DNA from: Phyllosticta citribraziliensis
Taxonomy: Eukaryota
Length of the DNA stretch: 64,000 nucleotides
Direction: 5' to 3'
Assembly: GCF_038025025.1 (NCBI RefSeq)
Contig: NW_027117342.1
Location: 310,001-374,000 of the forward strand
A program made the translations under genes and the position numbers. Below, piece after piece: positions 1 through 64,000 of this stretch; the stretch's first letter is position 1; each line of letters starts with the position of its first letter. Below the pieces are notes generated by a model. The model did no database searches. It was not told the origin of the DNA and saw nothing but the letters and a program-made list of their open reading frames with translations.

Positions 1-1055
1 GAGGTGATGGCTTCTTTGTTGAAGTGACGACCTTGGTAGAGGGCCGAGGGGTCTCTGGGCGCTTTGTTGAAGTCACCACCTTCGTAGAGGGCCGAGGGGT
101 CTCTGGGCGTTTTGTAGAAGTCACCACCTTCGTCGAAGGCCGGGGAGTCTCCGGACGCCTTGTCGAAGTCACCACCTTGGTCGAAGGTTCCGCACGGCGC
201 GTCGAAGTGACGACCTTGGTAGAAGGACGAGGAGTCTGTGGGCGCCTGGTCGACGTGACGATGACCGTGGAGTGGCCATGGTGGCCAGGGGAGCTACTCG
301 CGCCCTTGACGGAAGTGACAATGACGGTAGAGTGGCCATGCTGGCTCGAGGAACTCGGACGCTTGACTGATGTGACAACAACTGTAGAGTGGCCGTGGTG
401 AGTCGATGAGCTCGGGCGCTTGACCGAAGTGACCACGACGGTCGAGGGAGTGAGCGGGCGCTTGGTAGAAGTGACCAAAACAGTCGAAGGAGTGAGCGGC
501 CGCTTGGTAGAGGTGACCAGGATCGTCGAGGGGGTAAGGGGGCGCTGTGTCGAAGTCACGACGACAGTCTGGGCGCGTCTCGCATTCCAGAAAGCCGGGT
601 CACGGACGACGGGCCTGATGGTCTTCTTGAGGTGGCACGTCTTGGAAGCAGAGTTCCATGAGGCGTCGACGCAGCCGGGCTCCTTGTCACAGCGGTCGAC
701 GCACTCTGAGAAGCCAATGTTCTTCACCGTCGTCGAGGGGTCGTTGTGGACCGGGGGACGGTGAAGTCCACACTCGACGACGTATGGAATGTTTGCATTG
801 GACCTCTGCGTCGTACCATTGTACGCCGGACAGGCTTGGCTAGGCTGAGAGATACATGTCAGCGGGAAGGAACTGAAGAGGATGAGACGAACTTACCACG
901 GCCATGGTATCCATGATGTCCAGGTTGTCCATGGCGTTCATGGTGTCGAATGCTGGGAACATTAAATTGTCCGCGTCGACATTATGTGGTCTAGCAAAGA
1001 CAGCAGATGGCCTCAGAGCCATAAGGCCCAAGGCCACCACGCCGAGAGATAACAT
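1..1055 (-). CDS. Secreted PAN/Apple-like domain protein with Ser/Thr/Pro-rich tandem repeats; runs off the window start
   Basis: ATG 1055 with hydrophobic signal MLSLGVVALGLMAL. Intron 896-845 (GTAAGT..GCTGAC..CAG). Exon 2 reads PSQACPAYNGT..YVVECG..FSECVDRCDKEPGCVDASW..CHLKK (six Cys, fungal Apple-like spacing), then VVTSTKRP repeats. No stop before position 1. Confidence 0.8.
5..570 (-). repeat. Coding tandem repeats: 48-nt unit PSTKVVTSTKRPETPR, plus HGHSTVxVTS and 39-nt TPSTxxVTSTKRPL variants
   Basis: gagggccgaggggtctctgggcg recurs at 39 and 87 (48-nt period), with degenerate copies to ~570. Confidence 0.9.
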
Positions 1056-3201
1056 CCTGGCGGACTGGTGCGCACGGGAGTGGACAAGAAAAGAGAGAAA
1101 GAGAGAATCGAAGGAATGATGAGAAGGCAGAGATCCGAAGGACAGCTCGCCCTTTTGAGTCCGAATTCCTCCTCAATGCGCGGATGGACTAAGAGCACTT
1201 GAACCATTGTATCCAGTTTGAAGGAGGAGTATGAAGGGATAGAGATGACGAAAGCTGGACGAGAAAATTGGGAACACCATGTGCGAGAAACCACTTGAAT
1301 TGCGAGTGTGAAGAGAACATGGTGGCAATTGGCTGGCGAAATGCAAGCTGGCGGTCAAGTTGTAGAAATCGGAACATGGATGCTGCATTGGTGAAAATTC
1401 ACCTGAGAGATAGACATAGAGTTGCAAAATATCTTCTGAGCCTTCCATAAGAATTTGAATGCCTCTATGGACAAGCTGGACGAGGCGTGTCCACATGATC
1501 TGGGTATACGATAGCGGACTGCAGGAGCCTGAAGTTCAACCTGTGAACCCAATTCCCTGCAAAACCGTGCCTCTAATGGCGTCGAGTCGGCCGGTAGCGA
1601 GTGCCTGTACATGCGGGGCAGCATTCGATGCTCTGACACGAATTGGTGCTTTTTAGTCATAGACTGAGGTATCGTCAAGAAGGGAATTGACAGGGACCAA
1701 AGTTGCGAAGTGGAGGATTGTTTCTTGGCCGTTCTGGTTTCACGCGCTAGGCGCAATGTTTGCCCTGCAATCCAGGATAGTCGCGTCGTTATTTTCTTGC
1801 TTGTGAGATGCTTTCACATTCATCCTAGCTCTTTCTCTAGGTCACCACCATGATTCGACGAGGGAACATGGAAATCTCTTCATCGGCGTGCCTTTGTCGG
1901 TTGCAGAGGGAGCAGCGAGAGGGGAGGAGTGAGGGACCATGTGGGAGGGGAGAAGTGAGCTGGAAGAAGGGATGGACATGACTAAAAACCACGATAGAGC
2001 CCTCGAAATGCCATGCCTTCGATGTTTGAAAGCGTCACGAAAGCGTCGATTGCGTGTATATCTCGTTCCAAGAAGATGAAAAGTGTTTGGTCAAGATGGT
2101 GAAGATGGCGGAGAAGAAGAGGTCAAGAAATAGCGAAGTGGGTAGCACCAACGGGCGCTAACCAGATTGGGGAAAGCGAGCCAGAACCTGGAAAACGCAG
2201 GCTCGGTCACAAACGTTGTAGTGCACCCCACGGGGAGCGTTCATATGCTTTAAGAGACAATTGGTCAGGAGCATTCATATGCAATACCAGGTGACCAATG
2301 GGGAGCATTTACATGCGGTGGTACATGACCAACAGGGAGAAATCGAGCGTCGAGTGTAGTGATTGGGAGGTTTTGTGTGCCGCGACTTTCGCTACCAAGC
2401 GGCCGACAGTGACATTGTAATATTCCAGGGCAGGCATGTGTCGAGGTATCCCACGTGAATGCTGGATCCATGGCCCTTCATATCAACGACCCGAAGTTGG
2501 GCACATCATCAAAACAGGCCCTGTCTTCCATGTGACCTCATCATTCCTTACAATACCTTACGTACCAACCCTCCACGAGGGCAAAGATCGCTGAGAGCAA
2601 CCCTCCGCAAGGACAAGGAACAAGACAAGGACCACTTCTCGCAGCAAAGGGCTCATGTGTACTGCATCAATCCATTGATCTATCGATACCAACGACCAAG
2701 TTGACGTCTCTATCCAATCATCCCATCTGTTATCCGTCGGATGCATAACGAGGAAGCAGGAGAAAGAAGAAAAAGAAGCGCCATTCAACTTTGCCGCCGC
2801 CCCTCTGATGCGCAATCACGCATCCACCGTTTGCAGGGCTCAAGGGGGAGAAGAAAAAGGAAAATGCTTTGGTTCCAATAAACATTGATGACCGCGAACC
2901 ACCCCACGCCCGGTGCACTCACTCGACGCGAAAGGTGTCGAGCCAGAGAGCAGCAGCAGTCGTCTCGTGAATCATCCATTTACAGCTTCCCCTTTGCGAC
3001 AACATCAAGTGAACCTGCAAGCCAAAGAAGCAAACGCATCTAGCTTAGGCAGCTAGAGGTGCGAAAACGCGGCAAAAATCAGTCCAGGGTGTTCATTACA
3101 AAGATTTGAAAGACGAAGAAAAAAAGGGCACCAAAACCGGCGGGCGGGGGAGCTCCTGGTTCGTATGGCCGTAGGCGGGTAGGTAGGGAGGTAGGTAGGG
3201 T

Positions 3202-3873
3202 CTAGTCCTCACATTCCACTTGCTGCTTGATGGCGGCCTCGAGAGCCTTGGGGTTGGCGCCGACGACCTCGCCGACCTTCTCGCCGCCCTTGAAGAGCAG
3301 GAAGGTGGGCATGGCGCGGATGCCGAGCTCCTGTGCAACGTCGGGGACCTCGTCGACGTCGAGCTTGTAGAACTTGGCCGAAGGGTAGGCCTCGGAGAAC
3401 CTGGCCGGTGTTGTCAGAGGCGCCGCTCTCGTTGAGGGTCGGGATGGGAGGAGAGCTTACTTGGCGACCTGGGGAGCGATGACCTTGCAAGGACCGCACC
3501 ACGTGGCGAAGCAGTCGAGGACGACGAGGTTGTCACCCTTCAGGGCGGACTCCCAGTCCTGCTTGCTGTGGTCTTGTCAGCCATGTTCCCGAGCAATGCT
3601 TATTTCCGTTCCTTTGCGCCGAATTTGCAGTGTGGTGATGTCTGACGTAATGTTTCCGTTGGAAAGCGGGGTCCGTTTGGGAGGGCGTCAGAGGCGGGGC
3701 ACTCACTTCTCGAGGTTGTGGACACCCATTTTGATGGTGGAAGAGGTAAAAGGCCTGAGCGAAAGGGCGGGTTGGGGTTGGAATGCGGATCGGATGGGAG
3801 AGGATCGAGTAGCGGTGACGACTGGAGAGCGCAGACGAGCGGTGGTGGTGAGCAGAGATCTTCTAAAAGACAT
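3202..3873 (-). CDS. TRX: Thioredoxin (WCGPC) with optional 48-aa N-terminal extension
   Basis: Exons 3873 (or 3729)-3707, 3565-3461, 3400-3202. Spliced protein [71 protein letters not shown]. Confidence 0.95.
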
Positions 3874-3906
3874 GGGAGGCGGTGGGTGGGGGTTGTGAGG
3901 GAAGTG

Positions 3907-3916
3907 GTATATATAA
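3907..3916 (-). promoter_or_regulatory. TATA-like element upstream of thioredoxin
   Basis: Minus strand reads TTATATATAC about 35-45 nt upstream of ATG 3873. Confidence 0.45.
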
Positions 3917-5826
3917 CAAAGGTGATTGGAAATGGATAAGCGTTGGAAGGCGTTGGATTGGATGGAAGAGGTGATTATGCAAGCGTGAGCAGGCGCCAAG
4001 TGTGCAATGTGTGAGTGAAATTTCGCCGCCGCGTTCGGCCACGGGAGGGGCACAAGAGGGTTGAGCGTGTCGGCAGTGGCTGCGGCAGCGGCAGAGCGGC
4101 GACGGCGGAGCAGGGCGAGGGCGAAGACTAATCGTATGTGACGTACCTTTTGGTGGTTTGCGACTGGAGTTGCGAGGACAGGACGGAGAGAGCAGAGGAC
4201 AAGGTGTTGATGGCGTTTGGAGGTTGGTTGTTGGTTGTTCCCTCAGGTCCGAGTCGGTGGATTTCAAAGCGGCCGACGACCCAGAACCGCAATGACGTGA
4301 CCTGCCGATTATCAACACCACACCACACCCGACCGATTCTGTACAACCACCACCAGACCCGTTGTCGACCGAATCCTCTCCGCGTCGGACCTCCACCCAA
4401 CCTGCAACCACTCTGGAACCAACGCCTCGACGCCCATCTCACGTCGCGTGCAGTCCGTTCCGCTTCGGGCCACTCTTGCGTCACTGCCCCTTCTGCCGTC
4501 TCTCTCTAGCCTCTCGACATGTCTCTGCCGTGTCCCAGTACAATTACCGCCCCGCTGCGCCCCCCGTCTCTTGCTGCCCCCATCATACGCCGCCAGAGTC
4601 AAACCGTCGCCGCCTTTGCGCCCTTACAAATACGCCTCCCCTACTACGGGCGTACGCCGTACTCGTTGCCGCTTCCCACGTGAAATTTCTCCTGCCTGCC
4701 TGGTTGCTAATCGCGCTTCAGGGAACATCTTTGTGTCCGGAGAGGCGAATACCCTGGGACATGTACTGGACCCCTACTGCTGCCAAAGAGCGGCTGCCTA
4801 TTGCTCCTGGCGACCAGGACCAGCGTAACAGACCGACCGTGGCCCACGGCTACCGGTACCTTGCAGTCCAGCTTTTGACAGGAGCCCTCTGCAACACCAG
4901 GCGTGGCTGACGACGACAGCTTGTGAATTTAGCTGGCTTGCAGGCAGGCAGCAAAGCACACAACCTCCTGCCTACCTACCTACCTAGGTACCTGTTTGGC
5001 GACGCGAGAAGCAGACACAATTTGCATTTACGCAACACCGATGCTGAATGAACTCAATTCCTGATTCCAATACTCCTACACACAATCTCTCTCCTTTACC
5101 TGTACCAAACCACCCCATCACTCCCTCGCCGGCCACCCCACCCCTGCTCTTGCAAAAATACAGCACGTCGTCTCCAAAGGATCGAAGTAGCTTAGTAGTA
5201 GAAGTGCAAGCAAGCAAGCAAGCAAGCTAGCAAGCATGCAGGCCCGGCCTGTGGTATTCCATGTCTCTCCTGTCGCTCTCTCGCTCTCTCTCCAGCTCCC
5301 CTTTTTGCTGCTGCCCCCTTTGCCTTCCTCTGCGGTCGCTAAACGAGCGTTTTGCGTTTCTCTCAAAAAGTGTATGCACAGATAGCTGCGTCGTCCCCTT
5401 CCATCACCATATGTAGTAATCAGGAACATGTCCTCCACACATGTATCTCGTGCTCTCCCGTCGTCGAGCGTGCTGAGTCCAACTGGATTGTGTAAGGCAC
5501 TGAGGACGGAAAGCTGTGAAGAGAGGGAAGGAAGCCAAGAGCACCTGCAGAAGAACGCCGCAGCGGCGCATGCTATTCTCCGTCCATCAATCCATCTGAT
5601 CGTCAAGCAAAGAAACATCGTGACCAACGAGCGGAGTCTCTTTGAACAGGTCCAAAAGCGGCAGCAGGCACGAACGTAACGACAGAAGCCACGCGACTCA
5701 ACTCAACTTGCCTCTGCAACAACCAACAAGACGAACGACGACGACGACAGCATGCCAGACTGCGCACTCCTGCCCCCTTGCCCCTCTCTCTTCCTCTTCC
5801 TCATTCTCATCCACACCTTTCCTCAT

Positions 5827-8800
5827 CTAATCCATAAAACTCGACGCAATCGGCGCATTGACGAGCCGCGGGCCCCCACCAGCGCCAGCAGCCCCCGCCG
5901 CGCCGCCCTTCATGTCCGTCGGACTGGGGCCGCGCGACACCTCGCTGACATCGGCGAGCGCCATCTTCTTCTCATCGGCATAGCGGCCCAGCGCACTGCT
6001 CGCCGGCGTGGGCGCATACTCGCCCAACTGGCGCGTATCCAGCCACTTGAACACCACAAAGCGCATGGCCAGGGCGCCGAACGCGAGCGAGAAGTTGCTC
6101 GTCAGGAACGCGCCGATGGACAGCGCCGACGGCAGCGGCAGCGCCTCGACCACGCACAGGCTGACGGCGTTGAGGTCCACGAAGCCCGTGATCAGGTCCA
6201 CCTGCCCGAAGACCAGCGTCAGCACCGCCACCACGGCCCGCGTCCGCTGGATCGGCTTGCTGCTCGGGTTGCGCACCATCAGCAGGTGCATGGCGAAGTT
6301 GACCACGACCAGGATGAGGGTGAGCCACCCCAGCACTTCGTGAGCTGTGCGGAAGTGCCCGCTGCTGCCGGCGGCCGCGGCGCCCGTCCCGACGCCCACG
6401 ATGACGAAGATGGGGACCAGGATTTGCGAGCCCCAGACGAACGGGTTGGCGAATTTGAGCTTGTCCGGGCGCCCAATGATGACGACGATGTCGCGCGCGG
6501 TTTCGGTTATCATGGATCCTGGGAGGATGAAGTAGAGGGCGGCGGCGACGAAAACGACTGCGGAGTGTTAGCGTGGACTTGATGGCATTGCTTCTTTTTT
6601 CTGAAGACAGGGAAGAGATGGAAAGAGAGAAAAGGGACAAAACTCACTATGGCTAATCAACAACCCGGCAAACTTCAACACGCCAATCCCATCCACGCTG
6701 ACCGACTGCAGCGTCGGCTTACTAGTGTCCACCAAGAACGTATGCCCATCGCTGCGAATTTTGAAGCTGGCATTGACGGGGATCTGGGGCAGGTTGTTCG
6801 CGTCCAGCTTGATCGTCTTGGTCTCGACGAGGCCCAGCCCGACCTGCGCGAGCCCGCCGACGCCCGTGCAGCCGAGCGCGCTGACGCCGCGCTGCACCAG
6901 CCCGTTGACGGTGCTGATATTGAGGCTGTTGGCGATGGCCGTGAGCGTCGCGTTGGTGTCGAGCGTCGTGCCGGGCGCCGCGGGCGCCGTGTTGCTGGGC
7001 GGCGGCTGTTGCGGTGGCGGCGCTTGGCGCCGGACGGATTGCACGAGGCCTTGGTAGAAGCTGCGCTTCTTCTTTTGCCCGGGGACGACGGGCGACGTGA
7101 TGGTGCTTCCCGTCTGCGGTTGGCCCTGGGGCGGCGGTGCTTGTTGGCCTTGCTGCGGTGGTGGTGCCTGTTGGCCTTCTGGTGCTGGGGGTTGGCCCTG
7201 GTTCATGCCGCCAACCGACACCGTGATGGTGCTTCCGGCGGCTGCCTCAGCTGGATTGTTGATGGAGCCAGCCGGAGGAGCAGCGCCTTGCGGTTGTGGC
7301 GGAGCAGCCCCTTGAGGTGGCGGAGCAGCCCCTTGAGGCGGCGGTTGCTGCCCCTGAGGGGGAGGAGGGGGAGCGGCCCCCTGGCCCAGTGGTTGCGTGA
7401 TGCTGCCGGCAGCGGGAGCCAAGGTGCCAGGCTGCCCTTGGGGCGGCGGCAGAGAAGCGGCCTGCGGATTGCCAGCCTGCGGGTTGCCCTGCGGATTCGC
7501 AACACCCGCCATGGGCGCGTCAGGGGACGTCAGCATCTGAATGGCGCGCTGCGCAACATCATCGTTGCCCAGCAAGACAAACGCAGCCTTGACGCCCTCG
7601 AAGCCCAGCCCGCGGCCGAAACCCGTCGCCGCGCCGCTGACCGTGTCGTTGTACGCGGCCGAGTTGGCCATCATGGCGGACGGGTCGCCGATGCCGGTCG
7701 TCCTCGAGATGGCGGAGCTGCCGCCGTCAATGAGGCCCACGCCCAGGCCCGTCGCGATCTTCTCGAAGCTCATGCCCGACATCATGCCGCCGGCCAGCGA
7801 GCCCGCCACGCTCTCCAGCTTGCCCACCGTGCCGTTGGCCAGGAAGCTCGTCGTCAGCGAGCGGCTAAACGCCTGCAGCACCGTCGGAACGTCCGACGCG
7901 CCCTGCAGCGACGGCTCTGCCGACGACGACAGGCCCAGCGCGGACGCGGCGCCGCCGCCGAAGCCCTTGCCCAGGCCCTCGGCCGCCGCACCCAGCATCA
8001 TCTGGCCCTGGGCGGCGGCGGCGGAGAAGGTGTTGATGAGGCGGCCCGTGGTGCCGTTGGCGAGGAAGCCCGTCGTCAGCGACTTGCCGAAGCCGGTCGA
8101 GATGCCCGGGATGTCGAAGCCCGTCGGCGGCGGCGTGGCGACGTCGTTTTGCAGCCCCAGTCCGACAGCTGCGCCGGACCCGAGTCCCTTTCCTAGCCCG
8201 ACGGTTGCCGGGCCCAGGATCTTGCCGCCGCCCGACGCGATGAAGTCTTTGACGATGCCCGTGATGTTGGACGTCGAGATGAACGACGACGACAGCGTGC
8301 GCGTGAAGTCCTCGGTGATGGAGTTCGCCGACGGCGCCTGTGCCGGCGGCGCAGGGGCCGGAGGAGCCTGGCCAGGGGCTTGTCGTCGAGCGAGCGCGGT
8401 GCCTGGCTGACCAGGCTGCTGTCCAGCGGGCTGTGGACCGAGACCTAATCCGATTGCTGCTCCTGATCCCAGACCCGTCCCGGCGAACGGCACCACTTGG
8501 CTGACGGTCGTGAGCAGCGAGGCCGTGTTGGCGCCGCCCGTCAGTTGCTTCAGGTCGACGTTGCCGAGGAAGTTTTCGGCCAGGTTCTCCGTAAACTCTT
8601 CGCTGATTTGCGGGATGGATCCGGCGGCGGCGGCGGGCTGGCCGTTGGGTGCTGGTTGAGCTGGCTGAGCTCCTTGTGCGGGCTGAGCTCCCTGAGCAGG
8701 TTGAGCGCCCTGAGCGGGCTGGGCAGGTTGTTGACGTCTCGCCAACGCCGGAGCCATTCCCATATTCGCGAGAGCCTTCTTCAATCCCACAGCAGCACCG

Positions 8801-9897
8801 CGTCCCAACCCCCTACCAGCGGGCCCAGGGATCTGAGCCAACGTCGACATCATTCCAGAGCCCTGAGCGCTGGCCGACAGCGACGCCAGATCGACATTGC
8901 TAAAGAGGCCATTGGTCAAACCAAAGCCCAGCTGGCCTCCCAGGCCCGCGACGCCCGTAGCATTCGGATCCGGGGCGGGCGCCACCTTGCCCAACTTCAA
9001 TCCGGCAGCGGTACCGTTTCCCAGGCCAGCGCCGAGCGCGGCCGCGGCGCCTCCCAGGTCCATTCCCGACGTCAGCGACGACGTGTCGAGCTGCGAGACG
9101 ACCGACGACGACAGGCCCTCGCCCAGCTGGAACGCGAGCCCGCTGACGCCCGTCTGGTTCTGCTCGGCCTTCTCGGCCGCGCCCGGCTTCGCTAGGTTGA
9201 GCCCCTTGACGGCGCCCGTCCCGACGCCGGCGCCCAGGGCGTTGGCCGCGGGCTGCGCTTCGGCTTCGATGCCTGAGAAGATGGCCCCGAACGCGCCGCT
9301 GGTGAGGTTTCCGAGCCCGCCCAGCGCGCCGCCGAGGGCACCCGCCAGTCCGCCGCCGCCGCCTCCTCCTTCGCCGCCTCCTCCTTTTGCTCCATCGCCG
9401 CCGCCGCCGAACGGGTTGGGGAGGCCGAAGAGACCGGGTGCGCGCTTGGTGAGTCGTTTCGAGTCGGCACCGGCCTCGATGCCCAGGCGGTGCAGTAACC
9501 CTTCTCTTGCCTCATCTTCGCCCTCTCCGGCACACGTGTCGACGGCCTGTTGGCGGTGGTGGTGATGCTGCGACTGCGCCTCGAGCAGGATGCGCGTCAG
9601 CGTCTTCTCCAGGGCGTCGGTCGCTTCGCGGAGGTCGGCCCTGGTGATGGGGAAGCCGGCCTGGGACATGGCGCGGTCAAACTGGTTCCGCGAGCCATAG
9701 GCGGCGGCGGGGGCGAGGAGGAGCAGGCTCGAGACGAGGGCGAAGGCGACGAAGGTCCATTTCCAGATGCGGGTGATGGGGCAGCGAGAGGCGCGTTGCT
9801 GTGGTTGCAGCAGCTGCTGCTGCTCCTCCTCCTCCTGCTGCTGCTGCTGATGCTGAGCCGACGTTATCGGCTCGTCGGCCGCAGCCTTGTTGGACAT
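5827..9897 (-). CDS. ~1330-aa Gly/Ala/Gln/Pro-rich repeat protein with N-terminal signal and C-terminal multi-pass (cytochrome b561-like) membrane domain
   Basis: Exon 9897-6648, intron 6647-6558 (GTGAGT..GCTAAC..CAG), exon 6557-5827 joins in frame (LLISH-IVFVAAALYFILPG..AHEVLGWLTL). About five hydrophobic segments at the C-terminus. Confidence 0.8.
8650..8730 (-). repeat. 18-nt coding repeat (AQPAQG)n
   Basis: Translation QQPAQPAQGAQPAQGAQPAQGAQPAQP. Confidence 0.85.
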
Positions 9898-11701
9898 ATT
9901 AAACTTTCACGAATTAAAAAGGGGACTAATGAAAAAACGGAGAAGGGGGAGAAAGAAAGAAGGGGAGAAAGAAGAAATTCACCAGGGATACAGTCGCGGC
10001 CAGCACATTCGTATCCTTGGGAGACGAAAGAAGCAGAGGATGTGAGATGGAGATGGAACAATGAGAGGGGCGGGGGGGAGAGGGAAGAAGCAGAGGAGCA
10101 GCAGATCAGAACTAACTGCGGGCGGGCGAGTGAGCAAGCAAGTCAGCGCAAGGCAAAGAGAGAAAAGCAAGAAGGGGAGGGGAGGGAGTGCCGCCGTCGC
10201 TGAAGCTGCTGCGCAACAGTGTGCAAGAGGTGCGCTCTGAAACGGGTCGAGTAAGCCTGGTGCGCTGCAGATGATGAAAGGGCCTGCAAAAAGGGCAGGC
10301 GTCGTTGGTGGAGAGGGAAAAGGCTGCGTCTCGCAGTGCATCAGAAGTGTTCTGTCATGAGCAAGCGTGCGGTCCTGCGTTGACGAAGTGGCCTAGCTTA
10401 AACATGGCCGTAGTGTGGAGAAGCGAAGGCCTCCCCTGCCCCCCGGGTCAAACATGACGATGATGGCAGCCTGGAGCGCGCGCGCGGGATCCGCCTGCTT
10501 TCGTGTGACGATTTGCGAAGCGTCGGCGACAGGGCCAGTGATGGGGGGTGGGTGAGCCATCCTTCGAACGACGTCGTCGACGGTTGCCGTGTTGAGCGGC
10601 TTGGCCGCCCGCGAGCCGCACGCTTAGGCGTTGCACTATCTCTAGACCATTAGCCGTCGCGCCTTATTTTGAGCTGCTCTTCCCAGTACTACCCTTCTTC
10701 GTGCCTCGCTTCCCTAGGCACCCAGCCTTCTCTAACCCTCCTCTAGTGCTCTCGAGCTGCTTCCCTCGGCGGGTGTCGCCTCGAGCCGCGGCTGTAGTCA
10801 TCCCCACGAGGCACCACCGCACTGGCATCTTGCTCAAAACTTTCCGCATTTGGGAACGGGTGAAACTGGAAACCTACAACTACAATTGGTGCGATCGTCT
10901 TTTCGCAGGTATCTCCTTTGACAACGGGGAAAAAAGGAAATCGAACAAACACGTCTGGGGAAGAACCAAGACTTGTTTGAAGAAGAGAAGAGACGAAAGA
11001 AGAAAAAAAAAGAGCTTGGCCCGCCCAGACCATCCCGAGACTCCTGGCTCTGAAAAACGCAACAACTGCCAAAAGCAGCAGCCCCCCCATTAAATCATAC
11101 TATCCTCAGCTGCCCGTCTATCGAGTCGATTCCGAGGCCCCCAACTCCAGACCACAAGACTTTTTGCAAAAAGTCACACATAGGAAAGGGCTCAAAGAGT
11201 GTGGAAAAGGAACCAAAATGGACAAGCGGATCAGCTGCAAAATGCCAACCAAGAAGTGAAGGGTATAACGTGACGCGCTCGAAAGGAGTAAAAGCAAAAG
11301 AAAAAAAGTTTGAAAGGAAAAGATGCCAGAAATGTCACAAGCACGACACTGCCGGCGGAGGTGGGACCGAGTTGGAGATTTGAATCGCCATCGCGTCACG
11401 GTGGTTTCGTGGTTTGCTCCGTGTTCGTTCCAATAGTCAGACGGGATTTCTTCGTCGTTTTCGTTCTTCTTTGCAAGTTTTTTTGGGGTATTTTGCATCT
11501 CGTCTGAGATGTGATTCTGAGACAAGGAAATGGTAGAGAGCGACTCGGGTTAGTCTTTTGGGTTTAGGCCGTGAGCGGCTGCGAAGTGACGGTAGAAACC
11601 ACATGACAAAAGGAAATGTGGGAATGAGCGACATGTCTGACTAATGGTGGCGCGAATCTTTGGCAAAACCATCTCTTACCACCGACTGCACGAGGTGAGA
11701 T

Positions 11702-14251
11702 CTACAAGTTGCTTGCGTCGGTCGAGTTGCGCGCAGACTTGACGTCAACCAGTCTTGCGCTGCCGTTTGAGAGGCGTGCTTGATTTTTTGGAATTTTGAT
11801 GCTCGAGGCTCGATGGATTTCTGGACTTTCGTCCAAGCTGGCCGTCTCTCTTGCGTCTTCAAAGACGGGCGTTGTTGGCTCAACACCCTCCATCTCGTCA
11901 GCAGCGTCTTCGGCGCCGGCTGACACTTCTGGCGCAGACCCTTGATCCGTCGTAAGGTATCCTAGCAGACCCTCTTGAGACTTGTGACGTTGTTGGTGGA
12001 CGACGGTGGGACGTCGTTGAAGGGGTTCCTGGTGAAAGTGCTCTGCTGGGCTTCCTTGACGAGCGTCCGCACCAGCTTCTGCATCTTCGGCAAGCGCGAA
12101 GCTACTGGCCTTGTTGCCGTCCTGGCGAGTACGCGATCGCTCATCGGGGCCTGGAGTAAGGCGACGGAAATACTCGTCGTCCGGGATACCAAGATCCTCG
12201 TAAGACATGCGCTGCTCTTCGCGAGGTTTTCGTGCAGAGCCAGGGCCATATCCAGAGCCGTAGCTGCTGCGCATCCCCTTCGAATGTCTCACTGGCTTGC
12301 CAGAGAGCCATGAGCCTTCGGAATCGACAGAGGCGAGAGATGTTGACATGAGGGCAGATGATCGGCCGGGCATGCTGACGGGCGAGTCGGTCCGAGTCTT
12401 GTCGTCGGCGCCAACAGACGTAGGTGGAACTGGAGAATCGAAGATATCCGGTGTTTCCGTGAAACCCCGCACAGCAGCGCCTCCAGAAGCAAAGTCTGGG
12501 GACTGAACTCTTGAATCAGGCGGTGAAATGGGCAGTTTTTTATCGAATCGCTCGGGCAGGTCCTCACGAAACTTGGATTGAGTGCGGACAGGGGTGCCCG
12601 AAGGTTTGCGAGCCAATTGTGGCTGCGAGGTGACGTGTGGGGGAAAGGCGTGCTTGCCCATCGATTCTCGCGAAGTGTTTGAAAAAGAAACGTCGGATGG
12701 GACGGTCGGTGAGGCTTGCTCTGACGACTTTTTCCGCAGTGCAGAGGGCCTGCGGCGGAAAAATGAAGTCCAACCGCGACGGCCCTCGCCACTCTTTCTC
12801 CGCGAGGTAGAGGAACTTCGACTGACGCTGGAAGGCTCGGCGGCCGAGTATGTGTGCTCGTAGCTAAGCTCAGGGAGCTCTGACACGTACGAGTGTTCGC
12901 GTCTGTGCTGGTGAGCAGGGGAGGGCGACAGGGGCGGCGACATGTTTTCTGAAAAGCGAGATGGCCTGCCGCCATCAAAGGCAGAATCTGTGGCGGGCGA
13001 TTTCATCGGAGCATCTTCGACTTTGCCTTTGGCAGGTGCCGGATCGCTCGCATGAACCTTGTGGGAAGATCCGTCGTCCTCGTGAGCATCTGCAGCCCCA
13101 CTGCCACTGGCGACGGGCTGCTCGGCTGGGGCAGACTCGTAACCGATTCCAAGAGCATCGTCTAAAATCGCATCTGCCTTTTCGGCGGCATGCCTCTCTC
13201 GTCTCCGCTCTTTTTCTCTCTGTTTTTCAGCGCGACGCTCCAGCTTTTGCCTCAGCTTCTCCTCGTCCAGCTTGCGCTTTCTTTCTTGCCTCCTCTGGTC
13301 CCTCTCCATGAGCTCCCTCAATGTCCCAGAGTCCATGTCGTCAGCCAAGTCGTCAATGGTCTTGTTCTCCTTCAACACATCTTTGCTGATGGGAGATCGG
13401 CGCATGGACGAATCGGCTCTCGAGTTGTTGGTGGAGCGGTCTACAGGGTTAAAGGTGTAAAAGTTGCCACTGCCACCAGAGTGACGGATGGTGGGGCGAG
13501 GGGCAAAAATGTCGAGCGGATTGACCTTGAACGAGGCCGAGAGGAGCTCGGAGAGGCCGCCAGACATGGAGGAATGGACCGAGTCGCCCATTGGCAGGGA
13601 CAGGTCGGACTGGTCCCTGGCGCTGCGCCTCTTTTTGCTGATTCTTCGCATGATGGAGCCAGAGTTGGGAGCAGGACGCTTGACGGGGACGGGAGTACTC
13701 ATGGCTCGAATCTCCTCCTCGCGGGCGTGGTCGTCCCGTCTCCTCTTGGTCGAGTTGCGGCGGGGGACGGGGTCGTTGTTCCTGCGCTTCTTTTGCAACT
13801 TGCCGCGCTCTCTGGCAGTGGGCAGGCTTGTGTGGGAGGCCGAAAGTATTTGTGGACTTGCGGGCAAGTCGTACAGCATGTCAGCGTGGTCGCGATTCGC
13901 GGGTCGCAGGTGCGGGCTAGCGCCGAGAGGATTAGTCACAGGTAGAGCAGTGAGGATGTCGGGCTCGGTGGCGCAGGAGGGCTCAGGGTCCGTATCTATG
14001 CGTGACGGAGCGACTGGGACCCTCTCCTTTTCTCTCGATCTCGACGCACAGTCGGATTCTGGGGAGGCCCTCCTCTTGCCCCGCCGTCGCTTGGATCTTG
14101 TGCTCGGGCGGCGGGCAGGGCCAAGGGGCTTCGCTGCAGCAGGGCTAGAGGCGCCGCGGCTAGCAGGCCTGCTCCCTCCAGCGGACGCCAGGCCCGCCAC
14201 GGACGACGGGGGACGGCGGCCTTTTCGCCTGCCAAAGGGCCAGACAGACAT
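11702..14251 (-). CDS. Hypothetical ~850-aa Ser/Arg-rich protein with central charged coiled coil
   Basis: Long uninterrupted ORF; first ATG 14251 in gccgccATG context (MSVWPFGRRK); LRELMERDQRRQERKRK..EKQREKERR coiled-coil segment. Confidence 0.8.
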   Translation of the reverse strand: MSVWPFGRRKGRRPPSSVAGLASAGGSRPASRGASSPAAAKPLGPARRPSTRSKRRRGKRRASPESDCASRSREKERVPVAPSRIDTDPEPSCATEPDILTALPVTNPLGASPHLRPANRDHADMLYDLPASPQILSASHTSLPTARERGKLQKKRRNNDPVPRRNSTKRRRDDHAREEEIRAMSTPVPVKRPAPNSGSIMRRISKKRRSARDQSDLSLPMGDSVHSSMSGGLSELLSASFKVNPLDIFAPRPTIRHSGGSGNFYTFNPVDRSTNNSRADSSMRRSPISKDVLKENKTIDDLADDMDSGTLRELMERDQRRQERKRKLDEEKLRQKLERRAEKQREKERRRERHAAEKADAILDDALGIGYESAPAEQPVASGSGAADAHEDDGSSHKVHASDPAPAKGKVEDAPMKSPATDSAFDGGRPSRFSENMSPPLSPSPAHQHRREHSYVSELPELSYEHTYSAAEPSSVSRSSSTSRRKSGEGRRGWTSFFRRRPSALRKKSSEQASPTVPSDVSFSNTSRESMGKHAFPPHVTSQPQLARKPSGTPVRTQSKFREDLPERFDKKLPISPPDSRVQSPDFASGGAAVRGFTETPDIFDSPVPPTSVGADDKTRTDSPVSMPGRSSALMSTSLASVDSEGSWLSGKPVRHSKGMRSSYGSGYGPGSARKPREEQRMSYEDLGIPDDEYFRRLTPGPDERSRTRQDGNKASSFALAEDAEAGADARQGSPAEHFHQEPLQRRPTVVHQQRHKSQEGLLGYLTTDQGSAPEVSAGAEDAADEMEGVEPTTPVFEDARETASLDESPEIHRASSIKIPKNQARLSNGSARLVDVKSARNSTDASNL

Positions 14252-15693
14252 GGCGGCGGCGGCGGCGCAGATGCGGGAGCGCGCCCGGCAGTACAAGCTG
14301 CGGCGAGACGTGACCGACGACAGGGCCCCTTGAGCGGGGTGCCGGGTTTCGAGAGTTGGCGTTTTGGCAGAGTGGGTGAGGTGAGGGCGAGTCCAGGTCC
14401 AGAGGGTGGTGGGTATTTTCAATCGGAGATTGGCAGTGGAGGAAGCGGTGGCGCATCAAGTCAAGCCATGGAGTCGGGGGGAGTGGGTGGTGGTGGTGGT
14501 CGTCGTCGTCGTCGTCGCGTGGTGAGAGGTGGCAGAGGGCAAAGAGGGTGGTGTGGGTTACGACAGGAGCGTTTGTGGCTGCTTTGTATGGGGTGCGTTG
14601 GAGTGAGGAAGAAGCATGGTGTGCAGGCAAGGGAGAAAAAACAGACAAGTCGGGCTGCAAGGGCACGTCTGGTGATGAAGGGCTCTTGAAGCCAGGCTGC
14701 GCGCACTGCTTCGCGTTTAACTTGACGGTCGAGGAGCGATCGCTGCGTGGCGTATTGCTCAGTGCAGGTCGCTGGTCGACCGGGGGGCGATAGACGGATG
14801 ACGAGAGTGCCTCTACGAACCAGGCCGGCCACAACGGTCCCGTCAGGTCATCCATGGCCACGACCACGACCACAACGAGGGATCAAGTTAAGCGTACCGC
14901 TCCGTACCGTATCCAGGCTCCGGCTCTCTAAAAATACAGCCAGCCCTCCAAGACCAAGACCAAGACCACCTCAAGACGGATTCCTCACCTGGAGAGGTAG
15001 TGGGCCCGCAGCTGACCGTCTGCCTCGACTCGCCCTCCCCTCTCCCCTCTGTGGCGACTGAGGTCGAGACAACGTGGACTGAGCGACCTGTAACCAGGCA
15101 CCGCCAATCATTTTGCATGCCAAACCCCTGCCCGCATCCCCGCCCTGCATCATCGGCGTCGCCTGCTGCTGTCCATTGGCTCGCTGCTCGACGCCATCGG
15201 GTTCCTGCTTGGACGAGACGACGTATACTCTCGCTCGCATGCACAATTGAATTCCTGTTGTAAGTGCTGTAGCCGAGCAGTACCCATCCATGTCCACTCA
15301 GCTCGCATTCATGTGCACCCGCCCGCTGCAGCCCGCCTCTCTTTGCTCGTGCGGGGCCTGAGTAATCCCGTTGCAGACGCCATCCCCTTGAATAACTCTG
15401 TCAATCAACGTCGTTTTCCATCCGTCAGGCGTCAAACGTCTACTTTGCATCGCCTGGCACATGTCACGTCCCTCCGACGAGTCCACCGGCCTTTCTGATC
15501 GTCCCTTGGTTGGTGGTGCCGCCCGGCCCGCTGATCCAGTCACGTGAGGCTCACATTGCCGGCATTTCTCCGGCACCGGCATCGGCGATTCGGCACCTCT
15601 CGCCGGGACGACCGCCCCGGCTCTGTTGTCTTGCCTGCCCAATGTAAACAATCACTACTCCAACCACGCTCCAAATTCCCACCGCACTTCGCC

Positions 15694-17906
15694 ATGGACT
15701 ACAACCCGCGCATGAGCACGGCGCCGCGCGTCTCCACAATGAACAACCATCGCAGCCGCGCCCAGGAGGAGGACTCGTTCATGACCTTGGTGCGCAACAC
15801 TCTGCGCCTCTGCCCGCGCATTCTGACCTATTCCAGCCCGACAGAGAAATCGCCTCATGCATCAGCGACATTGGCATTCACTTCACCATCGCCGACCTGC
15901 AAAAACCAAACCCGCAACAAATCCAAAAAGTCTTCGAATGGTTTGCCGAACTCTTGATGAACACGACGCGCGAAGTCGTTGCGCCGGCAATGAGGGCCGC
16001 AGCAGAGGACATGGCAGGCGAAGACATGGCCGACCGAGTCTTTACAGCCGACACAAGAGACCTCATGGGCTTCTTTGTCATTTTGAGAAAGCTGTTGCTC
16101 GAGGCAAGTCGCCGCCAATTATGCGCGGGGCAACAACTAACTCAATCCAGTGCGGTATCCACGACTTTACCTTTCAAGACTTGTACAAACCGACGCGCGA
16201 ACGCCTCGTCAAAATCTTTTCCTACATCATCAACTTCATCCGCTTCCGCGAATCGCAAACATCCGTCATTGACGAGCACTTCAACAAGTCGGAGCGCACC
16301 AAGCTCCGCATCGAACAACTCTACCACGAAAACCAAGACAAGGAAAACCACCTCGGGGAAGTCGAGCGCACGCGCAAAGCCACCGAGGCGCAAATGGCCG
16401 CCAAGGAGCGGCGCCAAAAGGAGCTCAAGCAGCGGCTGCTGGATCTAAAGATGGGTCAGGAAAAGGTTGTCGAAAAGCTTGAAATGGTCAAGGAGGACCA
16501 GCGGCGACTCAAGGAGCTGCTCGAGAACAAGACGGAGCAGACCATGGTGGCGCGCCAGGAAGCGGCAAAGTTGCGGCCGTACACGACACAGAGCCCCGGC
16601 GCCCTCGAGTCATCGCTCAAAGAGCTGAGCGCCAATCTGGCTGCCGATCGCATGCAAATTGACCAGCTGGATCGGCGCGGCCGCGCGCTGCAGACGTCGT
16701 CGGATACCTTTACCGCCGTCACTGCCGACGTCGAGGGCTGCACGCGGCTGCTCAAGGAACTGGCCGACGAGCTGAAGCGCGAGGAGGACCAGCTGAACAA
16801 GGCGCAGCGGCACCGCGATGCACTGTCGGAGCGGTCAAACAATGTGCGCGACGTCGAGCGGCAGGAGAAGATGCTGAAGAAGCAACTGGCCAACGTCACG
16901 GCGCGGACGGAGAAATTACGAAAGGGCGCAGAGGAAAAGGCAGAAATGGCCCGAGGCCGCATGCAAGAGTTGAGAGATCTGCACACGAAGCTCACCGAAG
17001 AGCGAGGCGAGAAGGGCAGGGAGATGGAGCGACGGCGCGTCCGGATCGAGCAGACGGAGAAAAAGGTACGTCCATGTTTTTTTTTTGCTTTTTCTGCTGC
17101 TGTTCCCTTCTGCAACATGTTTGCCCTTGCGCATGCTCCCACGCCATCCCATTGGCCTTTTTTCCACCCATCGTCTTCCCCGTCCCACGCTTCAGCCTCA
17201 GTCCAGCTGCCTCCTCCCTGCGCGGCACTTGTTCTCATCGCGCCACGCCGCGCCACGCCACGCTACGCCCACTTCAGCCGCAGCGCTCTCCCCATACGAT
17301 CCATCCGGCAGGGGTCTCGGAGAGCGGGGGTCATCGCTGGAGCAACCTCCCCCTGGCAGCGCGCGTAGCGTGGGCGTGGCGCGGCGCAGCGCAGCCCCGT
17401 CCAGCGCCATCCATGGCTGCTTTCCATGGCGTGCGCTTCTAGCGCTTCTCCTCGTCGTTGTGGCGTCACGAGAATCGCGAGCCTTGCATGGATGGCGGGA
17501 TGGTTGGATGAGCAAATCGGATGCGGGAAAAAAGAAAGTCGATGGTGCGGCGCGAGCTGCTGCCGGCGCAGGGGAGAAAAAGCAAATTGTGGATGGGATG
17601 GGGTCATCCCGTCCGTTCGTTCGTTCGTCTTGAGGCTGAAAGGTGGTTGGGATGTTGTGCTGCGTTGGCCTTTTCGTCCTCTTTTCTCTCATGTCCTTTT
17701 CCTTTTTCTTGCTCGCACCGCCCACCCTCTTCATTTCTGAATTGATTTGCCATGTCATCCTCGCGCTGTGCTAATCCACCGTCAAATAGATGCAAGACCT
17801 CAAGGAGAACATCGAGGCCGAGGTGCACGCCGCGCACGACGAGTACCTCAAGATGGAATCGCACATCAAGCTGTACATTACGGAGATGGAGTCGAGTATT
17901 TCGTAG
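15694..17906 (+). CDS. NUF2: Kinetochore Ndc80-complex subunit Nuf2
   Basis: Exons 15694-15789, 15837-16103, 16151-17065, 17790-17906. Motifs [52 protein letters not shown], long coiled coil, C-terminus [16 protein letters not shown]. Confidence 0.95.
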
Positions 17907-20667
17907 GTAGATAGGTGGACTGCGGGTAGGATTGGGTGTGGGAGCAGGGGGTGTGTGTGGTATGGTATGGTATGGGTGTCTTTTTTGTGGAGTTGGGATG
18001 GGCAAGGGGTTTAGGGGGTAGGGGACAGGGCAGGGCAGGGCAGCGGGGTACGGTTTATGAATGAACGACCTTCCTAATTTTTCTTTCCCCCCTCATTTGG
18101 ATCAGTAGATGAGTTCGTACTGTTTGCATCGAGGGTTATTGACGACGGGTGGACGGAGGAGATGCACGGTATCCCTACACACCAACACTTCTCTGTCGAA
18201 GCAGAAGAAGAATGGTCGTCGCTCGCAAGGCCACCACCGGCGCACCGCGGTTTTCGTAAGTACAGGTGAGCGTTGTTGTCGTTCGTGAGTTAATGTGTGT
18301 ATAAAATTCGGGTGTTGTGTATTGTGTGCGTGTCGTCAACCGACCAACGAACGGCAACTCAATAAGGTCCTGTTTTAAATGAGTTCCTGAGTGGGGAGTG
18401 GGTGGGTATGATAGAAGTGCATGTATATGTGACTGCAGTGTTTTGACGTGGTGGCTCAGAGTTCGCCGTAACCGACGTCCTCCCATTCCCTTCATCTTTT
18501 TGTCTCGCAGGTGATTGCAAAGAGACGGAGAAGTAAACGCTGATGATGATGGCTTGGCTTACAGCAAGCAGGTAGGTCACTCACTGGCGCCGTGCCATGC
18601 CACGCCACGCATAGATACGTACATGTAGCTTCTCAAGTCCCAACAACGCAGCTTGCGGCTACGTTGACGCCACGCCACGCCGTTCATCGTGTCTTGTGTC
18701 TGAATGACTGACCATCACTGTGGTAGGGCGCTGTATCGCGTCTGTCGCGTCTGAATGGCTTCCTATTTACTCTTGCTCTTGCTCTTGCTCTTAGTCCTGT
18801 TTCTGCCATGTTCCCCTCCTCTAAAGCTTCATCCTTAACCAGCCAGACCAACAAACCAACAACAAACAACCACCGTGACAAAAAGAACAGCAGTCGCGAC
18901 CGCCATCGCTATCCCTTGAATACCCGCCGCGTCAATGTACCGGCCGCTAAAAGAACAACGACGCATGCGACGCGTGCGATCTAGAGGAAGAAGGGGCAGC
19001 CTTCTAACCGTCCTACTTCTTCACCCCTCCTCCTCCTCCTCCTCTCCTTCGTCTAATGCTTCTTCTTCCTCCCCCACCCTTTTCCCCTTCCTCATCTTTT
19101 CCCCCGTCGTCTTCTTCTTTGTTGTCGTCGTCGTGTGCTGCCGCTGTCGACCCGCCGCCGTCTCTCTCACCCCATCGACTCCTTCTCCCTCTCCTCCCTC
19201 TCCTCCCTCTCTTTCCTCTCCTTCTCTTTCACCCTCACGCGTTCTTTCCGGCACTGCTGCTTCTTCTTCACCTCCTTCACATTTTCCATTTTCTTCGTCT
19301 TCAGTCTTTGCTTTCGGTGATGCTGGCGGCGGCGTCCACACATCAAGCCTGTACCCGCCTCATTTTCCGCCGCTGTGCGGTTTTGGCACCGCCGCTTTCG
19401 GTCGGGCCGTAGTGTTGCAGAGTGTGGCGCTCGTTTGTGACTTAGATTGAGGTGGCAGGATGGCGGCGATGGTGCGGAAGGCTTTGTCGTTGTCTTCTTT
19501 TTCATGATTGTCTTTATTTTTAGAGGTGGTAGGGCGAGGGTGAGGACAAGGGCGCTTAGGTTGAGGTGGCGGATCGAGAGCGAGGGTGTCTGCGTTGGCC
19601 ATTTTTCTTTTCTTTCGTGTAGGGTGGTGGGTAGCTGAGTTGCAGTCTTGACCACGAGGGAAGTTTTGACAGCGTGAGTGAGATTAAGAGAGAAGGGGGG
19701 TTGGGTGGTGCAGTAGCTTGGCGGTGAGTGGTGACGAGAAGAACAGAAGAAGAGAAAAGGAGAAGCAAGGCAGAGAGAAGTCAGTCAGTCGCTCTCTATA
19801 CCTTCGCGGTTCGACTTTTGGCTGACGAGTCTCGCTGAGCCTCTCCACCACGCTGTATTTGTGTTTCGCCTGGGGACGAAAGGCTGAGATTGTGGTTTAG
19901 ACATAGAGGCACTGCATCACATCCATGGTCGATAGATTCTCAACACACACCCGACATCACAAGACGACGACGTGTGAAACAGCCTGAAGAACAAGGGTGG
20001 AAGTGAGCAGCGTAACAATCCATATGCACGCACGAAACTTTTCCCCTCTCTCTCTCTCTCTCTCTCTTTCTCGCCCCGACTCTCTCGCCCGCGCGGTCCA
20101 TCTACGCAACCCCACCGCGCAGCGTCTCCTGCATCCGCATCCGCTTTTGAGTAATTACCCGCGCAACCAGAACGACGCACCACGCATCATGCGTGCATCC
20201 GTATGTGCCGCCGCCGCTGCCGACCCAGCCTAGCCTAGCCCAGCCGAACCGAACCCACGCCATGAACAAAATATACCGACAGAAGAGGGAAGGAAGGGGA
20301 GAGAAAAGAAGCGGAAAGAGATGGTTCGTTGATTTGGAAAGGAAGGGAAGGAAAAAGTGAAAGTGAAAAAAACGGAAATAAAAGGCAAATTATGGCACCG
20401 GTCCTGGTATCTTGAGGTGGAAGAGGAAGAGGAAGAGGAGAGAGATGGAAAGGTAAAGGGAAAAGTGTGAACTGAACGGCGGAGGTAGGCGATTGAATGT
20501 TGGTCCTGCCGTTCCCGATGCGGTGCCGCGAAACAAAACCAGACCGACAGCGCCGTCCGTGCCTGACAACGCTGGGAAGATGGACGACTGGGAAAAAATG
20601 GTGTAGTAGGAATGGAGAGGCCGGCCAAATGTGGAGGCGGCTAGAGACGTGATGTGACGACGACAAC

Positions 20668-21976
20668 TTAGAGCCACCACCCGGTGAAATCCAAAAACCG
20701 GTCCATGGCCTCGTTCAAGTCGACGCCTCTCATCTCGCCCCGCCGCCGCTTCTCCCACAGCCCCTTGACGATGCCCTCGAGCACCATCTTGGCCTCGAGC
20801 CCCGCGTACTTGCTGCCGTCGCACGCCAGCACCTCGACTCGCCCGTTGGCCCACCGCTCGCTCAGGTCGACGCCAAAGGTCGCGTACCCGTACGCCGCGC
20901 CGGCCGCCGACGCACGCTCGCTGGGCAAGAGATGGTACTGGTGCTGACCCGCCTGCTGCTGCGGCGGCATGGGGATGATATCAGGGAGGACACCGTAGCC
21001 AGCTGCTCCGTTGCTGCCTAGGGCGTGTGAAACATCCCACCGCATTCCGCGAGCAAACGCAACGCCGCGGACGCTCACGCGCAGCTGGCGCAGCGCGTTG
21101 GCGCACGGCGCGTCCAGGCTGGCGACCCACGACTTGAAGCTGTCGTAAAAGTCGCGGTACTCGAGCTTGACCAGCCACGTGTTGGAGCTGTAGTACATTT
21201 CGAGCGCCTCGGCGCGCATCAGCCGGCAGATGCCCGCCAGCGGGTGCTGGCGCCGGTTGCGGAACAGTGACAGGCAGTAGATGAGCGGCTGCGAGTTTGT
21301 CAGGTGCGGGATGTGCTGGTAGATGAGGCGGCGGATTTCTGGCGGAAGGGTGAGCAGCGTTGGACCGCCCGGGCTGGTCGCGACGGTGGCAGTAGAGCGC
21401 GATTCATTTTGATGGTGGGGGCGGGAGTGGGGGTGCCGAGCGTGGGGGCCTGGGCCTGGTTGATTTGGGTTGAGGTGGGCGACGAGGTGGTTGTTGGGAG
21501 AGGATGAAGGACAGGTGGTGGTGGTTGAGAGCGGAATGGGAGCGGTCGCGTGACCTGCAGTTTGGTGGTGAAGGAAGCCGGCGGGTCCAGAAGGGCGGCC
21601 GTCGGTCGAGAGCAGCGGTTGCGACAGCAGAGGCAGGTTGGCCCTCATGGGATGCTGGTCCTGGGCTGAGCGAGAGTCGGTCTCTGCTGGAATGGGCGGG
21701 TCGACCGAGACGCTGCTCATGGGCGGCACGACATAGTCGGACTTGAGCGACGAGAAGGGATCGGGCTGGAGCTGGGCGGGGCTCGCAGGCGAGTCGACGG
21801 AAACGGAGGCATTGCTGCATGGCGAGTTAGCATAGGTAGAGTCAACGGCCGTGGTTGATTGAGGCTCATCACACTGACCTTGGCGATGGTGGAGCAGCAG
21901 CGGCAGCAGCTTTGGCACAGCCCACCTGAAAGGCGGTGCCTGGCTCGACGGAACGGCGTCGTTGGAGGCTGGCCAT
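20668..21976 (-). CDS. F-box-like (LLTLPPEIRRLIY) domain hypothetical protein
   Basis: ATG 21976 (MASLQRRRSVEPG); intron 21878-21815 (GTCAGT..GCTAAC..CAG) joins in frame to the long ORF; motifs LLTLPPEIRRLIYQHI and LAGICRLMRAEALEMYY. Confidence 0.8.
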
Positions 21977-22800
21977 GACGGAGGTGAAGAGGGAGGGCGG
22001 GGAGAGAGTGAGAGAGAGAGTGAGAGAGAGGAGGTCTGTGACGGCAGTGGAGCAGAGCAGAGGGCGAGCAGAGCAGGCGGAGTCGTGGTGAATGAAATTT
22101 GTTCAGTCGACTACTGGTGGTAAACGTGTCAGAGCCATGGCGGCACAGGACGGATGCGAGGCGAGGCGATGCACTGCGCTGCGCTGCGCTGCACTGCGAT
22201 GCGATGTCATGTAATGCGCTGCGCTGCGCGTGCCACCGACAGCTGCCCGCTGCCCGCTGCAGCCCTGCGCTGCGTCCTGGTTCAATCCGCCGTCTCAACT
22301 GCCTTGGACTGATTCGGCCTACTCTCCCTTCGACCACTCTCCCGCTCCATGGGCCAAGCTCCCGCTACCTCTTCCTCCTCGCGGCCTTGGCCCCGCCCCT
22401 CGCCGCCTTGATCCCTACAACCTCGACCTTTATCGTCACATCACGTCATGCCGTGACCTTCGCTTCTTGATACTCGCTCTGATTGTTGAGGCTCGGGGCC
22501 ACTATCGTCGAGAAGCAACATACATTGATTCGAAGCCCATTCCATCCCATCCCATCCCATCCCATCCAATGCAGCTGCCGACAAAACTCCCTCCATCTCG
22601 CCACTAACCTTGTGGCGGCCGTGTCGAACTTTGTCATGCACATGTCAAGACAACTCCCATGTCCCACACCTATGTCTTGCCGCCGAGTCAGTCTCGAAAC
22701 CTGACGCAAACGCCCTCGTCGCTGCCAGCAAAATCCCAACTCAGCCACACACTGCCTTTGAAAACACCTCCATGCAAACTCTCGACCTTTTTGTCCACCA

Positions 22801-25800
22801 TCAGGTGAGCGAGCCTGTAGGACGACGACCCCACGTGTTGTTCGAGTGGTGGTTGCTTGCCTTGCGGTAGCTGTTGCTGCTGGGACCCCAGCCGCCGCGG
22901 CTCGGATTGTGGCCGTGTTCACCTCCATGCTCTGCTCCCTGTCCGCGCCCGTGGCCTGGGCCAGTGTTGGATCCCTTGCGACGATAAAACTCATTGTTCT
23001 CGCGTCGCGCTCCGTTGCCACGCCCACGGCTGCGATTGTAGTTGTTGTATGGCTTGCGGCCCTGCTTGCCGTGACCATCCACCGTGACTTGCTTCGTCTC
23101 TTTCTGACCGGGCAGGCGGACGTTGATGACGGGCTTGTCTCCCTTCCGCTCGGCTTCAAACAGGCTGCTGTAGTTGGGATCGCCAGTGCAGACGTCCGAG
23201 TGGCTGAGAGTCGGGCTGCTGCGCTCTGGACTTGAAGCAGGGTGAAGGCCGGCATTCATGTGGGGCTCCTTCGGGAGCTGGACGGTCGGGGTTGAAAATG
23301 CTTCGGGAACGCTCATGATTTCCTCAAAGGCCTCCTTGGTGACTGGCGTCGTCGGTTGCGAAGCCACGATCTTGTTGGTATGGGCAGGCTGGTTGGGGAG
23401 AGAAACGGTGGCACCAGAAGGCTGGCTGATGTGGTCAAAGGGAGCCTTGCTCGCCGATGACACGGCAAGCGAAGTCGGCACGGGCTTGGGCGGCGACGAA
23501 CCAGTTGAAGGACGGTCCAAAAGGCTGTTAATCCGCTCCTGCCAACCAGGCTGCGTGACAATGGGTTGAGATCCGAAGCGGAAGCCCTGGGGCCTGGAGC
23601 CCGGCATCTGAGCTGGCATCTGAACCGCCGGCTGGTTCGCGGCGGGCGGCAGCTTGACCTTGATCTTCTGCGGCAACTTGACGGTTGGGCGGTGGATGTT
23701 GCCACCATAGACGGGGTGGTCACACGTCTCGGGGGGCGGCGGCGCATCAAAGTCGATGCGCATGCGCTTGTTGTTGTTGACGGCGAGCCTGTTGCCCGGC
23801 ATTTCTGGAGTATTGCCATCGCGAGGGACATGCGCAATGCCGCCAAGCTGGATGTCTTGTTGATCAAAGGCGCGCGGGAAGAAACGCGACGGCCGGCCGG
23901 TCTGATTGTTTGACGCATTGTTGGGCGATGAGTGCGCCTTCTCTGAGCCGATGGGTCGCAAAGCGGGCGTCTCGTCCACGGCGGGCTTCATATGAGGCTC
24001 GCTAAAGGCGACAGATGCGGCGGTCTGAGGCTTTGGGGTGTCGATGGCGGTGTTGGGCTCAGCAATGACGGCACCCGATTCGTCTCTCAATGGCGCAGGA
24101 TCGTGCTCGCGCATTGTGGTCGTCTTGGAGATTGGGCGACGCACGCGGTTCAAGCTGGGCTCCACCTTGATGAAGACTTCCTTGTACGGGGCCAATGGCT
24201 GGCCGCGAGCTGCGATGCGAGCTTGCATGTTGGCATGGGATTGTTCGCGGTCGCCAGCCTGGACGGCGGCAACGAAGTCGGCACCACTGAACAGACGAGG
24301 CTTGGGAGGCTGGCCCGACGGCGCAGTCGGCGCAGTAGGAGGCGGCATGGCTGAGGTTTGGGTGAGAGGCGGTTGTTGCAAGCGATCGTCCGAGGGCATG
24401 CCAAAGGGTGCAGGTGGTGGAGGTGGTAAAGGATGGTGTTGGTCGGCTGCAAGATCATTGCTATGTGCGAACGAGGTGCCGCCCGCGCCCGCGCCCACAA
24501 CCTTGGACGACGACGAAGAGGAAGGAGCGGGCGGAGCAATGGGCCCGGGCGCCGACGGCGAGCCATCTGGCTGAGATTGCTGCGTGTGGCCAAACGTGCC
24601 ATTGCCAATGCCTCTTTCCCGGTTCGGAGGGCCCCAGACGTTCATACCGCCCTGTCTGCTCATGCTCGCGCCCCACGCCTGCGATGCCCTCCACCCAGGC
24701 GCCTCGCGCTCAAGCGGCGCCAGCGAGAGCGGTGCCTTTTGCGACAGGAACCGGTCGTCTTTGATTTCCGACGCGGGCAGCTTGACCGGCGAGCTCTGTC
24801 TGAGCTCTGGTGACCGTCCGTCACGCCTGGCATCTGACGGTCTGAGGTGAGGTGCTTGCTCGCTGATGCTGGCCGTAGACCTCTTGATCGAGTGCGGCTG
24901 GTGCACCTTCATCATTCCGTACTGGGCCACCTCGCCTTCGCTCGTTGGAATCGGCGGCTTTGGCGGCGGCGAGTGCAAGGCCGCCGGCTTCTGCGCCGGG
25001 CTCAGCTCACTTGCCGTCGCCGTTGGGCTCTTGGACTTTTCGTCCTTTGACGGCGGAGGTCCAAGAGCTTCGAGCTTGCGGCGAAGACGCTCCTTGCGCG
25101 CTGCTTCCTCCCGTGCCTCTTCCTCTTGGCGCTTCTGCTTTTCTGCCTTGGCCCGCTCAATCTTTTCGCGCATCATCTGCTCTTGGATCTTGACGGCATC
25201 GTATGCAGACGAGGCCCCGTTGACTGCCTCTGTCGTGGCGGGCGATGCAGTAGCACTGTGAGGCGACGCCAGCTGTGCCTGACCCGCAACAGGTGATGAG
25301 CGCTGCGTCCACGACTCTTGATTGGACGTTGCAGGCGAGAGCCCGCGGTCTCCAAACGACGCACGTGGGGGATGTCCAGCTTTGCCAGGGACCGGTGGGG
25401 GAGGCATGTCCGTCGTCGAATGAGAGCCGCGCCTATCACGAACAGGCTCGGGCACCCTGCTAAACGAAGGCCGCCGTCCACCGCTGACATTTGAAGACGT
25501 CCTGCGACGGGACCACGGCTCCTCGACACTTGAGCGCGACGTCTGGAATGCCGCCGATGGCTCAGCAGGTCCGCCATGCGAAGGGCGCTGCAGGACTGAT
25601 GGTTGTCGGAAGCTGGAATCGGTTCGAGATCCCCGCCTCAAGTCCCTGACCGGCTCGTACTTGCCAGACTGCGAGTTGAATAGCTCGCGAGGCCCGCGGT
25701 CATCCCTCATTGATCTGTTAAAGTCGTCCGCAGCAATTTCCTTGGTTGCCACAGGTACCGGGGGGAGCGCGTCGAATCCATGCGGATCTCTCTGGCCAAA

Positions 25801-27178
25801 ACGAGCTTGAACTGGGGCTTGCGGCAGAGGATTGATGATGACGGGAGATACTCTGTCAATGGGCGGAAGTGGTGCCCAGGGCGATTTCGCCGGGGCGGCG
25901 GGCGACTTGGCCACGAGCGTTGGTTTTTCTTGTTGTCCCCTGAGTCCCGAAGAGCCTTGTCTCGATTGCGAGGCAGAGAGATGAGCTCCCGGTTTTAAAA
26001 TGGTCTTGTTCCCTAGCGATGTAGGTCCTGTTGACGCTGGTCTCGACGATGGCTGCTCCACTGGCTTGACATCTTCCAAAGGCTTCTCCTCCTTCTTTTC
26101 CTCTGGCTTCTTTGGTTCGTCTCCCGGAGCAGCATTATCTGCGGGCTTGACGGTCGATTTGGTTCCGTCCATCCATTCCACGGTCTCGGGGGCCCAGTCT
26201 TCCTCGTCGTCCTCAATGTCGGCCCACTTGGATTCCTTGGCATCTTCGTCCGCCTGTAGCCTCGTGGCCATGTGTATACCGAATTGCTGTTTGAGTTCCT
26301 CATCTGTAAACTGCTTAGGCTGGGGAGGAGGCGTTGCTGTCGCAAGGTTAGTCGAATCCATAATCTAGCAAGGAACTCGAGTTTATTACGTCTATTCTTG
26401 TTCCATACTGTAGCCGGGTCCGGTCCAGCGCCAGATCCATTAAGCTTTCCCAGCCCCGAGCGAGTCAATGAGCTTCCAACTCCACTGCCCGATTTCGCCA
26501 CCAAGCGAGGTTTTGCGGTAGGCTGAGCCGGACTAATGGACGGGCTCGTCGAGACTGCGGCGCAAGTCAGCCATCTGATTTCCAGCAAACCGTATCACGA
26601 AATTACCTTTTTCTCCAACCTTGGTCGGCGCGGATACGGCAGTCTTGGCCAAAAAGTTTTTGGTCACCGAGACGGACTTGAACGAAGTGGGCTTCTTCGG
26701 TTTTGTACCGTCCTTTCCAGCGCGGCTTGTGTCTGTGTCTGAACCTCCGCTGGTATCCGCCGCCAGATGCTGCGCGGCCGGGTCTTCTGCAGAGAGGCCG
26801 GATCCGTTCAGCATGGCTTCTTTGGACTTGTCGACCGGCTCGTCTCTGGCCTTGGGCTGCTCGGATCCTTCGGTGGCGAGCTGGGGTCGAGTTAGTGCAG
26901 GTCGCGTGCGTTTGGCACAAACAACGTACAGCAGCAGGCTTGGGCTCGTCTTTCGAGGTCGTCTCAGGAGCGCCGGGCTTGTCTCGGGGCGCGTCATCTG
27001 TGGAAAAAGTCGAGTTTGAGGGGGCAGAGGAATCTTGCGAGGGGTTGTTGGTCGTGGTGGTATCCGGAGCCGCGCCGGCGGACGATTCGTTGGTAGCTGT
27101 CGCATTAACGCCGATGGGCGAGGAATCACCCATCGACTGTGCTGCATTTACCACATCGTGGGTGATCTGCTCTGCCAT
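22801..27178 (-). CDS. Large low-complexity hypothetical protein (Pro/Ser/Arg-rich, charged coiled coil, RG-rich tail)
   Basis: Exons 27178-26930, 26880-26607, 26554-26390, 26336-22801, all canonical GT-AG and in frame. Motifs VWNKNR, FTDEELKQQFGIHMATRL, KWADIEDDEEDW. Confidence 0.85.
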
Positions 27179-28073
27179 AACAAGTTGCGAAACTGTGTAG
27201 GCAGTAGAGTTGGAGTCAGAGCTGGTGTTGTCTTTGTCTGCTTGGCGTGATGATGCAAAGGTGGTCGCCGTGGCGTCCGCGGTCGAGGGACCGGGGCCGC
27301 GTGCGCCTGAACAAGAAGAAGCCGTCATATATACCTGCTATCAAGTCTTGGTAGTCGCCACGGGTACACGGTAGGAGCTTCCGCAGAAGCCTTGTCGGTT
27401 CGCAGGGTGGAGCTCTGGGCGGGCTGGAGCTTTGGGCGTTGTTGTCAGTCAACGACGCAGCTGAGGAGCGCTCGTGAGGTGCGCGAGGTGAAGAATTCGC
27501 GGACGGAGCCTGGAGGGGGAGAAGCTCGGGGCGTGGGGCGTCGAGGGGCGTGGGAGATGCGCCGAGGGTACGAGGACGTGGAATGGTGTTGAAGGGGTCG
27601 CAACTGGAGAGCGTAGCCTCTTCGGCCGTCTTGGCACCAGCAAGTGATCACGGAGCCTGTGTCATCCATCCGCAGCCTTACGGCGGTCACGGCAGCCAAG
27701 CAAAAAACTCGGGGGATCTGAGCTCCACGCCGCCAATTCCAGTCACCCTCGCAGTTGCTATCATTTGTTGTTGCTGTCGAGCGGTGGTTGTCGTCAAGCG
27801 CTTGATCGGGCTCCCACCGCATCTTCAGTCTCCGCAGGCGGCACATTGCTACCGTCCACTTCAGCGCGTCGACAAGGTCACTTCCCTGCAGTCTTCACAT
27901 GGCCCGATCAACAAACAATAAACTGCATCCCGCCCGCCTTCGATTCACGTCTGCTTTGGACACTTCACTTTCTTCACCGCATAGAGTCGCGTCGTTGAGG
28001 AGTATTTACATTCCCGCTCTATTCGCCCCTCCTCTTGCGGCGCCTTGGAATAAAACCCTCAAGCCTGCCGCAT

Positions 28074-28699
28074 CTAGTGGGCGTTGTTCTTGTGGTGGCC
28101 TGCGTCGACGTGTTAGATCAAGTCTCAAAGCCCACCGCTCGCGCCGAGGTGCATGCACTTACGCAGGTGGAAGTAGTAGTTCTGCGCGTAGCCAAGGAGA
28201 AGGAGACCGCCGATGAGGTGGATGAGCGCTGTCAAATGTCAACTCTTGCCCGCGTCCTTCTTTTGCAACTGGACCCTTACGCTTGGCCGTGGGGTTCTTT
28301 CCAAAGTGCTTGGCCTGGTACCTCTCAATGAGGCCTTTGGGCTGCGGTGCCGGAGCGGGGCCACGGGGCAGCTTCTCGTAGAAGCTCACGACGCGCGACA
28401 TGCGGGCAGCATCCTGAGCGCCTCCGATGGCCTTTTGATCGTTAGCCACTGCCCATTCCCGTCTTTTCGTGGTCCGTCTCCGCATGATGGCTTTGCAATT
28501 CTCCAGTTTCCCGGCTTCCGAGTTCGGACGTGCTACGACGGCAGATTTGAAGCTTCATTCCGACACGAAATGTGGTACTCACATTGGGGGAGGCAATCTG
28601 CGGTCGAGGTCAGCTTCGAAGCTCTGAATCCAGGGCATCCGGGACTCGTACCTTGGGAGGGATGAGGGTCGAGAGACCGCGCTTGGTAATGTAGCTCAT
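28074..28699 (-). CDS. ATP17: Mitochondrial ATP synthase subunit f
   Basis: Exons 28699-28652, 28597-28583 (15-nt microexon IASPN), 28431-28281, 28228-28163, 28099-28074. Protein MSYITKRGLSTLIPPKIASPNAIGGAQDAARMSRVVSFYEKLPRG..YYFHLRHHKNNAH. Confidence 0.95.
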
Positions 28700-28978
28700 C
28701 TCGGCGGGTCTGCGGCCGGTCAGCCATCATCCGGGCATTGCTGCAGCAGCAATCGCGAGTCCAGGGAACGTACAATGACTGAGAGGGGAGATGGTTGGGG
28801 TCCTGGAGGGCTATAGTCACGGCAAAAGAGGGCACCGGCGAGGTTGAACGAAGACCAGACGGCGCTAACGGCGCCAAGACGCCCTGTCGGCCCTAGTGCC
28901 CCGACGACATCACCACCACTCCACGCTCTCTCCGCAGTCGACATCTCTCCGCAATCCAATTGCACCCCTCACGCCACC

Positions 28979-29839
28979 ATGCAGCGCACATTGAATGCCC
29001 GGCTGCTTGCTGCAGCTTCTCGCCCTGTCGCCAGACAATCTTGTCTGCCTGCCCGCCGCTTCTACGCCGACAAGGCCGCCTCGACGGAACCCACTCCCAC
29101 CAGCAGCCCATCCGACCATCCATCCGGCCACGGCGATCAGACGCTCAAGGGCATGCGCGTCCGCGACGAAGGCCCCGGCATCCCCAGCACCCCAGACTAC
29201 CACGTCGCGACCGACTACCGCACCTCGTGAGCAGAGCCACCGCCAATGGGGGAGAAGTTGGCGCACATCGAGGACGTTCAATGTTGATGGATGGTCCAGG
29301 AACTTTTCCCCGATCCCCAAGCGCGTCGTCGACGGCAGCGAGCCGGGCGACGTGGTGCCCGCCGCCGTGCTGTCGGGCGCCCCTACAGACCTCCAGGCCC
29401 GGACCGTCCGGTACGCAAGCTTGCCGTTCCGTTCTCTCCTGCACCTCACGCACCTCACGTCCCCTCCCCTCCCTTCCCACCCGCATGTAGACGACGTGTG
29501 CAAGGCAAGTAGGCTAACCCGGCATCAAGAATCTACCGCCCGGCCAAGTCAGCCATGCAGTCCGGCGACTGGCACGCGCACCACTGGCTGATGGACTGGG
29601 ACCCGCTGCCCAAGGGCCACCGGTGGGAGAACCCGCTCATGGGCTGGCAGTCGAGCGCCGACTTCATGCAGGGCGAGCGCATCCAGTTCAAGACCAAAGA
29701 AGACGCCGTCGCCTTCGCCGAGAAGCAGGGCTACGAGTACTTCGTCCAGGAGCCCAACGAGCGCCGCTTTGTCCCCAAGGCCTACGCCAACAACTTCGTC
29801 CACAGCCCAAAGAAGCTGAAGGTTATTCGCACAAAGTGA
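28979..29839 (+). CDS. NDUFS4: Complex I accessory subunit NDUFS4 (21-kDa/NUYM type)
   Basis: Exons 28979-29226, 29300-29410, 29530-29839. Presequence, then RIYRPAKSAMQSG..RWENPLMGWQSSAD..F.TKEDAVAFAEKQGY..PKAYANNF. Confidence 0.95.
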
Positions 29840-30401
29840 TGGGTGACGCTGAAAAGAGCTGAGCTGAGCTGAGCTGACGACCCCGATTGCTTTTTTGACT
29901 GTCGTTGTGGAGAGGGTGAAGAGCGTGATTGCATTTCCTTTTTTTCTCTTTTGACTATTGAAGATCGACTATTGAAGATTGGTCTCCAACCAACCCCAAA
30001 ACCTTGTGATTTCCTTGAGACCCAAAGAGCGGGATCGAATCTGTTTCGTTCAAACCATTGAAAGCTTCATGTTCGAGTGTACGTGTACATCAACCCAAGC
30101 TTAGACTTAGAAAGCAAAGTTCCCGCTTCTCATTTCCACCAACTTCTCCATCGTCATCACTTTTAAACTGCCATGAGTCTGATGTAGACATAGCCGCGAG
30201 GTTCAAATCGTCAATCGAGCACTGGGACAGACAATGAAGTCGGAAAGGGCCTCATGATGCTTTATTCTCTCTATAAGCGTCGATGTCTGCGTCTGCAAAG
30301 CTTGCTAGGTGGAATGCACGACTTCTGTGTCCTCGCGTACAATCCGATCCACGCACGTCAATGCTTCTCACAATCCCTCCGCACATCTGTCAGTCGCCGC
30401 C

Positions 30402-31922
30402 TTACCTGACAGTGGCGCCCTTCAAGCTCTTGACCGAGCAGACGCCATCCTTCGTCTTCAGCAGACCAACGCCGCTCTTCTTCGCCTCGCCCTCGCCCGC
30501 CAGCTGCGGCACATCGCCGACCTCGAACCCAACAGCCAAGTCCTCAGTCGTCGTAAAGCCCGGCTGCAGCGTCTCCCAGACCTTCTTCTTGGGGTTGAGG
30601 ACGGGCTCGGGGTCGCCCAGCCAGCCGTCGAAGAAGACGCGCTCGCCGGCGGCCGACGCGGGCGGCGGGTTGACGAGCTCGACGGGGCCCTTGTGGCCGT
30701 CGCCCTCCTCGCGCGGCGACGCCGCCAGCACCATGGCGCACGACTTGATGCCGCGCATGGTGACGGGCTTGAGGTTGCAGACGGCGACGATCTTGCGGCC
30801 CTGCATTTCCTCGAGCGGCACCAGCCCGTTGAGCCCCGAGCACACGGTGCGCACGACCTGGCCGTCGTGCTCGTGCGTGTTGTCCGTGCCGGGCGCGTCG
30901 CCGACGGCGATGGTCGACACGTACAGCGAGTCGGCGTTGGGGTGGCGCTCTGCCTTCAGGATGTGGCCGACGCGCAGGTCGATCAGGGCCGGCGAGAGCG
31001 GCTTTTCGGCTGGTTTGGCTGGTTGCTGCTTCGGCTGCTTGGGCTTCTTCTCCTTCTTTTGCTCCTTGGTCGCGCCGCCAGCCGCCGCCTCGGCAGTGTT
31101 GTTGTTGTCAGCCTTCTTCTCCTTCTTGCTCTTTTTGCCCGCCGCGTCCTCTCCAGCAACAGCAACACCAGCAGCCGGAGCGCCAGTCTGGCCCTTGGCC
31201 GCGGCCGCGGCAGCCTCCTTCTCCTTCTTCTTGCGCTCCTTCTCGGCCTTGGCGTCAATGGGCTTGATGGCAAACTTGACGTCGTCAGCATCGACGGGCA
31301 CCTTGTCGGCCGCGTCGACCTTGAGCCCAAAGACGGGCGCGTTCTGCACAAAGTCGACGAAGCGCACAATGTGGTGGTAGCCCTGCTCGCCGGTGCGCTC
31401 CTCGCTGCTCCACTTGGCCACGACCGGCGCCAGCTTGACGTACAGCGCCACGTCGGCGACCGACGGCTTCGCTCCCAGCACCGTCGTCCGCGACGACAGA
31501 TGCGTGTTCAGTGCCGACAGCCGCTCTGCTTGCTTGGCCGCGTCTTCGCCGCCGTTGCCAATGTGGGACGCTGTGATCTGCCATTGGACGATTTCGGCCT
31601 TCTCCGCCTCCGTGTAGATTGTATTTTTGAAAATGGCCGTCGAGAGCTTGACGGCGTCGGCGTCGGCGGCAGCGCCAGAGTCGGGGTACGAGCGCTGGAG
31701 CAGCGAGATGACGGCATCGTCAAAGGTCGTAGCGGTGGCCATGGTGCGGGTTGAGAGGGACGGGAGCACGAGACGTAGAGGTGTAGAGACGGGTCTGGAT
31801 CCGCGAGGTCGAATTGATGCTCGTGTGGGTAGGTGGAGATTCAATGCGGTGTTGCGAGCGTGCTTGAGTGGTGCTATGCTGAGGTTGCGGAGGCGGGGCA
31901 GCAAATTCTTGGTGGGCTGCAT
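30402..31922 (-). CDS. ARC1: tRNA-aminoacylation cofactor Arc1 (GST-like N-domain, Lys-rich linker, EMAPII-like tRNA-binding domain); core ATG 31742, upstream in-frame ATG 31922
   Basis: IDLRVGHILKAERHPNADSLYVS, VCSGL, VCNLKPVTMRGIKSCAMVL, LNPKKKVWE. Confidence 0.93.
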   Translation of the reverse strand: MQPTKNLLPRLRNLSIAPLKHARNTALNLHLPTRASIRPRGSRPVSTPLRLVLPSLSTRTMATATTFDDAVISLLQRSYPDSGAAADADAVKLSTAIFKNTIYTEAEKAEIVQWQITASHIGNGGEDAAKQAERLSALNTHLSSRTTVLGAKPSVADVALYVKLAPVVAKWSSEERTGEQGYHHIVRFVDFVQNAPVFGLKVDAADKVPVDADDVKFAIKPIDAKAEKERKKKEKEAAAAAAKGQTGAPAAGVAVAGEDAAGKKSKKEKKADNNNTAEAAAGGATKEQKKEKKPKQPKQQPAKPAEKPLSPALIDLRVGHILKAERHPNADSLYVSTIAVGDAPGTDNTHEHDGQVVRTVCSGLNGLVPLEEMQGRKIVAVCNLKPVTMRGIKSCAMVLAASPREEGDGHKGPVELVNPPPASAAGERVFFDGWLGDPEPVLNPKKKVWETLQPGFTTTEDLAVGFEVGDVPQLAGEGEAKKSGVGLLKTKDGVCSVKSLKGATVR

Positions 31923-32232
31923 CGTGGAGGTGAGTCAAAGCGAGCGAAGCAGGTCCGAAGCATCCAAGCGTACATCACCGCGACGTCCACGTAAAACACT
32001 CCATCATTGCATGCAGCGTCCATGGACGCGATTCTATTTGGTATTTTGTCTACTTGATTCCGTTTACATTGCGCAAACCCTTTTGCAGCATCTTAATTCC
32101 CCTAACGCTCGTATGCCAAATAAAAGCTTACGCTTCGAGGTATAATGGCGCGTGGAGCTTTGTCAAATAATGGTTGAACAAAAGAAAATTCATAACATCC
32201 CACGTAGAGCAAGGTCAACTCGGCCCGCAACT

Positions 32233-33550
<1,318 letters not shown>

Positions 33551-34419
33551 GATGGAGGTGGTGTGAATGGGGATGGAGGAGAGAGCGACGTGGAAGGAGA
33601 GCAAAGCAATTGATGCAGTGGTGGATGATGGGGGCAGCTGGGGGAATATATTTGGAGGGACAGCGGTGGTGCATGTGGTGGAGGCAAGGTCATGGAAATG
33701 AGGGGAGGGCGGCGCACAGAGCAGGGCTGGCCCTAGGACGACGGTAGGTGAGGATCACAATGGAGACGAGATGGAGGCCACGAACGGGCACGTTTCACGC
33801 AACGACACTCGTCGCCAGTGGCGCAGGTACCGCTCAACGCCCTGGAGAGCCAGTCCCAGAATTCGACTCTTGGACGCTGCGCTGCTGACGACAGCGAATT
33901 GACGGTTGACGCCAACCCGGACCACTTGACGGAGCGAGGGGCACTCCTGGCGCTACAGGTAGCAAGGCATCAAGGCTACAAGGCTACAAGGCTACAAGGC
34001 AGCAAGGCATCAATACCCGCTGCACGCTCCACCTGCACCCTCACGCGTCGACGCGACCTGGACGGGACTCGACTCGACCTCATCAACACCACGGAACAAA
34101 TACATCCGCATCCCCGCCGCATCACGCTTCCCGTACCCTCCGCTTCCGCAACCGGTTGTTCGATGCTCGCGTCTTCTCTGTCCATGTCCGGACCATGCTG
34201 CTTCCATTGACCTGCTCCTTTGTTCGCTGGAAATGTCAACGAAGCTGCTACTCGCGCTGTCCATTGTTCACCCTCCCAATTCCTTGACCGATCCTTTCAC
34301 CTCAACACATGGCCGCTGCTGTGCACTTGTTCGCCGCTCTGAGTACGTCTTCACTTTGCTTGATTTCCCTTTTCGGCCATTCTTCGCACCATTCGCCCGC
34401 CTTTTCACTTTGCTGCTTT

Positions 34420-34725
34420 CACAACCCTTTTTCGTCTCTTCACTTTTTTTTTTTTCTTTTCTTTCATTGTGAAGGCTGCTTGGCCTCATATCTTCTCTCT
34501 CTTCTCAATCCTCTTCCTCTCCAGATCCCTCTTCCTTCTTCCTCTCCAGACCTCTCCCTCTCGCTCTCCTCTCCAAACCTCATCCTCTCCCGACCTCATC
34601 TTCGCCAATCTCCCACTCCTGCCCCAATCCTTGTCTTCCTCTCCAGTCTCCCATCCATCTCCTCTCGCAAACCTCACCCTCACCTCCAATCTCTCACCGC
34701 CCGCCTCTACTCTCTCAACGCCTCA
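34420..34725 (+). promoter_or_regulatory. Long pyrimidine (CT)-rich tract upstream of the SUN-domain gene
   Basis: About 300 nt dominated by C/T, ending at the ATG at 34728; typical of filamentous-fungal promoter/5' UTR regions. Confidence 0.5.
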
Positions 34726-34727
34726 CC

Positions 34728-36861
34728 ATGTCTGGTCTGTGCTTTCTTCCCTCTCCGCATTACACCACCACTGACATGAGTGGGAATTCCAGACACTCCC
34801 GGACCCCACAACAGACGTGGCCGTCGGACCACGCCAGTCCCCGTCACTGGCCCCTCCAGGTCCACGCGCTCGACGGGACAGACTCCTGTTCCTGGCATGG
34901 ACGTTGACCCCATGTCGCGAAGGCGCTCCAGGTCCAACTCACTTGTTCCCAATGCTGGAAACCTTGGCCACTTGACCAACCAGCCTACCAACCTCTCGAC
35001 CGCGTACGGTGGCTCTCATGCCGTTTCTGCCGGTCTCCCAGTCATCAACCAGACCCCCACTGCCGGCACCACAAGCTTTGAATATAGCTTTCAGCCCGGC
35101 GAAGCAGCTACTGCCGGAAGAGGTAGAGGTATGGGCAGAAGCACGCCCGCCCCCAGCGGCCGTGGTCGCGGCAGCAGCCATCTAAGCCCCATCGACGAGG
35201 CTTCGCACCAAAGCAGCGTCGTCTACTCGCCAGCCCACGGCTCTGGTCGAGGTCGCCACTCTTCTTCCCGAGGCGCCCCTTCTGTCAGCGGCCGTGACGT
35301 CCCAATCCCCTCAATCGAGGATCGAGACGCTGCAACTTTCCGGGACGAGACGGCTGGCCAAATCACGACAAACCAGTCGAATCGCCCAAGAGATGTGTCC
35401 CCTGCCGAATCGGTCCACTCGAACGCAACTCGCTCAGTCTGGGGTAGATTGAAGAGATGGAGTCCGCATGTGGTCAACGCCAGCGCCGTCTTTGTTGCAA
35501 TTGCCCTTTACGCGTTCATCCTCGCCATCATCGTCGACATGATGTTCTTCGCGCGCATGCTGCCCCATACCTATTGCCGCCACCGCATTGGTCAAATCGG
35601 CGTCTTGTTCGATGATTCGGATCTTGGACAGCATCTCCTCACCAACCAGCAAGACCTGCTCAAGAAATACAACGACCAACATGTGCATATCCAGTGGTTC
35701 AACGGCAACATTAATCATATCAACACCGCCCACCAACAATTCAGGACCGATATTGAAAAGCAAATCAATTCGCTCAAACTGGAAATGCCAGAAACGTTGG
35801 TCCTCCCCGGTCTTGATGGATACGGACAAGCTATGGTCCCAGAATCATTCTGGACTGCGGCGCGCGCATTCCTCACTGTTGCAGGTGGAGATTCTCCCGA
35901 TGGCTTGGAGTTCTGGCAACACTTCAAGGCTACGAATGCGGCTCGCCTTGAGGCGTTTCTCTCAACCGACGATGACTCGCTTCTCAAAAAGGCCGTCCAA
36001 AACGACATTTTGGTTGACAAGGAAACCGTCATCGACCTCATCAAAAATCGAATCAGTCAACTCGAACTTACCCTGCCACACATTGCCGGCTCGAATCTGA
36101 CCTACGCCATTGATCAGATCGTCGTTGCGAACTTGAGGGAGACTCTTACGACCGTCAATTTCTTCTCTCGTGGTATGGGTGCGGTGATTATTCCTGAGTT
36201 GACCTCGCCAACCCTCGGGTCGGCAAAACGGTACTTCGACGCCAGACTTCAGGGACTGAAATCCCTATGGATTCCCAGCGAACAGGAAAGAGAACGGGTT
36301 GGCGTCAACACTCCAGGCCAAGCTCTTCAGAGCTGGCAAGAGGAGAGCGACTGCTGGTGTGCCGCCAAATCTGGCACTGGAAAAGGCCAGGCCCAGCTTG
36401 CCGTCAGGATGCTGCACCGAGTCTACCCAACCAAGATGGTCGTTGAACACATTCCCCGAGGCGCGACCCTCGATATCACCACGGCGCCGCAGCGCATCGA
36501 GCTTTGGTTTAGCGTCGAGAACAAGAGCGAGCGCAACAAATTGGAAAAGGCGGTCAATGCCATGGTCAAGGCTCGCCGTACCTCATTTGACACGGACAAG
36601 CCGAGTGGCGCTTGGGACAGACCCGACTCGACCTACGTGTTTGTCGGCTCCTTCGACTACGACATCACCGCGCCCAACCACGTCCAGGTGCTCGAGCCGC
36701 TCGTCTCGCTCGCCAACCTCAAAATCCCCGTCGAAGACGCCATCGTTCGCGTCGCCAGCAACCACGGCCAACGCTTCACCTGCCTCTACCGCGTGCGCAT
36801 GCTGGGCGAGCTCGTCGACCGCGTCAACGTGGACCCCGAAAAGAGGTTCCAACCAAAGTAG
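34728..36861 (+). CDS. SAD1: SUN-domain inner nuclear membrane protein (Sad1/UNC-84 family)
   Basis: 7-nt first exon ATGTCTG 34728-34734, intron 34735-34792 (GTCTGT..ACTGAC..CAG). Disordered N-terminus, one TM (AVFVAIALYAFILAIIV), SUN motifs VNFFS.GMGAVI.P..TSPT, DCWC, VEHIP, SNHG..FTCLYRVRM.G. Confidence 0.88.
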
Positions 36862-38512
36862 CCGATTCTGAAGAGGCGGACAGGACAGGCAGGGCGTTCA
36901 TCAGTTGGTGTTTGGAGGCGTTTGGTTGGGCGGTCGTCTCGCATCGTATTTCTTTGGGCTGAATTGAATTTTTCTTGGGGGACGACTTCGACGACGACGA
37001 CGCTGCGCTGCTGCCTTGGTCTTTCAAAACGTCACGCTTTTTTCGCCTCCTCCTTCCCGCTACGCTCCGCTACGCTACGTATTTTTCCATCATCGTTGAC
37101 GGCGCGCAGCATATCATTGTTTTTTGGTTTGGTTGCGGGTGGAATGGCGGAGGGCATTTGGACAAAAGCTCCACTAGATTAATTAGTCGAATTCGAGAGA
37201 CTCTTCATTCTTAACCTGCAGCACTGCCTACCTACCATCTTTGAGATCGGGGTTCGGTTCTTACGACAGATGTCATCTCATCATCCGTGCCTACGTGACC
37301 GACCACCACATACACAACGAAAATAGCATCGACACAGCACCACGCGTCCACACACGCACAGCACCAAAGCAGCTTCCCATCCACCCTCCCTCCAATCTCG
37401 CCTCCCCCCTCCCCAACAAGGCGTCCCGCACCACCCGACAACAACACGCCCCAAACCGTCTTCACGCAATCTTCGCGCCTGTCGATCCGCATAGCAGACG
37501 CTTGTGCCCGCCCGCCCGCACAGACGGCGATGACGCGCGCGATGGGCAAACTCTAATTTACTCGGGACGAGCAGCGCGCACGAGCGAGCGAGCGAGCGAG
37601 GGCTGCACGGGCGGTGCGAGTCGTCATTAAGCGTCTATGCGCGGGTGGTGATCACGCGGCGTTGTTGTTGTTTAGGTCGTGCGTGGGTGCGTGCGTGCGT
37701 GGGTTGAGACTTGTTGTTTCTTGTCTGGTTCGTGGACTCGCGCGTCTACATGTGTGTGTGGGACGTCTCAGTCTGAAGGGAACATGTCTGGCTTCACGAA
37801 TGTGCGAGCGGCGCTGGCTGAAGCGTGCGAGGGGCGTCGACATCAGCGATGTTTCTGTGCTCGTCTACTCATGTAGGTAACCGAGTGCTATCTTGATTCT
37901 TTACGCTCATCGCGCGGTTTTGCGTACAAATATTAGAGAGGAAAGGCAGGGCGTTGCTGGCCGTCACATGTGCAAAGAGCTTGCCACGCGGCCAAGCGCT
38001 GCGTCAACCGACGCCGTTTCAAACCCGCTGCTACAGGTGCTCGAACCGTGGTTACAAGGCAGGCAGACTTGTTGGTTGGCTTGACGGACTCAAGAGCACA
38101 TCCGTCAGGGATGGATGGACAGATGGTACGTGGATGACGGCGAATGGAGGGCAGGAAAGGGGTCGGTTCCAAGATTGTGGGAGAGCGAGGGTGGAGAGAG
38201 ATATACATATTCTACCTTGCCGCCACGCGCATTGGTGGCGTCTTTGCGAATACCGGGTTGACAAGCAGACGGACGGTGGGTTGAAAGGGGTTGGTTCGGT
38301 TGGAGGCAATTCCCGCTCCGCTCCGTCCCGCTGTTGTTTGCTTATGCCAAGACTCCGCTCCCACTGCTTGCTTGGTGCTCCGCCCGCCTGCACCGCACGC
38401 ATCACCTTAGTACATTCGCAGACCACCTATACCCGCAGTCTTTACGCCTTCAACCAGCCAGAATCAACCTTCTCTTCCCCTGTCTCCCCTTCTTTTTCGC
38501 GTCGTCTCCACC

Positions 38513-39580
38513 ATGCCATCATCATCGCCCTCATCACCGTTGCCCAGCCAAATAAAATCCAAGCCCGCCGCAACATGGCTCGTCATCGCCATTGCGAGCG
38601 GCGCCTGCGCAGCCTTCAACGGCGTTTTTGCTAAACTGTAAGCTCGCTCCATCCACACATGCTTCATCTTTCTGCCGTGTATTTGAAATCGTGGTTTGGA
38701 ACGTCATCTTGCAAAGACAATCCCGTCCATGGAGAAGGACGCGCGTGGCGCTCGCTGGTACTTCCTGGTATTTTATATGCGCGTGCACGTGCAAAAGAGA
38801 GGATAGATGGATATAGAGAGAAGAAGGCTGATGTGCGAGGACGTTTTAGGACAACGACGACGCTGACGGGTAGTTGGGCGAGCGGCGTGTCGCATCTGCT
38901 CGGGCTGGGCGAGGAGAACAAGGTGGTTGAGTTTGCGGTGCGCGGTGTACGTTGTCTTTCTCTCCTCTCCTCTCAGTCACTCGTCTATTCTCTTTGCTCG
39001 TGGATCGTTTCGTGTTGTTTTATACTCCACGACTGTCTCTTTTTCTATTTCAGCTGTCTACATCTACCACCAATCCGCCCACTTAACTTGCCCAACCAAA
39101 CCCAACCCCATCACCCCTTGCCCTCTATCCACAGCAAACAAGCACATCCCACTGACCACCCCATCCCGCACGCAACAGTTCTTCTTCCTCCTGAACCTCC
39201 TCTTCAACGCCATCATGTGGGCCCTCTTCACGCGCGCCCTGACCCTCGCCTCCTCGACCGTGCGCGTCTCCATCATCAACACGAGCGCCAACTTCATGCT
39301 GACGGCCCTGCTCGGCGCCCTCATCTTCTCCGAGTCCCTGCCCGGCATCTGGTGGCTCGGCGCCGCCATGCTGGTCGCCGGGAGCGTCGTCATTGGCCGC
39401 CGCGACGAGAGCGGTGACGATGGCGAGGGGAAGGCGGCCGGGGCGAGGGCAAGGGAGGATGTGCTTGTGGAGGGCGAGGCGCAGCCGTTTTTGGACGAGC
39501 CCGGTGCGGGTGTTGCCGATGAGGTGGAGTTGGAGCCGGTGGATGAGGATGTGGACGGTGTGTTGGCGGGGCCGAAGTAA
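38513..39580 (+). CDS. TMEM42-like (EamA/DMT superfamily) small membrane protein
   Basis: Exons 38513-38637, 38850-38946, 39179-39580. WLVIAIASGACAAFNGVFAKL..NAIMWALFTRAL..SIINTSANF..FSESLP..WWLGA. Confidence 0.85.
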
Positions 39581-39754
39581 GGATGATGTAGCAGAGGCAA
39601 CGAGAAGAAGCATGGAAATGAATCATTTAGAAGGCAGCGATAGATGAGCTCAAGTATAGTAATTCTTCTTCACATGCCCAGGGTATGAAATTAGACCTCG
39701 AAAAACCAAACCAACGCCGCGAGATTTCCCTCATATGCCGCTGGCTCGCTTTTT

Positions 39755-41163
39755 TTATTTGCCCAGAGTCCAGTCCTTGTACGACCACTTCTCCGTCACC
39801 TCGACCCGCTTCTTCTTGTGCTGCATCGGTCTCCGCGACTCGATCTTGCCGTTGATGATCATGTTGCGGAACCGATCCTTGACCAGGTTGCCCTCGGGCT
39901 TGAGCAGGCGCAGCGAGTCTTGCAGCTCGTCCGGGAGGACGACCTCAAGCGGTGCTTCGGGGATCCTGGGGGACACGTCAGTAGAGGGTTTTGCTGGGAG
40001 AGGGGATGAGAGTAACGTACGGTGCCTTGCCGAATCTCCGCCTCCTGAGGCCCTCCTCCTCGCCTGCAGATGATTCGTCGTCGGCGTTGGCAAGCTTCAA
40101 CTGCTCGGCCTTTTGCTTCTCCCTCTCCTCCACCTCCTTGGCGATGATCTTGATCTGCTCCTGCTGCTGCTGCTTCTTCTTCGCTTGGGCCTCCCACTTG
40201 GCTTTCCTCTCAGCTTCCTTTCTCCGCTCGACCTTCTTCCTCTGCTGCGGCGTCTTGCGGTCCGGTCGCTTCTTCTTCAACTCGGAGCCCTCGGCCTCGC
40301 TCTGGATGCCCTCCCACTCGCTCTCCCATGCGCTTTCGTCGCCGGACTCCGGGTCGGATTGGGCAGCAATGGCGGCCGCGCGCTCCTGGCGCAACCTCTC
40401 CCGCTCGACCTCTTCAAGACGCTTCTTCTCGTCGTCGACCGCCTTTTGGCCCTCGCGCTCGAGCAGCTCGTTCCAGTCGTCAAACACAGGGTTGTAGCTC
40501 TTGCCCGCCTCGGGCTTTTGCACGGCTGGGAACGGCTTGCCGCTCGCAGACAGCGCGATTGGCGCATGCTTCAAAGTCTCTGGCGCCCGAATAGGCTTCT
40601 TCTCGGGGATGAACGAGAAGCGCGGGTCTTGCTTCTTCTCCTGGATTGCCCATGGGTCGTGGGTCGGTGTGCCGTCCACCTGCACGACATCCTTCTCCGC
40701 CGCGTCGCCACCATGCGCAATGGCCTTGAGCCTCTCGAGCTCCTTGTGCGAGACGCCGCCCGACCTGCGCTTCTTGCTGCTCGGCTCGAGGATGCCGTTG
40801 GTCACTCGGGAAGAGGAACGCTTGCGCGAGTCGACGGCGGGGACGGCGGAGCGCTGGGCGAGGATCTCGTCGGCCTTGAGGGGCTTGTGGCGTTTCTGGA
40901 TTTCCTTTTTGATGTCGGCAGATCCGACCGTGTCGACCGCAAAGAGCTCGTCGGAGGGTTTCTCGGCAATGACTCCGCTGTTTGTTGTTAGGAGAGGTTT
41001 GGGATTTGGGATTTGGCGATTGCGCTTACCCTTGGATGATTTCTTCGCGCAGGTCGTCGAGGCCGGTGGTGACGTCGGTGACGTCGACATTGCGGCGCCA
41101 GGCCTTTTTGCCCTTCCTCGAGGGCTGCTTGCGGGCAGCGGGGGGGTCTATGGGGGCCGACAT
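39755..41163 (-). CDS. NOP53: 60S biogenesis factor Nop53
   Basis: Exons 41163-41030, 40977-40021, 39965-39755. QPSRKGKKAWRRNVD, LFAVD (Mtr4 arch-interaction-like motif), GKSYNP, LPDELQDSLRLLKPEGNL..DRF, EKWSYKD. Confidence 0.95.
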
Positions 41164-41497
41164 GGTGATGTGCGTCGAGTTGGCTTGATTTTTGCTGCCC
41201 CGGGCTTGAAGGAAAAGTCGATATCGATAAGAGGGCCGGCAGGGTCAAGGCGGTGAGGCACGATCCGGATCCCTGCGACCGGGACGCAAACGGGCGACGG
41301 ATCATGGCCTTTCCACCTGCAGTCCTCCTGACGAACAGTGTCTGAGCACAGAGGCTGTCCGGTGAGCGGTGACCGAGCGGTATCTTGACAGTTGTATAGT
41401 CCCCACACACGCTGCTCTTCTCTGCCCGCCGCCTTTTTCCACCCTTCTCCCCAAGTCTCCCTCCAGTGCGGTCGCAATTCGATCCAGACGCTTCACC

Positions 41498-42424
<927 letters not shown>

Positions 42425-43050
42425 AAGAGTCACGTCTCACGCTCCACGATTCCCCATTCTATCTCACTGTACAAATCCCGGCAGAAGCGCGACCCTTCTG
42501 TACATGCCCCCTTGCGCCTTCCATGCCTGCTTTGGAGGGTATACATTGCAAGCATGGCGTTTCGGTATCTTTAAAAGACCATAGGGAGGTTGGAGATGTT
42601 CTCGAGTGCCACGTCTGTAAGATTTACGAGCCGATGAGATGTCTGATATAGCTTAATGAGAACAACGCATCAAGTACATGCCTATGCTTGGGTTCCAAAT
42701 GACGGTGGAAAACACGTGTAGATGGTTTCGTGATTTGAGTTTTGTATTGAGCGGTGTACCTATTGATACAAAACCTCAAAGCAACCATCAAGTCGTCTTT
42801 GTGGCTGCTACTAAATGGCTCCCATCCGCGCCACCCATTTCTATGCAAGTCTTGCGTGAAAGATTGCCAAGCCCTTCACTCCTGAATATCGTACCATGTA
42901 TTTACAGGACTCGGGTCGTCTACTTCCCCAACCTCGACATGTGCCCGTGCTCCGAACCCTCACTGCGGGTTGCACTCTGGCTCATTCATGTTTGGCCCCG
43001 ATCCGCTAGCCGTCAGATTTGTACCATAGTGGCTTGGATGTAGTCGTGTT

Positions 43051-43686
43051 TTACTCAACAGTAGGCTCCGGCTTCGCGGCGGCCGACTTGCCAATGGGTA
43101 TCGATTTGTCATAGGCGATCATCTCGGCAAGGATATCAAGGATGGGCTAGGCGGTGTGAGCACGAGACTTTGTATTTGGAATCCGACTGGGCACATACCT
43201 TGGGTACGGTCTTGTCGTAAATGGTGACGAGCTCGCCGGGGTTAGGGTAGACCTTGAGGGCCTTGTAGAAGCAGAGGGCAGCGTCGAGCTGGTTAGAGCC
43301 TGTGTCTGGTGTTAGCCGCGGACAGCTGCTGGACGCAGCCATGTGTCGAGCCGTCACGTACCGTCCTGCGACAGCTGCTCGCCGCGCGCAACCTCTTGCA
43401 TAAAGTAGCCCTCGACCTCCTCGGGGTCTTCCTTGGGGAAGCCGTCGTCGTTGACGCGGTCCACGGCCTCGTGGATGCTCTTGCGCTGCTCGACAGCACC
43501 AGCCTCGGCCTCCTCCTTTGCGGCGCGCGCCAGCTTCTTGGACTCGCGCTTCAATGCCTTGCGGAACTCGGCGTCGTTGCGCCTCTTGTAGTCAAAGTAA
43601 AAGGCGTAGGCCACGACGCCGGTGACGACAGCGCCGACACCAGCGATGGTGAGCGTCCGCGAGCTGATGGCTGAGGAGCTGGACAT
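43051..43686 (-). CDS. TOM20: Mitochondrial import receptor Tom20
   Basis: Exons 43686-43362, 43299-43199, 43146-43051. TM then [44 protein letters not shown]. Confidence 0.95.
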
Positions 43687-44029
43687 GGCGGCGGCGGGGA
43701 ATCAACAGTCGTCTGCACCGGGGGCTGCTGTGTGATTGAGCTGGCTGGACAGGACGGGCGGATTGGATGATGTTGGATTGCCGCAAGAGGAAAGCTGGAT
43801 GCCCGGAGACACTTTAGAATTTACGCGGTGGAGGCGGGCGGCCAACCAGGGCAGCGCGCCTCAGGTCGGCACAAGCCGCCGACCCGGCGTCATCCATGCC
43901 CTGCCCTGTCATGTCTCGGCCCGCATTGTCTCCCGTGTCCGTGTCCGTCTCCCTCTCACTTGGGTTCGCTACCTGGACCTCCGCTCCACCTCAACCTCAC
44001 CACCATCTCCCACTCCTCCCTCGCCCGCC

Positions 44030-46234
44030 ATGGAGGACAAAGAAAAGAGCAGCAGGGGCATCTCCCTCCGCCGCAAAAAGGAGCAGCGTCCCAAGATCAG
44101 CGCCCCCAAGCAAATCAGCGGCCCGCTGCCCGCCAACCTCCAGGCTCCAGACATCCCCGACGAGTACCGCAGTCGCAACACGTCCGCCTCCAACGTCTCC
44201 ACCCGCTCCGGTGGTGGCACCCGCCTCGATGCCCCGCGAGAGCGCCCCCAGCCCGCCGGCGGCAAGACGTCAGATCTCGTCAAGAGGAGGTACTCGACCA
44301 GGTTCAATCAGCTCCCAAATGACTACACTGCTGGCGCCCCGCCCGTCCCAGGCCTGCCCAGCAAGCCCAACCAGTACATGCGACCGCCTGTCCCAGAGTC
44401 GAGACCGAGTCAGGAGTCCCGGCGGATCAACGTCGACGTCAAGGCGTTCAAGGACCCCAACTTGAGAGCGGACGAATGCAAGTAATGTGTCCAGAGCCGA
44501 GGGCGCAGAGCTAACGTATGGTAGATGTCGCTGGCATTCTCGCAGACGCGTCTGAAGACGACATTCTCCGCTACCAACAGGACCTCCAGAGGGTCAAGAA
44601 TCGCACCTCCACCGACCTGCAACACAACGTGTATCAGAACCGCACGCAGTTCATCAAGATCAGTAAAGAGGCGGACAAGCTCAAGAGTGAAATGAGGACG
44701 CTCAAGGCTCTCATGTCCGACTTGACCAACACGCTTGGCCAGGCCACCTCGACGTCGGGTGGGCTGCGGGGCACGGATGCCGTTGCTCAACGCAGGGCGA
44801 ACCGCAGCTCGGTTGCCAACCTCGAGGCGTTGTGGAACACGCACCTACAGACGTTGTGGAAGCGAGTCGAGGGCTCTCAAAAGTTTCTGCCGGCCATTCC
44901 TGGACGTCACATTGTCTACGAGTCTGGACGCTGGGTGGAGTTGAACTCGGCCACCTGGAAAGTCCGCAGGAGGGTGCACATGATTCTGCTCAACGACCAT
45001 CTTCTTGTTGCGGCGGAAAAGAAGCAAGGAGACAGGCCTCAGAACCGAGAGGCAAAGCCCAATCAACCTGTTCAGCTTGTTGCGGTGAGATGCTGGCCTC
45101 TGCAGGATGTCCAAATGCTCGACTTGTCGACCAAGACGGCCGGCAAGGGTGAATCAGAGAAGAAACGTGCCAACGACTCCATCAACATTCGTGTGGGCGC
45201 CGAATCTTTCACCTTTGGCAGTCCTGGAAGCGATCAGGTTGAGAAGGCGACTCTTTTGTCATCTTTCAGGAAAGCCACGGAGGATTTGCGTAAAACCAAG
45301 GAGGCCGAGACTGAGGAGCGCAGCAAGACCAATGAGTCTGTCAACTACTATGCCACCAGGGACTTGAGCGTATTGAAAGATCAAGACTTGCTCGAGGGTC
45401 TTGGAGAAAACGCGTTGCAGAACCGGTCAAGCATGTTCCTCGAGGTAGACGGCAAGAGGGAGAGCATCCGCTGGGTGGAGCAGCAGCTTGACGAGCTGGA
45501 CATTGACATTGCGCTGCAGCATTTTGAAAAGGCGGTAGACGAGCTCGACCGTCTTCGGCGAATAGCAAAGAGCATCAAGGGCAACCCGCTGGCTCAGGAG
45601 ATTATAGTCTTCAAGGTCAGCGAGCGGTCCGCCAAACTGGCATCGCTCGTGACGCGGCATCTTCAAGAGACTCATAACCGTCCCAACGAAACCAAGCGGC
45701 ACGTTGACTGGTTGGTCCAGCTGGGCTTTGAGGATAGGGCACGGGAGGCCTACCTCGACGCTCGCAGCACAACAATCAAAAAGCGCACGAGGTACTTCAA
45801 GCCCAACCCAACCTGTCACGACTCGAAACTGACCCAGCGGCAGGCAATGCGTCTTCGACGGCGACCTCCACCACTACATCTACCAGATCTCGTACATCTA
45901 CTTCACCATCATCCGCAACACGGTGGTGACGTACCAGTCGTGCTTCCCGGCGACGATGATGTCGGCGTGCGTCAAGTGGGCCAAGGACCACGTCGACGAC
46001 TTCAACTCGATCCTGTCGCGGCAGCTCAGCACCGTCGACCGCGACAGCGCCACGTGGACCGAGTGCATGCAGCGCGCGCAGAAGCACGGCAGCCTGCTCG
46101 CCGGCGTCGGCCTCGACTTCAAGGACCTCATTGGCAAGGGCATCGGCATGGAGGACTCGGGCATCGATCTGAGCAGTGGCCGTTTTGGCCAGGACGCTGT
46201 TGCTGAGTTGGCGGGTTTGGGCTTGGGGACTTAG
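44030..46234 (+). CDS. EXO84: Exocyst subunit Exo84
   Basis: Exons 44030-44477 (GC donor), 44525-45791, 45844-46234. DLQHNVYQNRTQFIKISKE, VEGSQKFLP, PH domain LLNDHLLVA, LGFEDRAREAYL. Confidence 0.93.
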
Positions 46235-47033
46235 TGTTTGTTGCTGTTTGGGGTGTTGGAGGGCTGGGCATGGTGGGTGGCAAGCGGAGGATCTTTTGTC
46301 TGGTGCATTGCTTGCTCGCATTGGTATGTGGTGTGGTGGATGGAAGCATATAGCATTTAATCTCTGGCTGGCACTGGTAATCGCAGGAATACGCACTTGG
46401 GAGCTGCCGTCGCATCTATCTGCTAAATAAAACCCAGAGCAGTAATGTCGAATATGTAGTTCTTAGTTCAGCAAATCATTATGGTATTCGTCCCACTGCA
46501 CGCCCTTTCCAACCTTTCTCTTCTGTTCGACTGCCCTGTGGAGTTTTTGTGAGGTGGAACGAGTGTACAGTGGGTAGATGCAGATGCAGATGCGCCACGT
46601 AAGAAAATAGGGGTTCAGGGGAAAAGTCAAGCTGCCTCATCGCCGCGGCAGCGGATGAGGAGATGCGGACGGTACGGTACAGTACAGTCAGTTCAGTACA
46701 GTGCATGGATACGGACATATGTACAGTAGTGAAGTACGTGGCAGACGGATACTATTGCGATGAAGACAGATGGACGGTGGATGGTGACAGGATAGTAGAT
46801 GGAGGAAAGGAAGAGGAAAGAAAGAGATGGATGACACGCTAATATCACACAACCCGACCAACTGAACCGACAGCGACTACAATGCCCAATGCCCAATGCC
46901 TACAATACATAGGCGACGCTCGCTCGATCGATTAATCAACCAATCAGCAACCGTGCTTCATTCATACATGCACGCGTGCACCATGGCTCCCTCATCTCGC
47001 GGCTGAATCATCCCATCCACACTCACACGATAC

Positions 47034-49755
47034 CTACTCCTCAACCACCCCTGGCACCACCTCCCCCTTGAGTTCCCCCTCGCCGCCCTCATTCTCGCCA
47101 TGCACATCATCGCCCCCCACGGTGACGCCCTGGCCCTCAAAGTCCCTGGCGCCCTCCTCCCGCGACTCCTTGGAGCGCATGACGCCGCCGGCATTGTCGT
47201 CGCCCGCCAGCGGCGGCAGCACGACGCCGCCGATGAGCGACTTGCGGTGACCGTGGCGCTTCTGGTCCATGGTCTCGGCGACCTCTTCGACGGGCTCGTC
47301 GGCAGGCAGGACGGCACCGCCGCTCGCCGCCGCCGCTGCCGAGGGCGTCGTGGCGGCTGAAGGGGCGAGCGCGTTTGGTGTCGCCGTGTGCGTGCTGCTG
47401 CTGCCAGGAGCTGCTGCGTCGTCTTGTGCGGCGTCCAGACTGACGGCGATTTCGGTGTTGCCGTCACCCGGTGCCGCTGGATCGCCGTCGCTAGTGAATC
47501 CGCGCGCAGCAAGACGACTCGTGACGACTGCCTGACGCAACGTGTCCATGAACGCACGCATCTGGTCAAATTCCAAAACAGTCCCTCGTCGCTCGTTCGG
47601 TGGATGCTGCAACTGCTTGCTGTCGTCATCGTCCTTGGACGACGAAGCCGGTTCAGCCGCCTCGGAAGTGAGGCCGTACAGGACGCTGGCCGCGTCGAGG
47701 CACTTTTCTGCCTGCACGCCGCGGTCCAGTCGCAACCACAAGTCGGCCGCTTGCACGGCCCAGAGCCCTGCTTTGCGCGGCCGTACGCCCCAGCCCATGC
47801 TCCCTACGCCGCGCATGCCGGCATAGCAGTCGCTGGCGCGTTCGGTGAAGAGGGTGCGGCCTATAGGTCCTACGATACCCGGCGATTCGAGGATCCGTTG
47901 GGCCCAGCGCGCGGCATCGTCGCTGGCCGATGAGCCGCGTAGCTTCAGCAGCTCAAGACCAAGAGCAAGGGAACGGAGAGCATGGTATGGTGATCCACAG
48001 CGCGTGTAGTACGAGTAATGCGCGGTTTCGAGCATTTGGTCCATGTTCTCTACTCGCGTCTTGGATGACATGCTGTGCGGGACGAGCAGCGAGCTCACTA
48101 CCGTCATTTCATTGGCGCCAGCATAGTATTTCCAGGCCTTGTCATTGTTGAAGTCGGTGCGGAGAATGTCGTAGGTGCTGGATGCGAGGCGGAAATCGCG
48201 GAGCATAAAGGCGTAGTCGGCGAGCTTGCGCATGATTGCTTCGGCTGTGTCGGGGCGGTAGAAACCTTGGAGAGAATCGTAATTGCTGCCGGACCCGCCC
48301 TGCAGCGGATTCCCAGAACCCCTAGACGAGGATCCAAAGGTCGACCATCGCTTAGATAGGGACATGAAGCGGCCGCTAATGCCCTTTCTACGGGAGGCAA
48401 CTTGCTCGTTCCACGTCATGGCTAGTCGCTCCATAGTTGGGACTATTGACTGCGTCACCAGTTCTCGAACAAATGTTCGAATTGCCGTGGCATCGGATTC
48501 GAATAGACACGGCGTCGGATCCTCAAGCTCCTCTGAAGTTTCTGAAAAAACGTGAGATTCGAGAATGACGCGCGTGGAAAAGGCTCCTACCTCGTTTGTG
48601 AATCTCTGCCAACTCCTCAGATGCAGACAACCACTCGCATAATGGAAGGCGAACCGCATCGTCATCCGACGACACGCACTGAGAACTCCTGAGTCGCAAA
48701 AGATGACAATGCAAACCAAAATGCCGCTTCATCTGGTCGTACAATGCTGTTGACTTGCCAATGTCGTCATTATCCTCGTCGTGCACCAGCACGTAATATC
48801 GTAAATAGTCGTTATTGACCCAAGTCGGAAGCTTCTGGTCTCCTCCGCTGTTGGTGCTGGCATAAAGCCTCCGGAGCTCTTCTATCGGATTGGGATTCCG
48901 GGAACTGATGGCCATTACGCATGCTACTGGATGTGAAAAGGTTTCGTGCGGCGTCATGGGCAATCCTGAGAGCAACCGCCGCAAATATAATCTGTAAAAT
49001 GGAGAGGATGAGCCCGGTGATTCCAGACTTGCCCTCTTAGAATTGAAATAGTTATCCGCTGCGCTCCCCATTTGCATCTCAGCGAAAAAGAGGTGCTTGT
49101 CGACCGCTTCCTCTATAGCTGAAAGGTCCCCACCAACCCTTAGAAAAGATGCGGGCTCTCCCCGGGAATCTATTCGTGGGTTTCCGGGCTCCGTGTCATT
49201 GCTCAAGCGTGGCCGCACGCCCAGAGCGTCCTTCAACCCCGTAAACCGTATGCCAAAATCTTCCCAGCTCCTGCTTGCTCCGACGCTGTCCCGCACGGTG
49301 ACCTTGCCTTGAATTTGCTCCCCATAAGGCCTCATGAGCTCGAGAAAACCCCCTGCGAAGCCTTTTTTCCGGCATATCTCTTCCGTGTCGGTTGATGCAA
49401 GGATTCCCACGTGTGGGACGAATGAGCGGAGTATGAGGGAGCGGAGTTCTTCGCCTACGCCGGAGGAGGTCGATGCAGGGGAGGAAGCCCCATTTCGAGG
49501 TGGAGAGAAGACGGAGCCGGCGACGATGGTAGCTTGCGGAGTCCCGGTGCCAGAGGTCGGAGAAGAAGGGCGCAAAGTGGACGTTGAAGCGAAGAGGGAG
49601 GACAGGGTAGCATTAGAGCGGCGGTAGGGCAGGCTGGAAATGGAGGAGGATATCGAGGCGGCAGAAGGAGAAGAAGCCCGCTTGGCGTAGACAGAGGACG
49701 CATCTACACTGGAGCGGGGCGAGTGCAGAGGCGTCTCATCTCGTGAAGGCGTCAT
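47034..49755 (-). CDS. TRS85: TRAPPIII-specific subunit Trs85/TRAPPC8
   Basis: Exons 49755-48591, 48541-47034. HETFSHPVAC, YLRYYVLVHD, MKRHFG.HCHLL, VASRRKGISGRF, MRKLADYAFMLRD, DKAWKY. Confidence 0.92.
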
Positions 49756-50088
49756 GGGAGCCCTCTGCTGGCCAGTAGCGATGCTATGGCCTCTTGCGGG
49801 GCGCGTTGAGGGGCATGGATTGTCCAAGCCAGACGCGGGATGGGGTCGCAGGTAGAGCTCGGGAGAGGGATCGAGAAGATGCGCGACGGAGACGCCGCAG
49901 GTTGGAGGTGGTTGAGTTGCAGGAGGTGTGCATCGCATCGGCCAGCAAGGCGCTGACGGGCCGACGGGATGTGCCTGCAGATCGCCAACCCGGGATGACG
50001 AACCAGCGGAAGACGTCTACCACTCACTGCCGCCGAGCCCGCCAAAAACTACAACAACAAAGCTCGACGTTGAAGAAACACCACATGG

Positions 50089-53000
50089 ATGTTGGCTAGC
50101 CGTCTTTCCCACTCCGCCCGTCTTTCTGCGTCCATCTCCAGAAGACTCGCCCTCTTCCAGCCCCAGCCAGCACGTGCTGCGGCCCTGCGCCAGCCTTTTC
50201 GCTTGATGACATCGAGAGCTGCTCAGCCAACACCAAGAGAAGAGCCAGCTACAAAGAGGAGAAGGGTTGACGCCGTCAGCCTTTCTCCACGTGAACACCT
50301 GCACGCTATGGTGGTCCCAATTCCAACAGAGAAAAAAATAGAACTCACAGAAGTCGAGGCAACTCTGCGACGATTGCTCCTCGATGTTGCAGAATACATT
50401 GACAATTCTGCGGCTGCTGCTGAAGATTCTGTCGTCAAAATCCCAGATCAGCTCGCCAAGGAGAAGCTTGTCCTTCGCTTCACAGGAGGATGGGTCCGCG
50501 ACAAGCTGCTCGGTCAGGACAGTAACGACATTGACGTCGCCATTAACAAGATGACGGGCGAAAAATTCGGCCTTCGTCTTAAAGAGTATCTGGAAATTCC
50601 CGGCAATCCCGAAAAGTACGGTTTGGAGGGCGTCTCCAAGTCAGACAAAGCAGGCACTAGCTCGAAAAACAAGCTAGTAGGAGGTCTGCACAAAATCGAG
50701 GCGAATCCAGAAAAGTCGAAGCATCTTGAGACGACCACGACCAAGATTTTGGGACTAGACATTGACCTCGTCAATCTTCGCAAGGAAACGTACACGGACG
50801 ACAGTCGCAATCCCGAGATCGAGTTTGGCACCCCAGAGGAAGACGCTCTCCGGAGAGACGCAACCGTGAATGCCATGTTCTACAACATCAACACCTCGGA
50901 AATCGAAGATTTTACCAACAGGGGATGGGAGGACATGCAACAAAGAATCATCCGTACTCCTCTCGAGCCTTATCAAACTTTCAAGGACGACCCTCTCAGA
51001 GTCTTGCGGTTGATTCGCTTCGCTACTAGACTGGGCTACAGCATCGACTCCGAAGCTGAAAAGTTCATGGGCAACGAGGATATCAAAAAGGCCTTGCACA
51101 TCAAGATCAGCCGTGAGCGTGTGGGTGTAGAACTGGAAAAGATGCTGCGAGGTATGCGCTCTTACGCCAGAACAAATGATTGTACTGACTCAAGATTCAG
51201 GACGGGATCCACTGGGCGCTATCCAGTACATTGACAGGCTAGGTCTCTATGAGACGGTATTCGCAGACCCCACAAAGAACCACGACTACAGACCTCCGTC
51301 CAACTGGGCTGTGGCCTACCAGTGTCTCGCCAGAATCATGCAGTCTGAAGCACCTCACGACCTTGTCCGGACCATGACCATCCATGATGCAGAGGAAGCA
51401 TACACATCGTGGATAATCTCAGCCATAGTCCCTTATGCCGATGCTCCTGAGCCCAAGCCAGTAAAGGCCGGAACCAAGGTCCCTCCCCCAGTCGCAGCAC
51501 AAGTGGTTCGCGAGGCCATCAAGGCGACAAACAAGATTTTCGACGTCATAATTGCTTCCGTCAAGAACCTGGAACACATCACGTCCCTGAAAGACAAGTT
51601 TGCAGTCCAGCAAAGACAGCCGCACAAGAAACAAGAAGGAGAGGATGCTACCGCAAGAGACACCATCGGCATGGCCATCAGGCAATGGGGACAGACTTGG
51701 AGAAGTCAGGCGCTGTTTGCTCTCTTGTACGAGGTCCTGAACAACCCCGACAGGGAGCAAGGTGAGTTAGCCCCCAGCTCTCAAGCAATGCCCGACCTAA
51801 CATTTTCAGAAATCATTGCCTCTTACGGAAATTGGTTCAGTCACATCAAGTCTCAAGACATCACCGAGGCTTACGCCCTCAAGCCTCTCATTGACGGCAA
51901 GACTCTCGCCAAGGCTCTGGAAACGAACCCAGGCCCATGGATGAAAGATGCCCTGGACGTCGTCATGGCATGGCAGTTGCGCAATCCAGACGTCCAAGAC
52001 CCGTCCGAGGCGATCGAGGAAGTCCGCGTCCACCGCAAAAACAACCCCAAGAGCGATGTGGCTGCCAAGGTGTCCAAAAAGAAGGGTGAGCTAACTTCAC
52101 ACCTTGCATCGCACTTCCTACAGCTTACCATCCGCCCGTTGTTTGCAAAGGCACGTAACCCGGAAATCACGGCCCAGGGTCGCAGAGCGATTCAGGCAAG
52201 CCAGCCGCGGACATACCAATCGCTGTCGGTGGTCGAGATGGAAAGCAATCCGTGGAAGAGCGAGAAGAACAAGCATGTACTATCGTTGCTACGCTGGGTA
52301 GTCGCCACCATGGCACCCGAGCGAATCGAACAGTCATGGCCTCTCTTGGTTCCTCCTATCCTCACGCTGCTGGACGACGCTGAGCCCCGGTTCAAGACGA
52401 TTGGCTGCGAACTGCTGTACGGGCTGCTGCACTCGACAACGCCGTCGCTGCTGGCACGCACAGGTCTCGAGCCAGTCTTTCGCAATGCGCTCGAATCTGC
52501 GCTGTCCTACCTGCCTCCCCTCACCCCTGAGCCTGAAAGCACACCCCTGCTCAACGCCGCCTATCCCGCCTTCATCGCCCTGATCAAAGTGACGACGCCA
52601 CAGCCCACAACATCGCCATCTGCATCACCATCCTCAGACTCAAACTCGAGCCCCTCCCCTCTGACTCCTGCCTACGTCGCCCGCGCCAACGCCTTCGCCA
52701 CCCTCCTCTCCTCCCACATCCTCCCCGACCTCGCCCACCAAACCACCATCTCGCCACACGTCGGCACCGCGCGCACCCTGCTCTCCCTCCTCTGCACCCT
52801 CCTGCCGCTCCTCGGCATCCACGCCGTTAAGCACCTCAAAGACCTCGTGCCCCTACTCGCCGCCATCCTGGCAGACCCGCTCGCGCCCGCCGCTCCGCGC
52901 CTGCCGGCCGACGCCGCGCGCGCTGCGCAACAAGTCATACTGACTTCGTGGCCGCGTATGTGGCGGTGGAGAAGCGAGATGCTGAAGGGCGTTGCTGTAG

Positions 53001-53206
53001 CATGGGTGAGATTGGCGGGGGAGACAGAGACTCAATCAGACGAAATGAGTGAGGCGAGGCAGGAGCTGCGAGGATGTGTCGAGCTTCTGTCTACGGTTGT
53101 CGCGGGCGGTGGGGACGAAGAGAAATGGCAATGGGAGGAGGAAGTGGCGCTGTTGGTGAAGAAAGAGGAGAAGTTGAGGTCATTGTTTGAGGGAGTCCGG
53201 GTTTGA
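50089..53206 (+). CDS. CCA1: CCA-adding tRNA nucleotidyltransferase fused in frame to a C-terminal Tti2-like domain
   Basis: Exons 50089-51151, 51201-51761, 51810-53206. GGWVRDKLLG..S.DIDVA, DLVNLRKE, EDALRRDAT.N, DDPLRVLRLIRF, ISRERVG; then without a stop IRPLF..GR..PWK..WPLLVPPILTLLDD..GC..RTGL..YLP.LTP. Confidence 0.92.
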
Positions 53207-53377
53207 GAATTGAAACTAGGCAATGCATCTGCCGTAGTAGAAACGGTGCTCAAACAACCCTCCATAGTCCAGGAACCAATTGCCAATTGCCAGATAGACC
53301 TCTCTCCTACTCTCTGCTTCCTCATGTATACGTGGACACTTTCCTTGCCTCATTTTCTGGCGAACCCACACGACACG

Positions 53378-54025
53378 ATGTGTCCCCTCCAGTGGCGCGA
53401 TTCTCCACCTCCTTATTACACGCCACCAGCACGCTTCACACTCCCTCCAAGAGATCGCGGCACGCGCGCCGAGCACAGCGGCCTCAGAGCACCTCCCGAT
53501 CCCTCACCCACCACACCGCTCCTCGATCCGCGTCCGCACCCTTCCTGTCCTCTCCACACCACCACGCCGCCCTGCAGGTGGTGCCAGCACGTAGAACCGG
53601 AAGCTCCCAGCCACCGCTCGCCCACCGACCTCGTCCGCATCTGCCTCATGCTCCTCGTCCCCATCTCGTTCCTCATCGTCGACAGCACGCTGGTCGTCTT
53701 CGACGCCGCCGACGCCACCGCCTTGCGGCGGGCGAATGCATTTGTAGCGGGCTGGGCGGCGGCGCTGCTGCTTCTGGCGGATCTGCTCATGGACCGCGTG
53801 GTTTGCCGAGCGAGGCGGAAGATGAACTTGACGACGACACAGCCGTTTATCGCGTTCTTGTTCTACATGACGATTGTCGCGCTTGTTATTTTCGTGGTTG
53901 CGGTGAGTTGAGTCTCTGGATGATGATGGCTGTGCTGCTTTGTGGCGTGCGCTGACGCTTGCAAGTTCAACTTGAGGATAGGTTGGGAGGGACGTGGAGG
54001 CCGTCCAGACGGCGAGGCCGCGTGA
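53378..54025 (+). CDS. Hypothetical small membrane protein (three hydrophobic segments)
   Basis: ATG 53378 (53324 is an alternative); Pro-rich N-terminus with PPPYY; TM-like segments; likely intron 53903-53965 (GTGAGT..GCTGAC..AAG) and last exon to TGA 54025. Confidence 0.55.
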
Positions 54026-54821
54026 TGGGCCTTGTATACTCGCGGGAAAATAATATGGATGCCGTGCTGTCACCGTCGCTTTATTCGGGCTTGAAAATAA
54101 AATCAGAAACGCTACCCTCCGCCAGAGCAGAGTTTTGGTGTTCTGAGGGATTTTCTTTCTTTCTTTTTCAAATGTACCACGATACTCAGACTAACCCACC
54201 CGCTCATACGCAATCATTTGTACTGCTGTGACCGCGAATTTAAGGCGCCGAAGCACTTTTCTCTCACAGCAGCAGCAATGTCTACGTGTCCGCGGAATTT
54301 TTATTGCGCTGGCGTTGAACCGTACCGTGGCTTATTGCACCGGGTTAGAAGAGCCTCGTCAATCAGTCATTGAAGCAAACAAGGAAGGAAGCGGCACTTA
54401 TGGGTCAGTGAGGTAAGGAAGAGGAGTTTTCTGGTTTCAATTTCTTTGTTTTTTTGCGTGGCATTCATGGGACATCCAGACATCTGCATGGTAGAGTAAA
54501 AGGGGGCATTCGACGACTAGTTCGCATGCTTTATGTATGCTACGGCTTTTTCTGAGCGAGTTTCGAGAGCCGCTAACAGGTCACCAATGTGCGAGCAAAG
54601 TCTGAGTTTTCGATATGAGGCGGTGTGCTGGCTCATGCCTGTTATGGACATGATGGCGGACGAAGAACGCCTGGTCATGTTTACCGTCTTCCTATCGAGC
54701 TCTTCTAGTCAAAGACGAAGACCCTCTGGTTCCAAAAAACGCCGTACTCCACGTGCCATGCAACCCGAACAAGTGCTTTTCCGAATGGTGAGAAAGAAAA
54801 CGTGAGCCCCTTGGTGGCCTC

Positions 54822-55915
54822 TCATCCCACCATCTCAACGTCACCACTTCCTCCGTTCTTGCTACTCTCCACGCCGCTGCTGCTATCAGTGCCCGTAGCA
54901 AGTAGCTGTGGAAATTTGAGAGCCGACGTCTCTTTGACGGCTTCGTCCAACACCAGCCGAGTAATGATAGCAGCCTCGACAGCCTTGTCCACCAGCGTCT
55001 CGCCCTTCTCGCCGACATCGCCCTTCATCCACAGCTCAGTGACTTCGTCACGCGCTGGCAGGTAGCCCACCACGCACGCTGCGACCAAATCGCGATGTTC
55101 CGTCGGACTGGGGTCCAGCACGAAGAGCTCCTCCTCTTCTCCTTGCGCATTCTTGCCATCGCCGCGTGGTTGTCGGACAATCGCTGCCACGCCTCCAGCA
55201 ACCATGTCCACACAGTCGATGCCGGCATCAACGATAGCCGCGCTAGCCACGGTGATGCACCCAGCCAGCACGTTCATGAGGCCCCAGCCAGCGCCCAAGC
55301 TGCGGCGGCCGAGGCCAGCGTCCAGTCCCGCTTCGTCGCCTCCCCAGCCGTCCTCCTCGCCTTCCAGCACTGTAATCACAACCTCGACGCCGCTCTTGGG
55401 CCACCGCTCGCCAATGATGATGCCCCGCAGTGCTGCCTCCAGGTGCTGACCCAGGTCGCGCTCTGTGGAGTCGCGCACATAGCCGCGGCGTGCGCGCGTC
55501 GCGAACGGCGCAAACTTCAGCGTCGTCGTCACGTTCAGGTACGGTGTGAAGGGCGAGCTGCGCGGCAGTGGCTTAGGCCCGTGAACGACGCACGATAGCT
55601 TGAGCGAGCCGGCGGGAAAGGCGAGACTGGTGCGGCCCGCGGCGGTGGACGTGGGCGACGAGGGCGTGAGTTCGAGGTAAGCGGAGCCCGAGGCGGAGGG
55701 TGTGAGACCAGTTTTGAGGACTTTGAACGTCAGCTTGTTTGGTTTGAGAGACTGCGTTGGATTGGAATAGACGTACAGATCTTGCGCAGCTCTTCTGGTT
55801 TTCTTGTCCGTACTGGCCGTTGCGGTGCTGAACCAGAGTAGTTGGCGAGCGAAGACGCGAAGATGGGCGCGTATGTGCCGCCAGCTGGGGCATTAGTGCG
55901 ACGGCGATCTGTCAT
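54822..55915 (-). CDS. MTR3: Exosome RNase PH-like subunit Mtr3
   Basis: Exons 55915-55777, 55720-54822. MTDRRRTNAP.GGT, FLKTGLTPSASGSAYLE, VHGPKPL, LKFAPFA, RWPKSGVEV, DAGIDC.D. Confidence 0.9.
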
Positions 55916-56219
55916 TTTGGCTGTGCAGTTCTCAAGAAAAGACTGGGCTGAGGTACGCGGAGCATGGCAGATCCAAAGTTGAATGCCGCGAGCTTTGCCC
56001 TGGTGTTTTCGGGCCGGGCGCCGGCGGTCGATGACGGAAGAGCCCGCGGGCCGGCCTGTTGCCGTCCGCTTGGCGCTCGGCGCGCTAGAAATTTTGGCGA
56101 GGCGAGGCATCAAAACTTCCATCGTCGCCCTTCCCTTCCATCTTCATCACACACACGACATTCGCCACTTTCGCCCTCGGTAAGCCGCCATTTCTTCTCA
56201 TTCTACTCATCTCTACTTC

Positions 56220-56296
56220 ACGGGAGGATACCCATCACAGAAAGTTCCGGCGACATCTACATGAGCCCTTGAACAACATGCACTACCATCTGATGT
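56220..56296 (+). ncRNA. snR55: Box C/D snoRNA, snR55-like (18S helix 34 region)
   Basis: Guide CATGCACTACCA followed by T and box D CTGA (56290-56293), complementary with one G-U to 18S UGGUGGUGCAUG. Box C is degenerate (GGGAGGA ~56222). Intronic. Confidence 0.75.
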
Positions 56297-56728
56297 TCAT
56301 CTCAATCCAATCATTTGCAGCACTTCGGCCACGAACATCGCGCTGACTGCATGAACAGGATCTCCGAGATGCGTAGATGTAGACTTACCGGCCCTGTCGC
56401 ACGCGACGCATCGTCTCGACCTTGACGCTACAACGATTCTAATGCCGATGGCTTGTTTGCGTGGCAAGTGTCGGACGACCTTCACAATGTGAGGGAGGCT
56501 GAGAGACACCGGCCACGTTGGGCGCGACAACTGCCAATCTGGAAAGTCGTGCAGCGGAGGTCTCGCCAGCGATGACAGTGTTGTCTCATGCGAGGTCTCC
56601 GCTGCACAACCCAGTCCCTGGCTTTCGTTCCAGGATGCGACCGCTACGGCCAAAGCTTGATTGATCCTACAGAGACACTCGTCCTGTCAGGTGCTAACGT
56701 AAGTCGCCATCATTTTCTTCCAACAACT

Positions 56729-56807
56729 CCTATGATGATCGGTATAATTTCAGTTCTGCTACTGAATTTCATGTGGAAAACTCAACCAAGCTTACCATAT
56801 CTGATAT
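56729..56807 (+). ncRNA. snR61: Box C/D snoRNA, snR61-like (25S AAGCAGAACUGG region)
   Basis: Box C ATGATGA 56732-56738; guide TTCAGTTCTGCT before D' CTGA 56762-56765; C' TGTGGA; box D CTGA 56801-56804. Intronic. Confidence 0.85.
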
Positions 56808-56963
56808 GGAGTTACCCCTCTCTGCTTCACATGCTCAACGTTGGAAAGCATCTGGCTGACATGTTTTGCCTCAGATTCTAGATTTTCATACCCTGCTCTG
56901 ACAATCCACTGCTCCCAGCTCTACTCACTGGTAAGTCGCTGCCTGCCCCTCTACCCTCCACTC

Positions 56964-57198
56964 TGCAAGGATGAATCCTAGTCTATCCATTCAACGAGCA
57001 TTCCTTCCGGTCCACCCTCCCGCACTGGACCATCTTTCACGAGATGGGAGGATGGTTGTGGAGTTGCCAGCGAGCCTCTTCGGGGGCGAGCAAGCGTAAT
57101 GCTGGGCTTCGAGCTGCAGGCCGCGCAGGACCGTTATGGCGCCTGCGAGGACCTGTGGCCGGCGGGTACGCATGACTATACCGGCTATTCTGATTGCA
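56964..57198 (+). ncRNA. Long (~235 nt) structured box C/D RNA, target unidentified
   Basis: Box C AGGATGA 56968-56974; box D CTGA 57190-57193; closing stem TGCAA/TTGCA; internal hairpins including C(TTCG)G; lies inside intron 56931-57288. Confidence 0.65.
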
Positions 57199-57993
57199 CT
57201 CATGCACTCTGTTCCGCATGAAGAACGCGTCCATCGATCCCTCCGCTGCGTGTCTAGGTCGAAGCACGTGGGCTAACGAATCTCAAAGCACTTCTAGATC
57301 ATCAGACGTTGATTGGACTTACCTATGCTGTCCCGGCGGCACCGGGAGAACCGTACTACTGAACTAGTGCCCGCGGTTCGTGCTTAGTGGGCTTATGTTT
57401 ACGTTTCCCCTTTTTCCCAGATTGCTGGAAAACTGGCGGCGCCCCGCCCCGCGCCCGCGCTACTCCCGCTGATGCGAACCCCACCGCTGACGTGTGCGGG
57501 TTCCTCGACAGTTGGTCGAAGGATCCGACTCGTCATCTCTGCAGAGCCCCACGCTTGGGGATCCGATCCCTGTTCTGCGGCCAGGCGTCCCCGGCTTATG
57601 GCGCCGAGCGTGTTGACGATGCACGAGGGCAGTAACACGGCCTGCACACGTAGATGATGGAGTAGATTGATATGTACATTGAACACAACTTCTTCGCCCC
57701 TCGTGGTGAACTTGCCCATCAACCGTCTGAAGCAAGGAAGAAAGTGACGTTTGCTAGATCCAAATTTTGCTTCCCGACTCCCTCACCTACTTCCATGCTG
57801 TTGAGCTGTAAAGGTAAAATGCACAATGGGAAAAAGAACATGCCGCTGGATGAAAGAAACAAAAACATCAGCCACACCCCCTTCGAGCGTTCCATCGTCT
57901 AGTTAGCCCCCCCGTAACCTCGGGCATCCTCCTCGCTCCTCGAAATTACCCACCACCCTTCATTACCGCGTCCCTAGCCGCTACATGTCCGCC

Positions 57994-60353
57994 CTACCTC
58001 CTCTCCGGGGTCTTGGGCGGCTCCTCCTGCTCCACGGGCTGATACATGACGGCGGTGCCGGCACTAGCCATGCTGCTAGCGCGGGACCCAGCGCCGGGCC
58101 TCAGCGGGGCAGGGACATCGACGCCCTCCTCCTCGACATCCGCATCCGTCGCCTCCATCAGCGCGCTCGTCTGCTGCGCGTGCAGGCTCAGCTCCGGCTC
58201 CTCGTCGAGCGGCCACGTGTTGCCGTCGGGGCTGCCGCCGACCAGCGCGGCCGCCGGCCCCCGCGAGAAGCGGTGGGAGCTGGACAGCCGGCTCGCGAAG
58301 CCGGATCCGCTCAGCGTCTCGGCGGAGTGCGAGCGCGGCCGCGAGTTGCCTCCTGGCCGGACGGCCGCGGACGGGCTGCCGCTGCCGTGTTGGGGCGACG
58401 AGGCGTTGGCGGACTGGCTGGACGTCGGGCGCGCGTCAGCCTGCTGCGCGAGGGCGCGCTGCGGGTTGTAGAAGGGCTGCATGGGGCCGTCGAGCAGGCT
58501 GTTGGCCTCGACGCCGACGTTGGTCGCGTAGGGGTCGAGGTAGCGCGAGAAGCCGCTGGAGCGGCTCTGGCGATCGGGGGAGGCCGGGCGGCCCGTCATG
58601 CCCGACTGCGTCGAGATGCGGCGCTCCATGCGCGACAGGCGGTTGTCCAGCAGGCGCATGGTTTCGTACTCGGAGGCGCGGCGCGAGTGGCGCGTGTCAA
58701 AGTCCTCGAGGCGCGACAGGCGCGCGTCGATGCGGTCGAGCGTGTCGAGCGACGCGTGGCGGTTGTGGCTGCCGGCGGCGCCGTCCTTGCTGTCCTTGCC
58801 AGAGCTGTTGGCCGCGGCGCCGCCGTCCAGATGCGACAGGCGGCGCTCGATGCGGACGAGAAGGTCGTCGGCGGCGTTGTTGTGGCGCGGGTTCTCCTCG
58901 AGGCTTGTGAGACGGCGGTCCAGCGAGACGAGCAGCTCCACCACCTTGTCGAGCTTGTCCGCCGACGAGAGCTGTGACAGCGTGGAGCCAGCGGATTGGC
59001 TGGTGAACGGAATCTTGGGGACGGGCGGGATGCTCTCCTTCTCCTTGTCCTTCTCCGACTTGGAAAAGGCCGGCTTGGGCGACTCGGGCAACAGTAGGTG
59101 GTCTTTGGACAGCGCGGCAGTGGTACCCGAGATGGCGCTCTGCGGCTCGGCCTCCAGATCGAAACGGTGGCGCTTGAAGTCGGTCTTGAGCTTGAGCGGC
59201 TCGTCGTCGAACGTCTCTTCCTCGGTGTAGACGCCATTGTTGAGACCCGAGGCCTGGGCGGCGGCGCGCTCGCGCATGCTGTAGCCGCTGTCGTACTTCC
59301 TGGCGTGCTTGTCGTCCAAGTTGGACACGGGGGCGTAGCTGCCGGGTCCACTGGCTCCGTCGGGGATGTAGAAGCGGAGGTCAATGCGGAGGATGATGTA
59401 CAGGTAGACGACCATAATCTCAACGGTAAAGTTGAAAATATAAAAGCACGCCTTGGAGTAGTAGGTAGGCAGAGGCTGACGAACAGACACGGGATCCTTC
59501 CATGCCGTGCCGCAGCGGTAGCACGCTCCGAGACACAGTAAGAAAGAAGCCAGCAAAAGGATCGTCACCTTTGTGCGGAAGCGACCAGAGCCAAACTTCT
59601 CAAGGCGCGTCTTGCGGGGAGCGAGGATGCCGATAATGGTGATGGGTATCGGCAGGAACGAGACAAACGAAAAGTAGGTCGCCGTGTAGAGCTGAATGTC
59701 ACGGTCGATCCGGTGCGTGTTCGTATTTTTCGTGTAAAAGGACTGCACGGTGACGGTGATGACCATGATCAAAGAGCAGACAATGATGAAGTAGTTAACC
59801 TTGAACAAGGCCGAAAAGGGCTTCGACCAGCCGAGCTTGGGGTGCCGGGCGCGGATCAGTCTCTGGGTGAAGAGCAGGTTGATGATGAAGATCAAGAGCA
59901 CACCAGCAGCCACGAAAATCTGGGCTGCGATACCAAGCTTGATGTTCTTGGGCTGCGTGGCCCACGAGATCCGGAGTATACAAGTCAGCACCCTACACAT
60001 GCAGAACGCTATGCATCGTGTTAGCTTGTTGTGAATGAGCCCGTGGTCAGGTCTGCTCACCAAACAGCATAATGGACATGAGGAATTTGTGATTCCTCTT
60101 GCGGTTCTTTTGGAAAATGGCCATGTGCCCAACGGCACCCAGCAGGAAGAGGAAGAGAAAGACGGATGTGACGGGAATGTCCGTCCCTTCGTCGACTCTT
60201 CCGCCCAATTGCCATGTTGTTGGCGCATACGGCGGTCCGGTGGGAGGGCCTCCCTGTTGCTGTTAGAACAACATTTCTGAGAATCGACAAAAGACTTACT
60301 TGGCCACCCTGGCCCTGGCCACCTTGGCCTTGGCCTTGTTGTTGAGATGACAT
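57994..60353 (-). CDS. DUF3112-like fungal multi-pass membrane protein with long C-terminal tail
   Basis: Exons 60353-60300, 60253-60061, 60008-57994. GPPY.P....LGG....DIP...VFL.LF..GA..HM..NHKF, RISWA..P.N..IAAQIFVAAGV, EKFG.GRFRTK, FYIFNFTVE, RIDLRFYIPDG. Confidence 0.85.
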
Positions 60354-61434
60354 GGTCGTGGCGAGTTGATTCTCCCTCAACACCAAGGACGGCGAGGTTG
60401 GGGGATATTAATTGCAGAGACGCGGTGCTAATAAAAGCAACGGCGGACTAAGTCCTGGGCTAGACCGCAGGAGCGCACAAAGGAACAAAAGCCTGGCATA
60501 AATGAGAAACGACAGTCGACCACAGTCCGAAGAAGGTTACCCAACGCGGTTAGATGGCTTCGGAGTCCGGAGGGGGAGGCTTTTGGTCGCTGACTGCCAT
60601 GGTTTAATACTCGTCCGCCACTTCCAACGGTCGGCACTTGCAACAACAAGTGAGCCTCTGGTGCAGGCGGGTTGTCACACAGTAGCCCGCTTCAACGCGT
60701 GCGGTCGTCGCCGATCTGGCGTGGTTGGGCATTCTGAGGGCCGACTGTGCTGGTGTGTCTGGCACGAGGACCACAATGGCGGACACAACATGAGGCATCT
60801 GCACAAAAAGGCTAGTCGGCGGCCTAAGCTAGGTGGACTCGCATGTCGCACGATACGCCGGCTAGGGCAGAGCAAGGCGCTCGCAGCAAACGAATGACGC
60901 GCGGGGTGGAGTGGATAGGGGCGTGTTGGCGCGAGGCGGTGGTGAAAGGGCGCTGGCTCATCTACCTAGTCAGATATGCCACCGCACGTCAGTTGGTTAA
61001 CGTCATCATGCAAAACCAGAGCGGTCGAGATCCGGACGCGGATTGGAGGTTGGTATCGTGAGATTTGTGGACGTAGGCTGTGCGACCCGCAGGTGAACCA
61101 CTACTCCTGCCGGTGTGAGAGGTGGGAGTTGAGGTGTCGAGGCCGTGTGACGTCGGGTGCAGCTACTAGTCGTCGAAACATTGTTTGCCGAAACAGCTGA
61201 GCGACCAATCTCCACCCCTGTCACCAGCAACCCCTCGCAAGCCATTTTTAGCACTGCAAGCCTCTCGGCCGATTCTGTGTTGCGTGCTGTGGAAATTCTC
61301 CGTACATGATATATCTCTCTGTCCCTTCATGTCCATTCTTGCAAAAGCCCAGCAGCCACATTGTGCAATCCTCAATCTAACAGTGGTAGCAATCATCTGC
61401 AGGTGGCTAATCTCAAAACAAAGTCCAGAAGCTT

Positions 61435-63568
61435 TCAGCTAAGAAATGGCGGATTGAATAAGAGCGGCGGGAGCCTCGTGAAGGAACGACGGTTGGTCCA
61501 CGCGTCATGACTAGGCTCTCGAATCGCACCCTCAAGATCGGAGCCAAAGCCACTCTTCTCGCGTTCAGTCGCATGGTTCATGTCATCACTGAGCTGAGTC
61601 TGCTGCATGGCACGGTCGGTGTCTCGAAATACACGGTGTCGAGGTACGAGGAGAGGATGTGCGAACCTCGACCTCCTTCTCTGCAGCGCCGGAGATTTTG
61701 TGACTGGTGGGAGATTGTCACCATCGCTTGAACGCTCCTCTTGGACATTCATCTTTCGCACTGGTCGATTCTGCCAGGAAGCCTTTGACTGGTTGGATTG
61801 ACAGTCTGTTGGTCACTCGATTAGCAACGCGAAGGGCCGCCAAAAGACCTTCTGTGACTTGTATGCAAAATGGGAGTGATGCTTGTTCAGGAAGAAGATG
61901 GAACCTTTCAGAGCCCTGGATGAAGTCCTGAAATCCAATTCCAACGGATCGACGTGTACAGGCCTTTCCATTGTTGCCGATTGACTTTTCTGGATGTCCG
62001 CACCAGGGTGGCTCAAACGCTGAGCATTGTCAACTCGGTGGCTATGAGCAGCATCAGGAACTCCTTCGATATCTTCATAAACTTCCATCCAAAGGCCAGA
62101 GCTCTTCATTCTCGCTTTCTGGCCTGGACGTGACGGGTCCAAGAGATGGAAGAGCACGTCTTCAGGTTCCTGTTGTGCATCTGATTGCGCGAGCGTGTCG
62201 AATTGGCCATCTTCATTTGCGCCATCGCTTTTGTTGGCGGCAGATTCTGGTCGCACGTTTTCCATGTCAGAAAATTCCTCGTCCTCTTCAACGACGATTC
62301 CCATTATTTCCTCATAGGTTTCCTCGCGATATTCTGGCACGGCTTCACTCTCAGGGCGGGATAGGCTGCGTGTGGGAATCATTTCGTCACGTTGGGGGTT
62401 TGACTCGATTCTGTCGTTCATTTCACATTGTGTCCGTTGTAAGAGATGCGCGGCCACGGATCCGCCTGTCAAAGCATTCAGCCCATTCAAATGCTGAGAA
62501 GGCGCAGGGCTGGTGGCAGTGGGTTGGACTCGTTGCGACGCCTTGGGCGCATTGGTGGAGCGATCTGACGCCGTTCCAAGAATCTGCCTGGGCAGGTTCA
62601 TCGCTGGGTCGCGTAATTGGTGAGCTCTGTTGACCTCCAACGGATAAGGCGCTGGCAATTCTCCTGCAATAATTTTCAAAGTCCCCGAACCTTGGAAATT
62701 CAATCGTCGGTTTCTTCGTGGTCTCTTCTTGGCCGGTAGCGACAGTTCTGACGGAGAAAAACCATCGCCTGGGCGATTGGTCGACTTGCTCTTGATTTTT
62801 GGAAATTTGAAAGCAGAGAGGTAGGCTGTCAGTTCTGTGGGCCTGGCGGGGCGAAATTGCTTTTCCAGCGACGTGAGTGTCATTCTGCGAGCCACAACAC
62901 CTGCTGCGCCGCAATCTCCCGAGGCTTGCTCAGTAGGTTTGTCGTGTGCATCTTCAATCGGATCGTTGGGAGGAGTAAGATGGTCATCCTTTGACGGCGC
63001 GCCCTGTCAGCACGAGGCAAGAAATGTTGCTTCGCCGCACTCACGTCAGCATCCGAGTCTGTATCGGTCTCTTGAAATATAGAGGACGGGACCAAGGCTA
63101 GCTGGCGGGTTGTAGGCAACCGTCTTTTTGCTGGTTTGACAGGGCGTTTTCTTTTCAGCTTTGGTCTCTCGCGGTCTTGATCCGAAGCTTCGCCAGCCCC
63201 ATCATCGCTGCTGCGAGATTCCTGACGAGACTTGCTTGAGATCAACGCGATTTTGTTTTTGCGCGAATACGTTTTGATGGGTTTCCTGGCTGGAAGCATT
63301 CGTTCAATAGCAGCATCTTGGGGCTCAAAAGTCACGAGACTAGGCTCTGTCGCAGCCGGAGGCGAGGCAGACCGACGAGGTTGTTGAGGGTCGCATTGAT
63401 TATCTTCTGGATTCGTCGAGATTGTTTCAGATGGCAATAGGTCGGCAATAGAATCGTCATGAAAAGTCGCCAGCATGCGTTGAAAGTCACGGGATCCGGG
63501 CGGCAGGTACTGGAAGCCCGTGGTCTTTGACGGCGACGGCGACGGCGAGCCCTGACGAAGACGCTGCT
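61435..63568 (-). CDS. Hypothetical disordered basic/acidic protein; 5' and 3' exon structure uncertain
   Basis: Open frame from acceptor ~63568 (ATG 63476) to donor 63044; intron 63044-63004 joins in frame to ORF 61813-62895; probable further intron ending at 61806; NLS-like KLKRKRP and KKRPRR. Confidence 0.6.
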
Positions 63569-64000
63569 GACGGTTAGCCTCTTGCCTTTGCCACGTATGA
63601 GACTGATGAGAACGAGATACGAGGGCCGATTGCGAGGTGAAGAGCTGATGGCGACGTGAGAAGGGGAGCGTGGCATCTTTCCAGGATCAGCGCCGGTGCC
63701 ACCATCCGAACACGCACAACAACATGGCCATCTCGAGATGCCGCGACCTGCGATGCGACCGACATGGCGTCGTCGCCAGAGGGGCGTTGGCGACGGAGGC
63801 TCTGATGTCGAATTCGATGATGGGTGATGGTGAGGCGACGTCGTGGAGATGGGCGTGGCGTCGCGATTGCCCTCTGGAGCTTCCTGCTTCGCAGGCTGTC
63901 GTGTGCGCACTGACACCACTGACGACTGAAGACTCCGCCCGGGGTGTCGAGAGAGGGGCCACAGCGTTACGAAGATCTTTGGCGGTAAGTCATGGCTGAA

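Follow-up and report, generated by a model that had tools for sequence, protein, structure and literature searches.

Fungi are known to derive two products from one gene by leaky RNA processing, as in the intron retention of yeast PTC7 and in cryptic peroxisomal isoforms that arise by splicing or read-through. The locus described here resembles these cases in that a minor isoform from incomplete RNA processing would have an essential or distinct role of its own; it differs in that the PTC7 and peroxisomal examples relocate one enzyme, whereas the CCA1-Tti2 switch would supply a second, unrelated protein. Exitrons are introns inside a coding stretch that are stop-free if retained and have weak splice signals, and whose splicing, when their length is not a multiple of three, leads to a frameshift and an early stop (Marquez et al. 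2015, PMC4484396); the legend to Fig. 1 of that paper gives the retained form as the major isoform. The intron considered here (the switch intron) is exitron-like in lying inside an ORF, in containing no stop if retained, in its coding-type conservation and in combining canonical GT-AG borders with weak signals. In contrast to exitrons, the spliced form is the assembled one in all three sequencing runs that span the joint (contigs, not read ratios) and encodes a complete essential enzyme instead of a truncated or decay-bound variant, while the retained form would add an unrelated essential protein, and a whole fungal class shares the intron's length and signals.

The locus lies on the plus strand of a 64,000-nt stretch of fungal DNA (the window); the closest relatives with a name belong to Phyllosticta (Dothideomycetes), at 71-94% identity. 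Once the introns at 51152-51200 and 51762-51809 are removed, translation yields a single ORF of 1006 aa from the ATG at 50089 to a stop codon ending at 53206. The original prediction, that the frame of a CCA-adding enzyme (CCA1) runs on into a Tti2 segment, thus describes the genomic sequence correctly, and the Tti2 motifs it named are all in frame. Exon 1 (50089-51151) encodes a presequence-like N-terminus and the nucleotidyltransferase head, exon 2 (51201-51761; translation and contigs) the body of the enzyme, and the CCA1 part of exon 3 (51810-52085) its tail domain and a variable Lys-rich linker that includes Met586 (51941) and Met594 (51965). Introns 1 (49 nt) and 2 (48 nt, with a consensus CTAAC branch site) are ordinary and absent from the contigs of all four runs. 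Intron 2 is in frame and stop-free in this sequence, so that ORF finders give a 676-aa frame from 51176.

The CCA1 part resembles the class II CCA-adding enzymes (yeast Cca1, S. pombe cca1/cca2, human TRNT1) in its head, catalytic motifs and tail domain. PF01743 (PolyA_pol) matches the N-terminal part with an E value of 1.9e-24, in agreement with the identity first assigned, and the DxD carboxylates and the GGWVRD and EDxxRRD motifs are present in the translation. An exon-3 profile matches residues 413-486 of the S. pombe cca1/cca2 chains 9ns2/9ns4. In the structural model of exon 3 the predicted tail helices end at residue 76 and the splice donor falls at residue 92; the body and tail of CCA1 are complete before the splice joint. 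The genome that contains the locus (G000) has one PolyA_pol match, at this locus, which suggests, as far as sequence can tell, that the enzyme would carry out the full CCA addition. It differs from its class in that only removal of the switch intron provides CCA1 with its stop codon, the minor form carrying 373 further residues.

Several in-frame ATGs (50089, 50206 and 50308 in exon 1) and a presequence-like leader are likewise shared with the class, and multiple starts are described for yeast CCA1 in PMC9917222. Residues 1-39 resemble a mitochondrial presequence (seven Arg/Lys, no Asp/Glu) and residues 40-73 form a basic, NLS-like stretch. The points where contigs of runs X1 and X3 start (50144 and 50175) have the first ATG upstream and the second downstream, although a contig end is not a transcript start. 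Alternative CCA1 starts would multiply the two splice forms.

Residues 634-1006 of the retained form (52085-53206) are an N-terminally truncated Tti2. Translation of 52016-53203 matches PF10521 (Tti2) with an E value of 5.4e-66 and 223 bits against a cut-off of 25.2, over profile positions 33-278 of 279 (domain match at 52079-52888), which bears out the Tti2 identity originally recognised from motifs. A profile of this part matches the human TTI2 chains 9wjy_B, 7f4u_C and 7ole_J (E 4e-7 to 2e-6), whereas a phmmer search of the PDB with a stand-alone Tti2 (P0281) gave no match where a profile did. Like the Tti2/TTI2 proteins (PF10521; PDB 7f4u, 7ole, 9wjy), which belong to the Tel2-Tti1-Tti2 (TTT) co-chaperone that TOR-type kinases (PIKKs) require for their assembly, exon 3 is modelled as a HEAT-type solenoid. 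A fold search with this model returned generic HEAT/ARM solenoids only (best Z 18.8, rmsd 5.4, 307 residues aligned); TTI2 chains were absent among the best 50 listed, which is uninformative either way. G000 contains a single Tti2 match, at the locus, and a search for a stand-alone TTI2, one of the checks suggested at the outset, found none in this genome: the P0281 query matches only the fused locus, from its residue 186. Tti1 and Tel2 are present on other contigs of G000. The fused Tti2 differs from its homologs in lacking a start of its own and about 185-200 N-terminal residues, in whose place stands CCA1, and its expression would depend on intron retention.

Contigs of four runs (X1, X2, X3 and X6; three or more only presumed to be RNA) were aligned to 49900-53500. 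X1 and X2 derive from organism A and X3 from organism B, in three studies, and X6 from a relative about 93% identical; contigs lacking the three GT-AG introns are cDNA-like. The 65 nt at 52086-52150 (GT..AG) are skipped in contigs of X1, X2 and X3, all the runs that span the joint; in X6 no contig crosses 51949-52149. As 65 nt do not divide into whole codons, splicing shifts the frame, which then ends at the stop codon 52156-52158, two codons past the joint, giving a CCA1 of 635 aa, and the Tti2 part is untranslated or out of frame on this mRNA. The statement in the original prediction that the frame has no stop therefore holds for the unspliced joint and fails for the spliced one. The switch intron encodes residues 634-655 of the fusion, a single predicted helix (model residues 93-112, pLDDT 93-97) ending in IRPLF; because this helix is conserved in Tti2, production of Tti2 needs the intron retained. 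No retained transcript of the locus was found in the contigs of the four runs, an assembly product that drops rare forms. An X6 contig begins exactly at 52150, which may mark a graph branch between the two forms and is not counted as evidence.

The intron was compared across metagenome loci found with a junction alignment; 80 loci were returned, of 87 confirmed stretches. Two loci cut by contig ends (L080, L081) and one spliced (L082) were left out, and the other 77 with the window make up 78 rows, which group into 38 clusters when 80% identity is taken as the limit. As these clusters are related to one another and a CCA-tail pattern served to find them, the counts are not independent trials. 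The 5' splice site GTGAGC (52086-52091), written in Gly/Ser-Glu-Leu codons, occurs in 38 of 38 clusters, with Gly always GGT (25/25, background 0.21), Ser always AGT (13/13, background 0.10) and Glu always GAG (38/38, background 0.45). Leu of a Leu-Thr pair is CTT in 37 of 38 clusters (background 0.16), which creates CTTAC 24 nt before the acceptor (52124-52128 in the window), the predicted weak branch site by its position and sequence. The 3' splice site is an AAG Lys codon (52148-52150); 34 of 38 clusters have AAG or CAG here, and the other four an in-phase CAG nearby. Nearby control residues, equally conserved, use all synonymous codons. A consensus CTRAY branch is present in one of 38 switch introns versus 19 of 20 upstream introns (intron-2 boundaries being delimited heuristically in 20 of the 38 clusters, with some donors doubtful). 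The branch site of the switch intron looks deliberately weak, for the Leu could equally be written as CTA or CTG.

With intron ends predicted as the first suitable AG 3' of the branch site, 78 of 78 introns have a length of 3n+2 (65 nt in 73, 71 nt in four, 62 nt in one). A stop follows 1-29 codons after the predicted splice in all 77 introns with sufficient sequence, at a median distance of four codons compared with 27 in the same shifted frame downstream; 32 of 37 clusters have it no more than 12 codons away, as against 28% of 6327 control positions. In the left-out metagenome contig L082 the junction is the very one that its genomic relative L028 predicts. The intron is also constrained as coding sequence: it is free of stops and frameshifts in 78 of 78 rows, and at positions outside the signals conservation is 0.74, 0.83 and 0.53 by codon position (34 clusters). 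The IRPLF-type motif is kept in 52 of 52 representative stand-alone Tti2 proteins, while the Leu-Thr that precedes it is found in 0 of 52 stand-alone versus 26 of 36 fused-type proteins, and Gly/Ser-Glu-Leu/Pro in one of 52 versus 32 of 36. Stand-alone Tti2 thus keeps IRPLF without the signal residues, which implies that the splice signals were written into an ancestral Tti2 coding sequence. In 19 of 38 clusters the last part of the donor is shared with a branch-like CTNAC (52086-52095 in the window; loci L003-L079), which is CTCAC in nine, CTTAC in eight and CTAAC in two; it may be only Leu-Thr codons, or may hinder splicing. That the branch-like GCTAAC at 52090 in the window belongs to a separate acceptor was rejected, the RNA contigs using the acceptor at 52150.

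Both forms occur as ORFs in relatives, on contigs that appear to be RNA-derived as they lack the introns. In a Botryosphaeria dothidea cluster, of which 15 of 18 members were listed, spliced ORFs of 583 aa occur on 21 contigs (P0195) and on two among the members listed, a 581-aa form on one (P0201; acceptor two codons later, frameshift kept), and a 920-aa fusion on one contig of 3,073 nt (P0199), collinear with a spliced NCBI model; the genomic-type ORF of this cluster starts inside intron 2. In a Cenococcum geophilum cluster (15 of 45 members listed) a spliced form of 609 aa (P0209) is found on 12 contigs and a fusion of 932 aa (P0212) on two of up to 3,411 nt, again among the members listed, and genomic ORFs enter intron 2 and then stop. 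P0072, on a contig of 3,243 nt, is a third fusion free of intron 2. In the two relatives spliced ORFs are on more contigs than retained ones, contig counts not being read-level ratios, and the retained-form ORFs lie on short-read contigs, which can join two transcripts or stem from immature RNA. NCBI proteins include pairs that diverge at the donor, of 974 and 625 aa in Verruconis gallopava (the 625-aa protein being named "variant") and of 905 and 552 aa in Ascochyta lentis.

Models with both parts account for 57 of the 120 matches listed in one protein search and for 99 of 120 in another, which agrees with the earlier supposition that the fusion already exists in annotations of related fungi. 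Our literature search, whose coverage was incomplete, especially for subscription papers, and which did not extend to supplements, found no description of the fusion or of the switch; PMC3577648, taken up as a paper on fungal CCA1 splicing, was rejected, CCA1 there being a plant clock gene. As to the phylogenetic distribution, fused-type junctions are found in named Dothideomycetes, in Arthoniomycetes (Chrysothrix, Coniocarpon, Alyxoria), and in Xylona and Sarea, whereas some models from Aspergillus, Helicocarpus, Fusarium and Teloschistes join a Tti2 of full length to CCA1, at junctions unrelated to these. In one Teloschistes assembly CCA1 and Tti2 are consecutive locus tags. CCA1 and a full-length TTI2 are apparently same-strand neighbours in Eurotiomycetes, Sordariomycetes and Lecanoromycetes (P0289, P0272, P0311, P0382, P0383/P0288), merged in some models. 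We infer an ancestral head-to-tail arrangement of CCA1 and TTI2, in which a deletion would have taken away the spacer together with the 5' part of TTI2; the intron would then have restored a free CCA1.

With splicing at the joint, conservation of its signals, the coding constraint on the intron and the occurrence of both forms as ORFs in relatives established, we propose that one gene gives rise to two essential proteins through incomplete splicing of a 65-nt intron that doubles as coding sequence. Splicing, with its frameshift and the stop two codons later, yields an ordinary CCA-adding enzyme; retention, presumably in a minor fraction of messages, would yield the 1006-aa CCA1-Tti2 as the sole source of Tti2, whose C-terminal HEAT repeats would bind Tti1 in the TTT co-chaperone. 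The conserved sub-optimal branch site would keep splicing leaky and so provide a low level of Tti2 from the CCA1 promoter, with the fusion being translated, staying whole and working in TTT. We consider such a conserved exitron-like switch, with mostly spliced CCA1 and a minor retained fusion, to be probable.

The proposal requires that Tti2 can act without its N-terminal region. A median of 200 aa precede IRPLF in 52 stand-alone proteins; Pfam PF10521 positions 1-32 are absent from the fused part, as is the region that aligns, weakly, to residues 1 to ~185 of human TTI2. According to PMC8278493, TTI1 co-purified with human TTI2 1-193 but not with 194-508, a fragment that was barely soluble, and PMC4889661 describes N-terminal truncations of yeast Tti2 as inviable. 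The latter source also gives yeast as viable on very low Tti2, the normal level being ~1,470 molecules per cell, and this low need fits supply by a minor isoform. A predicted complex between exon 3 and the last 509 aa of the Tti1 of G000 scored 0.78 in three runs (best control 0.01), at least 84% of contacts being shared and partner pLDDT being at least 72; the score mark is reached by 51 of 78 solved and two of 108 mismatched pairs (39/65 and 2/126 for eukaryotes), and because the human TTT complex has been solved, the prediction may reflect likeness to, or memory of, that structure only. The predicted interface (52655-53167, fusion residues ~824-994) lies in the retained C-terminal repeats and includes positions that are invariant or nearly so in both the Tti2 and the Tti1 families.

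If the proposal is correct, two unrelated essential proteins would depend on a single gene and on a coding intron that shifts the frame, occurs class-wide and has a weak branch site that is apparently conserved. Most Dothideomycete CCA1 models in databases (~900-1000 aa) would then describe the minor product, and knock-outs or tags of the gene would affect two pathways. The locus would offer a natural experiment on the part of Tti2 that is required, the published human and yeast data disagreeing with our prediction, and the 65-nt element, the splicing rate of which could be altered by synonymous edits, would allow Tti2 dose to be tested against PIKK levels. A bolder version, which we think unlikely, is that the switch is regulated, nutrients or stress shifting splicing to trade CCA1 against Tti2 and tune the assembly of TOR, ATM, ATR and Tra1, and that the CCA moiety replaces the lost Tti2 N-terminus, coupling the status of tRNA ends to PIKK maturation across the largest ascomycete class.

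Among the alternatives, the one that survives best is that the intron is kept mainly on a separate, shorter transcript, which starts inside CCA1 exon 2-3 and is translated from Met586 or Met594 into a Tti2 of ~415-420 aa with a short CCA1-derived leader, so that the locus would be two overlapping genes making little fusion. Such a product would be near the size of yeast Tti2 (421 aa), every one of the 174 fused-type proteins checked has a Met after the CCA tail motif and before the donor, and short-read contigs cannot phase distant exons. Similar Mets are present in non-fused CCA1 tails (P0187, P0383), and may thus be kept for the enzyme; no sign of a start within CCA1 exon 2-3 was found, and the full-length retained ORFs of P0199, P0212 and P0072 lie on transcript-sized contigs. 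We regard this arrangement as unlikely, though it deserves consideration before the others.

The original prediction had interpreted the open frame as a constitutive fusion, linking tRNA 3'-end maturation to PIKK assembly, or as a polyprotein to be cleaved. The flexible, length-variable linker and the prevalence of fused database models accord with this, but in three studies the assembled RNA has the joint spliced and the frame closed by a stop, giving CCA1 alone, with fusion arising only if the 65-nt intron is retained, and the conservation of the splice signals and of the early stop is at odds with it as well. A constitutive fusion as the main product is largely refuted and the interpretation as a whole is very improbable; cleavage of the minor retained product is possible, and compatible with leaky splicing.

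An equally slender chance attaches to re-initiation on a bicistronic spliced mRNA at Met685 (52238) or Met709, which would give a Tti2 of 298-322 aa and make retention irrelevant. In-frame ATGs are indeed present at 52238 and 52310, the predicted Tti1 interface lies downstream of both, and CCA1 and TTI2 adjoin in other classes. Re-initiation is disfavoured because an in-frame Met precedes the PWK motif in only 10 of 31 clusters, and none occurs up to the PP motif in eight of 31; it also leaves the protein-type conservation of the intron unexplained. That the Tti2 part is a truncated remnant, its retention splicing noise and the PIKKs mature without Tti2, is hardly credible in spite of the lost N-terminal third and the inviable yeast truncations (as described in PMC4889661), given an open frame and conserved residues in 77 loci, as well as across Dothideomycetes and Arthoniomycetes, and a predicted interface whose residues vary little or not at all on either Tti2 or Tti1.

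The surroundings of the CCA1-Tti2 locus were also inspected. TRS85 (a TRAPP III subunit, PF12739) is on the minus strand, its start some 150 bp away from the first ATG of CCA1, and the interval between the two genes (49938-50089) is likely a bidirectional promoter. Contigs of X1 and X3 extend beyond the Tti2 stop, that of X1 by ~710 nt past 53500, which may represent a long 3' UTR, read-through or merged overlapping transcripts; under the X1 extension lies a 195-aa ORF (53324-53911) without a Pfam match, the C-terminal half of which is hydrophobic. The other neighbours are ordinary: EXO84 (exocyst) at 44518-46206 and a gene for a DUF3112 membrane protein at 57994-60228.

Follow-up and report, generated by a model that had tools for sequence, protein, structure and literature searches.

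The stretch of Phyllosticta citribraziliensis DNA that we analyzed (64,000 nucleotides, hereafter the window) carries, at positions 56964 to 57198 of the forward strand, a genuine non-canonical box C/D snoRNA that is long, structured, and intron encoded, and that is a real gene, not a chance arrangement of motifs. It extends an orphan family already on record rather than founding a new class of RNA, and it is most likely the orthologue of Nc CD53/CD_53. Two of its conserved blocks have candidate contacts in domain V of 25S rRNA, and we tentatively propose that the RNA may bind both.

The RNA has boxes C and D, a terminal stem, internal D′ and C′ boxes, and a guide spacer 5′ of D′ (Table 1). 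An initial annotation had marked the two boxes, the TGCAA/TTGCA stem, and three hairpins, and all of them lie where it put them. Box C of the window departs from the consensus RUGAUGA at its second letter; among the aligned members, UGAUGA is found in 7/15, GAUGA in 12/15, and GGAGGA in 3/15, and all 15 members end the box with GA. The GA of box D′ (form NNGA) is also invariant (15/15), and D′ keeps a fixed distance to the guide-like block E1, whose invariant letters in alignment A1 are A25 G26 and A30-C37. On the D side, the distance from the GGC of block E5 to CUGA ranges from 2 to 4 nt among members. A second C′-like motif lies 14 to 15 nt 5′ of box D in 10/10 full-length members, so that the RNA has two candidate C′ boxes (57047-57052 and 57171-57175). 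Blocks E6 and E7, whose pairing was judged by eye, are proposed to form a long-range helix. In relatives, a T>C change at 57195 weakens the terminal stem, and terminal stems appear weak or variable by eye among the homologues.

Table 1. Features of the long snoRNA and its host gene, in window coordinates
Feature	Positions	Strand	Basis or remark
Box C/D snoRNA of ~235 nt, including terminal stem	56964..57198	+	boxes, stem, homologues; mature ends predicted
Terminal stem, 5′ arm TGCAA	56964..56968	+	5 bp with TTGCA 57194-57198
Box C, AGGAUGA	56968..56974	+	alignment A1
E1, guide-like block AGUCUAUCCAUUCA between box C and D′	56980..56993	+	alignment A1
Box D′, ACGA	56994..56997	+	CUGA, AUGA, or CCGA in other members
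E2, C-rich block GUCCACCCUCCCGCAC	57010..57025	+	conserved in 14/14 members reaching E2
Hairpin Hb, CCATCT/AGATGG	57030..57047	+	directly 5′ of internal C′-like box
Internal C′-like box, GGAGGA	57047..57052	+	alignment A1; GAUGA in most members
E3, conserved block GGUUGUGGAGUUGC	57054..57067	+	8 + 4 bp with 25S GCGAAACCACAGCC
Hairpin Hc, GCCUC-UUCG-GGGGC	57074..57087	+	
E6, conserved block, putative 5′ side of E6:E7 helix	57096..57113	+	alignment A1
Hairpin He, CGCAGG..CCTGCG	57123..57147	+	pentaloop, C-G closing pair
E7, conserved GGCCGGCGGG, putative 3′ side of E6:E7 helix	57157..57166	+	alignment A1
Second C′-like motif, CAUGA	57171..57175	+	N-UGA or AGGA in members; by eye
E5, D-adjacent block CUAUACCGGCUAUU	57176..57189	+	consensus UUAAC-N-(C/U)GGCU across homologues
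Box D, CUGA	57190..57193	+	10/10 full-length members
Third intron, non-coding snoRNA host gene	56931..57288	+	X3 contig: 358 bases skipped, GT..AG
snR61 homologue, second intron	56727..56807	+	Rfam RF00476, 52.4 bits against cut-off 45
snR55-like snoRNA, first intron	56218..56295	+	Rfam RF00472, 33.6 bits, under cut-off 50

The snoRNA sits in a GT..AG intron of 358 nt whose bounds fit the splice joint 56929|57288 of a close relative, represented by one 495-nt spliced contig from run X3 that also omits the introns of the snR55-like RNA and snR61. This agrees with the earlier placement of the RNA in the third intron of a snoRNA host gene. The intron is better conserved than the exons, since the window and the X3 relative show 11 differences over 364 nt of intron compared with 25 differences and 9 gaps in exon 56361-56675. 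In addition, RNA contigs of relatives lie over the snoRNA in three runs (X7, 56956-57244; X4, 56978-57225; X3, 56947-57310), and these contigs attest coverage of the region while revealing neither RNA ends nor levels. Only the covered parts of the runs were taken as evidence. As in the budding-yeast snR57-snR55-snR61 cluster, snR55 and snR61 share one transcription unit; unlike in that cluster, the long RNA lies 3′ of snR61, and snR57 is absent from the window and from the long-RNA loci scanned with Rfam. The initial annotation had likewise seen no snR57-type guide. In L058 and L052, two loci of Saccharomycotina type, the order is snR57-snR55-snR61. The host gene is flanked by a minus-strand open reading frame (54822-55532) with an RNase_PH domain; this is compatible with the MTR3 neighbor named by the initial annotation, an identity that the domain does not prove.

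We looked for homologues in 117 metagenome loci retrieved by an snR61 pattern and found the long RNA in 14 independent ones, 155 to 255 nt 3′ of the snR61 guide, with an RNase_PH neighbor (amino-acid identity, 57 to 69%) in 6 of the 14. These distant syntenic loci show 72 to 78% identity across the 5′ 100 nt. Conservation across the homologues extends to box C, the GA of D′, box D, and the 13-nt guide-like block that follows box C; the span from box C to box D is about 205 to 235 nt in 8/9 full-length homologues (~140 nt in the remaining one, L027).

Folded as a single sequence, the RNA shows no exceptional stability (z = -0.83; 40/200 shuffles do as well), and the structural evidence is thus comparative rather than thermodynamic. 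Hairpin He covaries strongly: in alignment A2 (9 sequences), 79% of its cells are paired compared with 60.6% in shuffles (0/500 as high) and 30 to 48% in slid controls, and both sides change in 7/9 pairs. Its pentaloop is conserved as well, reading GUUAU at 57133-57137 and GUCUU in other members. By eye, the place of Hb is taken by a hairpin of differing sequence in most of the 14 folded members, and that of Hc by hairpins of differing sequence in several. The syntenic homologues, the conserved boxes and guide-like block, the covariation of He, and the RNA contigs of relatives together indicate that the snoRNA is a real gene.

A strong match to a known Rfam guide was the check that the initial annotation had set for novelty. 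Under both gathering and permissive cut-offs, no Rfam family matched over the RNA in the window (E up to 10) or at 12 homologous loci (E up to 5), and the models for snR4, snR45, U13, snR57, snR190, and U14 stayed unmatched in a library that we assume to include each. The description of the RNA as non-canonical stands, but the alternative term uncharacterised does not, as Nc CD53/CD_53 had been described (PMC2780460, PMC5824354). Nc CD53 is a 212-nt orphan C/D snoRNA of Neurospora crassa, cDNA-cloned and northern-verified, and it is reported on chromosome IV, like CD34 (snR55) and CD38 (snR61) (Liu et al. 2009, PMC2780460). The snoStrip survey traced CD_53 in several Pezizomycotina and described it as “the only exception,” with lengths of 200 to 300 nt that no other fungal C/D family shows (Canzler et al. 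2018, PMC5824354). Its best predicted target there was 25S-3500, which corresponds in the alignment to the snR86 site, and the authors called this prediction ambiguous (ICI 0.71, mfe -11.56, “no unambiguous targets”; PMC5824354).

The published accounts of Nc CD53/CD_53 resemble our RNA in several respects. All concern a C/D RNA far over the normal length (212 nt in N. crassa, 200 to 300 nt in the family, and ~235 nt here, which lies inside the family range) that is an orphan of filamentous ascomycetes, and the N. crassa RNA shares its chromosome with the snR55 and snR61 homologues. Furthermore, snoStrip’s best target, a weak one, is the snR86 position of 25S, at which our own candidate site may also lie. 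The accounts differ in that Nc CD53 was listed as intergenic (PMC2780460), whereas the RNA here is intronic in the snR55-snR61 host gene; moreover, three features seen here, namely the additional contact of E3 with 25S, the covariation of the pentaloop hairpin, and the synteny, do not figure in the passages on CD_53 that we consulted. Among the other sources, the SnoBIRD supplement is without N. crassa sequences (the “CD53” matches in it are CD_531 of Schizosaccharomyces pombe), and the C/D RNAs in the accessible part of the Aspergillus fumigatus snoRNA survey include no obvious counterpart. The long snoRNA is most likely the orthologue of Nc CD53/CD_53, an identity inferred from description (length, orphan status, and location).

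For target prediction, the rRNA reference was one fungal LSU (L150, with a group I intron), and the genome that yielded it holds no copy of the long-RNA family. A 25S motif scan of viral contigs for further fungal rDNA gave 0 matches. The pairing method recovered the known targets of snR55 and snR61, with 13 bp between the snR55-like guide and 18S (1264-1276 of the reference) and 11 bp between the snR61 D′ guide and 25S. With this method, E1 was found to pair over 8 to 10 bp with 25S UGAAUGGAU(U) (2736-2745 of L150), directly before D′, in 15/15 members; in the window, the duplex has 9 bp, and the invariant AG of AGUC stays unpaired. Considered alone, E1 places this site 27th of 1775 windows; in the single-element shuffle comparison, the complementarity of E1 is -15.7 compared with -12.6 (sd 1.3) for shuffles. 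The best site of E3, which lies ~35 nt downstream in 25S, ranks first of 1775 windows and is the best in all rRNA (energy, -17.5 compared with -15.2, sd 1.2, for shuffles). Variants of E3 in L114 and L115 convert a G.U pair to G-C, and in L010 and L066 the pairing is weaker at the helix ends. All 5 independent eukaryotic rDNA contigs that extend to the E3 target carry an identical segment there, and 4 of these 5 do so for the E1 segment.

Taken as a pair, E1 and E3 had the best co-located sites across 18S, 5.8S, and 25S (-30.6 kcal/mol), and none of 56 double column-shuffles was as good (mean, -25.3; sd, 2.0), in a test that used 6/15 members and one rRNA reference and was devised after both sites had been seen. 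The initial annotation had stated that the D-adjacent sequence matches no recognizable rRNA site, and this essentially holds for E5, for which 2/14 shuffles were as good, but is too strong for the box C side, where the match of E1 to 25S lies in methylation register with D′. Measured against an antisense length of at least ~10 bp, the D′ side offers 8 to 10 bp, and the D side offers 7 to 11 bp to GAAGCCGGU in variable register. This last segment was the best rRNA site for E5 as a D guide, and we rejected it on account of the shuffles and the variable register.

These pairings suggest how the RNA might work. After release of the snoRNA from the third intron of the host gene, a non-coding gene that also carries snR55 and snR61, the snoRNP would bind two universally conserved segments in domain V of 25S. 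The D′ guide (AUCCAUUCA) would pair with 5′-UGAAUGGAU-3′, and because the fifth nucleotide before D′ lies opposite the U of GAAU*GG, it could direct 2′-O-methylation there. This uridine is presumably the snR86 position (by yeast numbering), and no methylation at it is known in these fungi. The block directly 3′ of the internal C′ box (GGUUGUGG..UUGC) would add pairing with 5′-GCGA..CCACAGCC-3′, ~35 nt downstream, and both pairings together would clamp the 25S stretch, as a helper or chaperone would; the hairpins Hb, Hc, and He and the C-rich block, which make up the long structured insert, would serve as a scaffold specific to the lineage. U8 and snR190 are chaperones of rRNA folding, snR190 being of the C/D type, and some methylation guides are aided by extra base-pairing. 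The RNA here resembles such guides and snR190 in combining a D′-register guide with a second nearby rRNA complementarity, and it differs from them in its short duplex, its conserved structured insert, and a length two to three times greater. That an intronic C/D snoRNA orthologous to CD_53 binds these two segments of domain V is the joint explanation that we advance tentatively, as possible. A fuller version, in which CD_53-type RNAs are a filamentous-ascomycete “clamp” that methylates the uridine and chaperones the domain V fold while the C-rich block and the pentaloop recruit partners, is speculative, and we consider it unlikely.

Several observations would fit a real CD_53-type snoRNA that acts on snRNA, tRNA, snoRNA, mRNA, or protein partners, its rRNA matches being due to chance. 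The complementarities of single elements are only marginally better than shuffles for E1 and E3 and no better for E5, no contiguous rRNA complement to the full 13-nt invariant E1 was found, and neither E2 nor the conserved He pentaloop found an rRNA partner. (The strong energies of E2 with a G-rich 25S stretch near 160-190 were set aside as composition driven and in a variable region, and no target of E2 was found in the conserved rRNA core.) Moreover, the family is still an orphan in the literature we cite (PMC2780460, PMC5824354), and snRNA and tRNA targets have been predicted for some N. crassa snoRNAs (Table 1 of PMC2780460). The co-location of E1 and E3 on 25S, better than in 56/56 shuffles, argues against chance rRNA matches, and we judge this reading credible but somewhat unlikely.

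It is improbable, in our estimation, that E1 acts as guide or chaperone elsewhere in 25S, either at the expansion segment 2593-2618 of the reference or at a 9-bp site at 1305. Of all sites in the reference rRNA, the segment at 2593-2618 forms the energetically strongest duplex with E1 (median, -18.7; worst of 15 members, -17.0), with 18 bp and two bulges, and 0/14 shuffles reached the E1 optimum. Against it, the bulges interrupt the continuous helix required for methylation, and the site belongs to a variable expansion segment known from a single reference (L120, the sole other contig reaching the stretch, differs), whereas E1 is invariant across distant members. In addition, no second element co-locates there, and the co-location test chose the domain V site instead.

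An acetylation guide is built from two imperfect antisense blocks that flank the cytidine acetylated by Kre33/NAT10. The initial annotation had hinted at a likeness to such guides, and the RNA could in principle be the filamentous-fungal counterpart of snR4 (18S helix 34) or snR45/U13 (helix 45), a reading that we hold to be very improbable. The resemblance lies in a long, orphan-looking RNA with degenerate D′/C′ boxes and a variable helical body that, like snR4 and snR45/U13 (SNORD13), is not known to methylate (PMC5464676, PMC9226516). Moreover, the helix-45 guide is unassigned in these fungi, as snoStrip reported snR45 only in Saccharomycetaceae (PMC5824354), and helix 34 came 14th among 2632 positions (z -2.95) when all rRNA was scanned with E1 and E2 joined into a two-part guide. 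Yet the first guide block (GS1) of snR4/snR45 lies before box C (PMC5464676), whereas here box C adjoins the terminal stem and precedes the conserved block, and the yeast and human RNAs are transcribed independently, whereas ours is intronic. A shuffle test at the two ac4C sites (18S C1280 and C1773) covered 42 ordered pairs of elements; its lowest uncorrected p was 0.04, and E1 with E2 at helix 34 fell outside the 12 best pairs, whose p reached 0.22. For E2 combined with the He loop, the neighborhood of helix 45 came about 1100th of 2617 positions in a sliding scan that excluded position 1773, which was covered by the 42-pair shuffle test. Two-part pairings of the U13-like (helix 45) and snR4-like (helix 34) kinds, being not above shuffles, were rejected. 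Rfam gave no match whatever on the long snoRNA, and in snoStrip, snR4 is a separate family in several Pezizomycotina (PMC5824354). The guide-like block after box C and a complementarity to the ac4C sites no better than that of shuffled elements thus leave the acetylation analogy unsupported.

That there is no functional RNA, and that the boxes and stem arose by chance in an intron whose conservation stops at close relatives, is scarcely credible: the unremarkable fold, the off-consensus box C, and terminal stems that look weak in several members would suit it, but the syntenic conservation in 14 distant loci, the better conservation of the intron than of the exons, the covariation of He, and the RNA contigs of three runs all speak against it.

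Long orphan box C/D snoRNAs have repeatedly proved to have non-routine roles, such as guiding acetylation and assisting rRNA folding. The CD_53 family, still without a function 17 years after its first cloning, keeps its place in a single syntenic intron in distantly related filamentous fungi, many of which are associated with plants. Our analysis places this family in the snR55-snR61 host gene and, on the strength of predicted pairing, would narrow its orphan status to two named 25S segments as candidate contacts.

The RNA encoded in the third intron of the snoRNA host gene is real and conserved, and its expression is established at least for the intron that contains it. The window DNA is fungal and GC-rich, and the host gene is non-coding. 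The initial annotation had described a structured C/D RNA in this intron, and we confirmed it: box C (AGGATGA), box D (CTGA), the TGCAA/TTGCA terminal stem and all three hairpins were found in the sequence, and comparison with Rfam returned no family match in the intron at E values up to 10. The single-sequence fold of the long RNA was no more stable than shuffles (z = -0.83), so thermodynamics alone was uninformative.

Features of the host gene, its neighbors and the long RNA (window positions)
Feature	Position	Strand	Remark
Tti2 ORF	51176-53206	+	Pfam
RNase_PH ORF	54822-55532	-	Pfam; divergent to host gene
snoRNA host gene	~56100 to 57350	+	non-coding
snR55-like RNA	56218-56295	+	Rfam 33.6 bits, permissive threshold, under cut-off of 50
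snR61	56727-56807	+	Rfam 52.4 bits, cut-off 45
Third intron	56931-57288
Long RNA	56964-57198		~235 nt
Box C	56968-56974
E1	56980-56993		conserved block
D'	56994-56997
E2	57010-57025		conserved block, C-rich
Hb	57030-57047		hairpin
First C'-like box	57047-57052
E3	57054-57067		conserved block
Hc	57074-57087		hairpin
E6	57096-57113		conserved block
He	57123-57147		hairpin
He pentaloop	57133-57137
E7	57157-57166		conserved block
E5	57176-57189		conserved block, D-adjacent
Box D	57190-57193
DUF3112 ORF	57994-60228	-	Pfam

Splicing and coverage were assessed with contigs from four of the 14 public sequencing runs found. A contig of 495 nt from a close relative (run X3, depth 200) joins 56181 to 56361, 56675 to 56877 and 56929 to 57288; the last joint leaves out 358 bases with GT..AG ends and coincides exactly with the intron bounds first proposed. 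At the joint 56675|56877, across the second intron, which carries snR61, the two sides are separated in the contig by 21 other letters, which reflects either a difference in exon structure between the fungi or the assembly of an alternative splice form. The intronic RNA is covered by a separate X3 contig (56947-57310, 11 differences), by a contig of run X7 (56956-57244, 19 differences, depth 133.8) and by one of run X4 (56978-57225, 6 differences), whose library is recorded as RNA-seq of a plant metagenome. When the window is set against the X3 relative, the exon at 56361-56675 has 25 differences plus 9 gaps, and the intron contig 11 differences. The intron is thus better conserved than the exons, which, on these alignments, is the pattern expected of a snoRNA host gene. 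That the long RNA accumulates as a stable ~235-nt species is an inference, as the contigs give neither ends nor abundance.

Using the snR61 guide as bait, we obtained 117 loci from metagenome contigs; for 80, flanks of 1.5 kb were included. When the loci were searched with a 5'-domain profile, 14 of the 117 had the long RNA (nine copies full length, five cut off by the locus end), and the profile gave no other hit. It always lies in the intron that follows snR61, 155 to 255 nt downstream of the guide. A divergent RNase_PH gene, arranged as in the window, was also present in six of these loci, at 57 to 69% amino acid identity; these are orthologous loci of well-diverged fungi. Loci of the Saccharomycotina type have the order snR57-snR55-snR61 without the long RNA, whereas in window-type loci the long RNA follows snR61. 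In a short family member (L027:1198-1360, minus strand), which spans ~140 nt between boxes C and D, most of the structured insert is missing, but the D-adjacent block, E1, D' and a C' box are all there; this member may represent an ancestral, shorter form of the family.

In the alignment of 15 members including the window, the final GA of box C was kept in 15/15, and box D was CUGA in 10/10 full-length members. E1 (AGUCUAUCCAUUC) is almost invariant and lies 4 to 5 nt after box C; a fixed 3 nt past it stands an invariant GA, so that D' has the form NNGA (CUGA in locus L066). There follow E2, the variable-sequence hairpin Hb, a GAUGA-like C' box, E3 (GGUUGUGGAGUUG), the variable hairpin Hc, and He flanked by E6 and E7; after E7 come a second C'-like N-UGA motif, the 14- to 15-nt E5 and box D. 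Hb, Hc and the E6:E7 helix were assessed by eye alone, and E6 and E7 appear to pair with each other. He, in an alignment of nine sequences, paired in 79% of cells versus 60.6% in shuffles (0/500 as high) and in only 30 to 48% when registers were slid, and both sides changed in 7/9 pairs. The boxes are conserved and He covaries at syntenic introns. The He pentaloop (columns 11 to 15 of the nine-sequence alignment) reads GUUAU in 4/9, GUCUU in 4/9 and UUCUU in 1/9; its C-G closing pair is invariant and the stem beneath covaries freely, features that point to recognition by a protein or to a tertiary contact. The E2 block (GCCACCCUCCCGCAC type; columns 66 to 90 of the 15-member alignment) is among the best-conserved parts of the RNA, and no partner for it in the conserved rRNA core or within the long RNA survived controls.

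Targets were sought in a single fungal-type rDNA unit from another organism (L150); as a control, the snR55 and snR61 guides of the window were run on it and paired where expected, over 13 and 11 bp, respectively. This complete unit (L150:6231-12316; also L152) is part of a 24-kb contig whose assembly bears the label Bryobacteraceae bacterium, and is apparently a eukaryotic contaminant of a MAG; Rfam found a 1800-nt 18S, a 5.8S and an LSU interrupted by a group I intron (10857-11199), and the 5.8S differs from other fungal-looking 5.8S starts observed. The two guides of snR61 aim at overlapping stretches of one 25S region (L150 1127-1142): the D' guide forms 11 bp with 1132-1142, and 8 bp form between the D-side sequence GCUUACCA and 1127-1134.

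No block of the long RNA had a long contiguous rRNA complement in L150. In 15/15 members, E1 forms 8 to 10 bp with 25S UGAAUGGAU(U) in the stretch immediately preceding D', which sets the U of GAAU*GG opposite the fifth nucleotide upstream of D'. By yeast numbering, this U would be the snR86 site named by snoStrip. E3 pairs (8 + 4 bp) with 25S GCGA-AA-CCACAGCC, ~35 nt downstream of the E1 site; of all rRNA windows this one ranks first for E3 (1/1775), and in loci L114 and L115 a G.U pair of the helix is replaced by G-C through changes in E3. On its own, each of E1 and E3 was only slightly above column-shuffled controls (0/14 shuffles each), and E5 was no better than shuffles (2/14 as good), in keeping with the earlier remark that the D-adjacent sequence matches no rRNA site. 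When E1 and E3 were required to pair close together, no place in the rRNAs did better than these two 25S sites (-30.6 kcal/mol, versus -25.3 [sd 2.0] for double shuffles, 0/56 as good), in a test on six members designed after the sites had been noticed. The energetic optimum of E1 was an expansion-segment site of L150; because that stretch is variable, the match was regarded as probably specific to L150. Among independent eukaryotic rDNA contigs reaching the sites, the E3 segment was identical in 5/5 and the E1 segment in 4/5, so the pairing should carry over to P. citribraziliensis.

The proposed analogy with snR4 and snR45, by which the long RNA would guide 18S acetylation, fared poorly, and we consider it highly improbable: in those guides box C is preceded by one antisense block, and a second lies in a loop after C' (PMC5464676, section 8), whereas the long RNA begins at the stem beside box C. 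A two-part E1+E2 scan put helix 34 at rank 14/2632, but this was unremarkable against shuffled elements; helix 45 ranked about 1100/2617, and among 42 ordered pairs of elements tried at the two ac4C sites the lowest uncorrected P value against shuffled elements was 0.04.

The N. crassa snoRNA survey (PMC2780460) lists CD34 and CD38, homologues of snR55 and snR61, as intronic on chromosome IV, together with CD53, a 212-nt orphan C/D RNA from the same chromosome detected by cDNA and northern blot; CD53 is classed there as intergenic, whereas the long RNA is intronic. In "The fungal snoRNAome" (PMC5824354), the family CD_53, with members of 200 to 300 nt, is called "the only exception" to the usual C/D length range and occurs loosely in several Pezizomycotina; its best target, an admittedly ambiguous prediction, is alignment position 25S-3500, also given to the snR86 pseudouridine. 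Because length, lineage, chromosome, orphan status and predicted target all fit, the long RNA very probably corresponds to CD53/CD_53, a match by description, not by sequence. The Neurospora snoRNA literature found, in its available parts, gives no function for CD53. The long RNA very probably adds a further member to an orphan family already described, and is no unknown kind of RNA. With modest confidence, its most likely action is on 25S domain V, which its D' guide and accessory block would bind, and where the snoRNP may methylate one uridine.
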